In this document: positions 1-64,000 of the stretch, piece by piece | Position numbering within the stretch: the first letter of the stretch is position 1 | Layout of the letters: every line of letters starts with the position of its first letter | The notes under the pieces: model-generated | Database searches by the model: none | What the model was told of the DNA's origin: nothing | Seen by the model: only the letters and a program-made list of their open reading frames with translations | Position numbers and translations under genes: made by a program | Source: a virus | Taxonomy: Duplodnaviria; Caudoviricetes | IMG/VR virus record: IMGVR_UViG_3300032212_000003 | Span: 1-64,000 of that record | Length of the DNA stretch: 64,000 bases | Direction: 5' to 3' (one strand)

Positions 1-34
1 GGGGAGAGGGGGCGGCGGTGGCCGGGGCGGCAGG
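1..34. other. GC-rich putative genome terminus / cos-like region
   Basis: About 85% G+C in an AT-rich genome. GGGGCGGC occurs twice (9-16, 24-31). It lies directly upstream of the terminase genes. Confidence 0.4.
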
Positions 35-174
35 TGATAAGGTGTGGTTATTATATGCATAAGTAAATGTTATTGATGAGGAGGCCGCGCCCCTAGTATG
101 CCTTTTTGTTTGCAAAATACGAGACAGCGCCCTATAGGTCGTGTGTGAAAAATTTTTAGATTTTGAGATTTTAC

Positions 175-329
175 CCGGCAAATAGCACTAAAAATTACCT
201 CCCGGAAATTTTAAGTATATTTCACCAAAAATTTACTAGTAAATTCAATAGGTTACGGAGCCGGAAATGAGCTCGTAAAAATATTGTAAAAGTCTCGAGA
301 AAATCCCACCAAAAATCGGCCGGAAATTT
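175..329 (+). repeat. CCGG(A/C)AAT iterons, three phased at 59 bp
   Basis: CCGGAAAT starts at 202, 261 and 320 (59-bp spacing); CCGGCAAAT at 175; non-coding region. Confidence 0.6.
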
Positions 330-334
330 CAACC

Positions 335-363
335 TTGACATAACCGCCAAGCGGAACTAAATT
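335..363 (+). promoter_or_regulatory. sigma70-like promoter upstream of terS
   Basis: TTGACA (335-340), 17-bp spacer, TAAATT (358-363). Confidence 0.5.
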
Positions 364-481
364 ACACCCATTAACCGGCCATTATCCGGAACCACTGTTC
401 GGGCCGCGTCCTACTACAGGGTAAGAGTTTCACAGAAGTCTTATTTGGAAGGGCGGCCCAACGTATTAAAGAAAGCACTGC

Positions 482-1111
482 ATGCCATTAGCCAAAAGAA
501 AGCCAATAGACGCCCCGGAAAAATTACCACTTGAACAAGTGGCCGAGGCCATGGCTGCCCATGCAAAGACGCCAGGAACCGAAACGGGAATCCCCGCTTC
601 GACCAAAGCTCCGGCCTCTTCAATGCATGCGTTTGAGGCTGACTTGAATGAAACAAAACAAGACGACTTCGCCCCCTTCTCAGTATCTGCCCTTGGCCTG
701 GCATTCGACACCGTGGTACAGGCCATAAAACGAGATGCAATCCCAGAATACGAATTAGTTAAAATTTTAGATGTCCTGCCAATTCAGGCAGATACTCAAG
801 AATTTGACTCTGAGTTCGATCTGTCTCAGGAACTGACTAACCAACTAAAAGCCCTGCAGTCTATAAGAGACCGAATATTCTCCAGCGATGGCAGAATAAA
901 AGAAGGCAGTAGTGTAAAAGAGGCGAAAGACTTTATGTCATCCAGCGGCAGCCTTTTACAGATGTTGCAAAAATCCAGATCAGAGCTGATAAATATCGAT
1001 AGAATGCAGGCCATAGAAGAGGCCACCATTGATACGATGCGGGAGCTGGGAGAGGATGTAATCGATGATTTCTCAGCAAGACTAAAAGAAAAACTTGACA
1101 GAATAAAATAG
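482..1111 (+). CDS. putative terminase small subunit
   Basis: 209-aa helical protein upstream of terL. Positional inference only. Confidence 0.45.
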   Translation: MPLAKRKPIDAPEKLPLEQVAEAMAAHAKTPGTETGIPASTKAPASSMHAFEADLNETKQDDFAPFSVSALGLAFDTVVQAIKRDAIPEYELVKILDVLPIQADTQEFDSEFDLSQELTNQLKALQSIRDRIFSSDGRIKEGSSVKEAKDFMSSSGSLLQMLQKSRSELINIDRMQAIEEATIDTMRELGEDVIDDFSARLKEKLDRIK

Positions 1112-1120
1112 GAGATAGCC

Positions 1121-1234
1121 GTGGAAATTTTTATACAGCAATGGTTATTGTGGATACTGGCGATAGGTGCCGGGATAGTGATAGTTGGCCTGGCAGTAGT
1201 TGGGATATTAGTTTTAAATGCATTGAGAAAGTAG
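1121..1234 (+). CDS. small single-pass membrane protein (37 aa, not in ORF track)
   Basis: AGGAGA RBS, GTG start; VEIFIQQWLLWILAIGAGIVIVGLAVVGILVLNALRK. Confidence 0.65.
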   Translation: MEIFIQQWLLWILAIGAGIVIVGLAVVGILVLNALRK

Positions 1235-1263
1235 AGAATTAATTAAACTTCAAGAGACTTAGT

Positions 1264-1503
1264 ATGTTTGCGAAACTTTATAATACCCAGGTCGGGCAAG
1301 TGTTGATAAAACTGGATGAGGGACCTAAAGAAGTACCGGAAGTAAGATTCTACTTCAAGCCACAAGGCATGGGAGTGTGCTCAGTGGCTTATACATTCGA
1401 TAAGACTGAACAGGGATATATGGATTGTGAAAAATTATTTCACGAATCAAACGAATTGCAGGCAGAAGCCATTGCCATCGATGCTTTGGAAAAAAGTAAT
1501 TAG
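1264..1503 (+). CDS. hypothetical protein
   Basis: 79-aa ORF abutting terL. Confidence 0.6.
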   Translation: MFAKLYNTQVGQVLIKLDEGPKEVPEVRFYFKPQGMGVCSVAYTFDKTEQGYMDCEKLFHESNELQAEAIAIDALEKSN

Positions 1504-3258
1504 ATGATACCTCAAGCCGAATCCTTCTATGACCGAATAACCGGGGCGCTGGACAGGTCAAATTCGTTGAGAGGTCTCACCGATTGGATCTGTAAACACA
1601 CCCGCCTTGATGGAAATCAATTCTCTTTCAAGCACCATGAATACCAGAAACATATTGTCAATGACCCACATTCACGTAAAAACGTAAAAAAGTGCTCACA
1701 AGTTGGACTTTCTGAACTATCTGTGAGAATAACGCTAGGCTTTCTGGCAATTTCTAGAAGTAAACGTGCAATTTATACACTTCCTACGTCAAGATTTGCG
1801 AGTAAATTTTCCAAAGATCGCTTTGATCCGGTCATTGAAGAGTCCGAATTCTTAAGCTCATTGAGGGTAAGATCAGCTGATTCTGCGGAGATGAAGCGTC
1901 TTGGCTCGTGCACGTTGTACATGAACGGTACTTATGGTCAGGGTGCGGCGATATCGGTACCGGCTCATCTGTTGGTGCACGATGAAATAGATTTCTCCGA
2001 TGGTTCGGTGATATCAACTTACCAATCAAGATTACGACATGCAGAGGAAGACGAATATGGGTTCAAGGGGATTACATACCGGTTCTCCACGCCGACAGTT
2101 AAGGGATTTGGTATATCAGAGGCGTTTGAAAGCTCTACTAAAAACTACTACCTTGTCAAGTGCTCCAGCTGTAACGAGTGGGCAGCGCCTGATTTTTTCC
2201 GTGATGTTGTCCTGCCTGGCTTTGATGGTGATTTATCAACCTTCTCTAACCTGGATGCCAAAAACCCAACATACAAGCTTCAGGAATCGTATATAGCATG
2301 CCATAAATGTGGAGCCAATTTGACTAACGACTTGAGAGATCCCTCAAGGAGAGAGTGGGTTGCCATGTGTCCAGATGCTCGGGAAGCTGGGTGGCAGGTT
2401 AGTCCATATGATGTACCGGTTTACAACACCACTCCCAGCCTATTGCTGCAGGCCGGAGATTATAAGAGAATTGGAGACTGGTGGAACTTTACACTGGGAC
2501 TGGAATATGAAGATGCTGATAACACATTTCTTTCGGATCCGTTTAATAAAGGACGTATTTCTACTTGGACTCCGCCAGAGGTGGGAGCAGCCGGTACGTT
2601 TGCTGGAGTCGATGTAGGTAAAATATCTCACCTTGTTATAGGGCATGATATAAACGGAAAGCCTGAAATAATTTTCTCTGAACGGATAAAGATGACCAGT
2701 GATGTACAGCTGTCAGAAAAGATAAAGCAACGCATGGATCAGTTTGGGGTAGGCCTTCTGGTCATCGATGCCATGCCGGACTTTTCCACTGCACTGACAC
2801 TTATCGGGATGAGTCGGCCCGGGCAGGTGTATGCTAATTACTATCAACAAAAGCCACCAAAAAACAAATTAACCAATTACGTAATAAACGAGGTGGAGTC
2901 CGTAGTATCCTCATATAAGACCGGTGTGTTCGACGAATTCTGTAAACTTCACAACGGTTACAACATAGCTTATCCAAAACATCCTGAGACTGATGAAGTG
3001 GAACGGCATATGAAAAATTTGAAGAAGATAATAAATAATATGGCCGCAACCATAGATGAAGCTCAAGGTGTTTGGATATCTACCGGAGAAGATCACTACG
3101 GACATGCTATGAATTATGCGATGATTGCCCGGGATTTGATGGAACAATTGATAGGATCAGTTGGGTTTTATATGCCGCCCGGGGTGTCGTCTGTGCGTAT
3201 GAAGGATGGGACCGAAAATAAAGATAATACAGTAAAATCGATGCTTGACAGAAAATAA
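1504..3258 (+). CDS. terL: terminase large subunit (lambda GpA-like)
   Basis: Walker A KCSQVGLSE, Walker B LLVHDEID, FSTPT coupling motif, CxxC...CxxC zinc finger, nuclease GVDVG. Confidence 0.9.
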   Translation: MIPQAESFYDRITGALDRSNSLRGLTDWICKHTRLDGNQFSFKHHEYQKHIVNDPHSRKNVKKCSQVGLSELSVRITLGFLAISRSKRAIYTLPTSRFASKFSKDRFDPVIEESEFLSSLRVRSADSAEMKRLGSCTLYMNGTYGQGAAISVPAHLLVHDEIDFSDGSVISTYQSRLRHAEEDEYGFKGITYRFSTPTVKGFGISEAFESSTKNYYLVKCSSCNEWAAPDFFRDVVLPGFDGDLSTFSNLDAKNPTYKLQESYIACHKCGANLTNDLRDPSRREWVAMCPDAREAGWQVSPYDVPVYNTTPSLLLQAGDYKRIGDWWNFTLGLEYEDADNTFLSDPFNKGRISTWTPPEVGAAGTFAGVDVGKISHLVIGHDINGKPEIIFSERIKMTSDVQLSEKIKQRMDQFGVGLLVIDAMPDFSTALTLIGMSRPGQVYANYYQQKPPKNKLTNYVINEVESVVSSYKTGVFDEFCKLHNGYNIAYPKHPETDEVERHMKNLKKIINNMAATIDEAQGVWISTGEDHYGHAMNYAMIARDLMEQLIGSVGFYMPPGVSSVRMKDGTENKDNTVKSMLDRK

Positions 3259-3388
3259 ACGCAAGTCAAGTACCTTGACATCTGCTACACTTGCTCAGAC
3301 CTGATGTAGAAAACGTTGCATTAATTCAAATATGAAGGTTAAATAGAGGCCAATCATGTGGGTACAACTGGAATATAAAAATTAAACT

Positions 3389-4840
3389 ATGCTAAGTTTT
3401 CTAAATAAAAAGGTATCCCTACCAAAGGTACAGGCAGGAAAGGTTAAATCCAGACCAGCTCATGCCTCTGTGAATAAGGGAGAAGCTATAATAAATCCCA
3501 ATGATAGCTACCGCCAGGTATCGATTCAGGATTTAAGAAATAGAAATCAGGTAATACCGGCCCTTAGAAAACTTGGCCAGGAAGATGGAAACTTTTCATC
3601 CTCTGTATTCAGTATGGTCCAGATAGCAAACTCTGGATTCACCATAAAAGCATATACCACCGGTACCAACGAATTCAATCAAGAAGGTGTGGATGCTGCC
3701 ACTTCAGTTATTGCTGCAGTAGACACCCTTTACGACTATTCTAAAAAATTCCGAGATAAACAATCCATAGATGCTGTCATAGAAACGTTACTCAGGGAAA
3801 CTGTACTGACTTCGGGCTGCTGTCTGGAGTTGGTACTGGACAAAGCCAGGTTACCGGATAAATTCCAACCGGTTAACTATGGGACAATAACTTGGAAAGC
3901 AGATGGCCAAGGTGGAAGGTATCCCGAGCAGGAGAATCCTGAAGGCGGAGATCCCATCGATTTAAACATTGCCACATTCTGGGTAGCTGAACTACATAAA
4001 GAAGCTGACAGTGCTTACGGCACTTCCATGATGAAATCAGCATTAAACATGGTTTACTACTATGATGAATTTATAGAAGAGATGCGCAGGGTGGTTAGAA
4101 AATCCGGACATGGAAGATTGGTGGTAACACTTGATTCTGAGAAAATACGAAGCACAGCACCGGATGAGATTAAAAAAGACCCTAAAAAATTAATTCAATA
4201 TATGAACGATATAAAGGCAGAGGTGGAGAGTTCTCTGGCGGATTTAGAACCAGAAGATTCAGTAGTAGCATATGATACCGCGGAGTTTGACACTCAAAAT
4301 GTAGCCGGCGTAAAGGCTGACTACACCCCCATGTTAAAGCAACTCTCTGGAATGACGGCTACCAGTATGAAGACTCAGCCATCAGTCATAGGTATACGTA
4401 CAGATGGCAGCCAAAACCTATCCAATACAGAAACTTTGGTGTATCTAAAGGTTGCAAAATCTATTCAAGGCCCGGTAGAACAGGTGTTAAGCAGAGCATT
4501 AACTTTAGCTGTTCGTTTACTTGGACAGGATGTTTATGTTAAATTTAAATTCGAAGCCATAAACTTAAGACCTGAGGATGAGCTGGAAGCCTTTAAGACT
4601 ATGCGACAGAACAATATACTCAATCTACTTTCCTTGGGAATTTACACGGACGAACAGGCCTACAGTGAGTTAGGAGTTCCGTATAGAAAAGGAGGAGCCA
4701 TATTAAGTGGCACCGGGTTCTGGAACACCGGAAAGCAAGATGAAGCAGCAGGGAATCCAACTGCTAATGACGACCCCATGGGCAGAAGCCTTCAACCAGA
4801 TAACGAAATTCCCCGCAATGGCGGCGGAAGGGACCAATAG
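3389..4840 (+). CDS. portal protein
   Basis: 483 aa, between terL and the head protease; size and position are typical. Confidence 0.8.
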   Translation: MLSFLNKKVSLPKVQAGKVKSRPAHASVNKGEAIINPNDSYRQVSIQDLRNRNQVIPALRKLGQEDGNFSSSVFSMVQIANSGFTIKAYTTGTNEFNQEGVDAATSVIAAVDTLYDYSKKFRDKQSIDAVIETLLRETVLTSGCCLELVLDKARLPDKFQPVNYGTITWKADGQGGRYPEQENPEGGDPIDLNIATFWVAELHKEADSAYGTSMMKSALNMVYYYDEFIEEMRRVVRKSGHGRLVVTLDSEKIRSTAPDEIKKDPKKLIQYMNDIKAEVESSLADLEPEDSVVAYDTAEFDTQNVAGVKADYTPMLKQLSGMTATSMKTQPSVIGIRTDGSQNLSNTETLVYLKVAKSIQGPVEQVLSRALTLAVRLLGQDVYVKFKFEAINLRPEDELEAFKTMRQNNILNLLSLGIYTDEQAYSELGVPYRKGGAILSGTGFWNTGKQDEAAGNPTANDDPMGRSLQPDNEIPRNGGGRDQ

Positions 4841-4848
4841 AGGATATT

Positions 4849-6549
4849 ATGAGCATACTTACTAACGGGTTCTGGCTTGGAGACTTAAGCAGTTTCGAAT
4901 TTATATTAAAGATGGAAAATTCCATACAAAAACGTATGGATGACTCCATAGCCACCGGGCAGAAGTTTGACTTGTTTTCAAACGGCTATGATGATGATGA
5001 CGACGATGATGAGTTTCAAGGCTACGAAGTCGTAAATAACATAGCGGTTATTCCTGTTAAAGGAAATTTAACCACCAACGAAACGTGGCTAACAAAATTG
5101 TTTGGGTTATCAACTTATGAAGGCATCTCCCGCATGCTTATGCATGCCAGTGAGAACTCAGAAGTAAGCAGAATAGTTATGGATACAGATACGCCAGGTG
5201 GATCATCTGTAGGCGTTGACGAACTTGGTTTACTTATAGAAAAAATAGATCAGGAATCTAAGCCAGTTCATGGCTATACCTCAGGTGCAGCAAACTCTGC
5301 AGGGTACTGGATTATATCTTCATGCAGAGACGTAACCTGTACAAAAATGTCCAATCTAGGATCCATTGGGGTAGTCACCATCCATCAAGAAATATCCAAA
5401 ATGCTTAAAGACCAAGGCGTTGAAGTCACAGTTTTTCGTGACGGAAAATTCAAAGCCAAGCCTAACCAGTATGAGAAGCTGGATAAAGAAACTAAGGAAA
5501 TGGTGAACGGCAGCCTTAAACTACTAGGAAATTTTTTCCTTGACTGGGTGGCAGATCAGCGTGGATTTGATCGCTCTACAGTTCGTGCAGATGTCGGTGA
5601 AGGTCGAGTATTTTTTGGAGAGCAGGCAGTTGAGAAAGGATTAGCTGACAGAATAATGTTCTTTGAGGATTTCATGCACAAACTTTATCTGCTAGACTCC
5701 ATTGAAACAGATCAACCAAACCTTAGCAGAATGGTAAGTATGGACTCAGGAAGTAAGCACGAGATACAGCTAAATATGCAAGAAGTTATGTCAACTGAGA
5801 CTATAGAAAATATACTAATTCCAGCTATTGAAAGTCATATGAATAAGGCCGATAGTGTTTTAATTAATACCAACAAACCAAAAGAGGATACCACTATGTC
5901 AGCAGCAAACGCTAAAGATACAGCCGGCAACACTGCTGGCAAAAAGATCCAAACAGCTCAAGGCGAGATGACTTTGGAACAAGTTCAAGCATCCATCGAG
6001 ATGGGTACACTTAAATTAACAGAAGAGTTGAAGTTGGCCATGGCGGCCCTGCAAAGTCCTGAAGACTCAGCGACTGAAGAAGACGGCAACTCTGAAAACA
6101 CCGATACCGAAGGAGATGGCAATTCTGCAGATATGTCATCTGAACCTGGTTCGGAATCAGAAACCAATAATGAAGGGGGTGATCCGGTCGTAGCTCATGT
6201 TCAAGGACAACTGACAGAGCAAACAGAAACAAATGCAAAATTGCGATTAGAGTTGGAGACGGTAAAGGCAAAGCTTGAAACCCAGTCAAGCACCGTAGAA
6301 GCCCTATCTTCAATCGCTAAAGTATCTTGTGAAAAGATGAGTCTAGTAATAGGTGGAGGTTCCATTGATTTAAGTTCAATGGATACAGCTTCACTACTAT
6401 CTCACCATGCCAAGTTGGCTGAAAAGCTTACTGAGACATTCAAGGTAGGCGGCGTAGCCGCTGTTGAGTCAGAAAAAGAACATGCAGAGGGTACCAAAAG
6501 CAGATCAATGTCTGCACCTCTGAACACCGTATCATTCAATACTAAATAA
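4849..6549 (+). CDS. S49-family head maturation protease with C-terminal scaffold
   Basis: DTDTPGG, ANSAGYWIIS (catalytic Ser), GSIGV and G.VFFGEQAVEKGLAD motifs; acidic and coiled-coil C-terminus. Confidence 0.9.
   Translation: MSILTNGFWLGDLSSFEFILKMENSIQKRMDDSIATGQKFDLFSNGYDDDDDDDEFQGYEVVNNIAVIPVKGNLTTNETWLTKLFGLSTYEGISRMLMHASENSEVSRIVMDTDTPGGSSVGVDELGLLIEKIDQESKPVHGYTSGAANSAGYWIISSCRDVTCTKMSNLGSIGVVTIHQEISKMLKDQGVEVTVFRDGKFKAKPNQYEKLDKETKEMVNGSLKLLGNFFLDWVADQRGFDRSTVRADVGEGRVFFGEQAVEKGLADRIMFFEDFMHKLYLLDSIETDQPNLSRMVSMDSGSKHEIQLNMQEVMSTETIENILIPAIESHMNKADSVLINTNKPKEDTTMSAANAKDTAGNTAGKKIQTAQGEMTLEQVQASIEMGTLKLTEELKLAMAALQSPEDSATEEDGNSENTDTEGDGNSADMSSEPGSESETNNEGGDPVVAHVQGQLTEQTETNAKLRLELETVKAKLETQSSTVEALSSIAKVSCEKMSLVIGGGSIDLSSMDTASLLSHHAKLAEKLTETFKVGGVAAVESEKEHAEGTKSRSMSAPLNTVSFNTK
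5896..6549 (+). CDS. nested in-frame scaffolding protein (Nu3-like)
   Basis: Internal GAGGA RBS (5884-5888) 7 nt before an in-frame ATG at 5896; analogous to lambda Nu3 within C. Confidence 0.6.
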   Translation: MSAANAKDTAGNTAGKKIQTAQGEMTLEQVQASIEMGTLKLTEELKLAMAALQSPEDSATEEDGNSENTDTEGDGNSADMSSEPGSESETNNEGGDPVVAHVQGQLTEQTETNAKLRLELETVKAKLETQSSTVEALSSIAKVSCEKMSLVIGGGSIDLSSMDTASLLSHHAKLAEKLTETFKVGGVAAVESEKEHAEGTKSRSMSAPLNTVSFNTK

Positions 6550-6563
6550 GTGAGGAACTACCG

Positions 6564-7007
6564 ATGAACTTTAAATTTTCTCGACTTGTACAAGCAAGTC
6601 CAAATATCTTCTCAGCTGCTTTAGGTGTAGACGCTGCCAATCCATTGGCTGCAGCAGATTTGGAGAAAGCGGTTAAATTAGCCGGCGATGATAATTACGT
6701 GCTATGTGCCAACGGTGATGACATCGAAGGTACCTTAGCAGCTGTTAACCCTGACACTGTAAATGACGGCTTCTCTTTTGGATCGGTAGATTCTGAAGGT
6801 CGTCGAGTAGCTACAGTTGATGTTGCTCAGGTAGGCACCCTTGCAGTAGGTGAGTTTGCTGTAGCAGGTACTCAGGCAGCTCGCGGCTTAGCCGGTGGCC
6901 TGGTAGTAACAGAAGGTGCTGGCGTTCTATATCGCTGGCGTGTAATTAGCATTCTTACAGGTACTGGCGTAGCCGGTGACTCCGTATTAATTGAGCACGT
7001 TAAGTAA
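6564..7007 (+). CDS. head decoration/cement protein
   Basis: 147-aa Ala/Gly/Val-rich ORF between protease and capsid genes; good RBS. Confidence 0.7.
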   Translation: MNFKFSRLVQASPNIFSAALGVDAANPLAAADLEKAVKLAGDDNYVLCANGDDIEGTLAAVNPDTVNDGFSFGSVDSEGRRVATVDVAQVGTLAVGEFAVAGTQAARGLAGGLVVTEGAGVLYRWRVISILTGTGVAGDSVLIEHVK

Positions 7008-7045
7008 TTATTACTTAACCTCTAACCAGACTTGAGGATATAACA

Positions 7046-8239
7046 ATGAATCAAAACGAAGCTAAATTTTCTTTTCTAGATGCTAACGGGGAGAGATCTG
7101 AAGCCACTCTAAGTACCGCGGATTACAAAGGTGCAGCAGATAAAGGCATTTCCTTATCTCAGTTTTTACAGCAAACCCACGGCATGAATACTAACGTAGA
7201 AAAATACGGTACAGTACTTCAGCAAATGATGGCATCATCTGGAATGTTCTTAAATTCAGATCTGTCTACCGGCCTTAAGCCGCCAAGCATGAAGGACATT
7301 ATGAACGGTTCGGTTAACTTCAACATGGGCGCTATTACCCGCCCTGAAGATAATCAGGGCGCAGGTGCACGTTTACTTTTCCCTGAAGTTGTAATGCAGG
7401 TTATTGAATCTGAATTACGCAGTGACTATGGTGACTTCCTGGGCACTTACAACAACATGATTGCACAAACTCAAACTATCAATAGTCCAAAGTTTGAACA
7501 GCCAATTATCGATGTAACAGCTCCACAAGGTGACAGAAATGCACCTATCTCACAGATGGCTGAGCCAGCTATCATGGTCGGTATCACAACCTCTGAGGTA
7601 TCACGTAAGATTTCAACTAAATCTATAGGTTTAATGATCTCTGATGACGCACTGGAAGCTACAAGTCTTGACCTTGTTAACTTGATTGTAAGTTCTCAAT
7701 CTCGTCAAGAGCGAGTATCTATGGTTGAAGGCGATATCTCTGCCATGGTAGATGGTGACGTGGACCGTAACGAAGCTGCACTTGGCTCAGTTTTGGGAAC
7801 AAGTTTTGATGCAGCAGCTGTAGGCGGTGTCATGACTCACGCAGCTTGGATTAAGTACCTACGTGCAAACTATCGCAAAATGTCTATCGATTACATCCTT
7901 GCAGACATCGATACAGCATTAGCAATTGAGAACCGCACAGGCAAGCCTACAGTTAATACAGTAGACAGCCCTAACAGCGCTTTCAGCAATGCTTACAGCA
8001 TCGAGAACTTAGGCGTAATTGAGCCCAAGATCTTGCTGGTAGATACTGCCATTATTGGTGCAAGTACTGTAGTAGGCATTGACAGCCGTAGTGCTATTCG
8101 CCGCGTAATTAACGCATCTGCTTCTTACTCAGCCATCGAAGAATTTGTACTTCGTAAAGCTAAAGGCATGCGTTTTGACTATGGTGAAATGTCTCATAAG
8201 CTTTACACCGATGGTTGGTCTAAGATGACCTTCGCGTAA
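7046..8239 (+). CDS. major capsid protein
   Basis: 397 aa, strong RBS, high-expression codon usage (CGT/GGT), canonical position. Confidence 0.85.
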   Translation: MNQNEAKFSFLDANGERSEATLSTADYKGAADKGISLSQFLQQTHGMNTNVEKYGTVLQQMMASSGMFLNSDLSTGLKPPSMKDIMNGSVNFNMGAITRPEDNQGAGARLLFPEVVMQVIESELRSDYGDFLGTYNNMIAQTQTINSPKFEQPIIDVTAPQGDRNAPISQMAEPAIMVGITTSEVSRKISTKSIGLMISDDALEATSLDLVNLIVSSQSRQERVSMVEGDISAMVDGDVDRNEAALGSVLGTSFDAAAVGGVMTHAAWIKYLRANYRKMSIDYILADIDTALAIENRTGKPTVNTVDSPNSAFSNAYSIENLGVIEPKILLVDTAIIGASTVVGIDSRSAIRRVINASASYSAIEEFVLRKAKGMRFDYGEMSHKLYTDGWSKMTFA

Positions 8240-8252
8240 GTTTATACGCACT

Positions 8253-8290
8253 GAAAATGTGGCCGGGGAATTATACCTCGGCCTCATTTC
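8253..8290 (+). terminator. stem-loop after major capsid gene
   Basis: GGCCGGGG-AATTATA-CCTCGGCC, extended by AAATG/CATTT; weak U tract. Confidence 0.6.
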
Positions 8291-8306
8291 ATAACTGGAG
8301 AACAGC

Positions 8307-8651
8307 ATGTCAAAGAATAAAAGTAAAAATAAAGCACCAGCACCAGAACCTAAAGATGAAGGTGTACAGAATTTATCTGAAAATACTCCGGAAAATATCT
8401 CGGATGATATTAAAGAAATAAGAAAACAACAAAAACAGGCGAAAGATGAAACTGTTCAACTGGAAGATCTCATAAATAAAAGTGAAGGCAAATCTTTAAC
8501 TATTTGCAACATTTGCGGATACCAAAAATTTGATCAAGAAAGCGGTATAATTTTCAAGGCAGGAAAAGAAATTTCCGGAGTAACTTTAAACGCCTGGATG
8601 AAAGCTCAAGTCAGAGCCAAAATATTAAAGATAATGAAAGTGGATAAATAA
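8307..8651 (+). CDS. hypothetical protein (head region)
   Basis: 114 aa, GGAG RBS, overlaps the next start. Confidence 0.65.
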   Translation: MSKNKSKNKAPAPEPKDEGVQNLSENTPENISDDIKEIRKQQKQAKDETVQLEDLINKSEGKSLTICNICGYQKFDQESGIIFKAGKEISGVTLNAWMKAQVRAKILKIMKVDK

Positions 8652-9133
8652 TGGAACGTATATTGTTAGACAAAGGTACCGACACTGATCAAGTAAGGTC
8701 GGTGCTAGGCCTTACTGAAAAAGATCTGTCTGACAAGGATTTTGACGTTCCTAGTGTAGAACTGGAACTTATAATGGCGCTAACAGAGGATGGTATAGAT
8801 TACACCACAGTAATTAGCGAAGGCACCGGTGCTTCTCCTTCAGCAGATCAAACTAAAAGATACAACTATCTAAGACTGTATTCCATTTACTCTTGCGCAG
8901 TAATATTAATTCCAAGATTAAGGTTAGCTGCGGTTCAAAAAATAGGGGATGGAGACAATTCCATGGAGAGGTTCACTAAACCTCAATTTGAAAAGCTTCA
9001 AAAATCTTACGAATCTAAAGTAGAGTCATTCAGGATAGCTTTGCAATCGGCTATATCTGGATCAGCTACTCAAACCACTATCAACTCCCCTCTTTCAGGA
9101 GTCCCTCCAACTTATGACCCAGTTGTGGGATAA
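8651..9133 (+). CDS. putative head-tail adaptor
   Basis: 160-aa helical protein after the capsid gene; positional. Confidence 0.55.
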   Translation: MERILLDKGTDTDQVRSVLGLTEKDLSDKDFDVPSVELELIMALTEDGIDYTTVISEGTGASPSADQTKRYNYLRLYSIYSCAVILIPRLRLAAVQKIGDGDNSMERFTKPQFEKLQKSYESKVESFRIALQSAISGSATQTTINSPLSGVPPTYDPVVG

Positions 9134-9136
9134 GTT

Positions 9137-10036
9137 ATGCAATTGTCCACAGCAGCCGGATACTTCAACGACCACAAATTCTCGACTTATGATAGGTTGA
9201 CAAACACTTGGGACCTTGACGAACTGTCAGGAAGAATAACACCGGTTGATAGATTTCTTTCGAATTTTAGCAGACCTCTTCACAGACGTATGTTTGTGTG
9301 CGATTTAGATACCGTAATCCCAGAATCTTCGACTATAAGATCTGAGGTAACAGGTGACATCTATGTGGTAGGACAAGGCCGGTATGACTCTCAAGTAGGA
9401 AATACTTACCAGGCGCTTTACATGTTGCATCTGGTTAACGGGCTGGCAGGTGGACTTGGTACCTTAACCAGGAAATCTGTTCAAGGACCTTCCAACGACC
9501 CTGGACATTTAGTAGAGTCTGAAATTGGAAGTTATTATATGGATCTGGAATTGAGAGCCACTACTCCAGAAACCGGCACAGTTCAGCAAACCGCTGGACA
9601 ATATTTTATTATGGCTCCTCCAGAATGTCCCATGCAAGAGTGGGACTTTATAGAATTAAATGGAGTTTCCTATAAGGTTGAAGAGTCGTATTTTGATTCT
9701 GGAATGAAATTCTCCAGAGTACTTCAAACCCAGGATAACCGAGTAAATATACAGTACCTTAAGACCGTTTCATTTTCCTATGACAGTAGTTCAGGAACTT
9801 CTCAGGATGTTCCACAATCCTATAACGTATCAGGAACCGTTCATCAATATTCAAAAGTGGTAGCTGATCCAGACAATGTATCAGAAAATGTATTCAATGT
9901 AGTAATAGCAGCCACCGATATAGGATTTGATCCCACACCAAGGGAGTCTGTAATAGTAGACTCAAATACACACGTTATACTTAAAGCTGCCAGAGATCCT
10001 TTAACTAAAGAGTGGGTGCTGACATGCCAGGCATAA
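9137..10036 (+). CDS. putative head closure protein
   Basis: 299-aa beta-rich protein ending in EWVLTCQ, in the neck position. Confidence 0.5.
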   Translation: MQLSTAAGYFNDHKFSTYDRLTNTWDLDELSGRITPVDRFLSNFSRPLHRRMFVCDLDTVIPESSTIRSEVTGDIYVVGQGRYDSQVGNTYQALYMLHLVNGLAGGLGTLTRKSVQGPSNDPGHLVESEIGSYYMDLELRATTPETGTVQQTAGQYFIMAPPECPMQEWDFIELNGVSYKVEESYFDSGMKFSRVLQTQDNRVNIQYLKTVSFSYDSSSGTSQDVPQSYNVSGTVHQYSKVVADPDNVSENVFNVVIAATDIGFDPTPRESVIVDSNTHVILKAARDPLTKEWVLTCQA

Positions 10037-10572
10037 GTGCAGTATCGGGAAAATCTGGAGTAGCTAAGTCCAATTCAGACACCCTTAAAGAGGCCAAAAA
10101 ACTAAAGGCCCAATTTCTTAAGATACCAGATATAGCAGTGAAGCAGGTCATAGCTGCGGTGTACCCTGTCGTAGTTAAAGAGACGGTACAGGATTCTGGA
10201 AAGGCAGCATACAATTGGTGGATAGGTACTGGAAAGGCCAGACGTAGATTTTATATAGAAGATCATAATATAGGACCTATAGGATTGCCCGGGGAAAAGA
10301 GATCAAACTCAGGCGCAATATCAAAACCAATAACAGCCAGTGCTACAATATCTCCTCAAGTAATAGTTGCGCTGAAAGTCGCTTATATGCAAAAATTTAT
10401 AAGAGACAATAATTTAACTATGGGTGCTACCATTTACAACCAGACTCCAGAAAGTGACAAAGCCACATTCAAAGGAACCTATGCCGGCAATGCCAATATA
10501 CGAGTAGCTATGGCAATGGCAGAAATGGAAGCAGAAGCAGCTGTAGATAAGGCCGGAAGGGAGTTTGTTTAG
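10012..10572 (+). CDS. putative neck/tail-completion protein (true start may be ATG 10024)
   Basis: Basic protein with the VQDSGKAAYNW motif typical of HK97 gp10-like proteins. Confidence 0.5.
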   Translation: MGADMPGISAVSGKSGVAKSNSDTLKEAKKLKAQFLKIPDIAVKQVIAAVYPVVVKETVQDSGKAAYNWWIGTGKARRRFYIEDHNIGPIGLPGEKRSNSGAISKPITASATISPQVIVALKVAYMQKFIRDNNLTMGATIYNQTPESDKATFKGTYAGNANIRVAMAMAEMEAEAAVDKAGREFV

Positions 10573-10574
10573 TC

Positions 10575-10994
10575 ATGGCGGATAGAGGCGAAATAAGTAA
10601 TGACATTGAAGGTTTCATAATATCAAATTGGGCGGATACTCCCATACAATTTGGAAATATAGATGGAAAAAACCCATCGGATCCTAGCAAACTATTATCA
10701 GACGGATTAGATCCTTACCTATTTGCCGTTGTACAGTTTGCTGACTCAGATGCTTTTGAGGTAGGGGGAGTACTTAGAAGAACTCAAGGTAAACTGTATT
10801 TTGAAATAAGAGTCAAAGACGGAACAGGGACAAGACTTGCGCAAACTTTAGTTTCTAAATTACAGACTATGCTTGAATATAAAAGCGTTGGAGATGCAAA
10901 AATAAGAGGGTCAGTTTCTAATGATGGCTTTCCTAGCGGAGGTTGGTATATACTACCTCTATCCTTTAAATTCAGATACGATAGACAGGAGTAA
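10575..10994 (+). CDS. tail terminator protein
   Basis: 139 aa directly upstream of the tail tube; ends with a beta-strand (FKFRYD). Confidence 0.6.
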   Translation: MADRGEISNDIEGFIISNWADTPIQFGNIDGKNPSDPSKLLSDGLDPYLFAVVQFADSDAFEVGGVLRRTQGKLYFEIRVKDGTGTRLAQTLVSKLQTMLEYKSVGDAKIRGSVSNDGFPSGGWYILPLSFKFRYDRQE

Positions 10995-10997
10995 GCT

Positions 10998-12188
10998 ATG
11001 CCTATAGCAGACAGTTCAAGAAGTTCACTTGCGTACGTTCTACAACCTGCTGGTGGCTTAGTTGGTACCGAGGTGTTTAGACTTTTACGTACCTCAGGTA
11101 ATACCCTAAACGGATCTATAACTTCATCCCCAACGGAAGAAATCAGAGACGATCGACAAATTTCAGGTTCTTCTCACATCTCTGCATCAAGTGGAGGGGA
11201 TGTGAATTTTCAGTTAAGTTATGGAGAATATGACGACTGGATGGAAGCCCTTTTGGAATCTTCCGGATGGACAAATTTCACAGCCACTGCCACCGATTTT
11301 GTATTGGCTACCAGCACTATAACTATGAGCACCACTGTAGGCCTTGTTCCGGAACAGGCATTTCGTGTAGATTCCGCTGTGCAAGCAGCTAATAATGGCG
11401 TATTTACTATAGCCAGTGTAGTGGACGGCACCCATGTAACTGTCCATGAAACATTAGCTGATGAGGCTACAGCCACTGCCAACGTAGTATCCTCCATGAT
11501 ATCTAATGAAACCACTGCAAGAGAGTTCGCAGTAGAGTCTGCACTTCAAGATGTTGGAGAGTTCTTTTTAAGCGAAGGATTAAGAATAGGATCTATGAAA
11601 TTTGCACTTGGAAATTCTCAGATTGGCGGAAGCTTCAGTGTTATGGGAACCAATTACACCGGTTCCAGCGCTTCAGTCAGTGTTGGCGGAACAGCGGCAT
11701 ACAATCCATCTCTGGTAAACGATGTACTAAATGGTGCGTCCGGAATTGACAGTATTTCCATGCAGGCGCTTAATTCTAACGGAGTTCACGCCACTGCAGA
11801 AGCGGCTATTTTCGAGTCCATGGACATAACCATAGACAATGCACTCAGAGAACAGCCAGGTTTGGGATCTCTGTACCCGGTAGGAATAGGCAGAGGTAGA
11901 TTCTCAGCGGACATTTCATCTAATGTATATTTCGAAAGCAGAGAATTGTACAACCGATTTATTGCCAACGATGTGGTAACTATAAGATTTGCCCTTACCG
12001 ACGATGAAACAGACATTGCCCAAGGCAATGCCTATATTTTCAGTTTCCCGGGGTGTCGTATACAATCCTATACTTCAAATCCGGAATCTGCCGATTCTGA
12101 TGTAATGGCAAAGATAGCTTTTAAGGCTGTAATAGATCCGTACTTGACGCAAAAAACTTGCATCATTACACGGATACCAGCACCTTAA
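10998..12188 (+). CDS. major tail (tube) protein
   Basis: LRTSGNTLNG...EEIRDDRQ and SGGDVNFQLSYG motifs of long siphovirus tube proteins, with an inserted beta domain. Confidence 0.8.
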   Translation: MPIADSSRSSLAYVLQPAGGLVGTEVFRLLRTSGNTLNGSITSSPTEEIRDDRQISGSSHISASSGGDVNFQLSYGEYDDWMEALLESSGWTNFTATATDFVLATSTITMSTTVGLVPEQAFRVDSAVQAANNGVFTIASVVDGTHVTVHETLADEATATANVVSSMISNETTAREFAVESALQDVGEFFLSEGLRIGSMKFALGNSQIGGSFSVMGTNYTGSSASVSVGGTAAYNPSLVNDVLNGASGIDSISMQALNSNGVHATAEAAIFESMDITIDNALREQPGLGSLYPVGIGRGRFSADISSNVYFESRELYNRFIANDVVTIRFALTDDETDIAQGNAYIFSFPGCRIQSYTSNPESADSDVMAKIAFKAVIDPYLTQKTCIITRIPAP

Positions 12189-12198
12189 AATAACGAGT

Positions 12199-12266
12199 AA
12201 GAGAGCTGGATCGGGGGCACCTTAAATCCTCTCCAGTGCGGGAAATTCCAGCTCTCTTTTATTTTT
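12199..12266 (+). terminator. large-loop terminator-like structure after tail tube gene
   Basis: 12-bp stem AAGAGAGCTGGA/TCCAGCTCTCTT enclosing 36 nt, followed by TTATTTTT. Confidence 0.55.
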
Positions 12267-12341
12267 AGCACTGTACTACGACTGGGGTAGAAAGAGTTAC
12301 AAGTTCTTTTTACTTCGTGTTATCCAACATGGAGAAAACCA

Positions 12342-12806
12342 ATGTCCGAAAATAAAAGCTTTGATCTTATGTCAATGGCACCAGATAAAGAAATGTCCCA
12401 AGAAGGTGTGTGGGTAGACTTTTTCGATAACGCTCGACTTAAAATAGCCCAAAGAAACAATCCAAAGCATCAACGACACCTTACTCAACAGTATAAAATA
12501 CATCGTAGAAAAATTGACTTGGAAGATGAAAATGCCGACAAGTTGGCAGACAAGATAAGCCTTGAAGGATTGGCAAAGTATGTATTACTGGATTGGGAAA
12601 ATATGACTTGGAATGGCCAGGAAAATATACCCTATACGCCTGAGTTAGGGTTTAGTGCCATGACAAATGTTCCGGTCCTTAGAAAAGAAGTAGAAGATCA
12701 GTCAGATCGGCTACAGAATTTCCAGGCACATAATAATGAAGAGGACCTCATTAATGTAAAGCCTTCATCGCCTGGGACCTCCAGTGGGGATCCCCAGAAC
12801 GATTAG
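12342..12806 (+). CDS. tail assembly chaperone (gpG-like)
   Basis: GVWVDF, LKIAQRNN and LLDWEN motifs; lies between tube and tape measure genes. Confidence 0.8.
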   Translation: MSENKSFDLMSMAPDKEMSQEGVWVDFFDNARLKIAQRNNPKHQRHLTQQYKIHRRKIDLEDENADKLADKISLEGLAKYVLLDWENMTWNGQENIPYTPELGFSAMTNVPVLRKEVEDQSDRLQNFQAHNNEEDLINVKPSSPGTSSGDPQND

Positions 12807-13108
12807 ACACACTTAAGAATGTAGCTAAGAAAACTAACAGGCTTCCCAAAGCGTTAGAGGGGAAGCCTGATCTTAGTAGATGGAATGCCATATACATAGA
12901 AGCATTTTATGATTTGTCTCCATCAAGGTCACATTCTGACACCCCACACCCTCTAAAATTTGCAGACATAATAACCTATGGAAGACTTATTGGTATTATA
13001 AATGGATACGATCTGCTATTCTTTTACAAAATGTTAAGAATATGCGATGAAGCATACCTTAATCACCATAAGCCGGTAACTGTAACTAAGGTTAATGAGG
13101 ACATCTAG
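12755..13108 (+). CDS. -1 frameshift extension of tail assembly chaperone (gpGT)
   Basis: The -1 frame is open from 12755 to 13108 and has no RBS of its own. It encodes WNAIYIEAFYDLSPSR, a gpT-like motif. Confidence 0.7.
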   Translation, partial: CKAFIAWDLQWGSPERLDTLKNVAKKTNRLPKALEGKPDLSRWNAIYIEAFYDLSPSRSHSDTPHPLKFADIITYGRLIGIINGYDLLFFYKMLRICDEAYLNHHKPVTVTKVNEDI

Positions 13109-16100
13109 ATGGCATTCGATATCAATGTAGCTACCGACAAGGCGCTAAATAAGATAAAGATATTGAATGCCAGTCTGGATGGAATCTCTGCCAGAATAAC
13201 CAAGATAAACTCTAAAGGAGTTTCACTTGGTAGAGTAGGAACTCAGGCTGCAAACCTTAAGGCTCAGGCAGGAGTAGGTGCCTTAGGCCTTCAGAATCTA
13301 ACCACTGCAGTATCCCAGCTAAAATCTCAAACTGATACTGTCAATGCCGGCATAACCCATTTAAATGGTAGATTTGATTCTTTAGGAAAAAGATCAAAAA
13401 GCGCCAGTGCCAGCCTTAAAAATTTCAGACAGGGCATGAACAGGACCTCTCAAGAAGCCGCAGCCTTGAGGGCCGGCATGTACGCCACAGGCACCCATTT
13501 TGGTGCATTTACAGCGCAAACCTTACTGGCCGCCACTGCAGCCTACATATTAGTAAAATCGATAGTAGAGCTAATTAAGACCGGAGCAAGTTTTGAGAAA
13601 AGCATGGCCCGGGCAAATGCGGTCATGGATAATTTCTCAAAGACTAGTAATGAGGTTACGTCAGCTGGTCGGGCCATAGAAAAAGAAGTCAGAAGATTAG
13701 GAAAGGAGACAGTATTTACGGTGTCAGAAGTTGCCGAAGGGCTGGTATTTTTAGGTATGGCTGGACTCAGTTCTGCCGAGGCATCTAAAGCACTGGAGCC
13801 AGTACTTAACCTGGCATCCATAGGAATGTTGGATATGGCAAGAGCCGCGGATATTGCTACCAATATAATGCTAGGGTTTGGTAAAGAAGCCAGCGACCTT
13901 GAACAGATAGTCGATGTTATGTCGGTAGCTATAACTAACTCAAATGCCAATATGGAACAGATGGGAAATGCGTTGTCTTATGTGGCTCCAATTGCCCGGG
14001 CAACCAACAATACCTTAGAAGAGACCACAGCCATATTGGAAGTTTTTCACAATGTTGGTATAAAATCCAGCAGAGCTGGTACTTCTCTTAGAAGGGCGTT
14101 AGTGAATTTATCAAAACCAACTGACAGAGTTCAGGCAATACTTACAAAATTAAATGTCTCTCTTCACGACCAGGAAAACCGGATGAGGCCCCTACTGCAT
14201 ATAATGAGACAGTTCAGGGATGCGAATGCGGACACCTCCGATATACTGACTATATTTGGAGCTCGTGCAGGTCCGGCTATGATTGAACTTTACAGAATGA
14301 TAAGTGCTGAAGTGGACGGCTCTACTACATCATTGCAGAAATTCATTAAACAAAATGAAAATGCCAAGGGATCGGCATTGCTTAAGCGTGGACAAATAGA
14401 AGAAAATTTGGCGGATGATGCTAAGAAATTGATTTCGGCATTTAGTGAGCTGTCGGTTGTAATATTCCAAGAGCTGAGTCCCAGCCTTAGGGAGGCTACT
14501 CAATCCTTCACCGCATTTATAAACTCATTAAATGGCAAGGAAATAGCCAGATTTTTAGTGGCACTAAAAGATGGAATTGCAGGTACTTTTGGAGCAGTGG
14601 CCAGCTTGGCAGGAGCTGTATCAGACCTTGCCAGTGAGTCTATAAAATCAGTCACAGCGATGTCAGCAGGAAAAGAACAATTTGACTTTATGCAGGTTGC
14701 TGTAGCAGCCTTAATAGGTCCTCTAGGACTTCCTAAGCTGGTTACAGAACTTGTTTCTCAGGAAGATGTTCAGAGTAAAGTGAATAAAGAATTGAAAGTA
14801 TATACTACATTCTTAACCACTGAAGCAGAAGCAACCGCCAGGATATCTAAATTAAAAAGAGACCTTAATGCCATCTCTTTGGAAGAACTAAGTATACGAA
14901 AACGCATAAGCCAGGAGCAAAAGAAAACAGCTGAGTTGGCTTTGGCCCAATCCACAAGAACAGAAATAGCAGCAACCAACCACTTAAATAAGCTATTGGA
15001 AAAGAGAAAACAATTAGTTGAAAGTGCAGCCAGTGGATCTATACCAGGAGGACTGGCTGATAAAGAACTAGCACAAAACAAATTGAGAATTCAACTTGCA
15101 GTTAAATTAGTAGCCGCGGCCAAGGACAATAACCGGGTAACCAAAGAAGGGTTTGGGTTACTTAGAGATACTGACAATGTGACAAAGTCAGTGCTGAAGA
15201 CCAGAAAAGAAAATATAGCTGCCATCCAAAGAGAAAAGAGGGAACTGGTAAACGCTGCATTAGTAAAAACTGAAGTCAATCCCGAGGATGCTATAGCAGG
15301 CCATAAGAGAACAACTCAGGAATTAGTAAATCAAACAAATCAGCAAGAAGCTTTAGGTCAGATATCTGCAGCCAATGCTGTAATAGTAAGGCAATCCATA
15401 AGAGATGCTGAATCAGCAAATATTACAGAAGACCTTGAAAATAGGCTAAGAATAGCTAAACAATTACTGTCGGTATCAAGATCCAATCTAATTTCTCACA
15501 GGGACAGCTCTGAGGGATTAGGGGACACTTCGGCAAGAATAAAGTCATTCGAAGATCAGAAAAAAGCAGCTGAAGGCCTTCAAAAAACTTTGGATGTAAA
15601 TGCTGCCAGGTTAGGTAAATTAAACTCTAAGGAATTAGAAGCACTGCAAAAGAGAGGATTTCAAGTTACTACTTCCATGGATAATATATGGAATGCAGAA
15701 AATGAAAGCTATAAGCGTAGACTGGAGGCATTACGTGCATACCATACTGCAGCAGGTACTATGAATACCCAGTTTGAAAGCGACAGAGTAGAGCTTACAT
15801 TTAGAACAGGAGCCGCTCAGGTAGCCCAAGCTGCAGGATACATAGGACAGTTGGTAGGAATGGCAGCTCAGGCGTCTCAGAGAAGATATAACATATCCAG
15901 ACAGGAAGCCGAGGATAGTTACGATTTGTGGCAAACTGCCAATGATCGCCAGGAAGAGTTTAGGATAGCAGCCAATAATGCCCAAACTGCTGGGGATGCT
16001 AATTATTACAGAAACATCCAGAACCAATATAAAGCGTATGCTGCCACCTACAAAAAACAATTTGAGGAAAGGGATGCTATTGCTCGTAAAAATTTCGAGA

Positions 16101-16543
16101 GTAATAAGAGCATGCAGATAGCTCAGACCAGAATAAACACCATAGCCGGTGCTGCCATGGTACTTTCTCAGTTAGGTTATTGGGGTATACCGATAGCTGC
16201 AGGGATGGTAAAACTTGGACAGGATATGGTATCCGATATAAAATCTCAGCAATACCAGAGCCCGGGAGCTGACTCTTCATCTGGTGCGTTTGGAGGACTA
16301 CCCTCTGCAGCGGATAATACCAGCGGAATTGGAAACAATATAACAGGAAGCCCCAGAAGTGACGGACAAACTAATTCTGTAAATGTTTACATTCAGGGAG
16401 CCATAACTGAAGAGATGATAAACGATACTGTATTACCAATACTTCAGGACGGTATAAACGAGAGAGACTTTGTCCTTATAAGTGGAACAGGAGAAGATTC
16501 TGCGCAATTATCAGAAGTCCAAGGATTAACTAATGCCAGCTAA
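13109..16543 (+). CDS. tail tape measure protein
   Basis: 1144 aa, TP901-type core (FEKSMARANA...SYVAPIA...AGTSLRRAL), Ala-rich helical. Confidence 0.92.
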   Translation: MAFDINVATDKALNKIKILNASLDGISARITKINSKGVSLGRVGTQAANLKAQAGVGALGLQNLTTAVSQLKSQTDTVNAGITHLNGRFDSLGKRSKSASASLKNFRQGMNRTSQEAAALRAGMYATGTHFGAFTAQTLLAATAAYILVKSIVELIKTGASFEKSMARANAVMDNFSKTSNEVTSAGRAIEKEVRRLGKETVFTVSEVAEGLVFLGMAGLSSAEASKALEPVLNLASIGMLDMARAADIATNIMLGFGKEASDLEQIVDVMSVAITNSNANMEQMGNALSYVAPIARATNNTLEETTAILEVFHNVGIKSSRAGTSLRRALVNLSKPTDRVQAILTKLNVSLHDQENRMRPLLHIMRQFRDANADTSDILTIFGARAGPAMIELYRMISAEVDGSTTSLQKFIKQNENAKGSALLKRGQIEENLADDAKKLISAFSELSVVIFQELSPSLREATQSFTAFINSLNGKEIARFLVALKDGIAGTFGAVASLAGAVSDLASESIKSVTAMSAGKEQFDFMQVAVAALIGPLGLPKLVTELVSQEDVQSKVNKELKVYTTFLTTEAEATARISKLKRDLNAISLEELSIRKRISQEQKKTAELALAQSTRTEIAATNHLNKLLEKRKQLVESAASGSIPGGLADKELAQNKLRIQLAVKLVAAAKDNNRVTKEGFGLLRDTDNVTKSVLKTRKENIAAIQREKRELVNAALVKTEVNPEDAIAGHKRTTQELVNQTNQQEALGQISAANAVIVRQSIRDAESANITEDLENRLRIAKQLLSVSRSNLISHRDSSEGLGDTSARIKSFEDQKKAAEGLQKTLDVNAARLGKLNSKELEALQKRGFQVTTSMDNIWNAENESYKRRLEALRAYHTAAGTMNTQFESDRVELTFRTGAAQVAQAAGYIGQLVGMAAQASQRRYNISRQEAEDSYDLWQTANDRQEEFRIAANNAQTAGDANYYRNIQNQYKAYAATYKKQFEERDAIARKNFESNKSMQIAQTRINTIAGAAMVLSQLGYWGIPIAAGMVKLGQDMVSDIKSQQYQSPGADSSSGAFGGLPSAADNTSGIGNNITGSPRSDGQTNSVNVYIQGAITEEMINDTVLPILQDGINERDFVLISGTGEDSAQLSEVQGLTNAS

Positions 16544-16928
16544 TATACGATATATAGTTCAAGATTCTAACAGAATGAGAGTTGGCCAAGTTCCTGGAAC
16601 TGAGTTGATTCTTTCTGCCATATTGAGAACTTCAGACTTGTCGTTTATGACGGATGGAAAGACAAAATTTTCCTATGACGGAACACCTGAAACTATAACA
16701 TTGGCAGAGGACGACAACCAAAAAATAACCATAAGCTACCTAACTGAAACTGCAATACTTCAGGTAAGAGAGTGGTACAAGTCAGTAAGTGACGGATCTC
16801 AATTTGAAATAGATTTGGATGGAAGTGGAAATTATCAATTTTGTGTATTAAAAACTAAACAATATGCAGAGCAAAGAATAGGAGATACTCTTGAGTACTC
16901 CGTGGCATTTGAAGTTAGGTGGACATAA
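16533..16928 (+). CDS. putative distal tail protein
   Basis: 131 aa right after the tape measure gene. Confidence 0.5.
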   Translation: MPANIRYIVQDSNRMRVGQVPGTELILSAILRTSDLSFMTDGKTKFSYDGTPETITLAEDDNQKITISYLTETAILQVREWYKSVSDGSQFEIDLDGSGNYQFCVLKTKQYAEQRIGDTLEYSVAFEVRWT

Positions 16929-19900
16929 GTGAAGACTGTAAATACTAATCACCTGGTAAACTTAAAAGCCATATCAAAAAGTCCCAGATCCACCATAGTT
17001 ATATCCTTTGATGACGACGATACTGATCTGGTTTACATATCAAGCCATTCTGATGGGTCGGCTCCAGATGGAGAGCTGCACTTAGCTGGGTATCTAGAAA
17101 AGGATAAAATAAGCAATCAAACTCAAAGTGTAGATGTAGGAAAATCAACCAGCACTTTAGGAAAGTTCAAGTTCTCGGTTATCGATAAAGGGGGAGCATT
17201 CTCAACCTTAATTGGAGCCAAAGAAAATGCCGGTTTTGGACTTAGAAAAAAGAGGGTAGTTCTTTATACAGGATTTAAGGGAGACTTGTGGCAAGACTAT
17301 GAGATAGATTCTACCTACATAATAGACAGCTCCGATCAAGACGAGTTGTCGTTTATGTACGATTGTACAGATGTAAACCGTCTGACCAGAACCAAAATAT
17401 TTACGCCTAAAATTCAATATTTAAGATCGAGTATTTCAGCGTCTGAAAAAACGTTTTCAATACCGGTTACCGGATTTGACTCAGCTACCAATACCATATC
17501 AGTAACTAAAACTGGAAAGTTGTCTGGCCTTGATTTTGAAATAGGAAGAATAATAGATATAGCTGGAACTGCTTCAAACAATGGAGCATTCACAGTAGAT
17601 TCCACCACTGAAGACACTGTGGTAGTAATAGAAGCCTTAGTTGATGAAACTGTAGCAGCCACAGCCTCTCACACCTTAAGAATACAACTAACAGGCAGTG
17701 ACCTTGCCAGCTATCAGGCAATAGAGCATGACAGTCAGTATGAGGTATGGCCAGGAGATACCATAGGACTGGTTAAAATAGGAGAAGAAATATTTCTGCA
17801 CGATGGACCTGTACAAGATGTCACTTATGGGTATTGCATACCTGTAAGACTGGACGGAAGAGGAGTCCTTGATACCAAAATAGAGCCCCATGAATTTGAT
17901 ACCGGTGCTGAGGTAGATACTCAACCAGAAGTAAAAGAAGTATTTTATATTGAAGGTGCTGGACCTAAAATAGCACTGTCATTGTTGACCGGTACTCTTT
18001 ACGGGCAGACAGGGACACTTCCAGATAACATGCACTGTGCAGTACCTGCTAAATTTATTAGAACGGCAGACTTTGTAAATATTGGATTAGATCTTTGGAA
18101 CCCAACCACCGGTACAGGCCGTAATCTTCAATTTATTATAGAAGAGGAAGTATCAGCAAAAGATTTTATAGAAAAGCAAATAATGCTGTGGCTGGGATGT
18201 TTTACAGTAATACATGCTGATGGATCTCTAGGCATTAAAAAAATACCATCGATGAAGAACCTGACAGGATATGTGGCAACCATCGACAATTCTCTGCATT
18301 TTAAAAGAAGCAGCCTTAAACGAAAGTTAAATAAGGTACTGAATCAAATAATAGTTAAGTGGGGAAAAATAGTACTCAAGGATAAATACACTAAAACCAC
18401 ACCATTGGTCGATGCTACCAGTATAGGTACGCATAAAGTAAATACGCCAAAAGTATACCACTTTGACGGAGTTAGGTTAGGAGCCAGCACTGACGAGAAT
18501 ATACGGGACTATTTGAGAACGTGGAGAGATTTATACGCCGCTCCTCCTTATGAATTAACTATCAATGTGATGTACAAATTACGTCAAGTTGAAGTAGGGG
18601 ATGCTTTAAGAGTAAATCTTCCAGAGTACAAAGATGTAATAAAGGACCAACCATTTGACAGGGTTATGATGGTAACTTCTGCCAACTATAATCCTATGTC
18701 GGGAGATATGAGGCTTACTTTAATTGGTCCCAGTACATCTCCTTCACCACTGCTTCCAGTTAGCGCATCTGTAAAATTAGATCCGGCCTACTACACCCCA
18801 CCGTCTCCGGCCACAGAACTTGGCCAGGCAGTTATAGCTGGTGGGGGTGCCATGACCGGTAATGTTATTACTTCTAGTCCTACGTTGATAGGAAGTCCTG
18901 ACATGAATTCTTTGGACTCCGTATTTTACTATGCTGGAGATATTCAACTTGCAGACGGCGTTGATATATTTATTTACGACAATGTAAATTTCAGAATTAA
19001 TGGATACTCTAATTTTACTGGAAATATAATATCAATAGGTTCTTCAAACACGGGAGGATCTGGAGAAGATGCAGCTTATCAGGTAATAGATATAACTGGA
19101 GATGTAGTTACATTTTCTGAAAATGCTGACAACCTGGCTATAGGGGACGATATACAAACATACCCTCACAGCTCAGGAAGGTGGCTTTCTGTAGCATCAA
19201 AGCCCACAGCCGACTCAATAACCGTTGGATATCCTGATGGGGGAACTATAAACTCCAGCGCTACAGTTGTAGGACTAACTAATTTATCTCACCTATTTTA
19301 TGGTGACGTGGACTCAAAAAATAACGTATTAGCGGTTCAAGGTTTTGGAATAAATAGAGGAGAGGGTGGATTAAGGGCCAAGTATTACAGCAGTGGAACT
19401 CAGTACTCTAACACGGACCAAGGAGTGACAGATTACGCACCTGACAGCGTGGGAGAATTTTCAAGGCACATAAATATTGTAAATAATGGAGACTCATTAG
19501 GGGGACTTCCTACCAAATTTACAGGAACCGGTGGTACCGGCGGAAAGATAGCTGCAACCTCTGCACCTTCCAGACCTTTCGAAGCTATATCAAGTGCTGG
19601 AACCTACATGGCAATGGCAAACGGCGGTGCCGGAGGAGACGGCGGTGCTGGATTCTTATTGGTATGCAAAGGTGCAGGCTTCGGAATAAATGGAGGAATA
19701 GATTTAACCGGGGAATCTGGAACACTGGGAGATTTATACCCTCTTCCAGTGGGCCTTCTTCCCGGGGACCTAACAGGTTCTTCAGGAACTGGAGGAAATC
19801 CAGGCTTTGCCTTAATTTTGTATGATGGCGATTATACTGTACCAAATATAGAAGGGAAAATAACTTCACAAATGGGAGCTACTCCAACTCAAGGAGTTCC

Positions 19901-22900
19901 TATAATAGATGGAGAAACTATAAGTGTATCCAGCCAGGCAGGATTAGCTTATCGAAGCTCTTTACATGGATCCAGTGAATTTATTTATGGAGATGAAGAT
20001 GCCGGGTTTCAGTACCTACCTGCAAATTTAGTTCCGTCTGGAACTATTCCAGACTATTCGGAAACTGCTCAAACTTTACAGCTGGTAGAGGTATTAAATT
20101 CTCCTCAGTCAGCTGAAGGTAATTTGTCCACCATAGAGATAACTGTAACAGCTCCCTCAGATACCTCTTATGCGTACTCCAACATATATTATAGATTGCA
20201 AGGTGACACCCAGTGGACCTTTTTGCTGCCAGCTGCAGGTGCGTCCGTAGAGGTTACTCAGATAGTATCCAGTGATGGAGCCACTTGGGAATATTTAGCA
20301 AGACCGGTTTCTCTATCAGGAAACGAAAATAACGAAGGTTTGTCAGCCGTAATAACTACCACCAATGTAGAAGCTGCACCTCCCACAGAGCCACAACTTC
20401 CAACCTGGTTACCACTGGCTACTCCAGCTAATTTGGCCTTACTGGGAGGCGGCACTGAATTTACCGGAAAGGCATGCCACATTGTTTGGGATTACGATGC
20501 AACGGCGTCTGCCACTCCTCAACATTTTCTACATTATAAAGTGGAAGTTTACAACGCTTCCGGAACAGACACACTTCAAAGAACGTTTGTAACCTCAGAT
20601 CCATGGTTTGAGTATACAGAACAGATGGCCACCGAAGACGGAGGCCCGTACCGGGAACTTAGATTTGATATAGTGGCCGTTGGAAGAAAGGGTCACGAAA
20701 GTTCAATAGCGACAGCCAACTATACCAATCCCCAGGCCGGCACCCCTTTGTCAGTTACACTGTCAAATATATTCCAAGCCATAACTATGAATTATACACT
20801 GCCAAATGAGAATGATCTGGCAGGTATTTTAGTTTATATAAATGACGTATCAGGGTTTACCGCGGATGCTGATACCTTAGTGTACGATGGACAGGAAACA
20901 TCCCTGTATTTGTCTCAGTTTGCCTCGTTGGGCGTACTGTCTAACATGGTATCAGGTTCTACTTATTATGTAAGATACGGCCTGTATGATTCTTTTGGAG
21001 TAACTGGAGTAACTCTGTCAGCGGAACAATCTATAACGGTTCAAGGTGGGATAGCAGCAGCGGATGTGTCAGGACTAAGCGCCTGGGCAACCAGAACCAC
21101 CGCAGCTGACGCTGCATTTATAGCGGCCAATATTGGAAACGATGCTATAACCTCCACCCAGATAGCATCCATTGTGGCAGGGAAGATAACCACCGGAACA
21201 TTGTCAGCAACACTGACAGTCAGTGGACTTTTGCAAACTGCAGCCTCCGGTTGGAGAGTAGACGTAGGTCCGGTAATAGATGGCCCGGACACTTTTGTTT
21301 TGCGTTACCACAATGGTCTGGGAAATTCGAAATTCCAAATGGACTCACTTGGAAATATTTCCATAGATGGGACCGTTACCATAGGAGCTACTTTAGCTTC
21401 CACCATTGAATCCAATGCAGCCTCTGGAGCCACTTTTACTTCAGGGGATGCTGGAGCTTTGGCTACGGCAAACACCGCAGATTTTGCTACTCAAGTTTCT
21501 GGAGCAGCAAAACCTGCCAATAATGCAACGGTAGGCGCAGATTGGAATTCAAATCTTACCAGCTACCCAGGAGACCTTGCAGTACTCAATATCAATACCA
21601 CGAAAACTGATGTGGGGTTGAGCAATGTAGATAATCAGTCAGCAGCCACTATCCAAGCAGGTACTACTAAAGCCAATGTTGGACTTGGAAGCGTATCTGA
21701 CCTTACCCCTTCAGCAATGGCTCAGACCGGATTGAATACCGGTACGACTATAACTGGAGGAGGGATACAATTAAATGGCGGAGGATCCTTAAGAACTTTA
21801 GGAAAATCTTATGGAATAGGTAATGGTGTATTTTTTGGGTGGGATGCTACAGCGTATAAGTTGGATTTGACCAGTACTACAAATTCCTTAAGGTTTAACG
21901 GAACAGACTTAGACATAACTGGCACCATAACTGGATCATCTATTATAGGTGGAAGTATTGTCACAGCGACCTCTGGGAAGAGAGTTGATATAAATGTAGG
22001 AGGTAGTAATGAAGCCAGGTTTTATGACTCTTTAGGTGTAATAAAAGCTACTATAGGTATAAACACATCTGGTTTAGACACTTATGTTATAGAATTAACT
22101 CCTGGTACAAGTGAGATAGGATTGTTTAGCTCTTCTACTAGTAGTCGTGGAATAGTAGAGTGCGAAAATGCTGGGCTAGGTCCTGGACTTAAAGGTGAAA
22201 GCTTATCCACAACTAGTAGTACTGCAGGTGTAGAAGGAGTAGGTAACAATGGCTGTGGAGTTAGAGGTACTGTAGCTCAAGGGCTAGCAGGTGTTCTTGG
22301 AGAGTCTACTAATGGCTCAGTAGGAGTGAGCGGTGTATCTGACAGTGTTGGAGCAGGTAGTTCTTCTAGCATAGGAGTAAAAGGGGACTCTGTAAATGGA
22401 ACTTCTGTCTGGTGCGGTGCTACAGGTTCTACAGGAGCACCTCTTAGGATAGAACCATATGCAGCATCTGCTGCAGCACCTACACATAGCTCTAGTGATG
22501 GAGACTTCTGGGTAACTTCTGCTGGAGTACTATACTACTACGATGCAGGTTGGACTAAAGTTGTTACAGGCCCAGCTCATCAGGCAGATATAAGTACAAC
22601 AACTGGAGAAGTTTCTAGTACAACAACTTCATTAACTAATATAATTTTACCAGGTGGATCTTACGGATTTTACCCAAGAGTTAGACAAAGTAACAGCAAT
22701 ACCAGTAGTGCTGCGATAGTTACTAGCAATTCTAGTATATCTTCAACCTATGCAGCTAGAATAGCTTTATCTGACCCGGACACTGGAACTACCTACGCAG
22801 ATCAAACTTATGTCAATGCTTCCCCACCTTATGATTTAGGTGATGGGGAAATACCATTATTTATATTTGCTTTAGTAGAAAATTCCACTGGAAATGTAGT

Positions 22901-23339
22901 TTCTATGTATACTGCACAAGAGGCACCTTGGCATTACAATGGACCCACTTGTATAATACCAGATGGAGTTGATACAGCTGGAAATCAGTACCGAATGATA
23001 AAAACTATACCTGCTGAAATACTGGCAATGCCAGAAAGATTAAGATACTCAGCAATGTCTGAAGTAATTCCCGATAAAGTAGAACTTACTCAAGCCATTA
23101 AGAACCAGGACATGGACATTTTGCCTCACCCGTTTGATAATTTACCTGGCCATACTGCGGTATTATTAGATCCAATGGGCGCTGTATGCGAAGACCTTAT
23201 AGAAGCTGGAAAACAAGGAGAAGATATTCATGACATATTCTACAATAAATTCATAACAGTAGGGAATACTATGCTGAAAAGGAGTGGACCAGCTGGTTTA
23301 CTTATACCTTCATTAAAGTGGAAAAATTCTAATCCTTAG
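16929..23339 (+). CDS. tail tip / central fibre (hub, FN3-like and Gly-rich fibre regions)
   Basis: 2136 aa, GTG start; FN3-like segments, IVAGKITTGTL fibre motif, GV.G.S beta-helix repeats. Confidence 0.8.
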   Translation: MKTVNTNHLVNLKAISKSPRSTIVISFDDDDTDLVYISSHSDGSAPDGELHLAGYLEKDKISNQTQSVDVGKSTSTLGKFKFSVIDKGGAFSTLIGAKENAGFGLRKKRVVLYTGFKGDLWQDYEIDSTYIIDSSDQDELSFMYDCTDVNRLTRTKIFTPKIQYLRSSISASEKTFSIPVTGFDSATNTISVTKTGKLSGLDFEIGRIIDIAGTASNNGAFTVDSTTEDTVVVIEALVDETVAATASHTLRIQLTGSDLASYQAIEHDSQYEVWPGDTIGLVKIGEEIFLHDGPVQDVTYGYCIPVRLDGRGVLDTKIEPHEFDTGAEVDTQPEVKEVFYIEGAGPKIALSLLTGTLYGQTGTLPDNMHCAVPAKFIRTADFVNIGLDLWNPTTGTGRNLQFIIEEEVSAKDFIEKQIMLWLGCFTVIHADGSLGIKKIPSMKNLTGYVATIDNSLHFKRSSLKRKLNKVLNQIIVKWGKIVLKDKYTKTTPLVDATSIGTHKVNTPKVYHFDGVRLGASTDENIRDYLRTWRDLYAAPPYELTINVMYKLRQVEVGDALRVNLPEYKDVIKDQPFDRVMMVTSANYNPMSGDMRLTLIGPSTSPSPLLPVSASVKLDPAYYTPPSPATELGQAVIAGGGAMTGNVITSSPTLIGSPDMNSLDSVFYYAGDIQLADGVDIFIYDNVNFRINGYSNFTGNIISIGSSNTGGSGEDAAYQVIDITGDVVTFSENADNLAIGDDIQTYPHSSGRWLSVASKPTADSITVGYPDGGTINSSATVVGLTNLSHLFYGDVDSKNNVLAVQGFGINRGEGGLRAKYYSSGTQYSNTDQGVTDYAPDSVGEFSRHINIVNNGDSLGGLPTKFTGTGGTGGKIAATSAPSRPFEAISSAGTYMAMANGGAGGDGGAGFLLVCKGAGFGINGGIDLTGESGTLGDLYPLPVGLLPGDLTGSSGTGGNPGFALILYDGDYTVPNIEGKITSQMGATPTQGVPIIDGETISVSSQAGLAYRSSLHGSSEFIYGDEDAGFQYLPANLVPSGTIPDYSETAQTLQLVEVLNSPQSAEGNLSTIEITVTAPSDTSYAYSNIYYRLQGDTQWTFLLPAAGASVEVTQIVSSDGATWEYLARPVSLSGNENNEGLSAVITTTNVEAAPPTEPQLPTWLPLATPANLALLGGGTEFTGKACHIVWDYDATASATPQHFLHYKVEVYNASGTDTLQRTFVTSDPWFEYTEQMATEDGGPYRELRFDIVAVGRKGHESSIATANYTNPQAGTPLSVTLSNIFQAITMNYTLPNENDLAGILVYINDVSGFTADADTLVYDGQETSLYLSQFASLGVLSNMVSGSTYYVRYGLYDSFGVTGVTLSAEQSITVQGGIAAADVSGLSAWATRTTAADAAFIAANIGNDAITSTQIASIVAGKITTGTLSATLTVSGLLQTAASGWRVDVGPVIDGPDTFVLRYHNGLGNSKFQMDSLGNISIDGTVTIGATLASTIESNAASGATFTSGDAGALATANTADFATQVSGAAKPANNATVGADWNSNLTSYPGDLAVLNINTTKTDVGLSNVDNQSAATIQAGTTKANVGLGSVSDLTPSAMAQTGLNTGTTITGGGIQLNGGGSLRTLGKSYGIGNGVFFGWDATAYKLDLTSTTNSLRFNGTDLDITGTITGSSIIGGSIVTATSGKRVDINVGGSNEARFYDSLGVIKATIGINTSGLDTYVIELTPGTSEIGLFSSSTSSRGIVECENAGLGPGLKGESLSTTSSTAGVEGVGNNGCGVRGTVAQGLAGVLGESTNGSVGVSGVSDSVGAGSSSSIGVKGDSVNGTSVWCGATGSTGAPLRIEPYAASAAAPTHSSSDGDFWVTSAGVLYYYDAGWTKVVTGPAHQADISTTTGEVSSTTTSLTNIILPGGSYGFYPRVRQSNSNTSSAAIVTSNSSISSTYAARIALSDPDTGTTYADQTYVNASPPYDLGDGEIPLFIFALVENSTGNVVSMYTAQEAPWHYNGPTCIIPDGVDTAGNQYRMIKTIPAEILAMPERLRYSAMSEVIPDKVELTQAIKNQDMDILPHPFDNLPGHTAVLLDPMGAVCEDLIEAGKQGEDIHDIFYNKFITVGNTMLKRSGPAGLLIPSLKWKNSNP

Positions 23340-23366
23340 ATTAGCAAACAACTGGAGAGATTTACT

Positions 23367-23564
23367 ATGATAAACAAAGCAGTGGACGGTGCAATATCTC
23401 AGCACCAACAAGAATTACAATCTTTGGCAAAAGATATAGCTATGATGACCATCGAATTAGATAAAAAGAAAGAAAGGTTCGTGGTAGTAAATAATATACT
23501 AAGTACCTTTGAATTTGTCCAAGAGCAGACTAATATACAGGAAGCTGGAAAAAATAAAGATTAG
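23367..23564 (+). CDS. hypothetical coiled-coil protein
   Basis: 65 aa, GGAG RBS. Confidence 0.6.
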   Translation: MINKAVDGAISQHQQELQSLAKDIAMMTIELDKKKERFVVVNNILSTFEFVQEQTNIQEAGKNKD

Positions 23565-23616
23565 ACGTAAAGACTAATAAATGTAAGAATACTGAAAACG
23601 CACTGAGGTACACACC

Positions 23617-23790
23617 ATGCAAAGCTTATCAAAAGGTAAAGTACAACTTTTCGGACTTGTCAGAGACAAAGATGGAAAGCCTAAAATAGACGACATACAT
23701 AACATACCAGAACCTATCTGGAATATGTTGTCTAAATCCGAGCAACAGGAGATAGAAAATGGCCGCAACTCACGCACCAGCAACCCGTAA
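23617..23790 (+). CDS. hypothetical protein (57 aa, not in ORF track)
   Basis: TGAGGT RBS and ATG; MQSLSKGKVQLFGLVRDKDGKPKIDD...; overlaps the next gene. Confidence 0.65.
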   Translation: MQSLSKGKVQLFGLVRDKDGKPKIDDIHNIPEPIWNMLSKSEQQEIENGRNSRTSNP

Positions 23791-24130
23791 CGGCATAGCA
23801 GCCCTTGTATTAGCTAACATCGATGCAGATGTCGGCGCAGGCAATTTAGTTTTTCAGACCACAGGCGGAGCTGCGGATGTAGCCACTCTACCCTTGACAG
23901 ATCCGGCAGGTGTAGTGGCAGCTGAGGTACTTACTTTTAACGCTATAAGCTCCGACACTAACGCAGCTGGAGGCACTATAGCAGAAGCTTCTATCCAAGC
24001 TAATTTGGGCGCTGAAGTTTTACATTGTGACGTAGGCGTATCTGGATCTGATATTAACCTATCCAGTCTGGTTATTTCAGCAGGCGATACCGTAACAGTA
24101 TCCGCTCTTACTTACACTGCACCTGTATAA
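23759..24130 (+). CDS. minor tail/fibre-associated structural protein
   Basis: 123-aa Ala-rich beta protein; AGGAG RBS. Confidence 0.6.
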   Translation: MAATHAPATRNGIAALVLANIDADVGAGNLVFQTTGGAADVATLPLTDPAGVVAAEVLTFNAISSDTNAAGGTIAEASIQANLGAEVLHCDVGVSGSDINLSSLVISAGDTVTVSALTYTAPV

Positions 24131-24173
24131 GTCGCTATAAAAATTTGAATAAACAGTAACTGGGAGAGGCTAT

Positions 24174-24563
24174 ATGCCAGGCGTAACACCTAACGAAGGT
24201 AAAGATGTAATACTTGAGCTAATTTATGCCGGCAATGATTTTACCATCGGACTATTTACTAATAGTTCAGGTTTGTCTGAAACCTCTGTCTTTTCTGATT
24301 TGGTAGAACCCTCTTCCGCTGGTGGGTATGTTACCCAAACATTAACTGGAGCCTCGTGGACAGTAGCACTTCAAAATGCCACCTATCCACTTGTCCAGTT
24401 CAATGCTTCTGGAGCAAATTTCTCAGCTCCTGTTTATGGGTACTTCATAGCTACAATTGAAGCCACTCCAAAAATTTTACATTTCGAAGTAGATCCCTCA
24501 GCTCCTAGAACCATTGTAGATGGCGGACCAGCCTACAATGTAGACTTATCGAGCATAGTATAG
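24174..24563 (+). CDS. minor tail/fibre-associated structural protein
   Basis: 129 aa with TPNEG...GGY..QTL...W...ATYP motif typical of phage fibre-associated proteins. Confidence 0.6.
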   Translation: MPGVTPNEGKDVILELIYAGNDFTIGLFTNSSGLSETSVFSDLVEPSSAGGYVTQTLTGASWTVALQNATYPLVQFNASGANFSAPVYGYFIATIEATPKILHFEVDPSAPRTIVDGGPAYNVDLSSIV

Positions 24564-25873
24564 TGGGAGTCAAACTACTCAGCGGCGGAACTCCTACACC
24601 ATTTCCTAATCCGTTTAGCTGGGTCGAGGGCCTTGGTTTAGATACCGATCCAAGTTTTACAGCTATTCCAGCCAAAGATGTCAGGGCAACAAATGGCGTT
24701 GGGATTGACTACCAGCGGGTATTTGAGCCATCAGACGATTTAACTTATAGTGCCGTGTGGATGGTACTGGAATATTCACGTCATGAGGCATGTAACGCTC
24801 CGGACGCTAATGGCAATAGCTCGCGTATTCTCGTACTTGGAAGTGATAACTTCTGGCACATTTACAATATAAATTTAGATGGAAACAACGAAGTAACAAC
24901 TGTTACATATGACCACGCAATTGTTAATCCATCGGGAATAACTTTAGCAGAAGGAACTTGGGACCCGGTTGACCGTGACGTATTTACATATGTCGGAAAA
25001 GAAGCAACCAGTCTTGTAATGTATGAGTGGAATTGTGCTAATCAAACCGAATCAGTAAGATTTGATTGGACGGCTCAAATCCAAGCGAGGCATCCATCAT
25101 GGTCAGATGCTGTGGGTATAGCAAATATTGATGAAGGAATGTATTCTGATGATGGTCGCTATGCTGCATTTTTAGTTCGTGCAGCAGCATTTGCCTACCG
25201 GGGCATAGTTTGTGTTGACATGCAAACGAATACCATCCTTGGTTCCATAGAAGGGGGAGTTGAGCCCAATTATATAACAATGTCCCCCAGTGGAGACTAT
25301 GTATCTCCAAGCTGGTATAACACTGGCGGTCCATCTGGGACTGGTGGTGCTTGGGTATACAATAAAGACTTCACCAATCCACGTAGGATTTCAGTAGCCA
25401 ACGGTGAACACGCTGATATGGTCAAAGGGGCAGATGGGGATGACTATTATGTGACAATTGGATTTGGTGATGTTTCTCAAATACCAGGACATGTGGGTGC
25501 AACTGATTGGATTTACGCAGTTAATTGTAGAACGCAAGTTGTAACAAATTTATACTATACATACGATGCTAATGTGACAGACGCAATTCATTTTTCTGGA
25601 CGGTGTATTGGATTACCTGGTTATATTGTAACTTCTCATTACTCATTGAATGACCGTGATGGAATATACTTAACAAACATCCATGATGGTACAATTCGTC
25701 GCATAGGTTATTCGCATGTAATTGGTGCTCCCAGCTATTACCACCAACCGCATGCTATGATAAGTCCAAGTGGTAAACATGTTTTTTCTTCGACTAATGC
25801 TGAAGGAACCAGTACAAACCCGTACTCTATAATGTTTCACTTACCAATTGATTCTATACCACCTGCAATTTAG
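24563..25873 (+). CDS. beta-propeller protein (TolB/oligogalacturonate-lyase-like)
   Basis: Repeated MYSDDGRY, TMSPSGDY and MISPSGKHVFSST blade motifs; GTG start. Confidence 0.55.
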   Translation: MGVKLLSGGTPTPFPNPFSWVEGLGLDTDPSFTAIPAKDVRATNGVGIDYQRVFEPSDDLTYSAVWMVLEYSRHEACNAPDANGNSSRILVLGSDNFWHIYNINLDGNNEVTTVTYDHAIVNPSGITLAEGTWDPVDRDVFTYVGKEATSLVMYEWNCANQTESVRFDWTAQIQARHPSWSDAVGIANIDEGMYSDDGRYAAFLVRAAAFAYRGIVCVDMQTNTILGSIEGGVEPNYITMSPSGDYVSPSWYNTGGPSGTGGAWVYNKDFTNPRRISVANGEHADMVKGADGDDYYVTIGFGDVSQIPGHVGATDWIYAVNCRTQVVTNLYYTYDANVTDAIHFSGRCIGLPGYIVTSHYSLNDRDGIYLTNIHDGTIRRIGYSHVIGAPSYYHQPHAMISPSGKHVFSSTNAEGTSTNPYSIMFHLPIDSIPPAI

Positions 25874-25883
25874 GAAGTAAGCA

Positions 25884-27011
25884 ATGGCAATTACAGAAAA
25901 GACTATACTAAACTTCGGTACGGCAGTTCTCGTAACGAATGAAACTGCCAATAACTTAGATTCTCCAGCAGTTGGAACGGATTTAGTTGGTATTTCCTTG
26001 GGCGTTACTGGTGTGACCTTTGATCTGATCACAGGTTTCAGTGCTAATTCAGCTACCTCACCGGGGCCGGGTGCTGATCTAACGGACCAGCAAATAAATT
26101 CCGCCAATATGTATAATGCAGCGGGTAGCATAAGCTGTACTCTTACTTTTCCTGTCGCTCACGGCCCTGTAGATATTCGTGTTTATAACTGTGTTGATGG
26201 GTTCTTTACCGGTCAGGACAACATGACCGCCAGTGCAATTGGCCTGACCACTGTGTCTGAAAGTAGGGGCTTACTCCTAGCTACAGATATTGGCTCCAAT
26301 AATCCAAACGGTGAGTTCTTCACATTATTAAATGTCACACCTGATGCTTCAAATCAGATTGTAATCCAGTTGGATAATGATGAAGCAGCCCCAGCCGGTT
26401 TACAGGGCATTGTTCTGTTCCCCGCAGCCGCAGCAAATCCTGTTTTAAGTGCTCCAACTAACACTAAAACCTCAACATCTATAACACCAAGTGTTTCAAC
26501 TGACACTGTTGCCGGAACAGTTTATGCTGTTGCTGTAGATACTGGTGCTGGCGTTCCTTCAGCCGCACAGATAATAGCCGGAACTGACTCACTGGACGCA
26601 GCAACACCGAATAGTAATTCAGCAGTTTCTGCCAGCCCTCAGGCTCTACCGGCATTAGCTGGATTGTCTGCATCAACTGGATATGACATTTATTTAGTTC
26701 AGGTTGATGGAACTAATTCTAATGTAGTGTCGATGATCAATGTCATTACAGATGCTGAGACCACTCAAACATCTTTTAGCCTGACTGATAATGAAGCTGT
26801 AACTTCACCAGTAGCAAGCACGGCATTTAGTTTTGCGATATACACCGGGATAGGTGGTACGCTCTTAGAAACAGGAACATTCTCTACAGATGTTAATGGG
26901 GACGTAACTATATCAGGACTAACTTCAACTCCAGCCGGGTCAGCGTATATCTTATGTTGGATAACCGCCACTCCTACTTTCGTATCTCCATTCGCTATAA
27001 CGGTGACATAA
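25884..27011 (+). CDS. virion-associated protein with FN3/Ig-like domain
   Basis: GTVYAVAV...PSAAQIIAG...LAGLSASTGYDIYLVQ segment resembles FN3-like domains of bacterial surface proteins. Confidence 0.5.
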   Translation: MAITEKTILNFGTAVLVTNETANNLDSPAVGTDLVGISLGVTGVTFDLITGFSANSATSPGPGADLTDQQINSANMYNAAGSISCTLTFPVAHGPVDIRVYNCVDGFFTGQDNMTASAIGLTTVSESRGLLLATDIGSNNPNGEFFTLLNVTPDASNQIVIQLDNDEAAPAGLQGIVLFPAAAANPVLSAPTNTKTSTSITPSVSTDTVAGTVYAVAVDTGAGVPSAAQIIAGTDSLDAATPNSNSAVSASPQALPALAGLSASTGYDIYLVQVDGTNSNVVSMINVITDAETTQTSFSLTDNEAVTSPVASTAFSFAIYTGIGGTLLETGTFSTDVNGDVTISGLTSTPAGSAYILCWITATPTFVSPFAITVT

Positions 27012-29153
27012 ATGCCATTTCTAGTATTTAATACAGAAAATGGACAGGCTCCTGTTGGAGATTTCGTTGTTGCAGATGTCAATCAATATGTTCCTCCTAT
27101 TACAGGATCTGGTTCATTAGTATCACAATCAGCCACGATATCAGGGACTGGATCACAGAGTGGGTTTGTTTCCGATACATTTGATGGGAACGGTGCTCTT
27201 GGAGCACACTGGCTTGCCCATCAACCTGAGCGTAGAGTAAGCGGAACTTCCAGAGTTAATGGATACTTTGAAGGAGATATATTAGTAGGAGAAAATGACG
27301 GAAATATCACCGAGTGGTATGCTGGATTATCCGGGGCATATCACTATCAGGAAGTTGATTTTCCAGCATCTGGGTTTACAGAATTTATAATAAAAGGAGT
27401 TGGTGTTGGACCCGTTTCTACACCGCAAGATAATCTACCATCAAACGGGGGTTATGCATTTGCCGGCGTAATGGCGCATGTTGCAAACTCATTTGCAGCA
27501 AACAGTTATGAATTTGCTGTAGTAGGTCACAGAGGAAGCACAGCAGCTACTATAGAAACAAAATCAACTCTAAATAGCAGTAGTTCAGTATTGGATGAAG
27601 GTCCAAATGTATTCACTGGTACTGGTGTAACTCACGGCGATATAAGAATAAGATTGTATTCAGATAGTACGGTTGAGTTTGCCTACTCTGACCTGGACGC
27701 TGACTCGTGGACATTAATAAACGGTACTGGTTCAACACCAGCAACCAATAAGCCAACATTTGGGTCATCAGTATATATAGGGTTGATCATATATGCTGAA
27801 GGAGGGCTAGAACTTCCGTTCACAGGTACAGTAAGCTCCTTCCAGAAAGCTCCTTTATTCTCTGTTCATACAGGTACGGGAGCGTTATCATCACAACCCT
27901 GTCAGGTGTCAGGTGCAGGTGTTCGTGAAGTGTCCGGAGTTGGTACCTTAACTTCTCAAAATTCTGCCATCTCAGGTACCGGAGCCAGAGAAGTGTCCGG
28001 AGTTGGTACCTTAACTTCTCAAAATTCTGCCATCTCAGGTACCGGAGCCAGGGAAGTGTCAGGATCAGGTTCTCTGACTTCTCAAGAATCCAGTGTATCC
28101 GGAGCAGGGACTTCTTCAGCGCCAGGTTCAGGTGACCTAATATCTCAAGTCGCTCAAATTTCTGGAGTAGGGTCCAGAGAGGTATCAGGTACAGGTACCT
28201 TGACCGCTCAAAATTCTCAAGTTTCAGGTACCGGCATAAAAGAAGTAACCGGATCAGGTACCTTAAGCTCCCAAGATTCTGTAGTTTCAGGGTCAGGCAC
28301 TGCTATAGCTAATTACAATATAGTGGCGGACATATCAGTAACACTGACAATAGATTCCACTTTCAGTATGTCATCAATACATACTGGGTCGGGGGCCTTG
28401 GCTTCACAGGAGGCCACTGTAGCAGGTTCTGGAGCTTCCTCATCTGAGCATACAGGAACAGGTACCTTGGCCTCTCAGGCGGCTTCTTTAAACGGCACAG
28501 GAGTGGCTACATCTCCCGGTACCGGTGATTTAGTATCTCAGCCAGGTTCCATATCAGGCGTTGGCTCCAGAGAAGTCTCAGGAGTAGGATCACTAATTTC
28601 TCAAGAAAGTAACATTGCAGGGATTGGAGGTACGTTAGTTTCAGGTACAGGGGCTTTGATATCACAATCAGGTTCGGTTAACGGAACAGGTAGTCGGTCT
28701 TCAGTAGGTTCTGGAACATTAAATTCACAGACCGCTGACGTATCCGGTACCGGAACCTCAAGTGCCACAATTACGGGGTCTGGATCGTTAGTATCTCAGC
28801 CAGCTACCTTGTTAGGGGCCGGGGAATCTATCACGGTAGGGGCCGGAAGCTTAGTATCCCAGCCTTCTGAAATCAGTGGTACAGGTTCTCGGGAAGTGGT
28901 TGGAGCTGGAAGCTTAATATCCCAACCATCCACCATATCAGGTATAGGAAATATTGTAGGAGCCATAGTGGGATCAGGGGCCATGGTGGCATCCTCTTCT
29001 CAAATATCAGGGTCTGGAGTAAGGAACGTAGCCGGAGTAGGCAGTTTAATAGCAGCTTCTGGAAACATTGTAGGATATACTGTAGTTACACTGCCAGGCG
29101 GTGTACTGACCTTAGAGGTCGAAGACAAGACTTTAGAAGTTACAGCAAATTAG
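27012..29153 (+). CDS. repeat-rich fibre protein with inserted beta-sandwich domain
   Basis: About 20 copies of a 21-22-aa GSGxLxSQxxxISGxG repeat, plus a non-repetitive ~240-aa domain near the N-terminus. Confidence 0.65.
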   Translation: MPFLVFNTENGQAPVGDFVVADVNQYVPPITGSGSLVSQSATISGTGSQSGFVSDTFDGNGALGAHWLAHQPERRVSGTSRVNGYFEGDILVGENDGNITEWYAGLSGAYHYQEVDFPASGFTEFIIKGVGVGPVSTPQDNLPSNGGYAFAGVMAHVANSFAANSYEFAVVGHRGSTAATIETKSTLNSSSSVLDEGPNVFTGTGVTHGDIRIRLYSDSTVEFAYSDLDADSWTLINGTGSTPATNKPTFGSSVYIGLIIYAEGGLELPFTGTVSSFQKAPLFSVHTGTGALSSQPCQVSGAGVREVSGVGTLTSQNSAISGTGAREVSGVGTLTSQNSAISGTGAREVSGSGSLTSQESSVSGAGTSSAPGSGDLISQVAQISGVGSREVSGTGTLTAQNSQVSGTGIKEVTGSGTLSSQDSVVSGSGTAIANYNIVADISVTLTIDSTFSMSSIHTGSGALASQEATVAGSGASSSEHTGTGTLASQAASLNGTGVATSPGTGDLVSQPGSISGVGSREVSGVGSLISQESNIAGIGGTLVSGTGALISQSGSVNGTGSRSSVGSGTLNSQTADVSGTGTSSATITGSGSLVSQPATLLGAGESITVGAGSLVSQPSEISGTGSREVVGAGSLISQPSTISGIGNIVGAIVGSGAMVASSSQISGSGVRNVAGVGSLIAASGNIVGYTVVTLPGGVLTLEVEDKTLEVTAN
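27927..28060 (+). repeat. 63-bp tandem duplication
   Basis: Copies start at 27927 and 27990 (third copy begins at 28053); they differ at one base. Confidence 0.9.
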
Positions 29154-29162
29154 AGGACAGTT

Positions 29163-29510
29163 ATGGCTACTCAAAAATTAACGGTAGGGGATTCAGTGGG
29201 GCTTAGGTGTACACTTTACAGAGCCAAAACAATAGTTCCCATAAACTCATCTTCTACCATAAGAGTAGCCGTAACTAATATGCGCAGCACCGTGTCTTTT
29301 ACCGGTTCTGTAACACTCGACATAAATGACTCATCCCATGCACTGGGGTCAGGAGTTGTCTGGGCGTACATACCGGCAGCCCTTACTCAAGATATGATAC
29401 CGGGGGACGCTATTTTGGAGATAGAGGTAAATGATCCAACTGAAGTACCTGGGAATCAACAATCGACCTGGAAGCTAAAAGTTAAAGTACAGGCCAGCAC
29501 TATAAACTAA
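29163..29510 (+). CDS. BppU-N-like structural protein
   Basis: 115 aa; LTVGDS...GDAILEIEV pattern; follows the fibre gene. Confidence 0.45.
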   Translation: MATQKLTVGDSVGLRCTLYRAKTIVPINSSSTIRVAVTNMRSTVSFTGSVTLDINDSSHALGSGVVWAYIPAALTQDMIPGDAILEIEVNDPTEVPGNQQSTWKLKVKVQASTIN

Positions 29511-29522
29511 GGAATTGATATT

Positions 29523-30038
29523 ATGCCAAGTTATGATAAAGACTCACAAGATAAGTTAGATACATGCATGTCACCTTTGCGTAATTTATTTAACTCAGTT
29601 ATAAAAGGTCGCGACAATACGATACTTTATAGCCTGAAAAGTAAAGAAGATCAAACTAAAGGGGTTAGAAATAACGCATCAAAATTTAAATTTCCTGATA
29701 GCCCCCACAATGGAATTTCTCCAAAGTTTGATAAGTCATCAGCTGTAGATGTGGCTCCCTATCCTATTCCAAATGGGTGGAGTGAGATAAATAGTATAGC
29801 TAAATCTAAAAATTGCATGGAATTTGAAGAACTTTTAAAGTTTTATGAATTTTCAGCTATAGTAAAATATGAGTGGGCCAAAATGCAGGCCAGTGACAAA
29901 AGCTGTAATAACTACGAATTAATTTGGGGCGGAGATTTTGAGACGGTAAATCTTAATGACCTAATTCATTATGAGTTAGTAAAAAAGAAAAAACCTAAGA
30001 AGGAACAAACTTCTAAAACTACCCAAACGGATGATTAA
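29523..30038 (+). CDS. endolysin, M15 (L-Ala-D-Glu) peptidase
   Basis: SPHN, AVDVAPYP, WGGDF and DLIHYEL zinc-ligand motifs. Confidence 0.8.
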   Translation: MPSYDKDSQDKLDTCMSPLRNLFNSVIKGRDNTILYSLKSKEDQTKGVRNNASKFKFPDSPHNGISPKFDKSSAVDVAPYPIPNGWSEINSIAKSKNCMEFEELLKFYEFSAIVKYEWAKMQASDKSCNNYELIWGGDFETVNLNDLIHYELVKKKKPKKEQTSKTTQTDD

Positions 30039-30096
30039 TTAAAACAACTAAGCAGGTAAACTGTAAAAGGTCCTGCGGTTAGTTGAGGATATAAAC

Positions 30097-30528
30097 ATGG
30101 CCGAAAACACCACTTACACAGAAGACGAAGTTACAACAGCCCTAAATATGCAGGAACTTAGGCTAGGGCTAAAGACTGTCACAACTACATTGACAGCGCT
30201 TCAATCACTCGTACAAAGCTCAGCAAAGAATGGAGAAGATGAATTCCGTAAAGTCTTAGACGAGATACGAAGTGAGGAACTTAAGAGAGTGGTGGATAAA
30301 AACGATATCCGTGAAGAAGTGTTTGAAAAGTTCTTGCAGAAAAAAGATCTTAAGACTTACCTCGCCATAATTATGGTGGTAGTAAGTTTAACCACCGGAG
30401 GAATTCAGTGGATTATGGGGACCATAACTGCAAAGGCCACTGACATTAAGATGGAAGCCAATAAGGATAAAGTCATAAAAGAATTAGTTAAAACTTTGGA
30501 AAACCATAAAGTAACATCAGAAAACTAA
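30097..30528 (+). CDS. membrane protein of lysis region
   Basis: Coiled coil plus one TM segment (YLAIIMVVVSLTTGGIQWIMG). Confidence 0.55.
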   Translation: MAENTTYTEDEVTTALNMQELRLGLKTVTTTLTALQSLVQSSAKNGEDEFRKVLDEIRSEELKRVVDKNDIREEVFEKFLQKKDLKTYLAIIMVVVSLTTGGIQWIMGTITAKATDIKMEANKDKVIKELVKTLENHKVTSEN

Positions 30529-30540
30529 GAGGTAATAATT

Positions 30541-30915
30541 GTGAGCGATGTCCATGATAAAGCAAGTTTAATAGATAAATTGATAGAATCTTACTCTCCA
30601 CTTCTTTTTGATGCTAACTTAGTTTTTGCAATATTACTTGCCTGGGCATTGACTGGATTCATAAAACAAGCCCCTTTCATATTGAGTACAAAGCCGGCAG
30701 CAAATCGTCGGTGGAGAGTTAGACTTATATCCGCCATCATAGGATTTCTTTGTGTAGTATTTATGAAGAGGGAGATGATATACAGCAACCCTGATCATGT
30801 TATAACCTTCGGAATATTAGTAGCCTTCACTCACGGGTTTATTTACAACTTAGTATACGCAGCAGTTAACCGGATATCTCCCACTACCGCTGAGATAATG
30901 AAAGGTAAAAAATAA
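30541..30915 (+). CDS. putative holin
   Basis: 124 aa, three hydrophobic segments, basic C-terminus, last gene of the late operon. Confidence 0.6.
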   Translation: MSDVHDKASLIDKLIESYSPLLFDANLVFAILLAWALTGFIKQAPFILSTKPAANRRWRVRLISAIIGFLCVVFMKREMIYSNPDHVITFGILVAFTHGFIYNLVYAAVNRISPTTAEIMKGKK

Positions 30916-31242
30916 CTACTCATCAAAGACGGACATAAAGTAAGAGCACCTGGTGCACCACTTCTCTCCCAGTTTGTTAACACTTAAGTGACCTTGACCA
31001 CAACCCTTGCATACCTCCTGAGTCTCATACCCTTGAGTATCTTCAAAGGGAATTTCTTTTAAATGAAATACTCCTCCAAATTGAATACCTAACCAAGCCA
31101 ATCTTATAAACAAACCCTTGTGAGTGAATGGCTTTTTACCGCTGTACACTGAAGGCCTAAAGTCTGAGTCCAACATCTCCTCAGAATTTTGTATTGTAGG
31201 TATTAGGTACCCTAACCATAAATATCTTAATAACGACGACAT
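30916..31242 (-). CDS. hypothetical protein with C-terminal zinc ribbon
   Basis: CKGC...CTRC; GGAG RBS. Confidence 0.55.
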   Translation of the reverse strand: MSSLLRYLWLGYLIPTIQNSEEMLDSDFRPSVYSGKKPFTHKGLFIRLAWLGIQFGGVFHLKEIPFEDTQGYETQEVCKGCGQGHLSVNKLGEKWCTRCSYFMSVFDE

Positions 31243-31244
31243 AA

Positions 31245-31583
31245 TTACTCCAAGTTTAATTCATATTGCTCTACTTCAAGTACACCAAACATATCTAAAT
31301 TTTCGTTTGGCATATCAGGCCAATAGTGGTTAGACTTGGCCTCATTTATTCTATAGGAAATTATTTCTAGATTACTCTCACAGTGTAGACCACATACGTA
31401 ATTATGGTTTATTGGTACTATATGGTCCACCACTACATTAAAACCTGCCTGATTCATGGAATCCCTTTTAAGGTACAGCTCACAAATTTTATCTATATTG
31501 GCCCACTTTGGAGTAGCCATCCTTATATTCCTATGCCTCCTAAGCTCCTTGCTTATAAATCCATCCTTGGCCCCGGCCTTCAT
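31245..31583 (-). CDS. HNH endonuclease
   Basis: ATPKWA, VVDHIVPI, VCGLHCESNL and KSN motifs. Confidence 0.85.
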   Translation of the reverse strand: MKAGAKDGFISKELRRHRNIRMATPKWANIDKICELYLKRDSMNQAGFNVVVDHIVPINHNYVCGLHCESNLEIISYRINEAKSNHYWPDMPNENLDMFGVLEVEQYELNLE

Positions 31584-31741
31584 TACTCTGGCACCTCTAT
31601 GGTTACCTTTATTTCATGGGGAGGAGTAGACGGCATATCTTCTTTATGAATATACAAAGAATCAACAGAACGTTGTGAGGACTTGTACATATGTTTGTTC
31701 TTTGTAGATTTTTCCAATTGCATGGTTACATTTAATTGCAT
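31583..31741 (-). CDS. hypothetical protein (52 aa, not in ORF track)
   Basis: GGAG RBS and ATG; MQLNVTMQLEKSTKNKHMY...IKVTIEVPE; stop overlaps the HNH start. Confidence 0.7.
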   Translation of the reverse strand: MQLNVTMQLEKSTKNKHMYKSSQRSVDSLYIHKEDMPSTPPHEIKVTIEVPE

Positions 31742-31754
31742 AATTTTCTCCAGT

Positions 31755-32105
31755 TTATTTGTCGGCTCTGTCGTTTGCCTGGTCGTTAGAGTAGCTACCT
31801 TTATGATAGCGCTTTGATAGTTTATTTATATTGTGCTGAATAACTTCCTGCCTGGATATTTCAAGACCCTGCCTGAGCCCTTCCATGTAAAACTCCAAAT
31901 CTCCCAGCTCCTCCACCACATTTACCCTATCAAGTGGCTTCTTGTATATCACATACTTTTTAATGGCGTCAAGAAGCTCTCCTGATTCACCAGATATACC
32001 CACCGCCATATGAAGAGCATGCGCTTCCTCGGCTGACATAGTATCTGCTATTTCCTGCCCGGGCTTAGCAAGTGCAGCTACCATCGATTTAAATTTACTT
32101 CTCAT
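31755..32105 (-). CDS. mazG: MazG-like nucleotide pyrophosphohydrolase
   Basis: GESGELLDAIKK and EELGDLEFY motifs. Confidence 0.85.
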   Translation of the reverse strand: MRSKFKSMVAALAKPGQEIADTMSAEEAHALHMAVGISGESGELLDAIKKYVIYKKPLDRVNVVEELGDLEFYMEGLRQGLEISRQEVIQHNINKLSKRYHKGSYSNDQANDRADK

Positions 32106-32344
32106 TGTTTTCTCCAGTTGGTTACATATTTGTGAACTACTTTGTGCAGTCCGTTGTTAAAAAATCTCCTCCAGAGATATCCTCTAACAAGAGATATTGC
32201 AGTGAACATGGCCGTTACCCAAAACCCCGATATTGCCGGAACACTTGGAAAAACGTACATCTCATACACTGTCCAAGAAATTAAAAATCCGGTAGTCATG
32301 TCTGCAAGTCTTTCTATTATAGATTCAACTCTGGATTGATTCAT
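32102..32344 (-). CDS. small membrane protein
   Basis: 80 aa, two TM segments, ends RGYLWRRFFN; a family common beside phage thyA genes. Confidence 0.65.
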   Translation of the reverse strand: MNQSRVESIIERLADMTTGFLISWTVYEMYVFPSVPAISGFWVTAMFTAISLVRGYLWRRFFNNGLHKVVHKYVTNWRKQ

Positions 32345-32346
32345 TT

Positions 32347-33210
32347 TTATACTGCCATTTCTAATTTAATGGCGGGATGAGACTCATATCCGTACACTGC
32401 AAAGTCATCCACCGTTACCCAAGTTTCTAAATCCTCTAATGTTTTTATGTCAGGATTTATATTCATGGTAGGAAGTTTCATAGGCTCTCTTTTAAGCATC
32501 TCATGAACACCCATTAAATGATTTTCATATATATGAACATCTGTAAGGAAATGATTAAAAACACCTGCCTTAAGTCCTGTGATTTGTGCCATTACCATCA
32601 GTAGCCATGAATAGCCTACAATATTGAATGGTACACCCAATGCCATATCACAACTTCTTTGATACATGGTTAAATGTAAATAACCACCTTGAATACTAAA
32701 TTGATAAAGTAGATGACATGGAGGCAACGACATCTTATCTATATCTCCAGGATTCCAATGAGTTACAATTTCACGGCGATTATCCTTACCTGCTTTGAGA
32801 TCTTCATATACATTTTTTAATTGATCGATGGAGTTAGTTATATCATCCATAGAATTAAACCAAGGTTGCTCCCAATCTCTTGCCTGAACCCCGTAAATTC
32901 TACCCAGGTCATCTAGACCTTCACGATTAGGGTTACTCAACCATTGCTTATTTTCATTTGCATTCTGGTCCCATACATCGCAACCCAACTTACGAAAATC
33001 TTCAGCATTGTCATAACCACGTAAGAACCCAAGCATTTCAGCTACGGCCTTTTTCCAGTAAGTCTTTTTGAGTGTGACCATAGGGAAGCCCTTAGCCATA
33101 TCAAACTGCATGTGTGCACCTATGATACCGATGGTGTCAACACCTGTTCGGTTATTTTTTCTGACGCCATTATCTAGTGTCTTTTTAAGCAAGTTTTTGT
33201 ATTGTTTCAT
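32347..33210 (-). CDS. thyA: thymidylate synthase
   Basis: RTG, LPPCH, YQRSCD.LGVPFN and HIYENH motifs; Vibrio/Pasteurella-type insert. Confidence 0.97.
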   Translation of the reverse strand: MKQYKNLLKKTLDNGVRKNNRTGVDTIGIIGAHMQFDMAKGFPMVTLKKTYWKKAVAEMLGFLRGYDNAEDFRKLGCDVWDQNANENKQWLSNPNREGLDDLGRIYGVQARDWEQPWFNSMDDITNSIDQLKNVYEDLKAGKDNRREIVTHWNPGDIDKMSLPPCHLLYQFSIQGGYLHLTMYQRSCDMALGVPFNIVGYSWLLMVMAQITGLKAGVFNHFLTDVHIYENHLMGVHEMLKREPMKLPTMNINPDIKTLEDLETWVTVDDFAVYGYESHPAIKLEMAV

Positions 33211-33242
33211 ATTACCTTTCCTATTTTATATTTTATTTAAGT

Positions 33243-33455
33243 TTAAAGTTCTACAGTAACACTGGCACCTACTACTACCTTTTCTTTAGTTCCTATAAGG
33301 CTAGTTTTATCAGCTAGATGTATAGTAATGTCACTAGGATATATTCCAGTTTCAGAGTTAAATTTATCAAATTCTATAGATAATAACTTTGCTATGTTAA
33401 TCTCTAAAATAAATTTTCGTTCTCTTATTTCTTGAATATTCATATCAATATCCAA
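33243..33455 (-). CDS. hypothetical protein
   Basis: 70 aa in operon context. Confidence 0.5.
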   Translation of the reverse strand: MDIDMNIQEIRERKFILEINIAKLLSIEFDKFNSETGIYPSDITIHLADKTSLIGTKEKVVVGASVTVEL

Positions 33456-33804
33456 GTCTATGTCTTAAATCTGTAAGAACTTCAGTCATAACAGGAGATA
33501 ACATTCCAGATATAATAACTCCAGAAGAAGCCCCTATAAATTTCTGCAATTCTTCACTTACATAAGCCTGAGATTCTTCTTTCCATTGACGACTAGAAGT
33601 TATATCATCAATAAAAGACTTTGCAACATTCTTATACTCTTCAGTAATAAGTTCCATTACAATTTTAGGCGCTACCTCATTTTTAAATTTATGTAGCTGG
33701 GCGTCTACAATTTTATGCCACTCCCCTTCCGGCATTAAGTCTACCAACTCCGAGCCAACACGCTCAGCTATTCTTTCGTTTAGTGTTTGTAATTCTGAAC
33801 TCAT
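33445..33804 (-). CDS. hypothetical protein
   Basis: 119 aa, overlapping start/stop with neighbours. Confidence 0.6.
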   Translation of the reverse strand: MSSELQTLNERIAERVGSELVDLMPEGEWHKIVDAQLHKFKNEVAPKIVMELITEEYKNVAKSFIDDITSSRQWKEESQAYVSEELQKFIGASSGVIISGMLSPVMTEVLTDLRHRLGY

Positions 33805-34115
33805 AAAAATTCTCCCATGTTTACTATACCGTATGTAACTTGTTTTTTGTCTATGTCCTGAACTCCTACCATTACAACTCCTTTAGGTAATTTCATATTT
33901 ATTAAATTATCCATTACCTGTGACACCGCCTGATCTGAATTAAATGTACCAAACTCTTGTTGAAGTTCTTCCAGCTTCTCGATGTAACTATCATCTAAAT
34001 AATCCACAGTTATAGACCTCATAAATACATAATATGATTTGGAATCATCAAGATTAAGCTGTTTTACAATTGAGTTTGTTTCTTCTGGTGTTGCAAGTTC
34101 CACTATACTTCTCAT
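33801..34115 (-). CDS. hypothetical protein
   Basis: 104 aa, GGAG RBS. Confidence 0.6.
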   Translation of the reverse strand: MRSIVELATPEETNSIVKQLNLDDSKSYYVFMRSITVDYLDDSYIEKLEELQQEFGTFNSDQAVSQVMDNLINMKLPKGVVMVGVQDIDKKQVTYGIVNMGEFL

Positions 34116-34131
34116 AGTATATCTCCAGTTT

Positions 34132-35046
34132 TTATTGTGCTTTTATATCATCCAACAAAGATCTTACAGATTCCCAGTTATCATATACGCTGGTTAGAAC
34201 TTCTCTGGTCTCATTTTGAAGTTTCATTACATCTTCCCACATATCGTAATCAATATATTGCTCTATTTCTTGAGTAATTAATTTTTCTAATACTGACGGT
34301 TCTAGCGCGTCAAGTTCCCATGAACTACGGCCATATTTTTTAATGTATTCTTTTGCTCTACTGTCCTTTAGCTTTGCAGGATTAGTTGGTGGACGGTATT
34401 GTTCTACTTGATCCATATTAAGAGCAATTCGTGAAATTTCAACTCCGCTTCCATCAGTAAACAAATCGATACGGTCTATATTGTCACGGGTCATATCTAT
34501 GCCACTAGGATCATGGTCACCTAAATGAATTAAACGACAGTGCTTACCTTCATCTAATTTTTCTTGAAAACGTTGACCTGCCCTCCATGCTTCTGACGCG
34601 GATAAGTAACCCTTACATGCCAGGTGAGGAACTAATAACGGACCACAAGCACGTTCTACTACATTTCCTAATGCTTCTTTTTCTACCCACACTTCTACAT
34701 AAGTGTCTTGTCGTGCCCATTGATCGTAGCGAATGAACCGCGGTAAGTCTTTAACTGGACTGGTCTCATCTTCGTCATACCAAAAACTATTATGCTGGCG
34801 GTTGCGGTCCTCTATTGCCTGCCATGATATCAAACCGGCTAAACGTGCTTTGGTAATTACACTACCTAGATTTTTATAGGATCGTTCAGTGTTCTCTATT
34901 AAGTCCCTAGCAACAAATTGATAATATAGTTGTCGTAACGTTAACGTATAACCTGCAGAATAATATTCGTCGATAATATCATTAGCTTTGTCAACTAACT
35001 GCAATGAGGCTTGTTTTGGATTCCAGTTTATATATTGTATTTTCAT
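34132..35046 (-). CDS. DNA topoisomerase VI subunit A / Spo11-like toprim protein (Mini-A-like)
   Basis: TLRQLYY (catalytic Tyr motif), VWVEKEA (toprim Glu), GDHDPSG (DxD), WELDALEP. Confidence 0.8.
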   Translation of the reverse strand: MKIQYINWNPKQASLQLVDKANDIIDEYYSAGYTLTLRQLYYQFVARDLIENTERSYKNLGSVITKARLAGLISWQAIEDRNRQHNSFWYDEDETSPVKDLPRFIRYDQWARQDTYVEVWVEKEALGNVVERACGPLLVPHLACKGYLSASEAWRAGQRFQEKLDEGKHCRLIHLGDHDPSGIDMTRDNIDRIDLFTDGSGVEISRIALNMDQVEQYRPPTNPAKLKDSRAKEYIKKYGRSSWELDALEPSVLEKLITQEIEQYIDYDMWEDVMKLQNETREVLTSVYDNWESVRSLLDDIKAQ

Positions 35047-35315
35047 TTCTTTACTTCCACTATTATTTTAACTTCTCCGTATTTTAATTCAGTAACTAAT
35101 TTTTTGTCTTTAACTAAGATTTTCCCATCCTTGTCTTTAACATAAACTAAAATAGTACCTTCGTCAGAGTCAGCGGTTATAACTCCAGTTATAGGCTCCC
35201 CATTAAATTCTATACGACAAAGATTACTATAATGACAATAGTCTTTATCGTTAGGGTCTCCTGAAACTCTGGTAACTATATTAGGCGGCATCATTTTGGT
35301 ATCTTTGCTATTCAC
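35043..35315 (-). CDS. hypothetical protein
   Basis: 90 aa, coupled to both neighbours. Confidence 0.6.
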   Translation of the reverse strand: MNSKDTKMMPPNIVTRVSGDPNDKDYCHYSNLCRIEFNGEPITGVITADSDEGTILVYVKDKDGKILVKDKKLVTELKYGEVKIIVEVKK

Positions 35316-37486
35316 TACATTTCTCCTAAATCAATTACATTTCCAGCAGATAATTCTTCCAAGTCAGAATGGGTGCTGTATATTATTTGCATACCTGTAC
35401 CCATCAAAGTACTTACCAATCGAGTAGAGTTTTCCACCGACATATCAGAGCTGGGCTCGTCAAGTACCATGAAAGAACTGCTTCCATATAGAGCTTTTGC
35501 TAGTCCTATCCTTACACCTACTCCCATGAAAGATTTCTGAGCACCAGAGGCGCAGGTCACGGCCCGGTCAACACCGTTCTCAATAAACCTGAACTTACCC
35601 TTCTGGTCACGAATCACTCCCTCTATCTCATCGTTGGTGCAAGTCCTACAGAAGGTTGAAGCGTAGCCAAGAATTCGGTCCCAGATAGATTTAAGAAACC
35701 TGCTTCGTGAATCTCTAAGGTACTTAACCAGCTCAGTGGTAGTCGCTAAAGTTTTCTGATTATTTAAAAGGGATTCATTTTCTTTTGAAAACCTTTCAAT
35801 CTTTTCAACGATGGAATTATATTCTGCCAGGTCAGACGACATACTAATCTCAGCATTTGAAAGTTTGTTTCTTATGTCGGTTACAGTGTCCTGAACTGCA
35901 TAGGCGTCCTTGTCTACTTTATCAAGTTCTATCTTAAGTTCCGACTCGTCAATTACCTTTTCAGATATGGCCGATATCTTAGTAGTAAGGTTGGACTTGT
36001 CCTCAACCGCCTTATCTAATTTTCTTTTTGCGTCCAAGTACTCAGTCATTAATGTGGCGGCATTTTGTTTTTTAGCCCTAAGGTCATCAACCTCTGACTG
36101 GGATTCTGCTATGTCCTTTTCAAGTTCCTTAATGATCTCCTGCGTAGGAAGCTCTTTTTCTACCCTTTCCATTATAAGCAGCATAGTTTCCTTGGTATCC
36201 TCTACTCCTAAACTTTCAGGTGGGCATTTTTCAGCAGACTGTAACTGAGAAAATAATTTCTGAACTTCTTTTTTAAGTCCAGAATGACGATCTTCTACAA
36301 CTTGAAGTTCCACTTTTAGGTTTTTTATATTACCTTCTACCTTAGCTAAAATTTCTGAGTACTCTTCTTCACTTCCAAAGGGACGGTTGCAAGCGGTGCA
36401 AGTACTTTCTGGCAATACTATTTCTTTTATTTGTGTATCTAAAACTAAAAACTCTTCTCTGCATTTTTCAGTTTCTGCTATCTTTTCGTCGTAGGACTTT
36501 TGTAACTTTGCGGTGAGTTCTTTCCATTTCAACTCTTCCTTAAGTTGTACTTCGTAGTCTTCAGTTAGCCATCCCTCTGCCTTATTATAGTCTTCCAGAT
36601 CTTGAATCATTGTAGACAGGTCGGATTTAGCTTCTAAAATAAGTTCTGATATCTCGTTTATTTCAGAGGTATATTCTGTAGGATCTTTAGGCTTAACCTT
36701 AGCCTTATCTTCTACTAGAGTTATGGTATTTACAGCAGTAGCTAACTCGACCTTGCATTGATTAACGACTGTAGTTGCCTGCTTACTTTTTCTTATTTTT
36801 TCTTTAAGTGATTCTTTAGTATTTACCAGCTCTATAAGATTTGCTGTGGATACAGAATTCTTTTCTTTAAGGTCTTTAATAACTAACTTAAGATTCTCTA
36901 CTTTTGCATTTAGAATTATTGATTCACTCTTTAATTCGGTAGTAGGTAAAAGCTCTTTACCTTCAACCTTACCTCTAAGCATAGTAGCATCGGTGCCGGC
37001 CAGTTTTACAACCTTATCAATGACAGTTACATCCGCTATAAGCTCTACCATCTTTTGAAGTTCCGCAGCCCCTATGGTTAGAAGCCCTGCAGTTTCGCCC
37101 TGATCTGAAAAGTGCAGCATGTTGTAATTGGCTACCGATATTCCAAACTCTTGATCAAGGTAGGCATTGCAAGCGGTATGGCCTGTAGCCAATACTTTGT
37201 CTTTAGAGTATATATTGCAATCGTTTACAGATCTTACGATCTTTAGGTCTCCTAATTTTACACATACCTCAGGTTTTCCTTTTACGTCCCAAGTTGCTAT
37301 GTCATCTTTACCGCCTGGTATTCCCTGAATACCTTGAAGAGCAAATTTAATAGCATTAAGGGTGGTAGATTTTCCAGACCAGTTAGGGCCGCGAAGGACA
37401 TTTAGACCAGATCCAAATTTAACTTCTTTGTCTTGTATCTTTTTAAAGTTATGAGTAACTAATTCACTTAACATCTTAGTCTCCAA
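35315..37486 (-). CDS. sbcC: SbcC/Rad50-like SMC ATPase
   Basis: Walker A GPNWSGKST, coiled coils with CTAC zinc hook, signature ASGAQ, Walker B MVLDEPS, H-loop. Confidence 0.9.
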   Translation of the reverse strand: METKMLSELVTHNFKKIQDKEVKFGSGLNVLRGPNWSGKSTTLNAIKFALQGIQGIPGGKDDIATWDVKGKPEVCVKLGDLKIVRSVNDCNIYSKDKVLATGHTACNAYLDQEFGISVANYNMLHFSDQGETAGLLTIGAAELQKMVELIADVTVIDKVVKLAGTDATMLRGKVEGKELLPTTELKSESIILNAKVENLKLVIKDLKEKNSVSTANLIELVNTKESLKEKIRKSKQATTVVNQCKVELATAVNTITLVEDKAKVKPKDPTEYTSEINEISELILEAKSDLSTMIQDLEDYNKAEGWLTEDYEVQLKEELKWKELTAKLQKSYDEKIAETEKCREEFLVLDTQIKEIVLPESTCTACNRPFGSEEEYSEILAKVEGNIKNLKVELQVVEDRHSGLKKEVQKLFSQLQSAEKCPPESLGVEDTKETMLLIMERVEKELPTQEIIKELEKDIAESQSEVDDLRAKKQNAATLMTEYLDAKRKLDKAVEDKSNLTTKISAISEKVIDESELKIELDKVDKDAYAVQDTVTDIRNKLSNAEISMSSDLAEYNSIVEKIERFSKENESLLNNQKTLATTTELVKYLRDSRSRFLKSIWDRILGYASTFCRTCTNDEIEGVIRDQKGKFRFIENGVDRAVTCASGAQKSFMGVGVRIGLAKALYGSSSFMVLDEPSSDMSVENSTRLVSTLMGTGMQIIYSTHSDLEELSAGNVIDLGEM

Positions 37487-37688
37487 TTTTTAACACGTAA
37501 GTTATATAAGGCCCATCTCTGGTAACTGAAACTAAAGTCTTATCTGAGCAATCTTCTACACCTACATCAGGAACTATCTTATAGGCGTTAACTAAAGTAA
37601 TAATAGATGACAGCAGTACTAAGCCAATTGCCACTCCGGTTAGAAAGGTACTACTAGAATCTATCATTTTATTGTGTTCGTATTTCAT
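37476..37688 (-). CDS. small membrane protein
   Basis: 70 aa, one TM segment; sits between sbcD and sbcC. Confidence 0.55.
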   Translation of the reverse strand: MKYEHNKMIDSSSTFLTGVAIGLVLLSSIITLVNAYKIVPDVGVEDCSDKTLVSVTRDGPYITYVLKIGD

Positions 37689-37697
37689 TTTAATTCC

Positions 37698-38762
37698 TTA
37701 TAATTTACCTAAGTAACTTTCCCATAATTTTTTCATATCTTCATCGTCTTTCAACTCTTCAGTTATATGGGCTGGTAAATCATCTATTTCAGTTAAGCCA
37801 ATCTCTTCAATATCATCTTGTTCAATTGGCTTTAAATTATTTCTAATCATATAAGCTTGAGGATTGGCTTCCCAAACCTTTACCATAAAGTCAGCGACAC
37901 CTGCATATTCTTCAACGCTAAGGGTACCTTGTACTTCAATAAACTGAGCCTCAGTCTTAAAGTCATTTACTTCTTCAGGTAGTGAGTTAAAAGAAAGTAA
38001 TTTAAATCCTGTCTCTTCTTCCCAGATAAGTTCCTTTTGTATTTCATCGTGCTCATCTATATACCATACAAACTTATCGCTGATATCAGAGAATGAAGTA
38101 GGGTGGGTATTGCCTACTATTATCAATCTTCCATCTTTAAGTACTCGTGACTCGTGCTCATGACCAATAAATACATAATCGAAACGTTCCAGTAATTGGT
38201 CTGCAGCTTCTGAAGTAAGGTTAAGTGAAATTTCATTGTCAGCAAATCCGCACTCGTAATTGCAATGTAAAATAACTATCTCAAGTGTATCCTCTTCAGC
38301 TGGCTCATCTAGCAAAATTCCAATGGTTTCATCGAATAAAGATTGGCTAGATTGGTGAGGGACTGAAAATACCCGGCCAGCGTTGTTTTTATTAAATTTA
38401 TTATTAAAGTACAAAGACTGCCCCACACAAGGTGTCAGTATATTGCCTTTTGAACGTAACGCTTCGTTAACTACTTCAAGTGATGACACAGTACCTTCTC
38501 TATTGGGGACATCGTGATTACCTCCCAATACTAAATCACACTGACTGGCTACCTTATAACCTTGCATTATAGTAACTTCATCATTGTGAGACTTGTCAAA
38601 CAGATCTCCAAGGCAAAGAGTTTGTCCAGCAGTTATACTACATGCTACCTGATCAGCCGCAGAGTACAGAGCCATCTTCAAAGCAGCCCTACTCTTAGTT
38701 GTTGTATGTGCTCTTCTGTCTAATCCAATATGGGGATCAGAGAACAATCCAAATTTATGCAT
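37698..38762 (-). CDS. sbcD: SbcD/Mre11-like metallophosphoesterase nuclease
   Basis: SDPH, GDLFD, GNHD and GHEH motifs. Confidence 0.9.
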   Translation of the reverse strand: MHKFGLFSDPHIGLDRRAHTTTKSRAALKMALYSAADQVACSITAGQTLCLGDLFDKSHNDEVTIMQGYKVASQCDLVLGGNHDVPNREGTVSSLEVVNEALRSKGNILTPCVGQSLYFNNKFNKNNAGRVFSVPHQSSQSLFDETIGILLDEPAEEDTLEIVILHCNYECGFADNEISLNLTSEAADQLLERFDYVFIGHEHESRVLKDGRLIIVGNTHPTSFSDISDKFVWYIDEHDEIQKELIWEEETGFKLLSFNSLPEEVNDFKTEAQFIEVQGTLSVEEYAGVADFMVKVWEANPQAYMIRNNLKPIEQDDIEEIGLTEIDDLPAHITEELKDDEDMKKLWESYLGKL

Positions 38763-38831
38763 TTAATTTCTCCTGAAATATGGCTGAGTCTTTATTAACT
38801 CAATAGTAATTTCTTTCTTTTCTTTCTTTTC

Positions 38832-38848
38832 TTAGGACCGCGTCCGAA
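38832..38848. promoter_or_regulatory. intergenic palindrome, variant copy (TTAGGAC-CGC-GTCCGAA)
   Basis: 16 of 17 bases identical to the copy at 61264. Confidence 0.6.
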
Positions 38849-38891
38849 TATTTTTCTGAAACTCCAGTCCCACCATAACCCTGCTTGGTAA

Positions 38892-40043
38892 TTATACACC
38901 AACGTATTCTTTAAATCTTAAAGCCACCGGATGGAATGGGACACCGTCAGGCGTTAAGTTTGGAAACTTTATAGTCAACTGCTGACCAATATATTTTTCT
39001 TTGTTGAGTAGAATTTCCTGCTTGTTTAAGAAAGTACCTGGCGCAGTAACTGAGAAGGGTAGTCCTTTTTCAGTTCCTAAATGACAAATAGCAACTCGTA
39101 TTTTATTTTCTACCCCGGTGACTCCATCCACTTGAATATACGGCTCTGCTTCTGAAATATCCAGAACCTCGTACTCAGCATCCTTCTCTGCTTTAAGCTT
39201 AAGCAAATTATTGGATCTCTCACCGACCTCATAGCCGCCGTCTCCTAGGCGAAGCATAGCTCCCTCATAACCTTGAGCAACAAATTTATCAAACCATTTC
39301 CACGCCTCTTCAACTGAGCTTACAGGGTGGCGCTCAATTGGAACCAATACGCCGGAGGTATCATCAGTATGAAAGCGATCAATAAAGCGCTCCTGGTAGG
39401 ATTTATTTAAATCAAATGAATCATAAACATAATATTTTATTAGCTTACTATCAGGTTGCTTCTTTTTAACTAGAGAGCTTATATCTTGCAACGGTAGTCC
39501 GTGACGGTATAGTTCACCATCCAGATACTCTCCAACTTCCAGAGTGTCCATCAACTCCTCTTCCATGTGATCCATAGTTTTTATAACCTTACCTTCTTTG
39601 GAATACTGTAAGATGCCTTCTTTGATACGTACAGTCTTGCATCGATGCCCGTCCAGTTTTGGCGATACTTCTGAGAAACCTGAACAGTCAATGTTTTTAA
39701 TTTTCTCAATGCGCTTGGCGAGCATTGGAAGCGGCTGTCTAAGTTGGTTTGTATGGAACGGACCAACATCTTCAACACTATACTTGTACCCACCATCTAA
39801 CTGACTGGAAATCTCGCTAGTAACTTCTGAGATAGCTTGCCCATAGGGAGTGGTTTCATTAGCTTTTCCAATGTTCTTCCCCTTCTTAATTAGTTTCTTT
39901 TTTATGATGGGTTTTCCATCTAACTTTTTAGAGAAAGTTCTAGTAATAATTCCAAATCCTTCCACAGATTCAGAAGCCTGTATCTGCCAATAACCCATTC
40001 CTGATTTACTTCTCTTATATAACTTAACTGGCTTTGTGTTCAT
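38892..40043 (-). CDS. lig: ATP-dependent DNA ligase
   Basis: PKLDGHR (KxDG), LDGELY, EGAMLR and LLKLK motifs. Confidence 0.93.
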   Translation of the reverse strand: MNTKPVKLYKRSKSGMGYWQIQASESVEGFGIITRTFSKKLDGKPIIKKKLIKKGKNIGKANETTPYGQAISEVTSEISSQLDGGYKYSVEDVGPFHTNQLRQPLPMLAKRIEKIKNIDCSGFSEVSPKLDGHRCKTVRIKEGILQYSKEGKVIKTMDHMEEELMDTLEVGEYLDGELYRHGLPLQDISSLVKKKQPDSKLIKYYVYDSFDLNKSYQERFIDRFHTDDTSGVLVPIERHPVSSVEEAWKWFDKFVAQGYEGAMLRLGDGGYEVGERSNNLLKLKAEKDAEYEVLDISEAEPYIQVDGVTGVENKIRVAICHLGTEKGLPFSVTAPGTFLNKQEILLNKEKYIGQQLTIKFPNLTPDGVPFHPVALRFKEYVGV

Positions 40044-40061
40044 TTAAATTCTCCTTAAATT

Positions 40062-40406
40062 TTATGCTACTGTATTTAACATCATGTAACTAGGTGATTT
40101 GGATATAGACAATTGCGCTGAAGTCACCCACTTAAGTTTGCTTCTTTTTATTGTCTCATCTCTAATGGTCTTAGATATAGAAGGGGGGCATACAAGTTTA
40201 TCATCTCCGACCATATAGCATGCGGGTTGTTTGGGTAGTGAATGCTCAGCCCATTTATCAAACTGCTTTACCCACTCTACTCCCATTATGTCTTTGGTAA
40301 GATTGGTAAGCTGATAGTTCTCAATGCAAGTTGGGCTTTCTATAACTTTTATAGATCCGAACTCGAATTGAGGATTTATAAAATAATCATTAAATAAGTT
40401 TCTCAT
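40062..40406 (-). CDS. hypothetical protein
   Basis: 114 aa, operon context. Confidence 0.6.
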   Translation of the reverse strand: MRNLFNDYFINPQFEFGSIKVIESPTCIENYQLTNLTKDIMGVEWVKQFDKWAEHSLPKQPACYMVGDDKLVCPPSISKTIRDETIKRSKLKWVTSAQLSISKSPSYMMLNTVA

Positions 40407-40936
40407 AACATACCTACTTCATCATCTTGATAGTCTTCTACTTTTGTGTAAGTAGAGTTATGTAAAAATTGTATTATACTTTCTATGCAATTCTCTAACT
40501 CAACTTTAGATAAGTCAAAAACTTTAATTACATTATCTTTTACCAGTGGCTTACCTATACTTCTGGCATGTACAATATCTCTTCCGTCCCACAGTTCTAT
40601 TATATTTTCTTTTTCAGAGTAGAAAACGAATACGCTGGGATTGTTTGATAGATGCCATCTCTTATGCCACCCATATTGAGAATCTCTAACCATGCTGGAC
40701 ATACAAGACCTGAAGCTCTTATGCTTAAGGCTGGCTTTAAGCTCTATAAGTCCAGCCCCAAATCCAATCAATAACATATACTCTCCCGGTTGTGCAGGTA
40801 TTAAACCTCTTGAACTTCTGCTGTCGGGAAAACTGTAAAACATTCGTCCTCTTTTTGAGCACATCTTTTTAAATATATAAGAACACTGATCTTCAAACCA
40901 CTTACCTATATCTTTTTCTTTTTTACTTTTTGCCAT
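40403..40936 (-). CDS. PD-(D/E)XK nuclease, putative Holliday junction resolvase
   Basis: GKWFE...PGEY...IELKAS pattern. Confidence 0.65.
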   Translation of the reverse strand: MAKSKKEKDIGKWFEDQCSYIFKKMCSKRGRMFYSFPDSRSSRGLIPAQPGEYMLLIGFGAGLIELKASLKHKSFRSCMSSMVRDSQYGWHKRWHLSNNPSVFVFYSEKENIIELWDGRDIVHARSIGKPLVKDNVIKVFDLSKVELENCIESIIQFLHNSTYTKVEDYQDDEVGML

Positions 40937-40952
40937 AATAAGTCTCCCAATA

Positions 40953-41210
40953 TTAAGGTTTGTTTATCCATTCCATAGTAGAATGATAGGACTCCCAAAA
41001 GGTAGTTAAATCGGTTACTTTTCTGTCAACATACAGTCCAATGGCTCCATCCCTAACCGGCATTTTCTTTCCACAAAAGAATCTATTAACAGGATCTCCA
41101 AACCATATGTCTATGTTTAAATTTCTAGAAACTACTTCAAGTATGTCCATGTCCATATCATCTTTGTTGAAGTTAGTTACAAATGATTTCCTATCTATAG
41201 TATTTTTCAT
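40953..41210 (-). CDS. hypothetical protein
   Basis: 85 aa. Confidence 0.55.
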   Translation of the reverse strand: MKNTIDRKSFVTNFNKDDMDMDILEVVSRNLNIDIWFGDPVNRFFCGKKMPVRDGAIGLYVDRKVTDLTTFWESYHSTMEWINKP

Positions 41211-41237
41211 TTTTAAATTTCTCAGTTGATTTATTTT

Positions 41238-41849
41238 CTACATCCCAAAATCTTCTTTGGCTTCCTTGTAGGCAGCCACCACCGCATTAAATTTACTGTT
41301 ACTTCCTCCATTATCAGGATGAGCTTTTGACCTTGCAATTTTATATTTCTCTGTTAGTTGCTGTGGATCATCTCCAAAATAATCTAAAACCTGCATCCAG
41401 TTTGGTATCTCATCTTCATCTTCAAGATTTGGAAGTGCTACAAATCCATCGAATACTCTCTCAAGTATTTCTCCTGAACCCCACCGGTCTATACCTCTCA
41501 TGGCTTCTATAGTTTTACCTATAGCGTATAAGTTATCGGCTACTTTATTGTACTTATCCAATGCTATTACTTTTCTAGACTCTCCCTCTTTCCACCACAC
41601 CGATACTCCTTTATCCTGTGGCTCTTTTTGATTTGAGTAAGGATATCCGTCCAGCCTTAGTTTTAAATTAGTGGATATTATTATGTTACAGCTACCTATT
41701 CCTTTTCTTTTTAATTCTGCCAATACAAAATCAATTGCCTTTGCTATCGTTAAAGGACGTTTACCTTGTCCAAACCTGCTAGGAATTGTTGATTCAGTTC
41801 TTCTCCAACCTGCAGGCCATGTTAATGGGGAGTTTGATATAGGTTCCAT
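41238..41849 (-). CDS. J-domain (DnaJ-like) protein
   Basis: C-terminal J domain with HPD (YKIARSKAHPDNGGS); N-terminal domain typical of phage J proteins. Confidence 0.8.
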   Translation of the reverse strand: MEPISNSPLTWPAGWRRTESTIPSRFGQGKRPLTIAKAIDFVLAELKRKGIGSCNIIISTNLKLRLDGYPYSNQKEPQDKGVSVWWKEGESRKVIALDKYNKVADNLYAIGKTIEAMRGIDRWGSGEILERVFDGFVALPNLEDEDEIPNWMQVLDYFGDDPQQLTEKYKIARSKAHPDNGGSNSKFNAVVAAYKEAKEDFGM

Positions 41850-42448
41850 TATCTTACTCCTTTGGAATCTTGCACCGACATATCACCGTTGTACTGGCCT
41901 TTAGTTCTGTAGCTAAATCTTTTAGGGACATACTTGTGACGGTAAAATTTTATTTGCCCTATAGGCATACCTTTTTGTAATACTAAGGTGTGATACCTAA
42001 GTAAATTAGTTAACTCCAGAGTTAATCTTGAGCCGTTAAATCCGGGATCAATAAACCCAGCATTACAATGATCTAATCCACATCTGGCCAGAGAAGACTT
42101 CATATAAAATACCGCAGTTATGTTGTCTGGTAAATTAAATATTTCACAAGTGGCTCCCAATATGAAATTTCTAGGTTCTATACGTATCCAACCATAATCA
42201 TCTGCTATTTTTCTAGTAAAGTTAGGAGTTTCTTTTTCGTTAAGGTATACGTTATTTACCTTCTCCAATTGTGTTTCTGTCATATGGTACTGATGCAAAG
42301 TTACATCTACAGAAGTGGCATTAACTTTTTCTCTGTCAGCTGTTATATAGCCTTTAGTTATTAACTTCTGTATTTCTTCATGAGTTAAAACACTGTAAGG
42401 ATTAAATATCTCAACTACCTTATCTATAATTTTATTGAGTAGGTTCAT
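41849..42448 (-). CDS. dcd: dCTP deaminase
   Basis: SVDVTL, KSSLARCGL, AGFIDPGF, LTLEL and GQIKF motifs. Confidence 0.9.
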   Translation of the reverse strand: MNLLNKIIDKVVEIFNPYSVLTHEEIQKLITKGYITADREKVNATSVDVTLHQYHMTETQLEKVNNVYLNEKETPNFTRKIADDYGWIRIEPRNFILGATCEIFNLPDNITAVFYMKSSLARCGLDHCNAGFIDPGFNGSRLTLELTNLLRYHTLVLQKGMPIGQIKFYRHKYVPKRFSYRTKGQYNGDMSVQDSKGVR

Positions 42449-43217
42449 CTTTAGATTTCCTTCCTAAGTAGATATCAACAGTCTCTTGAAAGTCGATGTC
42501 TATATCATCAAAGTTTTTTGCGCACCATGACAGATAACCTGTAGGAACTTTTCCCATAGGTTTACCTTTGTGTTTTCCAAAAGGCATTATTTCAAAAGCA
42601 GTTGGAATTAAAGAATACTTCCAGAATTCCTCAGCTGTATAGTTTAGTTTCTGAAGCATCTTTTGAAATACAAAATGATTTAATACGCAATCGTATACAG
42701 CATTGTGAGCCCCTTCTGGGTCCATGTCCCCTCCTAATGATACATACACATCAGAGAGCTTATGGCTGTCCATTTCAGGGTATAAACGTCTGGCCATCAT
42801 GTAGGTATCTATGTAAGGAAATGCCAATATCTCATCGTTTACATTAGCCACTACCGGTATGTCGTAGTAATTTATATTGTGTCCTACCAATAAAGGGAAC
42901 GGCGTAGACTTTAAGTAATTTAAAAACTGCCCTATTACTATATGTACTTCTGGTGCCCACTCAACATCACCATCACTGACTCCATGCACTTCTGTAGCGT
43001 CAGGAGGTATAGGAATACCTGGATCACATAAAGCATTAAATATAATATCTGGCACTTCTTCAGAACCGTTACATTTAAGTGCACCAAATTGCACAATCTT
43101 TGACAGCTCAGGTTCTTTAGCAGTGGTTTCAGTGTCAAAAATTATTGGTATCATTTCATCGGTCATAACTTTTCCTTTGAGTTTAAGGGTGTATTTCTGG
43201 AGGTGGATTAGTGTCAA
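42432..43217 (-). CDS. DEDDh 3'-5' exonuclease (ExoX/DnaQ-like)
   Basis: FDTETT, GHNINYYD, AHNAVYDC; C-terminal MPFGKHKG domain. Confidence 0.88.
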   Translation of the reverse strand: MTLIHLQKYTLKLKGKVMTDEMIPIIFDTETTAKEPELSKIVQFGALKCNGSEEVPDIIFNALCDPGIPIPPDATEVHGVSDGDVEWAPEVHIVIGQFLNYLKSTPFPLLVGHNINYYDIPVVANVNDEILAFPYIDTYMMARRLYPEMDSHKLSDVYVSLGGDMDPEGAHNAVYDCVLNHFVFQKMLQKLNYTAEEFWKYSLIPTAFEIMPFGKHKGKPMGKVPTGYLSWCAKNFDDIDIDFQETVDIYLGRKSKDEPTQ

Positions 43218-43368
43218 GGAAATTTAGTTTAAATTTTTCCAGCGCATAATCTGCAAACTTTTCCGCATCCTCTGGGTGGTATGTATTTTTATTTGCTGCC
43301 CCTGCATTAAACGCACTACTCCAAACTTTCCGGCATAGTTTTTCATGTTCTGTAAGTTCTCTTTGCAT
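43183..43368 (-). CDS. hypothetical protein
   Basis: 61 aa, GGAG RBS. Confidence 0.55.
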   Translation of the reverse strand: MQRELTEHEKLCRKVWSSAFNAGAANKNTYHPEDAEKFADYALEKFKLNFLDTNPPPEIHP

Positions 43369-43411
43369 GTTAATTACTCCTTAGATTTGCTCCCCGAAGG
43401 GAGCGTTAAAA

Positions 43412-46400
43412 TTAAGCAGCGCGTAAACGGGCCAACTCTTCCTGATACTTAACAGCTTCTTCACAAGCCAACATAATCGACTCTTCCGTGGGACGTACTC
43501 CCAGCTCTTTAAGTTTCTGCCAATCAGGCCCAATAGATACATCAGCTTCCATCGGTATTGCATGCCCGGGAGGCGTCAGCTCCATAATATCAATCAACCT
43601 GGTCGTATACTCAACCGCTTTCGATATCGGTACTGTAGAAGCTATCTCATCGTAAATCGGTGCCAGCAAGATGCTGTTTGTTTGTTGAAACAATTGCGTC
43701 TTTTCAATTTGGGACAGAACTATTGTTAAGATATCCGCCGCGGTTCCCTGAATAACTGCGTTTGCACCTTGGCGCTCCATTCTTCTTCGAACCGAGTTAT
43801 CGCTGGAGAATATACTATTTCCCAAATGTTTACGGTTACCGTATGCGGTCTGAGTGTAGCCATGCTTTCTTCCGAACTCTCCCATGGAATCCTGCCATGG
43901 CTTTATGTCTGGATATAAAGCAAACGTACGGTCCATCATTTCCTCGGCCTCCTCCTGAGGTATTATCAAACGCATGGCTAAAGTAAATGCTGTACCAAGA
44001 TACGCTATCAAGAAGTTGGTTTGCTTAGCCGGGCGCTTTCTAACATCATTCATTTCCTTATGAAGTTCGTGATCCTTGTCCTTCAATATGGCATTATAAG
44101 CCTCGTAATCCATTCCTGCTATGCCAGAGCCCGTAAGACTGTGAATATCCTTGCGGTTGGCTCCTATGTAAGCCGATTGCATGGTTTTGTCTCCACACTC
44201 AGAAGCCAGTATACGCAACTCCTGCTGACTGAAGTCAGGTGCGATGATAACTCGAGGTTCCTCATAAGGGATCCAGATATTTGTACAGGGGTTGAACTTC
44301 TCTTTGTTCGGCAAGAATACACTACGCATATCGCCGTCAATTTGATGTTTACTAACCTGCAGTATATTTGGACTGGTTCCAGAAGGTCGTCGTGTCACAG
44401 TGCCACAGTTTCGTATCTGAGGATGCATTCGACCATCGTCAGGATGTTTCCACAAGGGATACTTAGTATGGTATAGGCCACATCTGGTAATCGCTTCCTT
44501 GGCTTCCTTGATTGCAATCATTGCGTCATATTTCCAAGACCCTTTCTCTACGTCATTAGCAAGTGCGGTATCTATGGCTAAATTGTCAGTGCCAGGAGAT
44601 CCCTCTAATCCCAGCTTTTGTCTACCACTTCCAAACTGTGTTTTAGATCTGAGCCTTACCGGAAGACCTAGCATAGAATACAATACCAATTGCATCTGAC
44701 TGGGGCTTCCCATGTTCAACTCGGTCCCGGTAAATTCTATTTTTCCTTCTCCCATGTAAGGAGCGCAAAAATCTGACAACTTCTGATACAGATCGCCTTC
44801 TCGTGCCTTAAGCTCTGGAATGGCCTCCATTAATAAAGTTACAAACTTATCTTGAGTCTCATTCAATACAACCGCTTCTGCTTCTTTATCATCAAAATCG
44901 TAAGATTTGACCTCAGCAACCCATCCGGAAATTCTAGATTTTGCCACTGACTCTATAGGGACATCTATCCCTAATTCCAGTACTACCTTGTTAAGATTTT
45001 TAACAGTAGGTATGAAGTTAGGCATAACTGTAAATTCCTCATAAGGAATGTACTGAGACCCGGCCCTTGCTTTGTCTCTGAATTTTTCCATTTCAGCTAC
45101 TACCGACTCATCAACCGCCTTATTAAACTCTACTTCGTCTGTTATAGATTCCCATTTCTTCTTAAATTTAACTCTGGCAAGTGCTTGAAGATTTTGACCA
45201 TCAGCTGCTATGTATCCCAGTGCCCCCGCCTCATTAAACTCACTACAATTTTCTTGCAGAGTTTCTCGTACAAATGCAGTTTTTTCTTTAATGGTGGCTT
45301 TGTCTCTTTCGTGTATCTCAGTTAACCTTTCCCAGTCAGCTTCAGTTCCGTTTATGAATGCATCGGTTAATGGGTTTTGAACGTAAGGACCATTCTCTTT
45401 GTAAAATTCCCATGAGCCTTCCAGCATCATGCGAAGTTTAAAGAATGAGTAAAGGTGGGCAGTGATTACACTGTCATCACATCCGTAGTTTACTGTCTCA
45501 TCAGCTGTGCACTCGAACATACCTTTGCGGTCCCCGACCACTTCAGCATAGGTTTGCTGAGTATAATTAAACTCATTTTTGGACAATGACTTCAATCCAG
45601 AGGACTCATTCTCATCCACATACGATGACATTATACTTGTGTCATAAACAGGATAATCAAGTTCCATATTTAACTGAAGCTTTGTAACCGCACCTTCGAA
45701 CGCATTGTTGTGAACTACAAATTTTGTATGCTCGTGAGGAAACTCTTCCAGTAAAGTTTTTAAGGTTATCTTTGGAAGGTTATTACTGTCTTTATGATTA
45801 ACAGGAATGTAGAAACAATACTGATTGTTTTCTCCAAAACAAAAAGAAGCTCCGGCTATTTCAGAGGTCATTATGTCTACATAATTTCCTTTGGTTGCTG
45901 CTTTGTTTAAATTTTCGTAGTGCGCATCCTGAGTCTCGTAGTCAAATCCTACGCAGGGACTTTTAGAAAATGCTTCAAGTGCCTCCTCTAGATCTCCATC
46001 TTCGATGTTTAAGCTGTCCAGTAACCAAGTCTGAACACACAGGTCTTCAAAGGTTTCTAAGCTATGTTCAAGGCAATGCATATCTGATAGTACTGCTTTT
46101 AATCTGTTTATGTCCGGCACCCTTCTGAACCAGTCTATCTTTACAATTTTATTGTTGTTTGTACCGATGCATAACTTAGGTTGAAGTTTTGCCAACTCGT
46201 ATTGCAGTATCCAGTTTTCTTTATCCTTGGCAATAAGTTGAAGCGCTTTATTTTCAGGACATACTTCCAGAGCTTCTTCAAGGGCGTCGAAGTTTTTGGT
46301 GGCAACGCATTGTTCCAACTCTGCTATGCCATCATAATCAAAGGCTTTCACTAACTCTTCCCATTTCTTTGGACCGAATCCTTTGACGCCTCCATACTGG

Positions 46401-47011
46401 TCACTGGTATCTCCCAGTAATGACTTACATACGGTTATAAGATTGTATCGTTGAACGGGTACCCCTGCCTCTGGGCCGCCTGAGAATTTATACATTTCAG
46501 ACATCATGGGATCTAATTTTAGTTGCACAATAACATCATCGCTTATTAGTGCAGTTAAATCCCCATCGGTGGTATATACCATCTTCTTACCTGGCAGACG
46601 TTCACACCAGTAAGCAATTAGATCATCGGCCTCTACGCCTTTTACTCTTCCCGCTGTGCATCCAATGGCTGCCCAAAAATTTTGCATGGCTTTGTAGAAT
46701 TTAGCAGATTGATCTCTCTTTACCGGATCAGTGGTACCCTTCGCATCTTCACGTTTTTTCTTATAGTCAGGGTGAAGATTTCGTCTGTACTCAATACCTG
46801 AGTCCATGGCAATAAGTAAATTTGTTGGTGACACTATCTCAAGTGCTGGTGCCATATATCTATTGAGGAAGTTTCTGAAAGCAAACTCCGCTGTGTTGTA
46901 CATCTCTCCGTCTTCACCCAGAATTCTCTCTGGATCTTTTCCCATGTTGAAGCAATGATGCATGACCGCTCTTGCATCTAAAATTACCCAAGGTCCTTCA
47001 TCTTGTGACAT
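43412..47011 (-). CDS. polA: family A DNA polymerase with 5'-3' and 3'-5' exonuclease domains
   Basis: FEN motifs (LDA, EADD, TDGD, GDTSD, GVKGFGPK), Exo I DYET, motif A DFSQQELR, motif B AKQTNFLIAY, motif C IYDE. Confidence 0.95.
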   Translation of the reverse strand: MSQDEGPWVILDARAVMHHCFNMGKDPERILGEDGEMYNTAEFAFRNFLNRYMAPALEIVSPTNLLIAMDSGIEYRRNLHPDYKKKREDAKGTTDPVKRDQSAKFYKAMQNFWAAIGCTAGRVKGVEADDLIAYWCERLPGKKMVYTTDGDLTALISDDVIVQLKLDPMMSEMYKFSGGPEAGVPVQRYNLITVCKSLLGDTSDQYGGVKGFGPKKWEELVKAFDYDGIAELEQCVATKNFDALEEALEVCPENKALQLIAKDKENWILQYELAKLQPKLCIGTNNNKIVKIDWFRRVPDINRLKAVLSDMHCLEHSLETFEDLCVQTWLLDSLNIEDGDLEEALEAFSKSPCVGFDYETQDAHYENLNKAATKGNYVDIMTSEIAGASFCFGENNQYCFYIPVNHKDSNNLPKITLKTLLEEFPHEHTKFVVHNNAFEGAVTKLQLNMELDYPVYDTSIMSSYVDENESSGLKSLSKNEFNYTQQTYAEVVGDRKGMFECTADETVNYGCDDSVITAHLYSFFKLRMMLEGSWEFYKENGPYVQNPLTDAFINGTEADWERLTEIHERDKATIKEKTAFVRETLQENCSEFNEAGALGYIAADGQNLQALARVKFKKKWESITDEVEFNKAVDESVVAEMEKFRDKARAGSQYIPYEEFTVMPNFIPTVKNLNKVVLELGIDVPIESVAKSRISGWVAEVKSYDFDDKEAEAVVLNETQDKFVTLLMEAIPELKAREGDLYQKLSDFCAPYMGEGKIEFTGTELNMGSPSQMQLVLYSMLGLPVRLRSKTQFGSGRQKLGLEGSPGTDNLAIDTALANDVEKGSWKYDAMIAIKEAKEAITRCGLYHTKYPLWKHPDDGRMHPQIRNCGTVTRRPSGTSPNILQVSKHQIDGDMRSVFLPNKEKFNPCTNIWIPYEEPRVIIAPDFSQQELRILASECGDKTMQSAYIGANRKDIHSLTGSGIAGMDYEAYNAILKDKDHELHKEMNDVRKRPAKQTNFLIAYLGTAFTLAMRLIIPQEEAEEMMDRTFALYPDIKPWQDSMGEFGRKHGYTQTAYGNRKHLGNSIFSSDNSVRRRMERQGANAVIQGTAADILTIVLSQIEKTQLFQQTNSILLAPIYDEIASTVPISKAVEYTTRLIDIMELTPPGHAIPMEADVSIGPDWQKLKELGVRPTEESIMLACEEAVKYQEELARLRAA

Positions 47012-47040
47012 AGCTAACTCCTAAACTGTTAATAAATTCT

Positions 47041-47074
47041 AATAAAAATAGTAGAGGACGTTTCCGCCCCCTAC
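47041..47074 (-). terminator. rho-independent terminator
   Basis: Minus strand GTAGGGGGCG-GAAA-CGTCCTCTAC followed by TATTTTTATT. Confidence 0.75.
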
Positions 47075-47087
47075 TTAAGTGCTGACT

Positions 47088-47891
47088 TTATGCTGCTCTT
47101 AGGTATTTAAACTCCCAAGGGTAGAAATCATCTCCATTGTTAGAGACTTTAGCACCTACTGCACAGCGTGTAACCACTTCCTTTGGACTTCCCTTTCCAG
47201 TGAACTTAAGCATAGCCAGATGCCCACTAAATCTCTGAACACCTGAAGGAGGAACTGATAGCATAACCATTTCTCCGTTAAGTTCTTCAGTATGATCAGC
47301 GCCCACCAACATGGCAGGAATTTCTAGATACTTTTTAATTTCCAGACTATCTACTCCCCACTCTTTTTTTAGTTGAGGAACTGTATTACCTTCCAGAGAA
47401 ACTCCAGAGTCTTCCTTCATTACATCGTAGCTGAAGTTTACTCGCTTATCCTTTTGGATAGCACCGGCAGGCTTTATGAGGTATTTTGCTTTGCTTTGAG
47501 TAACAATAACATCTACAAACTTACCCAGAACTACTTTTCCATTGGTCTCAAATACGCCATCACTGGGTAGTTTGATACTTGGAAATGAGAAATATCCCAG
47601 CTCAACGCCTTCGAACCCTTCTTCAGCTGCCTGGTCAGAAAAGTTTCCGCCGCCCGGGGTTGTTGCTACAGAAGTAGATTGTGCAGAAGTTGATACTTCA
47701 GTGCTATCCGAAGCCTGTTCTACAGCTGCTTCAACTTCAGTTTCTGTGTTAGCTACTTCAACTTGAGCTGCTTCAGCTGCTTCACTTTCTTGAGTAGGGG
47801 CTGCTTCATTAGCCGGCGCTGAATTAACTTCAGGTGATTTTTCTTCGTCAGTTTTAACATCGACAGGTTTTGTCTTCTTTTTTAATGCCAT
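47088..47891 (-). CDS. putative ssDNA-binding/annealing protein
   Basis: 267 aa, acidic disordered N-terminus plus beta-rich core; upstream of pol; high-expression codons and own terminator. Function is positional inference. Confidence 0.4.
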   Translation of the reverse strand: MALKKKTKPVDVKTDEEKSPEVNSAPANEAAPTQESEAAEAAQVEVANTETEVEAAVEQASDSTEVSTSAQSTSVATTPGGGNFSDQAAEEGFEGVELGYFSFPSIKLPSDGVFETNGKVVLGKFVDVIVTQSKAKYLIKPAGAIQKDKRVNFSYDVMKEDSGVSLEGNTVPQLKKEWGVDSLEIKKYLEIPAMLVGADHTEELNGEMVMLSVPPSGVQRFSGHLAMLKFTGKGSPKEVVTRCAVGAKVSNNGDDFYPWEFKYLRAA

Positions 47892-47990
47892 TTTAATTCT
47901 CCAAAAATAGAATAAATTCTAATTTACAGTTTCAGTTTAATGTAGAGTTTTACATCCACATAAATAGTTTACTCTCAAGTCTATTTCATA

Positions 47991-48191
47991 TCAACCTCCT
48001 ATTGTTAATTTAGGATCGCATTCAATATTGCGTGCCAATATACGAAGCTTCGCAGCTACAGCTGACCGTTCTTCTTCATAATTTAAGACTATACTGTGAG
48101 TTATACCGTCTTCAAATTCTAAATGGGCGGCATACTCTCCTCCTTCGGAGCTGCAGGTATCTAACCTCACTGTATCAAGTTTCTTCGCCAT
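47991..48191 (-). CDS. hypothetical protein
   Basis: 66 aa. Confidence 0.55.
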   Translation of the reverse strand: MAKKLDTVRLDTCSSEGGEYAAHLEFEDGITHSIVLNYEEERSAVAAKLRILARNIECDPKLTIGG

Positions 48192-48528
48192 TATCTTTCT
48201 CCAGTTTGTTTACATGTTTATCAAGTACCATCCCCAAATGATGAACAATGCTATTGGCCACACGTCCGGTTCCGTCAGGTATTACATACTTACCATTAGG
48301 ATCAAAAGTTTCGGACATGTCCGAAATTATATCTTTTATGTTGGCCCCTAAACTTACCTGCCTTGAATAAGAAGTCATTAAAGAAGTCACCCATTGAAAC
48401 GAGTTCATCTCTTTACTATTTACGAAGAAAGCAGTGGGAATAGTTTCTCCCAAAATTGTAAAGTAAATAGTTTGCTCAGATTCTCCAGGAACTTTTAATT
48501 TGTAAGTGGCGCTGGGTATTGGACTCAT
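48175..48528 (-). CDS. TSCPD-like domain protein (NrdJ C-terminal-like)
   Basis: YKLKV...IYFTI...FFVNSK...IISDMSETFDP.G...SIVHHLG pattern. Confidence 0.5.
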   Translation of the reverse strand: MSPIPSATYKLKVPGESEQTIYFTILGETIPTAFFVNSKEMNSFQWVTSLMTSYSRQVSLGANIKDIISDMSETFDPNGKYVIPDGTGRVANSIVHHLGMVLDKHVNKLEKDNGEET

Positions 48529-48710
48529 ATTAACTCCTTATTATTGGCCCACCATTCACTTATGAATATACTGCTTATGTTTCCATTAGTTTCGCAATAA
48601 TCGTTGACTGCACTCTTTGGAATCCAAAACTCCTTGCTACCATCAGAAAATCTGTAGGCGTCTTTGGTTTGGTGTATAAACTCAACTGCTATTTCTATAT
48701 CTGCTGCCAT
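48525..48710 (-). CDS. hypothetical protein
   Basis: 61 aa with WIPKS...SEWWA motif of a common small phage family. Confidence 0.65.
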   Translation of the reverse strand: MAADIEIAVEFIHQTKDAYRFSDGSKEFWIPKSAVNDYCETNGNISSIFISEWWANNKELI

Positions 48711-48719
48711 AAGTTTCTC

Positions 48720-49025
48720 CTAAAGGTTATTAAAGTCTTCTAAACATTGTGGTAGATTACTAACAAACTCTACATTAAGAGCTTCAAGTGTATCAGTAAG
48801 TATGTCTCCAGATACTTTAGATACTCCTAACAAAGTGATATTTATAGCTATGGAATATTTTGCATTATAAGCATCTTGATAGTTTTTAAGTCTATTCAGT
48901 GTTTCACCTATAGGAAGGTTAGATGCAAACGAACTTGACTTAATAGTGGCCGGAAATTTTAGCACTTGCTCATCCGTCATATTTCTGCCAGGTCCAAGCC
49001 ACACACTACAGTTTAGTAATATCAT
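48720..49025 (-). CDS. hypothetical protein
   Basis: 101 aa. Confidence 0.55.
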   Translation of the reverse strand: MILLNCSVWLGPGRNMTDEQVLKFPATIKSSSFASNLPIGETLNRLKNYQDAYNAKYSIAINITLLGVSKVSGDILTDTLEALNVEFVSNLPQCLEDFNNL

Positions 49026-49039
49026 AATATTATCCTAAG

Positions 49040-50536
49040 TTAGGCTGCTTTCTTTCCTATTAAATCACGCAGCAATTCTTTATTGTCACGGTAAACTATA
49101 TTAGCTTCACCTTCTTTGTGTAACATCTGTTCCAGTATTCTAGTATAGCTGGTATCTATAGCATCCAAGAAATAAATATTAACCGGCTCATCCTGCCCTG
49201 CCCTGTAAACTCTGTCAGAACATTGTGTAACATCTCCCGGAACTCCTGTAGGTTCTACAAAAAATACATTACTGCATACTCTTTGAAAATCGAGGCCAGC
49301 CCCAGCAGATTTAGGGTGAGCTACAAGAACTCTACAACTATCATCGGTCTGGAACTTTAATTTCTCTTTGCTGGGATCTTTACAATATTTGCCTCCGTAA
49401 ATTATAGCTGGATTAAATCCTTTATAGTATTCAAATAGTTTCTCAATGGTGTCATTGAAATGTGCGAATATTATTAGTTTGTTTGTTACAGGATTTACTG
49501 TATCTACAACTTCATCAACCGCTGACATCCATAAGTTTACTATTTTCTTATCTTCAGTAAAATTCTCAGGGGTACTGACTATTTTCATTAACTTCATGCG
49601 AAGTGATGATTGATTTATCGCATCTATTATCTCATCTCCCATCTCAAGTACACGCTCCCTAACTAAAGTATCATATAACTTTTTATGTTTGGGATGTAAC
49701 CAAACTGGAATCCTTGACACCAGTTTTTCAGGCAAGTCTAGAACTTCAGATTTTAGAACTCTACGCGCTTGCAAATATAGTCCATGATATAAGTGCTCGT
49801 GGTTTTTATACGCTAGTATCTGCTCATACTTAACATTTTCATTAAATATGCAATGCAACATAGCGAAGTTATCCCAACTGGAGTATCTTCCCGGAGTTAT
49901 TAATCTTATTAACCCGTAAGCATCTCTCAAACCATTGTGAATAGGAGTACCTGTCATGGCTAAAAAATTTGACTCCTCCGTATCTCTTCCACCTATGAAA
50001 GAATTAACAGAGGCGTGTATTTTAGAGTCAGGATTTTTTAAAGCTTGAGCTTCATCTGCTATCAAAACTCTGTAATCAAATTTAAGATCTCTCCAGTGCT
50101 TTAAAAACATCTGATATGACATTAACAAAAGGTTTGGAAAACTATCAGTGGCTCTCCATTTAGCTAATAAATTAAATCTTTCTTTGGGAGTTTGATTGAA
50201 TCTAAGTATGTCTAAATGGTTTTCAGCTCCCTGAAGATTTGTCCCAAAACTTTCATAGTATTGGTTAACTAATATAGGAGGCATTATCCCTATTACTTTA
50301 TTTCCTAACCCATTTTGGTACGCTACATACGCCTGAGATATTAAAGTCTTACCGGTTCCTGTGTCATCATAAAGTCCAAACCTTTCCCAATAAACTGCCT
50401 GAGACAATCCTGTAACTTGATGATTGAATGGTACTAACGATGGGTCATCATTAATGTTTATTAATACATCGTCAGCCCACTCAGGAATGTCTCCTATGCC
50501 AGCTTCTTGTAGATATTTTTCAAGGGTCCAGCTCAT
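49040..50536 (-). CDS. SNF2-like SF2 helicase
   Basis: DDTGTGKT, IADEAQ, MTGTPI, SAGAGLDF and DRVYRAGQ motifs. Confidence 0.9.
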   Translation of the reverse strand: MSWTLEKYLQEAGIGDIPEWADDVLININDDPSLVPFNHQVTGLSQAVYWERFGLYDDTGTGKTLISQAYVAYQNGLGNKVIGIMPPILVNQYYESFGTNLQGAENHLDILRFNQTPKERFNLLAKWRATDSFPNLLLMSYQMFLKHWRDLKFDYRVLIADEAQALKNPDSKIHASVNSFIGGRDTEESNFLAMTGTPIHNGLRDAYGLIRLITPGRYSSWDNFAMLHCIFNENVKYEQILAYKNHEHLYHGLYLQARRVLKSEVLDLPEKLVSRIPVWLHPKHKKLYDTLVRERVLEMGDEIIDAINQSSLRMKLMKIVSTPENFTEDKKIVNLWMSAVDEVVDTVNPVTNKLIIFAHFNDTIEKLFEYYKGFNPAIIYGGKYCKDPSKEKLKFQTDDSCRVLVAHPKSAGAGLDFQRVCSNVFFVEPTGVPGDVTQCSDRVYRAGQDEPVNIYFLDAIDTSYTRILEQMLHKEGEANIVYRDNKELLRDLIGKKAA

Positions 50537-53346
50537 ACAATTTCAGCTTCGGAATGGAAATGACCTGTTTCCAATCCCTTCTCTGCCATGGCTTCCATAT
50601 CTAGAACCTCCATGTTTCTAATACTTGATACTACAGTTAGTTTTTTAGATTCTATAAAGTAGCCTTCTTGTTTTAGTAGTGTAGCAAATTGTGCATGATT
50701 GGATATAACCACCCTTTCTGAAAATGATCTTGCGTATCTTCTATACATGGCATGTGCCATTAAGGTGTCAACGTACAACTTACCTTCAGAAAGTATGTAT
50801 TGTTTTCCACTTACTAAATAGTTTCTTCCACTGCTTCCATCTTCCATTCCTGCCATAATATTAAACGCTTCCATAACCGCATCAACTTCAGTCTTTCCTT
50901 TGTCTCTACTAATATGTTGCTCATGTCCGGATAGGTGAGTCAATACAGCTTTTTTCAAATCTTCTATCTCGGTAGTTAAATCCAGTTTAAGTCCTTCCAT
51001 AACTTCCTGAAAAAAGTCCAGACCAGTTAAAACAACTCGGTAAGAGTAATTAGATCTGGCTTCTATCTTTTTAGGGATAACTTCCCTGTAGTCCTTCATT
51101 TTCTTACTGGACCAACTTGGTAATTTGTCCAAACTAGCCCAAACCATTGCACGAGAAGCCCTCCATAACTGCTTCCTATTTTCCAGAGTTATATAGAAAT
51201 AATCATCGCATCCTTCTCTAGATTTAGTTGACATACTTACCTGCACCATCCTTTGTTTAAGTGCCGGCATCTCTGGAGATTGCTCAGACATAACTGCCAG
51301 AGGGCCAGAGATTTTATAATCAATTACAGCGGCTCCTGACCTTCCTTTACCATCAGCCTTGGCTGCACTGGTAACCGACCCTCTGGAAAATGTTTGATTG
51401 TTCCAGGCGGCCTTCATTACTTCAGCAAAGTAGTTATAACTGGCCTCTTTTATTTTAGATTTATTAAACTCATCCAATAGTCTTGGAATGGTAGTAGAGG
51501 ACGCTGCAAAGTTTGCCACCGCCCAAGGTGTTGCACCTCCCAAAGATAGTGGAGAATCCTCCATTATATAATCACAACCTGAAAGGCATGCAAACAAACA
51601 AGCTGTTGTAGTCTTTCCAGATTCTGCATTTCCCCAAAGATTTAATATAGGGAATTGATTCTCTACACTTTGAAGGTGGACCTTTAGATGACATGCTGCA
51701 TACCAACCCAGTATCTGCCCAACTATGTGTGGCTGATTTACTTTAAGCAGCGCTTTTATAGTTTCTCTAAATTCTGGATTATCGGTGTCCGGAAATTCCT
51801 GAGACGAAATTCTAGGAGGTGCAGGTATTCTTCCATCCACATAATGAGTATCTCTTTCTTTTTGAGCTGTAACTGAAAAGCCTGGCTCAACATAAACCAA
51901 GGTTGATAACTTTCCTACTGGATGTCTATGAATACCGGCAGAGAAGACTTGTTGGATTTCTCCCATGTCAAACTCCTTTGTAAATAAATAATGTTTAAGT
52001 CTCTGAACTTCCTGATCTCCACCAAGAAACGCTAAATTGTGTATACCTCTAAGTTCTTTAATGAGTCCGCTTTTAGAGTCCCAAGCCCCTTCGTCTATCC
52101 TCACAGATACTATATCAATTCCGTTTACCACAACGCAGGCTTCTATTCCTACCCTGCGTGTAAGTTCTGTATCTTGTGCCTTGGTCGTGAAATAGTTTTC
52201 AGGTTTTAAAGTGTAGGTAGTTATCCTACGTGCTCCATCAGCTGTCTTAATATAATACCCATCAGATCTTTCAGTAATCCCGGCCAAGTTATCTTCGGCA
52301 ACATCTTGTATAAGAGATCCATCTTCACTTTGGCATATGGGGCAGCTTCCACAAGGTTCTATTACAGAAAACAAAGCCCCTCTTGAAAACTTCATACTTT
52401 TGGAGGATGCGGCGTATCGTATCATTCCTACTAAATGGTCTGAACGACTCTTCTCAGACTTGTAAGTACCCGAGGTTACATTTTTGGCCATAGAGTCAAC
52501 AAACGGCTGCCAAAAATTCCTGTGCATCTTTGACCTGGCTACAAATATACCAAACTGCATAGCCGCTTGATTGAAATTTGAGGTGCCTTCACTATCTCCT
52601 TCTTCTACTAATTTTTGAATGCATCCGGGCAGAGTCTCTGAGAACTGAGCCAATACTTCATCAGCTATTTCTGATTCTATGTTTTGTTTTTTCTGTTTCT
52701 GTTTGAATATAGTTCTTTTCTTACACAGCTCAAAAAGAACAGAAAGTTTAGGAGCTTGTTTACAAGGTGTTAGCTGTTCTATATTTCTTGAGTTTAATAT
52801 AATGTCTGCATAACTTTGTACAGTTAGGTTTTCTACTTCTTCAGGAAGAAGTCCAACTTTGTACATACCATTGTCAGACCTTCTTACGTTCTCTTGTCTC
52901 CAAAGTCTTCCTTTCTTTCCAGAGTAAACAACCATATCTATTCCATCTACAAACAATTCAAGTGCCATTTCTTTGTAGATGTAAGGAAGGTACCTTGTTG
53001 GTCTTCCCGAACTGAAAACTTTCTCAGGTATAATTATATGGAATCCTTTTTTACCTGAGGCCCAAACTAAAATATCCTGCCTATCAACTCCCTGATATTT
53101 AAGCTTTCCTAATAATTCGTAAAGGGCTTCTATGCTTTTATTTATTTCACCGTCAAAGTCTATATCGAAATACAGGCCTCCTTTGTAGGTTATTTTGTCC
53201 TGATCACTTTCTTCTGTAAATTCATCAGATATCCCCAATATGCTAACCATTGCACATTCTTTTTCTATCAGAGTTTTTAAAGCCTCTGGGGAATCTATTG
53301 TCATCTCCCAAGGAGATTTTTCTGTAATGCTGTAATACCTAAACAT
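50533..53346 (-). CDS. AEP-type primase fused to DUF927/SF3-like helicase
   Basis: LYFDID, SGKKGFH, CGSCPIC zinc site, Walker A GNAESGKTT, Walker B LLDE. Confidence 0.8.
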   Translation of the reverse strand: MFRYYSITEKSPWEMTIDSPEALKTLIEKECAMVSILGISDEFTEESDQDKITYKGGLYFDIDFDGEINKSIEALYELLGKLKYQGVDRQDILVWASGKKGFHIIIPEKVFSSGRPTRYLPYIYKEMALELFVDGIDMVVYSGKKGRLWRQENVRRSDNGMYKVGLLPEEVENLTVQSYADIILNSRNIEQLTPCKQAPKLSVLFELCKKRTIFKQKQKKQNIESEIADEVLAQFSETLPGCIQKLVEEGDSEGTSNFNQAAMQFGIFVARSKMHRNFWQPFVDSMAKNVTSGTYKSEKSRSDHLVGMIRYAASSKSMKFSRGALFSVIEPCGSCPICQSEDGSLIQDVAEDNLAGITERSDGYYIKTADGARRITTYTLKPENYFTTKAQDTELTRRVGIEACVVVNGIDIVSVRIDEGAWDSKSGLIKELRGIHNLAFLGGDQEVQRLKHYLFTKEFDMGEIQQVFSAGIHRHPVGKLSTLVYVEPGFSVTAQKERDTHYVDGRIPAPPRISSQEFPDTDNPEFRETIKALLKVNQPHIVGQILGWYAACHLKVHLQSVENQFPILNLWGNAESGKTTTACLFACLSGCDYIMEDSPLSLGGATPWAVANFAASSTTIPRLLDEFNKSKIKEASYNYFAEVMKAAWNNQTFSRGSVTSAAKADGKGRSGAAVIDYKISGPLAVMSEQSPEMPALKQRMVQVSMSTKSREGCDDYFYITLENRKQLWRASRAMVWASLDKLPSWSSKKMKDYREVIPKKIEARSNYSYRVVLTGLDFFQEVMEGLKLDLTTEIEDLKKAVLTHLSGHEQHISRDKGKTEVDAVMEAFNIMAGMEDGSSGRNYLVSGKQYILSEGKLYVDTLMAHAMYRRYARSFSERVVISNHAQFATLLKQEGYFIESKKLTVVSSIRNMEVLDMEAMAEKGLETGHFHSEAEIV

Positions 53347-53357
53347 TTACATGTCTC

Positions 53358-53744
53358 CTAACGAAACAAATTTTGGGCACCTGTCCCATACTTTTTCTTT
53401 AGCATACTTAAAGGATAAACTCTAAGATGCTCTGGAATTATTATTATAAACTCTGGAGATAAAGTAGGATTTTGTTTGTGTAGAGTTACCGGTATAGATA
53501 GTACTACCGAAATTTTACCTTCAGAATTACATAAATTCTCAAGTTCAACTTCTCCTATACTTCCCTCCACCATTCGACCTTCTGGAGTATTTATAGTCCA
53601 CCTTACGTTTCCATTCTTAAATTCAAATTCACTCAATGAAAATATAAATAACGGCTCGACTAATCCTTTGTTCTTATTGGGGTCCTTTATAACTACCATA
53701 GGAGCCTCATAAGGCAAAGTCATCTTGACTTTACGATCAATCAT
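53358..53744 (-). CDS. hypothetical protein
   Basis: 128 aa. Confidence 0.6.
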   Translation of the reverse strand: MIDRKVKMTLPYEAPMVVIKDPNKNKGLVEPLFIFSLSEFEFKNGNVRWTINTPEGRMVEGSIGEVELENLCNSEGKISVVLSIPVTLHKQNPTLSPEFIIIIPEHLRVYPLSMLKKKYGTGAQNLFR

Positions 53745-53755
53745 AAACGCTCCAA

Positions 53756-54064
53756 TTATTGGCTGTTACAGGGGGTGTCAGTAAGTTTCTTTAGTACTAC
53801 TTTATAAATACCTTTGGCGGGAGATTTTGCTTGAGTAGATTTGCAATTATAGTCTTGCTCTTTTTCAAGTCCTCTCCTTTTCATCATCTTTGTAAAATTA
53901 CTTATTACAGACCCTCTGTATTCAAATACTAAAATGTCGCCTATAGGTGCTTCATTGTAATGTTCAGCAAATTCCTCATAGTCAAACCCTTTTTCAGGGG
54001 CGTCCATAAAATCTTGAAGTGTTTCGTAATCTTTGTTATCTGGACTTATTGTTTCTATTGCCAT
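53756..54064 (-). CDS. hypothetical protein
   Basis: 102 aa, strong AGGAG RBS. Confidence 0.65.
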   Translation of the reverse strand: MAIETISPDNKDYETLQDFMDAPEKGFDYEEFAEHYNEAPIGDILVFEYRGSVISNFTKMMKRRGLEKEQDYNCKSTQAKSPAKGIYKVVLKKLTDTPCNSQ

Positions 54065-54089
54065 CAGTAATTCTCCTAAAATTGTTTAA

Positions 54090-54776
54090 TTATATAAAGC
54101 TTTCATAGATATCTTCATCAGCTATCATGGCTTCTTGCAGTGTTAAAATTTCCTGTGGCTCGCATCCCATAATTTCTGATGCTTCCTCAATGGATATCAA
54201 GTTGTCTTCGTATATAAACAACTTCTCTCCTCGCTTGCCTTTCATTTTATCTTTAATTCCTATGTCCACATTTCCAGGTTCGAACGGGTATTTAGCCATA
54301 AGTCTATAAGGCATCCAGTATCCGTTATCTTTTGTAGCTCCTAATTCCATGACATAAAAATAAAAGTTCTCATAAGCAGAGCCAAGGTCAAGGTCCGATC
54401 CAGATCCTCCCCATTCCTCACATACTCTATTTGAGTGGTAGACTATCATTCTTCTGAACTGGTCTTTTAAACATTCATCCATGTCAGTAAATACTAAATC
54501 TTCTTCTTTAGCTATTTCACACATGGGGCCGAGGCATCCTTTTCCTTTTTCGGCCCTATCTTTAACTTCCGCATATGTAAGTTCTACAGTTCCTCCGCAT
54601 TCACATTCACAATCATAGGTCACAAAACTGTCTACGTCAGAAAATTTAAGATCTTTTACAGTTAATTTTCCTATCAGAGTACCGATACTAAGAGATACAT
54701 TAGACTGCCTACCTTCCTTTCTGGCCTTCCTTGATTTATGTAGATTAACTATAAATTCTGTTAGTTCACAGTTCAC
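54090..54776 (-). CDS. degenerate HNH homing-endonuclease-like protein
   Basis: IGKLTV, CECECG, VCEEW, YENFY and FEPGN landmarks are present, but the IDRID/N catalytic motif is replaced. Confidence 0.55.
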   Translation of the reverse strand: MNCELTEFIVNLHKSRKARKEGRQSNVSLSIGTLIGKLTVKDLKFSDVDSFVTYDCECECGGTVELTYAEVKDRAEKGKGCLGPMCEIAKEEDLVFTDMDECLKDQFRRMIVYHSNRVCEEWGGSGSDLDLGSAYENFYFYVMELGATKDNGYWMPYRLMAKYPFEPGNVDIGIKDKMKGKRGEKLFIYEDNLISIEEASEIMGCEPQEILTLQEAMIADEDIYESFI

Positions 54777-55015
54777 TTTATACCTCTTACTTTTTTTATG
54801 TCAGCTGCACGAATTTCTGTAAGCAGTTGATTATCTATGACCTCTCTGGTATATCCTTTGCCGCAGCTTATAAGTTCATTTATAGCGCAAACTATATTAA
54901 AGTCCACTACTACAAACCTGTAGTACTCTTTGGCTACAGCCAATTCTTGGATGGTTACCAAGTTGTTGGTCTGGTGTTGAGTATTGCTATTTGTCGTAAC
55001 TACGGTCAATGCCAT
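54773..55015 (-). CDS. hypothetical protein
   Basis: 80 aa, GGAGG RBS. Confidence 0.55.
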   Translation of the reverse strand: MALTVVTTNSNTQHQTNNLVTIQELAVAKEYYRFVVVDFNIVCAINELISCGKGYTREVIDNQLLTEIRAADIKKVRGIK

Positions 55016-55064
55016 TCACTACCTCCTATTAAAATATAGCTATTATTTAGATCTGTCAATAAAA

Positions 55065-55433
55065 TTACCCTAATCCCTTTGGTATTATACTTCCCTCAGC
55101 CCTACGTTTTATGGATTCCTTGTCTCTTACAAATTTAGATAGGGCTAAAGTATTTTCACTAAGATACTCCAGAAGCTTTCCTATAGCCTCAGCCATTTCT
55201 GGCTCCGTGTCCTCTAATGCTACCTGATAAGTCAACATTATATTCCAATTCTTATCGTAGTCATGAGCCAATGACAGCCTAGATATGGCATCCAAAAGTG
55301 TCATATCTACGCCCATCGACTCACTATAAAATTTTGAAATAAGTTCAGTCTTCTTAAGCAGGTTCTTATATTTCTCTTTTACGTGGCTGGGACTCTCTAT
55401 CATTTTCGGCCTCCAAATCTTTAGCGTACTCAC
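55065..55433 (-). CDS. hypothetical protein
   Basis: 122 aa; start uncertain. Confidence 0.55.
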   Translation of the reverse strand: MSTLKIWRPKMIESPSHVKEKYKNLLKKTELISKFYSESMGVDMTLLDAISRLSLAHDYDKNWNIMLTYQVALEDTEPEMAEAIGKLLEYLSENTLALSKFVRDKESIKRRAEGSIIPKGLG

Positions 55434-55578
55434 AGTGGAAATTTTCAGCTACATCAGCAGGTAATTTTAAGATCTTCACCAGATCATTATGGGACATTCC
55501 TTTGTCCCGGTTGTGTGCATATGATACGTAGGTCAGCGTGTTTATTAAATTGCTGCCATCGGTACTGCCTTTTAACAT
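55366..55578 (-). CDS. hypothetical protein
   Basis: 70 aa, GAGGAGG RBS. Confidence 0.5.
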   Translation of the reverse strand: MLKGSTDGSNLINTLTYVSYAHNRDKGMSHNDLVKILKLPADVAENFHCEYAKDLEAENDRESQPRKREI

Positions 55579-56984
55579 ACTACCTCCTCACCATTGACAA
55601 CCTGGCTGATAATTTCAGCTATTAAATTTCCCATTCCCCGGGCACTATTCCATAATCCCGACTGGCCCAGTATCTGATGAGCTGTAGTGGCGCTGACGCC
55701 TTTAACGAAGCACTCAGGTACATCCTTGGCTCGGCAATGTTCTATCGGTGTCAGCAGGCGCTCCTTATCGTCCTGATGGCGTGTTACGAACGGCTCAGTG
55801 CTCCTGCGCTTATTGTAATGTCTGCCAATGGTACCGCAACGTTGCGAGTCTTCGGTCAGTAATTGACGATTGGCAAACCCCTTCCCCGCGGCTTTATCGG
55901 TTATGGCCTTGTCTTTCAGGTACTGGTTGTCAGCCCACATTTTATCATCATCACTGATGGGCTCAAGTAACTGCCCCAGTGTGTGATAGGTTTTATCATA
56001 GTCCTTTATGGAAAAATTTGAAGCCTGAGCAATATTGTCTATGCCTTTAGACACGGCCAAAAACCAGTATCGTTTTCGGCTTTCGAAGGACCCCGCCTGA
56101 ACACTATCCAGAATGTACTCATAAATGACATATCCGATACGTTGAAGCTCGGCCTTGATCAACGCATAGGTAGCACTGCTTTGGGCCTCTGGTACGTTCT
56201 CACTGCTGATTATGGAAGGATTTGAGGCCTTGATGGATGCCATCACTCCAAACACAGAGGTGGCGTCCGTGGGGTGATCCTCGGCTCGACTTATTTTATT
56301 TTTGGATTTACCGGCAACGCCCTGTCCGGTGCACGGTAAACTGAATTGAAACACATCCACCGGGGACAGAAGTTCAGGTTCCAACTCTTCCAGACTGGCT
56401 TCAAAGATGACGGTATCACCGGTGATGGCGGGATTGTTGTCCAAAGCAACCTGGAGGTAATTTCCTTCCCGGTCAATGATCCACTCAACGGAGGACTCAA
56501 CGCCGCCCTCATGCATGCCCTGTTTCATGGCTGCGGCAAATACAGCAGCACCTGAGCAGGCCGAACCCTCGGTTACTGACCCAGTTTTAGCATTCTTTTT
56601 TAGCCGGTCTTCCCGGTCGTTTAGTTTTACATCTTCGTGATGTACTTCAATCAGGATGGTAGATGGCTGATGGCCAATTGATTTACTGAAAGTAGCCTTG
56701 ACCCGAGTAGCTCCTTTAAATAATTTAGTAACTGTATCATTGCTAAAATCCAAAATAGGAATTTCTTTTTCTCCTCGTTTTCTACCGGCTACCTTACGAT
56801 CTCCTTTTTCATCTAAGGTGAGTACTATCATTTTGGTTTGGTAATTTACCAAAGTTCTGTACGATGCATAACGGACAAATCCAATGTCAGCTAATTTTTT
56901 ACCCTCTAGCCAAATTCTTTTATGTCCACGGTGGTCTCCCAGTTTTGAATAGGTAACCTGTGCTACTTCTTTTTCTTCTTTCAT
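55572..56984 (-). CDS. DNA (cytosine-5) methyltransferase with N-terminal AbrB/SymE-like domain
   Basis: Motif IV SLPCTG, VI ENVPE, VIII ESRKR, IX-X RLLTPIEH...ILGQ; motif I atypical (SACSGAA). Confidence 0.85.
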   Translation of the reverse strand: MKEEKEVAQVTYSKLGDHRGHKRIWLEGKKLADIGFVRYASYRTLVNYQTKMIVLTLDEKGDRKVAGRKRGEKEIPILDFSNDTVTKLFKGATRVKATFSKSIGHQPSTILIEVHHEDVKLNDREDRLKKNAKTGSVTEGSACSGAAVFAAAMKQGMHEGGVESSVEWIIDREGNYLQVALDNNPAITGDTVIFEASLEELEPELLSPVDVFQFSLPCTGQGVAGKSKNKISRAEDHPTDATSVFGVMASIKASNPSIISSENVPEAQSSATYALIKAELQRIGYVIYEYILDSVQAGSFESRKRYWFLAVSKGIDNIAQASNFSIKDYDKTYHTLGQLLEPISDDDKMWADNQYLKDKAITDKAAGKGFANRQLLTEDSQRCGTIGRHYNKRRSTEPFVTRHQDDKERLLTPIEHCRAKDVPECFVKGVSATTAHQILGQSGLWNSARGMGNLIAEIISQVVNGEEVVC

Positions 56985-57002
56985 GAAATTCTCCTAAAGT
57001 GT

Positions 57003-57018
57003 TTCGGACAAGTCCGAA
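57003..57018. promoter_or_regulatory. start-associated palindrome TTCGGAC-AA-GTCCGAA
   Basis: Perfect 7+7 inverted repeat 19 nt upstream of the MTase start. Confidence 0.75.
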
Positions 57019-57025
57019 AGTATTT

Positions 57026-57307
57026 TTAAGTTCTGTCTAAATAGTTTTCTCTTTTGTACTCGTACTCTTGCTGACTAAGTATCTCAGCTTTTTCTTTTTC
57101 AGAGTGGAATCCAAATAACTTGTAGTGAGTCGGCCCTATGGATCTAACAGGTTTTAAAGCTTTCAGTAATTCAAAGTAGTCCTCTCTTTTAACTCTTAAA
57201 ACTGACAATGCTGTAAGCTCGTCCCCCGATCTGAAATAGGTATGCATGACAACTTCCTTGTTGTCACTGTCTGCTATTACAGAGTCAACTTGGAGTCCTG
57301 ATAACAT
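57026..57307 (-). CDS. hypothetical protein
   Basis: 93 aa. Confidence 0.55.
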   Translation of the reverse strand: MLSGLQVDSVIADSDNKEVVMHTYFRSGDELTALSVLRVKREDYFELLKALKPVRSIGPTHYKLFGFHSEKEKAEILSQQEYEYKRENYLDRT

Positions 57308-57858
57308 AAGTCACCTGCCTTTCTTAAAGTTATGTCTTCTACCTTATCGTACAAGTCTGTAAGGCTGCCGTCATTTATTATGGTGTCAGATATAAATTCT
57401 TTACTTACACCGGACTCACTTACATGATATGACTTGCTTATTTTTTCATGTCCTGGCCTAATTATTTTTATAATTGTACCACCTGCCATAAGTATCATCT
57501 TAGCTTCGTTATCGAATCTAACATCAGTAAACACTACGCTCTTATTGGCAAGTCTTATACAGTTTCTAGCTCTTTTCTTAGCCAGCTTGGTCCAAATTTC
57601 ACTATCTACTACATCTCGGCCCCATTCAGTTCCTAGAGTTTGAAGAAGTTCTCTGTAGGTTAGCTCCAAATCAGGTGGACAGGTGCCTTTTCTTTTGCCT
57701 TCCTCTATCACCGATACAGGGACGTTCAACATTGCAGATAGTCCTTCGTATATAGGCTTAGCAAACTTTTCTATTTTGAATCTATATTTATGAAATAGTA
57801 TAGTTGCCGCTTCGTCTTTACCACAGCCGGCATCGCCGGTGAATCCAATTAGTTTCAT
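57277..57858 (-). CDS. deoxynucleoside monophosphate kinase
   Basis: GFTGDAGCGKD, RELLQTLGTEWGR, TDVRFDNE and HVSE motifs. Confidence 0.9.
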   Translation of the reverse strand: MKLIGFTGDAGCGKDEAATILFHKYRFKIEKFAKPIYEGLSAMLNVPVSVIEEGKRKGTCPPDLELTYRELLQTLGTEWGRDVVDSEIWTKLAKKRARNCIRLANKSVVFTDVRFDNEAKMILMAGGTIIKIIRPGHEKISKSYHVSESGVSKEFISDTIINDGSLTDLYDKVEDITLRKAGDLCYQDSKLTL

Positions 57859-57926
57859 CTTAGCTTTCCTGTTAATTTAAATTATAAGTTGTCTTTAAGT
57901 CTTTTGTACTAGTTTACTGTATCTTC

Positions 57927-58190
57927 TTATTTCTCCAGTAGGTTTGGAAACTGGTCTAACAAATTTGGAAACTTGTTAATTAAGGTTTCAGTATGTACAG
58001 AACGGTAAGTCCAGCTGTCATGATCTGGATGCATACTTTTAGTCCTTAGTTGTATAAAGTGATGATTAAACTTTCCGGTCTTTGTTGCGCTACATCCGTA
58101 GTATATGTAATCGTCTTTGCTTCTATCGGTTACTATTGTGCCGATAGGGCATAGGTCTTCAGTACTTGTATAGTCGGCTACTTCAGTCAT
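57927..58190 (-). CDS. hypothetical protein
   Basis: 87 aa, coupled to the upstream gene. Confidence 0.55.
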   Translation of the reverse strand: MTEVADYTSTEDLCPIGTIVTDRSKDDYIYYGCSATKTGKFNHHFIQLRTKSMHPDHDSWTYRSVHTETLINKFPNLLDQFPNLLEK

Positions 58191-58894
58191 AATAATGCCT
58201 CCTGAGTTGACTTATTAAATTCTTCAATTTTCCACTTAGTTCCGTGTACAGTTGTTGCCACATCTCTTTTTGTCCCATCGCACATCTTACATAACTTGCA
58301 TGTTATATCTTCGTTCTTCTCTGCGGCGCAAACCATTTCCCCGGCTTCAAGTCCTGATCCAGATTGGCGGATTCTAAATGTTTTCCACCCTCTTGCTTTG
58401 GCAACTTTAGCATGCGCTACTGACTCAACTGAGGCCATGCAATAGTTCTTAAGTTCTTCATTGCAATAATTCCAAGCGTGAGTATATCCGGTATGGTTAC
58501 GGGCACCTTTAGATAGATCCTTCCAAACTTGAACCGGTACAGCTGCCGGGTCACCGTAACTTCCAAAGCGTACAGCTTTACCTTTGCAAAGTTCTGTTAA
58601 ATCGTCAGGCACCTTCATATCCTTTCGCTTATAGGCATGCCACACCGCCGTAGGTGCCTGATGTACCAAAACATAACAAGCGTTGCCACGCAGCTCGCAG
58701 TCTCCGCAAATGGATGTATCCTGGCCGCTCTTTAAAGCCTCGGTTGGGCTTATATCTTTTCGTAATATGTAGGTCTGAATGATGGGACCAGTTTTTCTGT
58801 TGGTGCTTGGTTTTTTAAATCCGGTAGCTAAAACAATAATAGGCTCCCCATCTAGTATAGAGGGGCCGTCGTAAACTAAACACATGCTAGTCAT
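58187..58894 (-). CDS. Cys-rich radical-SAM-like (phage Gp88-like) protein
   Basis: KTG..IQTYIL, CGDC-x6-CY, RFGSYGDP, GYTH, C-terminal CKLCKMC. Confidence 0.55.
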   Translation of the reverse strand: MTSMCLVYDGPSILDGEPIIVLATGFKKPSTNRKTGPIIQTYILRKDISPTEALKSGQDTSICGDCELRGNACYVLVHQAPTAVWHAYKRKDMKVPDDLTELCKGKAVRFGSYGDPAAVPVQVWKDLSKGARNHTGYTHAWNYCNEELKNYCMASVESVAHAKVAKARGWKTFRIRQSGSGLEAGEMVCAAEKNEDITCKLCKMCDGTKRDVATTVHGTKWKIEEFNKSTQEALL

Positions 58895-58914
58895 TGGTAA
58901 ATTCTCCTGAAATA

Positions 58915-58930
58915 TTCGGACAAGTCCGAA
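58915..58930. promoter_or_regulatory. start-associated palindrome TTCGGAC-AA-GTCCGAA
   Basis: Identical copy, 21 nt upstream of the start at 58894. Confidence 0.75.
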
Positions 58931-58932
58931 AG

Positions 58933-59193
58933 TTATTTTGCCTTTAATTTAAACTGGTGATGACGAGTGTTGTAAGTATATTCTATTTTTGATTTGTCAG
59001 AAAATACTCCGGTAAATTTTACACACTTACCTGCCTTATTGTAATTACTCTTCACTTCTTCTGGATTTTCTCCTAAGAGTTCTTTGAATCTTATAGTATT
59101 TCCTGAGGCCTCTGTACCATACCCATCTTTCATTGATAGGTGTACAAATTTTCTTTCCAGTATTGCTTTTCTTAATTGTTGGGCTTTAGTCAT
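58933..59193 (-). CDS. hypothetical protein
   Basis: 86 aa, GGAG RBS. Confidence 0.6.
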   Translation of the reverse strand: MTKAQQLRKAILERKFVHLSMKDGYGTEASGNTIRFKELLGENPEEVKSNYNKAGKCVKFTGVFSDKSKIEYTYNTRHHQFKLKAK

Positions 59194-59211
59194 GATATTT
59201 TCTCCAGTTGT

Positions 59212-59478
59212 TTAAATACAATTACGTTCACGAAGTTCTTCTTCTTCATACTCTCCGGTGTAATAGTTACACCACTTACATCCTTTCCTGTGCGGGTGGT
59301 GTATTCCATCACAGTTGCAGGTTGTTCTTTTTATATAATCTTTGCGTTCCTTATCTACACAATGAATTCCACTTCCACAGGCTTTGCATTTTGGCTCCTT
59401 TACATACTCCTCCTTTCTTTTACGTAAGGTTACTCTCATTCTGCAATTATCGCTATTGCACCTGTATCTGTTGGGCAT
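59212..59478 (-). CDS. small Cys/His-rich zinc-binding protein
   Basis: CNSDNC...CKAC...CNC..IHHPH...CKWC. Confidence 0.6.
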   Translation of the reverse strand: MPNRYRCNSDNCRMRVTLRKRKEEYVKEPKCKACGSGIHCVDKERKDYIKRTTCNCDGIHHPHRKGCKWCNYYTGEYEEEELRERNCI

Positions 59479-59488
59479 TCTGTATCCT

Positions 59489-59854
59489 TTACTTGCCTTG
59501 TTTTTTAAGGATGTGTTTTATTCTGTCACTTTTAAAATTTATTAGATCAAGTTTAGAAAAAGAATAGTACCATTCGTTATTATTGGCTACTTCATTATAC
59601 AATAACTTATGATCTATCTTAATAACCCGAAGGTATCGTTTATCCATAATTTGCCTATCTAAATTGTAGTTATGGCATTCTAGTCCTTGTTTTTTAGTTT
59701 TCGTTACTTCTATCAAACAAAGATCCACAGACACCCTGGTTTTCTTAGCAGACTCTGTAAAGCTTTCTATAGAATATACTTGATCTACACTGAGAGAATC
59801 TGAAAAAACTTCAGACGTAATAAAATAAATAACAATAAGTAATAAGTATTTCAT
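59489..59854 (-). CDS. putative secreted protein
   Basis: N-terminal signal-like MKYLLLIVIYFITSEVFS. Confidence 0.55.
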   Translation of the reverse strand: MKYLLLIVIYFITSEVFSDSLSVDQVYSIESFTESAKKTRVSVDLCLIEVTKTKKQGLECHNYNLDRQIMDKRYLRVIKIDHKLLYNEVANNNEWYYSFSKLDLINFKSDRIKHILKKQGK

Positions 59855-59895
59855 TTCATTTTCCTGTTGTTATAAATGTGTATTTCTACTTGTTT

Positions 59896-60345
59896 TCAGT
59901 CTATCAACTTACCTTCAAGATGGTCTATTTCATGCTGTATAACTCTGGCCATAAAATTACGGTACGTTTTTGTTACTACAGACTTTCCATCCTCGGCTGT
60001 GTACTTTATTTTTATCTTATACCACCGTTTAACCATAACATTATTATTTATAGTAGAGGGTACAGATAGACAGCCTTCTTTTCCTAATTTTTCCTTTCCT
60101 TTATGGTCTATTATTTCAGGATTTACCATAATAGTAAAATGCTCATTATCCTCCAGCTTAACAGCTATTATCCTTACCGGGTATCCTATCTGATTAGCTG
60201 CCAGTCCTACACATCTGTCCTTTATCCAATGAGTTGTCTCTTTCAAGTCCTTTATAACCACTCTGTGATCTAGGTCCATAGGAAGGGGAACTGGTTCACA
60301 TTTTTTGGACATTAGTTTTTTGTCTACTATTATTTGTCTAATCAT
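59896..60345 (-). CDS. def: peptide deformylase
   Basis: GLAANQIG, EGCLSVP and QHEIDHLEG motifs; C-terminus truncated as in phage PDFs. Confidence 0.95.
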   Translation of the reverse strand: MIRQIIVDKKLMSKKCEPVPLPMDLDHRVVIKDLKETTHWIKDRCVGLAANQIGYPVRIIAVKLEDNEHFTIMVNPEIIDHKGKEKLGKEGCLSVPSTINNNVMVKRWYKIKIKYTAEDGKSVVTKTYRNFMARVIQHEIDHLEGKLID

Positions 60346-60835
60346 AAGACTGCTCCACTATTAAACTTACATTCAGAAGTCCCATCAAAACTTCTAGCTG
60401 ATCAATGCTGTCCTGACAAGACCTTGCATCTCCATCCCACTCCTCATCTCTTAACATTTCAAAATCCTTTCTAAGGTTGTAAAGTCGGCTGGTTACTTCA
60501 TCGTTAATAATAGCTGAATTTTTACCCGAGACTTCTGAAATTAATTTAGAGTTAGCTTTCAAATATTGAGACTCATTGCTTTTATATTCTTCACCAAAAT
60601 AACAGTACAAAGAACTTAGGTTTGATAATTCTTCAGTCTTATATTCTAATTCAATACCTCCTGTTCTGTAGTTTTCTTGTATTTTTATTGAAGTGTGTTT
60701 GTCATCTTCTATCTTTCCCCAAATAACTATATCTGCATGGTCTTCCATTAAGTCATGCTTGTAATAGTAAGGAAGATCTACTTCAATAAATTCATCTAAA
60801 TATACTGTTTTTGTTATCTTAACTTCAGTTTTCAT
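60338..60835 (-). CDS. hypothetical protein
   Basis: 165 aa. Confidence 0.6.
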   Translation of the reverse strand: MKTEVKITKTVYLDEFIEVDLPYYYKHDLMEDHADIVIWGKIEDDKHTSIKIQENYRTGGIELEYKTEELSNLSSLYCYFGEEYKSNESQYLKANSKLISEVSGKNSAIINDEVTSRLYNLRKDFEMLRDEEWDGDARSCQDSIDQLEVLMGLLNVSLIVEQSYD

Positions 60836-60847
60836 TTATTGTCTCCT

Positions 60848-61246
60848 TTAGATTTCAGGTTTTATTTTCAAATCTGCAAATTCTATACGGTCTCCTGTAG
60901 ATATATAGTCAATGTTCATTTGTATTTGGCAAGTTTTATTTTTTAGTAAGTCTTGCAGTACTATGACTCCTTTCCTGTGAAACTCTAAACTATGTATAGT
61001 GCCATTCTTAATGCAGAATCCAAAACCTGCATAATAGTTCCTGTGAGATCTTACTAGATCTATCTCAGCAAGTAACTGGTCATCTGAGTTTAATAACTTT
61101 AACGACAACGGGTATATAGATTCAGTACCTTTCAAATGTTCAATTACAGAAGTTTTTTCTTCTACTTTTTCTTTTGCTTTTAATCTTCCTACTGCTAAAA
61201 ACAACGTACCAAAAATACTTAGTTTAATAAACGATCTTCTTTTCAT
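60848..61246 (-). CDS. hypothetical protein with twin-arginine signal peptide
   Basis: MKRRSFIKLSIFGTLFLAVGRLKA; AGGAGG RBS. Confidence 0.6.
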   Translation of the reverse strand: MKRRSFIKLSIFGTLFLAVGRLKAKEKVEEKTSVIEHLKGTESIYPLSLKLLNSDDQLLAEIDLVRSHRNYYAGFGFCIKNGTIHSLEFHRKGVIVLQDLLKNKTCQIQMNIDYISTGDRIEFADLKIKPEI

Positions 61247-61263
61247 CTTATCCTCCTAAAATT

Positions 61264-61280
61264 TTAGGACCGTGTCCGAA
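61264..61280. promoter_or_regulatory. start-associated palindrome, variant (TTAGGAC-CGT-GTCCGAA)
   Basis: 18 nt upstream of the start at 61246. Confidence 0.7.
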
Positions 61281-61282
61281 AG

Positions 61283-61603
61283 TTAATTCCAATATAAGGC
61301 TATTAAATCATCATTGTCCATAGCGTTAACGTAAGCTGCTTCTGGCCCTGAAAGGTTGGCTCCTCTTACCTGCTTGGCAGTTAGTTGCACTACAGGATCT
61401 CCGTAAGGGTCTTCAGTTGTATCCCCGTAGCAAGACTCTCCCTCAGAATCTCTACCATGGTGAGAATTTATGGTTTCTATTCTAGTGGGTTCACATCGTT
61501 TTAAATAATAGTGCTGATCTTGACTTACATTAGAACATCTAATTGTAGTCAAAGACACATTACTGTTTAAGTACATAGGCATTAGATTTAGTACTACTGA
61601 CAT
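61283..61603 (-). CDS. hypothetical protein
   Basis: 106 aa, AGGAG RBS. Confidence 0.6.
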   Translation of the reverse strand: MSVVLNLMPMYLNSNVSLTTIRCSNVSQDQHYYLKRCEPTRIETINSHHGRDSEGESCYGDTTEDPYGDPVVQLTAKQVRGANLSGPEAAYVNAMDNDDLIALYWN

Positions 61604-61612
61604 TACGTTCTC

Positions 61613-61840
61613 CTATAAATTATTTAAATCTACATTAAGCTCTTCCGCAATGTAATCCATTGCAGATTTAGCATCGTCATAATATTCCTGTTGAAGTTCT
61701 GCGTCCTTCTTATGCAAATCATCCAAATCTAGGTATCTATTTTCAGACTCATTAAGTACGTCATAAACTTTACTTAGCCAGCTTTCCTTATCCATTGCAT
61801 GGAGTTTTTTATTTTCCGACATAGTGGCCCACCTGCTCAA
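61613..61840 (-). CDS. hypothetical protein
   Basis: 75 aa, acidic; start uncertain. Confidence 0.5.
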   Translation of the reverse strand: MSRWATMSENKKLHAMDKESWLSKVYDVLNESENRYLDLDDLHKKDAELQQEYYDDAKSAMDYIAEELNVDLNNL

Positions 61841-62234
61841 AAGTGTCGGTTATATACACTAACTCATCAAGTATATACCTACCTGTGGATCTGTGAAAAG
61901 TTCCAAACGAAGTACTTATATAATTTTCCGTTTGTTCTAGTACCTTAGATTTAAAAGAGCTTCCATCGGGCTTGTTTACTATTACATGAGATCTTTCGTC
62001 CGTGGCACATAGTGTGTGATAGTTATAGCCGATTGATTTATCCACATCTCCCAGATATATTGCAGATATAAGTATCCTGGCCTGTTCTTGTTTTATTGGC
62101 TTTCCGCATTTATCGCACAATATTCCCTCGTACTTCTTTCCTTCACATATAAGTTTAAGGAGTATACCTACTAAAATACCGGCAGTCATTACACACAGTC
62201 CGGTGATGAACATTACATATTGTATGCTTGTCAT
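61809..62234 (-). CDS. membrane-anchored zinc-finger protein
   Basis: N-terminal TM segment followed by CDKC...YHTLC. Confidence 0.55.
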   Translation of the reverse strand: MTSIQYVMFITGLCVMTAGILVGILLKLICEGKKYEGILCDKCGKPIKQEQARILISAIYLGDVDKSIGYNYHTLCATDERSHVIVNKPDGSSFKSKVLEQTENYISTSFGTFHRSTGRYILDELVYITDTFEQVGHYVGK

Positions 62235-62542
62235 ATTATTATATCCCGTTCAAATATATATTCAATTGCTGAGTGCACGAATCCGTACACTATCTCTTCG
62301 TGGTGCTTGGATTTAAAATAGGTTACATGCCAGTCGTTTTCCATCTTAAAGTCTTTTGTGTATCCCAATTCTTTTTCTAGCATAGCTAGATCATGGTAAG
62401 ATACATGCCTTAAGAATATATTTCTGTCTACTGTATTTGAATTTTCAATTAGATCTGCAAGGCCGCCCTCTACTTCTACATCTCTTGGGTCCCAATTTAC
62501 ACAGTTATTAAAGTATTTAAATTTACTATTGTCGGCCATCAC
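62231..62542 (-). CDS. hypothetical protein
   Basis: 103 aa; WHVTYFKS...Y.FVHSAIEYIF motif seen in phage proteins. Confidence 0.6.
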   Translation of the reverse strand: MMADNSKFKYFNNCVNWDPRDVEVEGGLADLIENSNTVDRNIFLRHVSYHDLAMLEKELGYTKDFKMENDWHVTYFKSKHHEEIVYGFVHSAIEYIFERDIII

Positions 62543-62784
62543 TATTCCTCTATGTTTTTAGGTATATCTTCTTTAAGTCTATACAATTGCCAGTTGTTAA
62601 TTCCTACCAAAAGTCCTTTATAGTTATCTTTGGCTTCTTTCTTGATTATTTCTCTTACTTCTTCTGCTATTGCAATTGAAGTATCCATTTCGTTTAGTCT
62701 TACTTTATTACATACGCAAGTATTTTTAGGCGCTGCTTTTCTTGCCGCTATTCTTTTTTCTCTGTAACCTTTTGGAAATGGCAT
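62542..62784 (-). CDS. hypothetical protein
   Basis: 80 aa, AGGAG RBS. Confidence 0.6.
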   Translation of the reverse strand: MPFPKGYREKRIAARKAAPKNTCVCNKVRLNEMDTSIAIAEEVREIIKKEAKDNYKGLLVGINNWQLYRLKEDIPKNIEE

Positions 62785-62801
62785 TAAATTCTCCTTAAAT
62801 A

Positions 62802-62817
62802 TTCGGACAAGTCCGAA
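62802..62817. promoter_or_regulatory. start-associated palindrome TTCGGAC-AA-GTCCGAA
   Basis: Identical copy, 18 nt upstream of the start at 62784 and immediately 3' of the tRNA-like RNA. Confidence 0.75.
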
Positions 62818-62820
62818 AGA

Positions 62821-62951
62821 TAATTAGTACCGGGTGCTGGATTTGAACCAGCGACCTTCTCCTTAATAGGGAGACGCTCTTATGACAGTGCATTGTCATC
62901 TTCCACAATATGCACATTGCTTCGACCCCTGAGCTAACCCGGTACTAATTA
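62821..62951 (-). ncRNA. tRNA-like RNA (anticodon AUU) with 44-nt D-loop insertion and extended acceptor helix
   Basis: ACCGGGT/ACCCGGT acceptor, GCTC/GAGC D stem, TCTCC-CTATTAA-GGAGA anticodon arm, GCTGG-TTCAAAT-CCAGC T arm. Insert at 62881-62924. 3' end is ACTA, not CCA. Confidence 0.75.
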
Positions 62952-63161
62952 CCCTTATAAAATAGATGAGAAGGAAATAAGGCAGAGTGAAAATTTTCCC
63001 TTCTCATCTTTAGCTATGACGATGCGTCTGTGCATCAAACATTACAATTAGTCCATAGTTTATATTCTCCTGCTTATTACGTACTTTAATTTGTGTATGA
63101 AGGTGACGTAAATTAACCCGCTTCTATTCCCGCTATTTAGCGGGAGGGCCTTGCTAAAAAA

Positions 63162-63237
63162 TGGTGGACCCGGAGTGACTCGAACACTCACCTTCCGATT
63201 ATGAGTCGGATGCTCTAACCAACTGAGCTACAGGTCC
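63162..63237 (-). tRNA. tRNA-Ile2(CAU) (alternative: elongator Met)
   Basis: Complete 76-nt cloverleaf with encoded CCA; loop CTCATAA; C4-G69 and C5-G68 match TilS determinants. Confidence 0.85.
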
Positions 63238-63242
63238 TTATA

Positions 63243-63319
63243 TGGTGCCCTCGGCAGGAGTCGAACCTGCAACCACCGGAGTAGAAATCCGGTGCTCTAT
63301 CCAGTTGAGCTACGAAGGC
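63243..63319 (-). tRNA. tRNA-Arg(UCU)
   Basis: Complete 77-nt cloverleaf with CCA; loop TTTCTAC; A20 identity element. Confidence 0.95.
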
Positions 63320-63326
63320 TTATTTT

Positions 63327-63629
63327 CTACCAGTTAAACACTTCAAATAGTTTGTGAGGTTCTGAGTCTCTATCGAAGTTTATCCAAGCACACTGACACC
63401 TTGCCGCATGATAATATATTTCTACAAAACTTTCACTTAACCCAAAATCTCCAATCTCGCAGCATTTTTCCAGAATTTCTCCTAAAGAAGCACAGTAACC
63501 TACACTTACCATCCACCCATAGTCATGATTTATTATTCTTATAGGTATTTCAGAATTACTTTCAAGTAATTTGTAGTCGGTTTCTGTTACATGTCCAGTT
63601 GACATGTCTAGCATATATAATAAGGTCAT
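63327..63629 (-). CDS. hypothetical protein (DUF5983-like)
   Basis: LDMSTGHVT...YGWMV...GLSE...A....WINFDRD pattern. Confidence 0.6.
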   Translation of the reverse strand: MTLLYMLDMSTGHVTETDYKLLESNSEIPIRIINHDYGWMVSVGYCASLGEILEKCCEIGDFGLSESFVEIYYHAARCQCAWINFDRDSEPHKLFEVFNW

Positions 63630-63653
63630 TTTATTTCCTCCTTTCCACTGTCT

Positions 63654-63860
63654 TTAAGTTAAACAGAATTCATAAGTTTTAGGAACTATACTGCTATCTT
63701 GATAGCTGCATTTTTCTATATCTTTTGAACACTCAATTATTCTATTGGCAAACTTAATGGCATCACCTCTGTTCAAATATATAGTTTCTCCAGAGCCTAT
63801 ATAAAATTCTACTTTGTTTCTAAATCTACCAACCTGTACGTTAGCTTCATCTTTTTTCAT
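63654..63860 (-). CDS. hypothetical protein
   Basis: 68 aa, GGAG RBS. Confidence 0.6.
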   Translation of the reverse strand: MKKDEANVQVGRFRNKVEFYIGSGETIYLNRGDAIKFANRIIECSKDIEKCSYQDSSIVPKTYEFCLT

Positions 63861-64000
63861 GACGTTCTCCAGACTTAGTTATCAGTGATCAAAAATTACT
63901 TGTTTAGGGTCTCCTCCTACATGGCACTCTACAGGCCTAACCTCAGAAAATGCGATATTTCCAAAAGTTTGTTTTATTGCTTCGTTTTAGTTGTTAGTTA

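What the first reader, a model, noticed from the sequence alone, without database searches (positions are those of the whole stretch)
62821..62951. tRNA-like RNA with a kissing-loop D-loop insert, AUU anticodon and a sealed 15-bp acceptor helix
Seen (minus strand): all four tRNA arms pair perfectly. A 44-nt insert (62881-62924) sits between T20 and A21; removing it restores a normal AGGGGTA D-loop. The insert can form two hairpins, CAAT-GTGCAT-ATTG and ATGACA-ATGCAC-TGTCAT, whose 6-nt loops are exact reverse complements (a kissing loop or an alternative long hairpin). The anticodon is AUU, one change from Lys UUU or Asn GUU, with a Lys-type A73. CCA is replaced by CTA, and the flanks (TAATTAGT/ACTAATTA) extend the acceptor stem to 15 bp. 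Known: A34 anticodons are rare in bacteria apart from Arg ACG; bacterial tRNA introns are group I in the anticodon loop; phage tRNA variants counter anticodon nucleases such as PrrC, RloC and PARIS AriB, several of which cut tRNA-Lys. Inference: intact pairing argues against decay. It may be an unchargeable tRNA mimic (decoy or scaffold), or a precursor needing novel processing. Standard tRNA scanners would probably miss it.
Basis: partly seen in the sequence, partly recalled or inferred. Interest (0 to 1): 0.82.

Follow-up and report, generated by a model that had tools for sequence, protein, structure and literature searches.

The report
Sealed tRNA-like RNA with D-loop module
Two related uncultured phages keep a tRNA-shaped RNA gene with a folded 44-46-base module in its D-loop and its amino-acid-accepting end closed inside a 20-base-pair helix; it is a conserved working RNA of a design I found described nowhere, but its job is not known.

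Summary
On the minus strand (62956-62816) lies a complete tRNA cloverleaf with anticodon ATT. A 44-nt insert follows G18-G19-N20, no CCA is encoded, and the closing helix is 20 bp, not 15.

One related phage genome (early proteins 28-74% identical) carries the same element. Across eight helices, 45 comparable pairs all stay paired and 16 changed on both sides. These include both insert hairpins, the 6-bp loop-loop pairing and the pair formed by the discriminator. This excludes a pseudogene or a chance fold.

The relative has no other tRNA gene. The discriminator differs (A versus U) and always pairs with base -1. The anticodon and discriminator match no bacterial identity set.

My best reading (about 0.4) is a non-charged tRNA mimic cut out of the early transcript. 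It would compete for a host factor that reads Asn/Lys-type anticodon loops. The main rival (about 0.33) is a real AAU-reading tRNA with unusual maturation.

The two-hairpin architecture was found only in these two phages. Inserts at the same D-loop site occur in a few other phage and mobile-element tRNA genes. I found no published description. Within this scan, the same stretch was noted once in an overlapping window, and not on other DNA.

The parts
62816..62956 (-). Whole element: tRNA-shaped RNA with its 20-bp closing helix
   Evidence: It is conserved in the related phage G001.
62944..62956 (-). 5' strand of the 13-bp extension of the acceptor helix (leader)
   Evidence: It pairs with 62816-62828. 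Two pairs are G-U in this phage, so the helix works only in the minus-strand RNA. Pairs -1:73 and -9:81 changed on both sides in G001 (and the sequences).
62937..62943 (-). Acceptor stem, 5' strand
   Evidence: It forms 7 bp with 62829-62835. Three pairs changed on both sides in G001.
62925..62936 (-). U8-A9, the D stem 5' strand (GCTC) and the first part of the D loop with G18-G19
   Evidence: The D stem is invariant in G001.
62881..62924 (-). 44-nt D-loop insert, made of linker, hairpin 1, linker, hairpin 2
   Evidence: G001 has 46 nt at the same site, with a different sequence and the same architecture.
62905..62920 (-). Hairpin 1: 5-bp stem with the 6-nt loop GTGCAT (62915-62910)
   Evidence: Three pairs changed on both sides in G001. 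It is part of the minimum-energy fold in G001.
62882..62899 (-). Hairpin 2: 6-bp stem with the 6-nt loop ATGCAC (62893-62888)
   Evidence: Four pairs changed on both sides in G001. RNAalifold predicts it on its own.
62858..62880 (-). A21, the D stem 3' strand, G26 and the anticodon arm; loop CTATTAA with anticodon ATT at 62867-62865
   Evidence: The loop is identical in G001, and two stem pairs changed on both sides.
62836..62857 (-). Variable loop (5 nt) and the T arm
62829..62835 (-). Acceptor stem, 3' strand
62816..62828 (-). Discriminator (62828, paired with base -1), CTA in place of CCA, and the rest of the 3' strand of the extension (trailer)
   Evidence: The discriminator is A here and U in G001, with a compensating change at -1.

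Best explanation
This is a conserved, functional RNA derived from a tRNA but no longer used as an ordinary one.

Shown:
- It keeps the full tRNA core and a canonical anticodon loop reading A-U-U.
- Its D-loop carries a selected two-hairpin module whose loops pair with each other.
- Its acceptor end is buried, discriminator included, in a 20-bp leader-trailer helix with no CCA.

Inferred:
- It is transcribed at the end of the early tRNA operon.
- It is cut out at the long duplex, which is RNase III-sized.
- It stays uncharged.
- It acts as a stable tRNA look-alike that occupies a host factor reading Asn/Lys-type anticodon loops or the tRNA elbow. That factor could be an anticodon nuclease or a tRNA-modifying enzyme, and A34 would make the RNA a poor substrate.
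- The D-loop module either stiffens the RNA or joins two copies through loop-loop pairing.
For: Selection on structure:
- All 45 comparable pairs stay paired between the two phages: 26 unchanged, 3 changed on one side, 16 changed on both sides, none broken.
- On the tool's own count, 34 nested pairs are 100% paired and 10 changed on both sides. Slid controls gave 0-1.
- 24 of 28 unpaired tRNA-body positions are identical, and the anticodon loop is 7 of 7.
- Neighbouring proteins matched between the two phages are only 28-74% identical.

Against ordinary charging:
- The discriminator is A in one phage and U in the other, and always pairs with base -1.
- The closing helix is 20 bp in both phages.
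- CTA stands in place of CCA, while the two neighbouring tRNA genes both encode CCA.
- The bacterial Asn identity set is the three anticodon bases (GUU in tRNA-Asn) plus G73 (PMC9976931, section 30). The element has A34 and A73 or U73.

A core role:
- The relative G001 has no other tRNA gene yet keeps this element.
- AAT is only 52% of Asn codons in G001, so codon supply does not explain why the element is kept.

The loop sequences differ between the phages while staying complementary. They therefore recognise each other, not a shared outside target.
Against: - There are no expression, end-mapping or charging data.
- The family has only two members.
- The anticodon loop has everything a decoding tRNA needs (C32, U33, A37, A38).
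- AAT is a top-10 codon in this phage (31 per 1000, 64% of Asn). The other two phage tRNAs also match its favoured A/T-rich codons ATA and AGA. This fits plain codon supply.
- Ordinary cloverleaf tRNAs with anticodon ATT, G73 and an encoded CCA exist in other phages (L176 and L180), so ATT can be a working anticodon.
- T4 shows that CCA-less phage tRNAs can be matured by host enzymes (recalled knowledge).
- No partner protein or targeted defence system was identified.
Confidence: 0.4

Rival explanations
1. It is a real AAU-decoding tRNA with unusual maturation. The long duplex is cut by RNase III or melts. RNase P and 3' trimming then expose the acceptor end, and the host CCA-adding enzyme completes it. 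The D-loop module is either kept as an expansion or removed. A34 gives Watson-Crick reading of the phage's preferred Asn codon, or resistance to nucleases that need G/Q34.
For: - The core and anticodon loop are fully canonical.
- ARAGORN calls an ordinary tRNA(att) once the insert is removed.
- AAT is 64% of Asn codons. The other two phage tRNAs match ATA (58% of Ile) and AGA (45% of Arg).
- Ordinary ATT tRNAs with CCA exist in other phages.
- Colicin E5 cleavage depends on the wobble modification (PMC10264068).
- Insert-bearing Lys and CTA tRNA genes elsewhere encode CCA and standard discriminators.
Against: - The discriminator is not conserved and is held in a covarying pair with -1. That is unfavourable for RNase P site choice (recalled knowledge).
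- No identity set is met (PMC9976931).
- No CCA is encoded, unlike the neighbouring tRNA genes.
- Neither phage has RtcB. The RNA_ligase family gave nothing in G000 and only one sub-threshold hit (15.8 bits against a 27-bit cut-off) in G001. A ligase would be needed to reseal a spliced D-loop.
- A 44-nt domain beside the elbow has no precedent in a translating tRNA.
- G001 keeps the element with only a 52% AAT share and no other tRNA.
Confidence: 0.33
2. It is mainly an RNA-processing or stability element. The 20-bp duplex capped by a compact tRNA fold ends the early tRNA transcription unit. It directs RNase III or RNase P cleavage, which separates the tRNAs from the downstream mRNA and protects the new ends.
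For: - In both phages it lies immediately before the intergenic GGAC/GTCC palindrome and the next gene's ribosome-binding site.
- The 3' strand of the helix overlaps the conserved left flank of that motif.
- The duplex is of RNase III length.
Against: - A processing stem needs neither a perfectly conserved anticodon loop nor the full set of tRNA tertiary nucleotides nor a covarying D-loop module.
- About 18 other gene junctions in this genome carry the palindrome without any tRNA-like element.
Confidence: 0.1
3. It is a self-associating RNA.
For: - Loop complementarity is conserved while the loop sequences change.
- All six loop bases are used.
- The hairpins are joined by only 5-6 nt and anchored at adjacent D-loop positions. 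A coaxial intramolecular kissing helix is therefore sterically difficult (inference).
Against: - There is no direct evidence.
- A long-hairpin alternative fold using the same pairing is close in energy (-8.9 against -7.1 kcal/mol in this phage), so a two-state switch explains the same data.
- The phage has an ordinary large terminase.
Confidence: 0.08
4. It is a decaying tRNA gene hit by a small insertion, or a chance fold.
For: - Standard scanners do not call it.
- The anticodon is unusual.
Against: - There are 16 two-sided compensatory changes and no broken pair against a homologue whose early proteins have diverged to 28-74% identity.
- The fold has a z-score of -6.5.
- Shuffle test: 10 of 200,000.
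Confidence: 0.02

Closest known systems
Ordinary bacterial and phage elongator tRNA (Rfam RF00005)
   Same: - Stems of 7, 4, 5 and 5 bp.
- The tertiary nucleotides U8, A14, G18-G19, A21, G26, the 15:48 pair, the T-loop, U33 and A37.
- It lies next to two ordinary phage tRNA genes.
   Different: - A 44-nt structured insert in the D-loop.
- The discriminator is paired inside a 20-bp helix.
- No CCA is encoded.
- A34 sits in a split codon box.
- No identity set is matched.
Archaeal non-canonical tRNA introns at D-loop positions (bulge-helix-bulge; e.g. PMC3241643; Nanoarchaeota example L200 found here)
   Same: An insert of a few dozen nucleotides at the same D-loop site. Its removal restores a standard tRNA.
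   Different: - There is no bulge-helix-bulge motif at the junctions.
- The phage's cultured relatives infect Vibrio and Pseudomonas, which lack the splicing endonuclease.
- The insert has its own covarying two-hairpin fold.
'Enigmatic' tRNA introns of Lak megaphages (Devoto et al. 2019, PMC6784885)
   Same: Phage tRNA genes interrupted by short, conserved inserts that are not group I introns and whose processing is unknown.
   Different: - The Lak inserts were called with tRNAscan's eukaryote settings, which place introns in the anticodon loop (recalled knowledge). Here the insert is in the D-loop.
- Lak tRNAs are not reported with sealed acceptor ends.
Phage T4 species 1 and 2 stable RNAs (rnaC and rnaD; L215)
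   Same: Oversized stable RNAs encoded in a phage tRNA cluster. rnaC has a tRNA-type T arm and paired ends. Their function is still unknown.
   Different: - They have no recognisable anticodon arm or D arm.
- There is no sequence similarity.
- They have no D-loop module.
Bacterial Y RNA YrlA, whose module mimics tRNA (recalled knowledge)
   Same: A non-charged tRNA mimic with a closed acceptor end and a long terminal stem.
   Different: - In YrlA the long stem replaces the anticodon arm. Here it extends the acceptor stem and the anticodon arm is intact.
- No Rfam family other than tRNA matched with any credibility; the only other two hits had E above 6.
   Same: Two loops in one phage RNA whose mutual complementarity is kept while their sequences change.
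   Different: - pRNA is not tRNA-shaped.
- It works on a packaging motor in small protein-primed phages.
- Intermolecular pairing is not shown here.
Phage tRNAs that escape or neutralise anticodon nucleases (PMC10264068; Retron and PARIS work, PMC11555353)
   Same: A phage-encoded tRNA-type RNA with a changed anticodon loop relative to the host Asn/Lys type.
   Different: Those are chargeable, ordinary cloverleaf tRNAs that replace the cleaved host tRNA. This one looks unchargeable.

Membership tests
Elongator tRNA (RF00005) | Four-arm cloverleaf with standard stem lengths | tested here: met
   All stems are perfectly paired in both phages.
Elongator tRNA (RF00005) | Conserved tertiary-interaction nucleotides (U8, A14, G18-G19, A21, the 15:48 pair, G26, T-loop, U33) | tested here: met
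   Read directly. They are identical in both phages.
Elongator tRNA (RF00005) | D-loop of ordinary length, and a full-length match to the family model | tested here: not met
   The D-loop is 51 nt. Rfam gives only a local 31.1-bit match to model positions 10-63. Default ARAGORN gives no call.
Elongator tRNA (RF00005) | Unpaired discriminator followed by CCA, either encoded or addable after trimming | tested here: not met
   The discriminator is paired with -1 in both phages, CTA follows it, and the helix is 20 bp. Whether processing frees the end cannot be tested here.
Elongator tRNA (RF00005) | Aminoacylation and use on the ribosome | not testable with these tools
   Needs acid-gel and in vivo assays.
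Bacterial tRNA-Asn | Identity set of anticodon G34-U35-U36 plus G73 (PMC9976931, section 30) | tested here: not met
   The element has A34. The discriminator is A in G000 and U in G001.
Bacterial tRNA-Lys | U35 and A73 (PMC9976931, Lysine identity); anticodon UUU or CUU (general knowledge) | tested here: not met
   U35 is present, but position 34 is A and position 73 is U in G001.
Archaeal bulge-helix-bulge tRNA intron | Two 3-nt bulges separated by a 4-bp helix at the two junctions | tested here: not met
   The junctions at 62925/62924 and 62881/62880 lie in unpaired linkers next to two separate hairpins.
Group I intron or known small self-cleaving ribozymes | Match to a curated covariance model | tested here: not met
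   Scanning 62600-63150 at E up to 10 gave only tRNA and two chance-level hits.
YrlA / Y RNA | Match to the family model; long stem in place of the anticodon arm | tested here: not met
   The scan listed no YrlA or Y RNA hit, and the anticodon arm is intact.
RNase III processing stem | About two turns of uninterrupted double-stranded RNA | tested here: met
   A 20-bp helix is present in both phages. Cleavage itself is not testable here.
   There are 6 pairs, and 3 changed on both sides.
   Needs native gels or scattering.

The most novel reading that the evidence does not exclude
This would be a new class of phage counter-measure RNA. It would be an unchargeable, nuclease-proof tRNA look-alike whose D-loop carries a covarying kissing-loop module that joins copies together. 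It would trap a host anticodon-directed enzyme, either a defence nuclease or a tRNA-modification enzyme, during early infection. It would also be the first natural bacterial-world tRNA fold with a structured domain grafted into the D-loop.
Probability: 0.22. Interest if true: 0.88.

Novelty: new variant of a known kind. Interest (0 to 1): 0.7.

Why it matters
tRNA-shaped RNAs that do something other than decode are rare. When understood, as with tmRNA, Y RNA modules and viral tRNA-like ends, they have been instructive.

Here a full tRNA core is kept under clear selection together with two features that normal tRNAs never have. One is a folded module grafted beside the elbow. The other is an acceptor end locked in a long duplex.

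If it is a decoy, it adds an RNA-only strategy to the phage arsenal against tRNA-directed immunity. If it is a working tRNA, it shows that the D-loop tolerates a 44-nt domain and that A34 can be used in a split codon box, and it implies an undescribed maturation route.

The search also showed that tRNA genes with inserts at this D-loop site, and whole arrays of permuted tRNA-like units, sit unannotated in phage and mobile-element DNA because standard scanners skip them.

Tried and rejected
- ARAGORN's intron mode places a 25-nt 'intron' and uses part of the insert as an anticodon arm. I rejected this. The fold has a weak anticodon stem (a mismatch and two G-U pairs), and the covariation supports the D-loop reading.
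- Searches for more family members:
  - An exact 3'-half pattern found nothing.
  - Architecture patterns in viral contigs found only G001.
  - The metagenome scan returned G001 again plus one analogue, L106.
  - The ATT-specific pattern found nothing in 185,579 prokaryote genomes.
  - The neighbouring 103-aa protein has 13 relatives. The seven contexts I fetched have no tRNA-like element, and two further contexts returned gene maps without DNA.
  - Primase and DUF7227 searches found only G001. The protein library added a third, partial relative (L223) that lacks the element.
  - The lineage's palindrome motif found only G001.
  - The cultured-phage library has no match beyond the tRNA 3' half.
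- Cultured distant relatives (SHOU24, Lana, PS14A.1, UAntarctica) carry only ordinary tRNAs or none.
- Neither phage has RtcB. The RNA_ligase family gave nothing in G000 and one sub-threshold hit in G001.
- No sigma-70 promoter or intrinsic terminator stands out around the element.
- The 40-codon ORF at 62795-62917 starts inside the insert. The G001 insert region has no ATG, so this reading frame's start is not conserved. I rejected it.
- A literature search with seven queries found no description of D-loop inserts in bacterial or phage tRNAs.
One unit was folded by reference instead.

Full report
**Observation.** The window is part of a complete 75.6-kb uncultured phage genome with direct terminal repeats (G000). 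On the minus strand, 62951 to 62821 reads as a tRNA cloverleaf:
- Acceptor stem: 62943-62937 with 62835-62829.
- D stem: 62934-62931 with 62879-62876.
- Anticodon stem: 62874-62870 with 62862-62858, around the loop CTATTAA (anticodon ATT, 62867-62865).
- A 5-nt variable loop and the T arm: 62852-62836.

All the nucleotides that build the tRNA core are in place: U8, A14, G18-G19, A21, G26, the 15:48 pair and the T-loop. Between G18-G19-N20 and A21 sit 44 extra bases (62924-62881). They form two hairpins whose 6-nt loops, GTGCAT and ATGCAC, are exact complements. The discriminator (62828) is followed by CTA, not CCA.

Default ARAGORN does not call the gene. Rfam's tRNA model gives only a local 31.1-bit match. 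With the insert cut out in silico, ARAGORN calls a plain tRNA(att). The 72-nt body then aligns end to end with ordinary phage tRNAs at 75-81% identity.

The fold is far more stable than shuffles, with a z-score of -6.5. Two hairpins with fully complementary 6-nt loops arose in only 10 of 200,000 shuffles of the insert.

There is one correction. The closing helix is 20 bp, not 15: 62956-62937 pairs with 62835-62816. Two of its pairs are G-U, which would be C-A mismatches on the other strand. It is therefore a helix of the minus-strand RNA.

**A homologue with compensatory changes.** A primase search found one related phage, a 78,952-bp IMG/VR contig (G001). The two genomes are syntenic in the early region, and the matched proteins are 28-74% identical. 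G001 carries the same element upstream of the same 103-aa gene.

In a hand structural alignment, 45 pairs in eight helices can be compared. Of these, 26 are unchanged, 3 changed on one side, 16 changed on both sides and none is broken.

| Helix | Pairs changed on both sides |
|---|---|
| Acceptor stem | 3 |
| Discriminator : base -1 pair | 1 |
| Anticodon stem | 2 |
| Hairpin 1 | 3 |
| Hairpin 2 | 4 |
| Loop-loop pairing (GTGCAT/ATGCAC becomes GTGAGA/TCTCAC) | 3 |

The counting tool, run on the MAFFT alignment for the nested helices it aligns correctly, gives 34 pairs, 100% paired, with 10 changed on both sides. Slid controls gave 0-1. RNAalifold recovers the closing helix, hairpin 2, the anticodon arm and the T arm unaided.

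The anticodon loop is identical, and 24 of 28 unpaired tRNA-body positions are identical. The 20-bp closing helix is present in G001 too, with a further two-sided change at -9:81. A pseudogene, a recent insertion scar or a chance fold is excluded.

**Distribution.** I found no further member of this exact family.
- Pattern scans of IMG/VR returned only G001.
- The metagenome scan returned G001 again plus one analogue.
- The ATT-specific architecture is absent from one genome of each of 185,579 prokaryote species.
- A third, partial relative (L223, 64% identity in a DUF7227 protein, syntenic) has no tRNA-like element in the region.
- More distant homologues of the downstream gene have none either.
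- The nearest cultured phages are Vibrio phage SHOU24 and Pseudomonas phages Lana, PMBT3 and UAntarctica, at 30-38% protein identity. The host is therefore probably a gammaproteobacterium. The four of these genomes that I scanned (SHOU24, Lana, PS14A.1, UAntarctica) hold only ordinary tRNAs or none.

**Context.** In G000 the element is the last item of an early-strand unit. The order is two small genes, tRNA-Arg(TCT), a tRNA with anticodon CAT, a 210-nt spacer, then the element. Immediately after it come a GGAC/GTCC palindrome and the ribosome-binding site of the next gene. The same palindrome marks most of the other 18 places where it occurs in this genome, and G001 has 16 copies. The 3' strand of the closing helix runs into the conserved left flank of that motif.

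Both neighbouring tRNA genes encode CCA; the element does not. G001 has no other tRNA gene at all, so the element is more conserved in the lineage than the true tRNAs.

| Codon share | G000 | G001 |
|---|---|---|
| ATA among Ile codons | 58% | 41% |
| AGA among Arg codons | 45% | 32% |
| AAT among Asn codons | 64% | 52% |

**What it is not.**
- Scanning 62600-63150 against Rfam at E up to 10 gave nothing but tRNA and two chance-level hits. No group I intron, ribozyme or Y RNA model matched.
- The insert junctions lie in unpaired linkers, not in a bulge-helix-bulge motif.
- Neither phage encodes RtcB. The RNA_ligase family gave nothing in G000 and one sub-threshold hit in G001.
- A 40-codon ORF starts inside the insert, but its start is not conserved in G001.

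**How it most likely works.** The structure is shown. The function is inferred.

Four features argue that the acceptor end is not used as in a normal tRNA:
1. The discriminator differs between two close relatives (A versus U), and the change is compensated at -1. Selection therefore acts on the pair, not on the base. In true tRNAs the discriminator is an identity element, and pairing with -1 disturbs RNase P site choice (recalled knowledge).
2. Thirteen more pairs extend the helix. Seven of them are sequence-identical in both phages.
3. CCA is missing although the neighbouring tRNA genes have it.
4. Bacterial Asn identity needs the three anticodon bases (GUU) plus G73, and Lys identity uses U35 and A73 (PMC9976931). 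The element has A34 and A73 or U73.

The acceptor stem itself has changed at 4 of 7 pairs, 3 of them on both sides. The D arm, the elbow and the anticodon loop are nearly frozen. The conserved surfaces are therefore the anticodon loop and the core.

I therefore favour (about 0.4) a non-charged tRNA mimic. It would be cut out of the early transcript at the RNase III-sized duplex. It would then compete for a host factor that reads Asn/Lys-type anticodon loops, with A34 making it a poor substrate.

The main rival (about 0.33) is a genuine AAU-reading tRNA:
- The loop is fully canonical.
- AAT is a top-10 codon.
- The phage's other two tRNAs also match its favoured A/T-rich codons.
- Normal cloverleaf ATT tRNAs with G73 and CCA exist in other phages (L176 and L180).
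- Colicin E5-type nucleases depend on the wobble modification that A34 would abolish (PMC10264068).

Against that rival, G001 keeps the element with a weak AAT bias and no other tRNA.

**The D-loop module.** Both hairpin stems and the loop-loop pairing covary, so all three pairings are selected. The loop sequences differ between the phages. They therefore recognise each other and not a common outside target.

All six loop bases pair. The hairpins are joined by only 5-6 nt, and both are tied to adjacent D-loop positions. A coaxial intramolecular kissing helix looks sterically hard (inference). The alternatives are a two-state switch or pairing between molecules, as in phi29 pRNA. In the switch, a long hairpin using the same 6 bp competes with the two hairpins: -8.9 against -7.1 kcal/mol in G000, while the two-hairpin fold is the minimum in G001. 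The sequence cannot decide between these.

**Wider picture.** The scans showed that inserts at this very D-loop site are not unique. In each case below except the Nanoarchaeota gene, which I did not test, ARAGORN calls a normal tRNA once the insert is removed.
- A second ATT tRNA gene with an unrelated 55-nt insert (L106).
- A CTA-anticodon tRNA with a 53-nt insert in a 174-kb phage (L014).
- Lys tRNA genes with 34-52-nt inserts and an encoded CCA in Solirubrobacterales genomes. In one genome (G002) the gene sits inside a 2.57-kb repeat next to a DDE transposase; the other genome (G003) has a single copy beside a weak IS1-like hit. Each genome also has a normal tRNA-Lys elsewhere.
- A Nanoarchaeota tRNA-Asn, which is the known archaeal kind of intron (L200).

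The inserts share position, not sequence or fold. The two-hairpin module and the sealed end are specific to G000 and G001. Of 13 IMG/VR loci with a CTATTAA loop and the same variable loop, 11 have a non-standard architecture.

**Literature.** Seven full-text searches found no description of D-loop inserts in bacterial or phage tRNAs. The closest published items are:
- The 'enigmatic' tRNA introns of Lak megaphages (PMC6784885).
- Archaeal non-canonical introns (PMC3241643).
- The T4 stable RNAs rnaC and rnaD, oversized RNAs in a phage tRNA cluster whose function is still unknown.

**Verdict.** This is a real, conserved RNA of a new design within the tRNA-like kind. The structural claims are secure. 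The function is open between a mimic and an oddly matured tRNA. Interest is 0.7.

Noticed in passing
window 62801-62820, plus about 18 further sites on the minus strand of G000 (e.g. near 64146, 61277, 58927, 57015): A GGAC-N2/3-GTCC palindrome with conserved flanks sits after stop codons and 10-20 nt before the next AGGAG ribosome-binding site at most of its sites. There are 19 copies in G000 and 16 in G001. The first copy lies at the start of the early region with no gene before it, so it may be a promoter or operator rather than a terminator.
   Followed up: partly
window 63162-63237 and 63243-63319: The CAT-anticodon tRNA is probably tRNA-Ile2, because ATA is 58% of Ile codons (36-38 per 1000). 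The tRNA-Arg(TCT) matches AGA, which is 45% of Arg codons. The relative G001 lacks both tRNAs and uses ATA (41%) and AGA (32%) less.
   Followed up: partly
L106:478-612 and L106:612-895: A 1.3-kb metagenome contig has a second ATT-anticodon tRNA gene with an unrelated 55-nt insert at the same D-loop site. It is followed by tRNA-Pro and tRNA-Ala genes that appear to have 7-bp anticodon stems and odd D arms.
   Followed up: partly
L014:2625-2731 (IMG/VR contig of 174,626 bp): A CTA-anticodon (amber-reading) tRNA gene with an encoded CCA carries a 53-nt insert at the same D-loop site, next to tRNA-Leu(TAA). ARAGORN calls it only after the insert is removed.
   Followed up: partly
L192, L194, L196 (= L216, L218, L220) and L212 (= L219); also metagenome loci L057, L091, L117, L134, L113: High-GC tRNA-Lys genes carry 34-52-nt D-loop inserts and an encoded CCA. 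In one Solirubrobacterales genome the gene lies in a 2.57-kb repeat present three times next to a DDE transposase. A normal tRNA-Lys(TTT) exists elsewhere in each genome.
   Followed up: partly
L179, L181, L182, L186 (phage contigs of 25-225 kb): tRNA genes with anticodon ATT, and in L181 also a neighbouring CAT gene, each carry a conserved insert of about 50 nt between the D arm and the anticodon stem. CCA is encoded. This looks like the class noted earlier in this scan as an oversized tRNA-like RNA.
   Followed up: partly
L175:1862-2005; also L177, L178, L183, L184, L185: These are apparently circularly permuted tRNA-like units, in tandem with further units in at least L175. The order is stalk 5' strand, anticodon arm, variable loop, T arm, acceptor hairpin capped by a tetraloop, D arm, stalk 3' strand. 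The stalk has a conserved internal loop. The fold was confirmed for one unit, with a z-score of -5.4. My search for permuted tRNAs in phages found no description.
   Followed up: partly
L200 (Nanoarchaeota MAG), the same sequence as L124 and L150: A tRNA-Asn(GTT) with G73 carries a 36-nt D-loop insert. This is the known archaeal kind of non-canonical intron and serves as a reference case.
   Followed up: no
Many loci among L012-L047, L048-L166 and L189-L214: Most pattern hits were a duplicated 5' fragment of a tRNA (acceptor strand plus D arm) lying 35-65 nt upstream of the intact copy of the same tRNA. These look like integration or cassette scars, not inserts.
   Followed up: no
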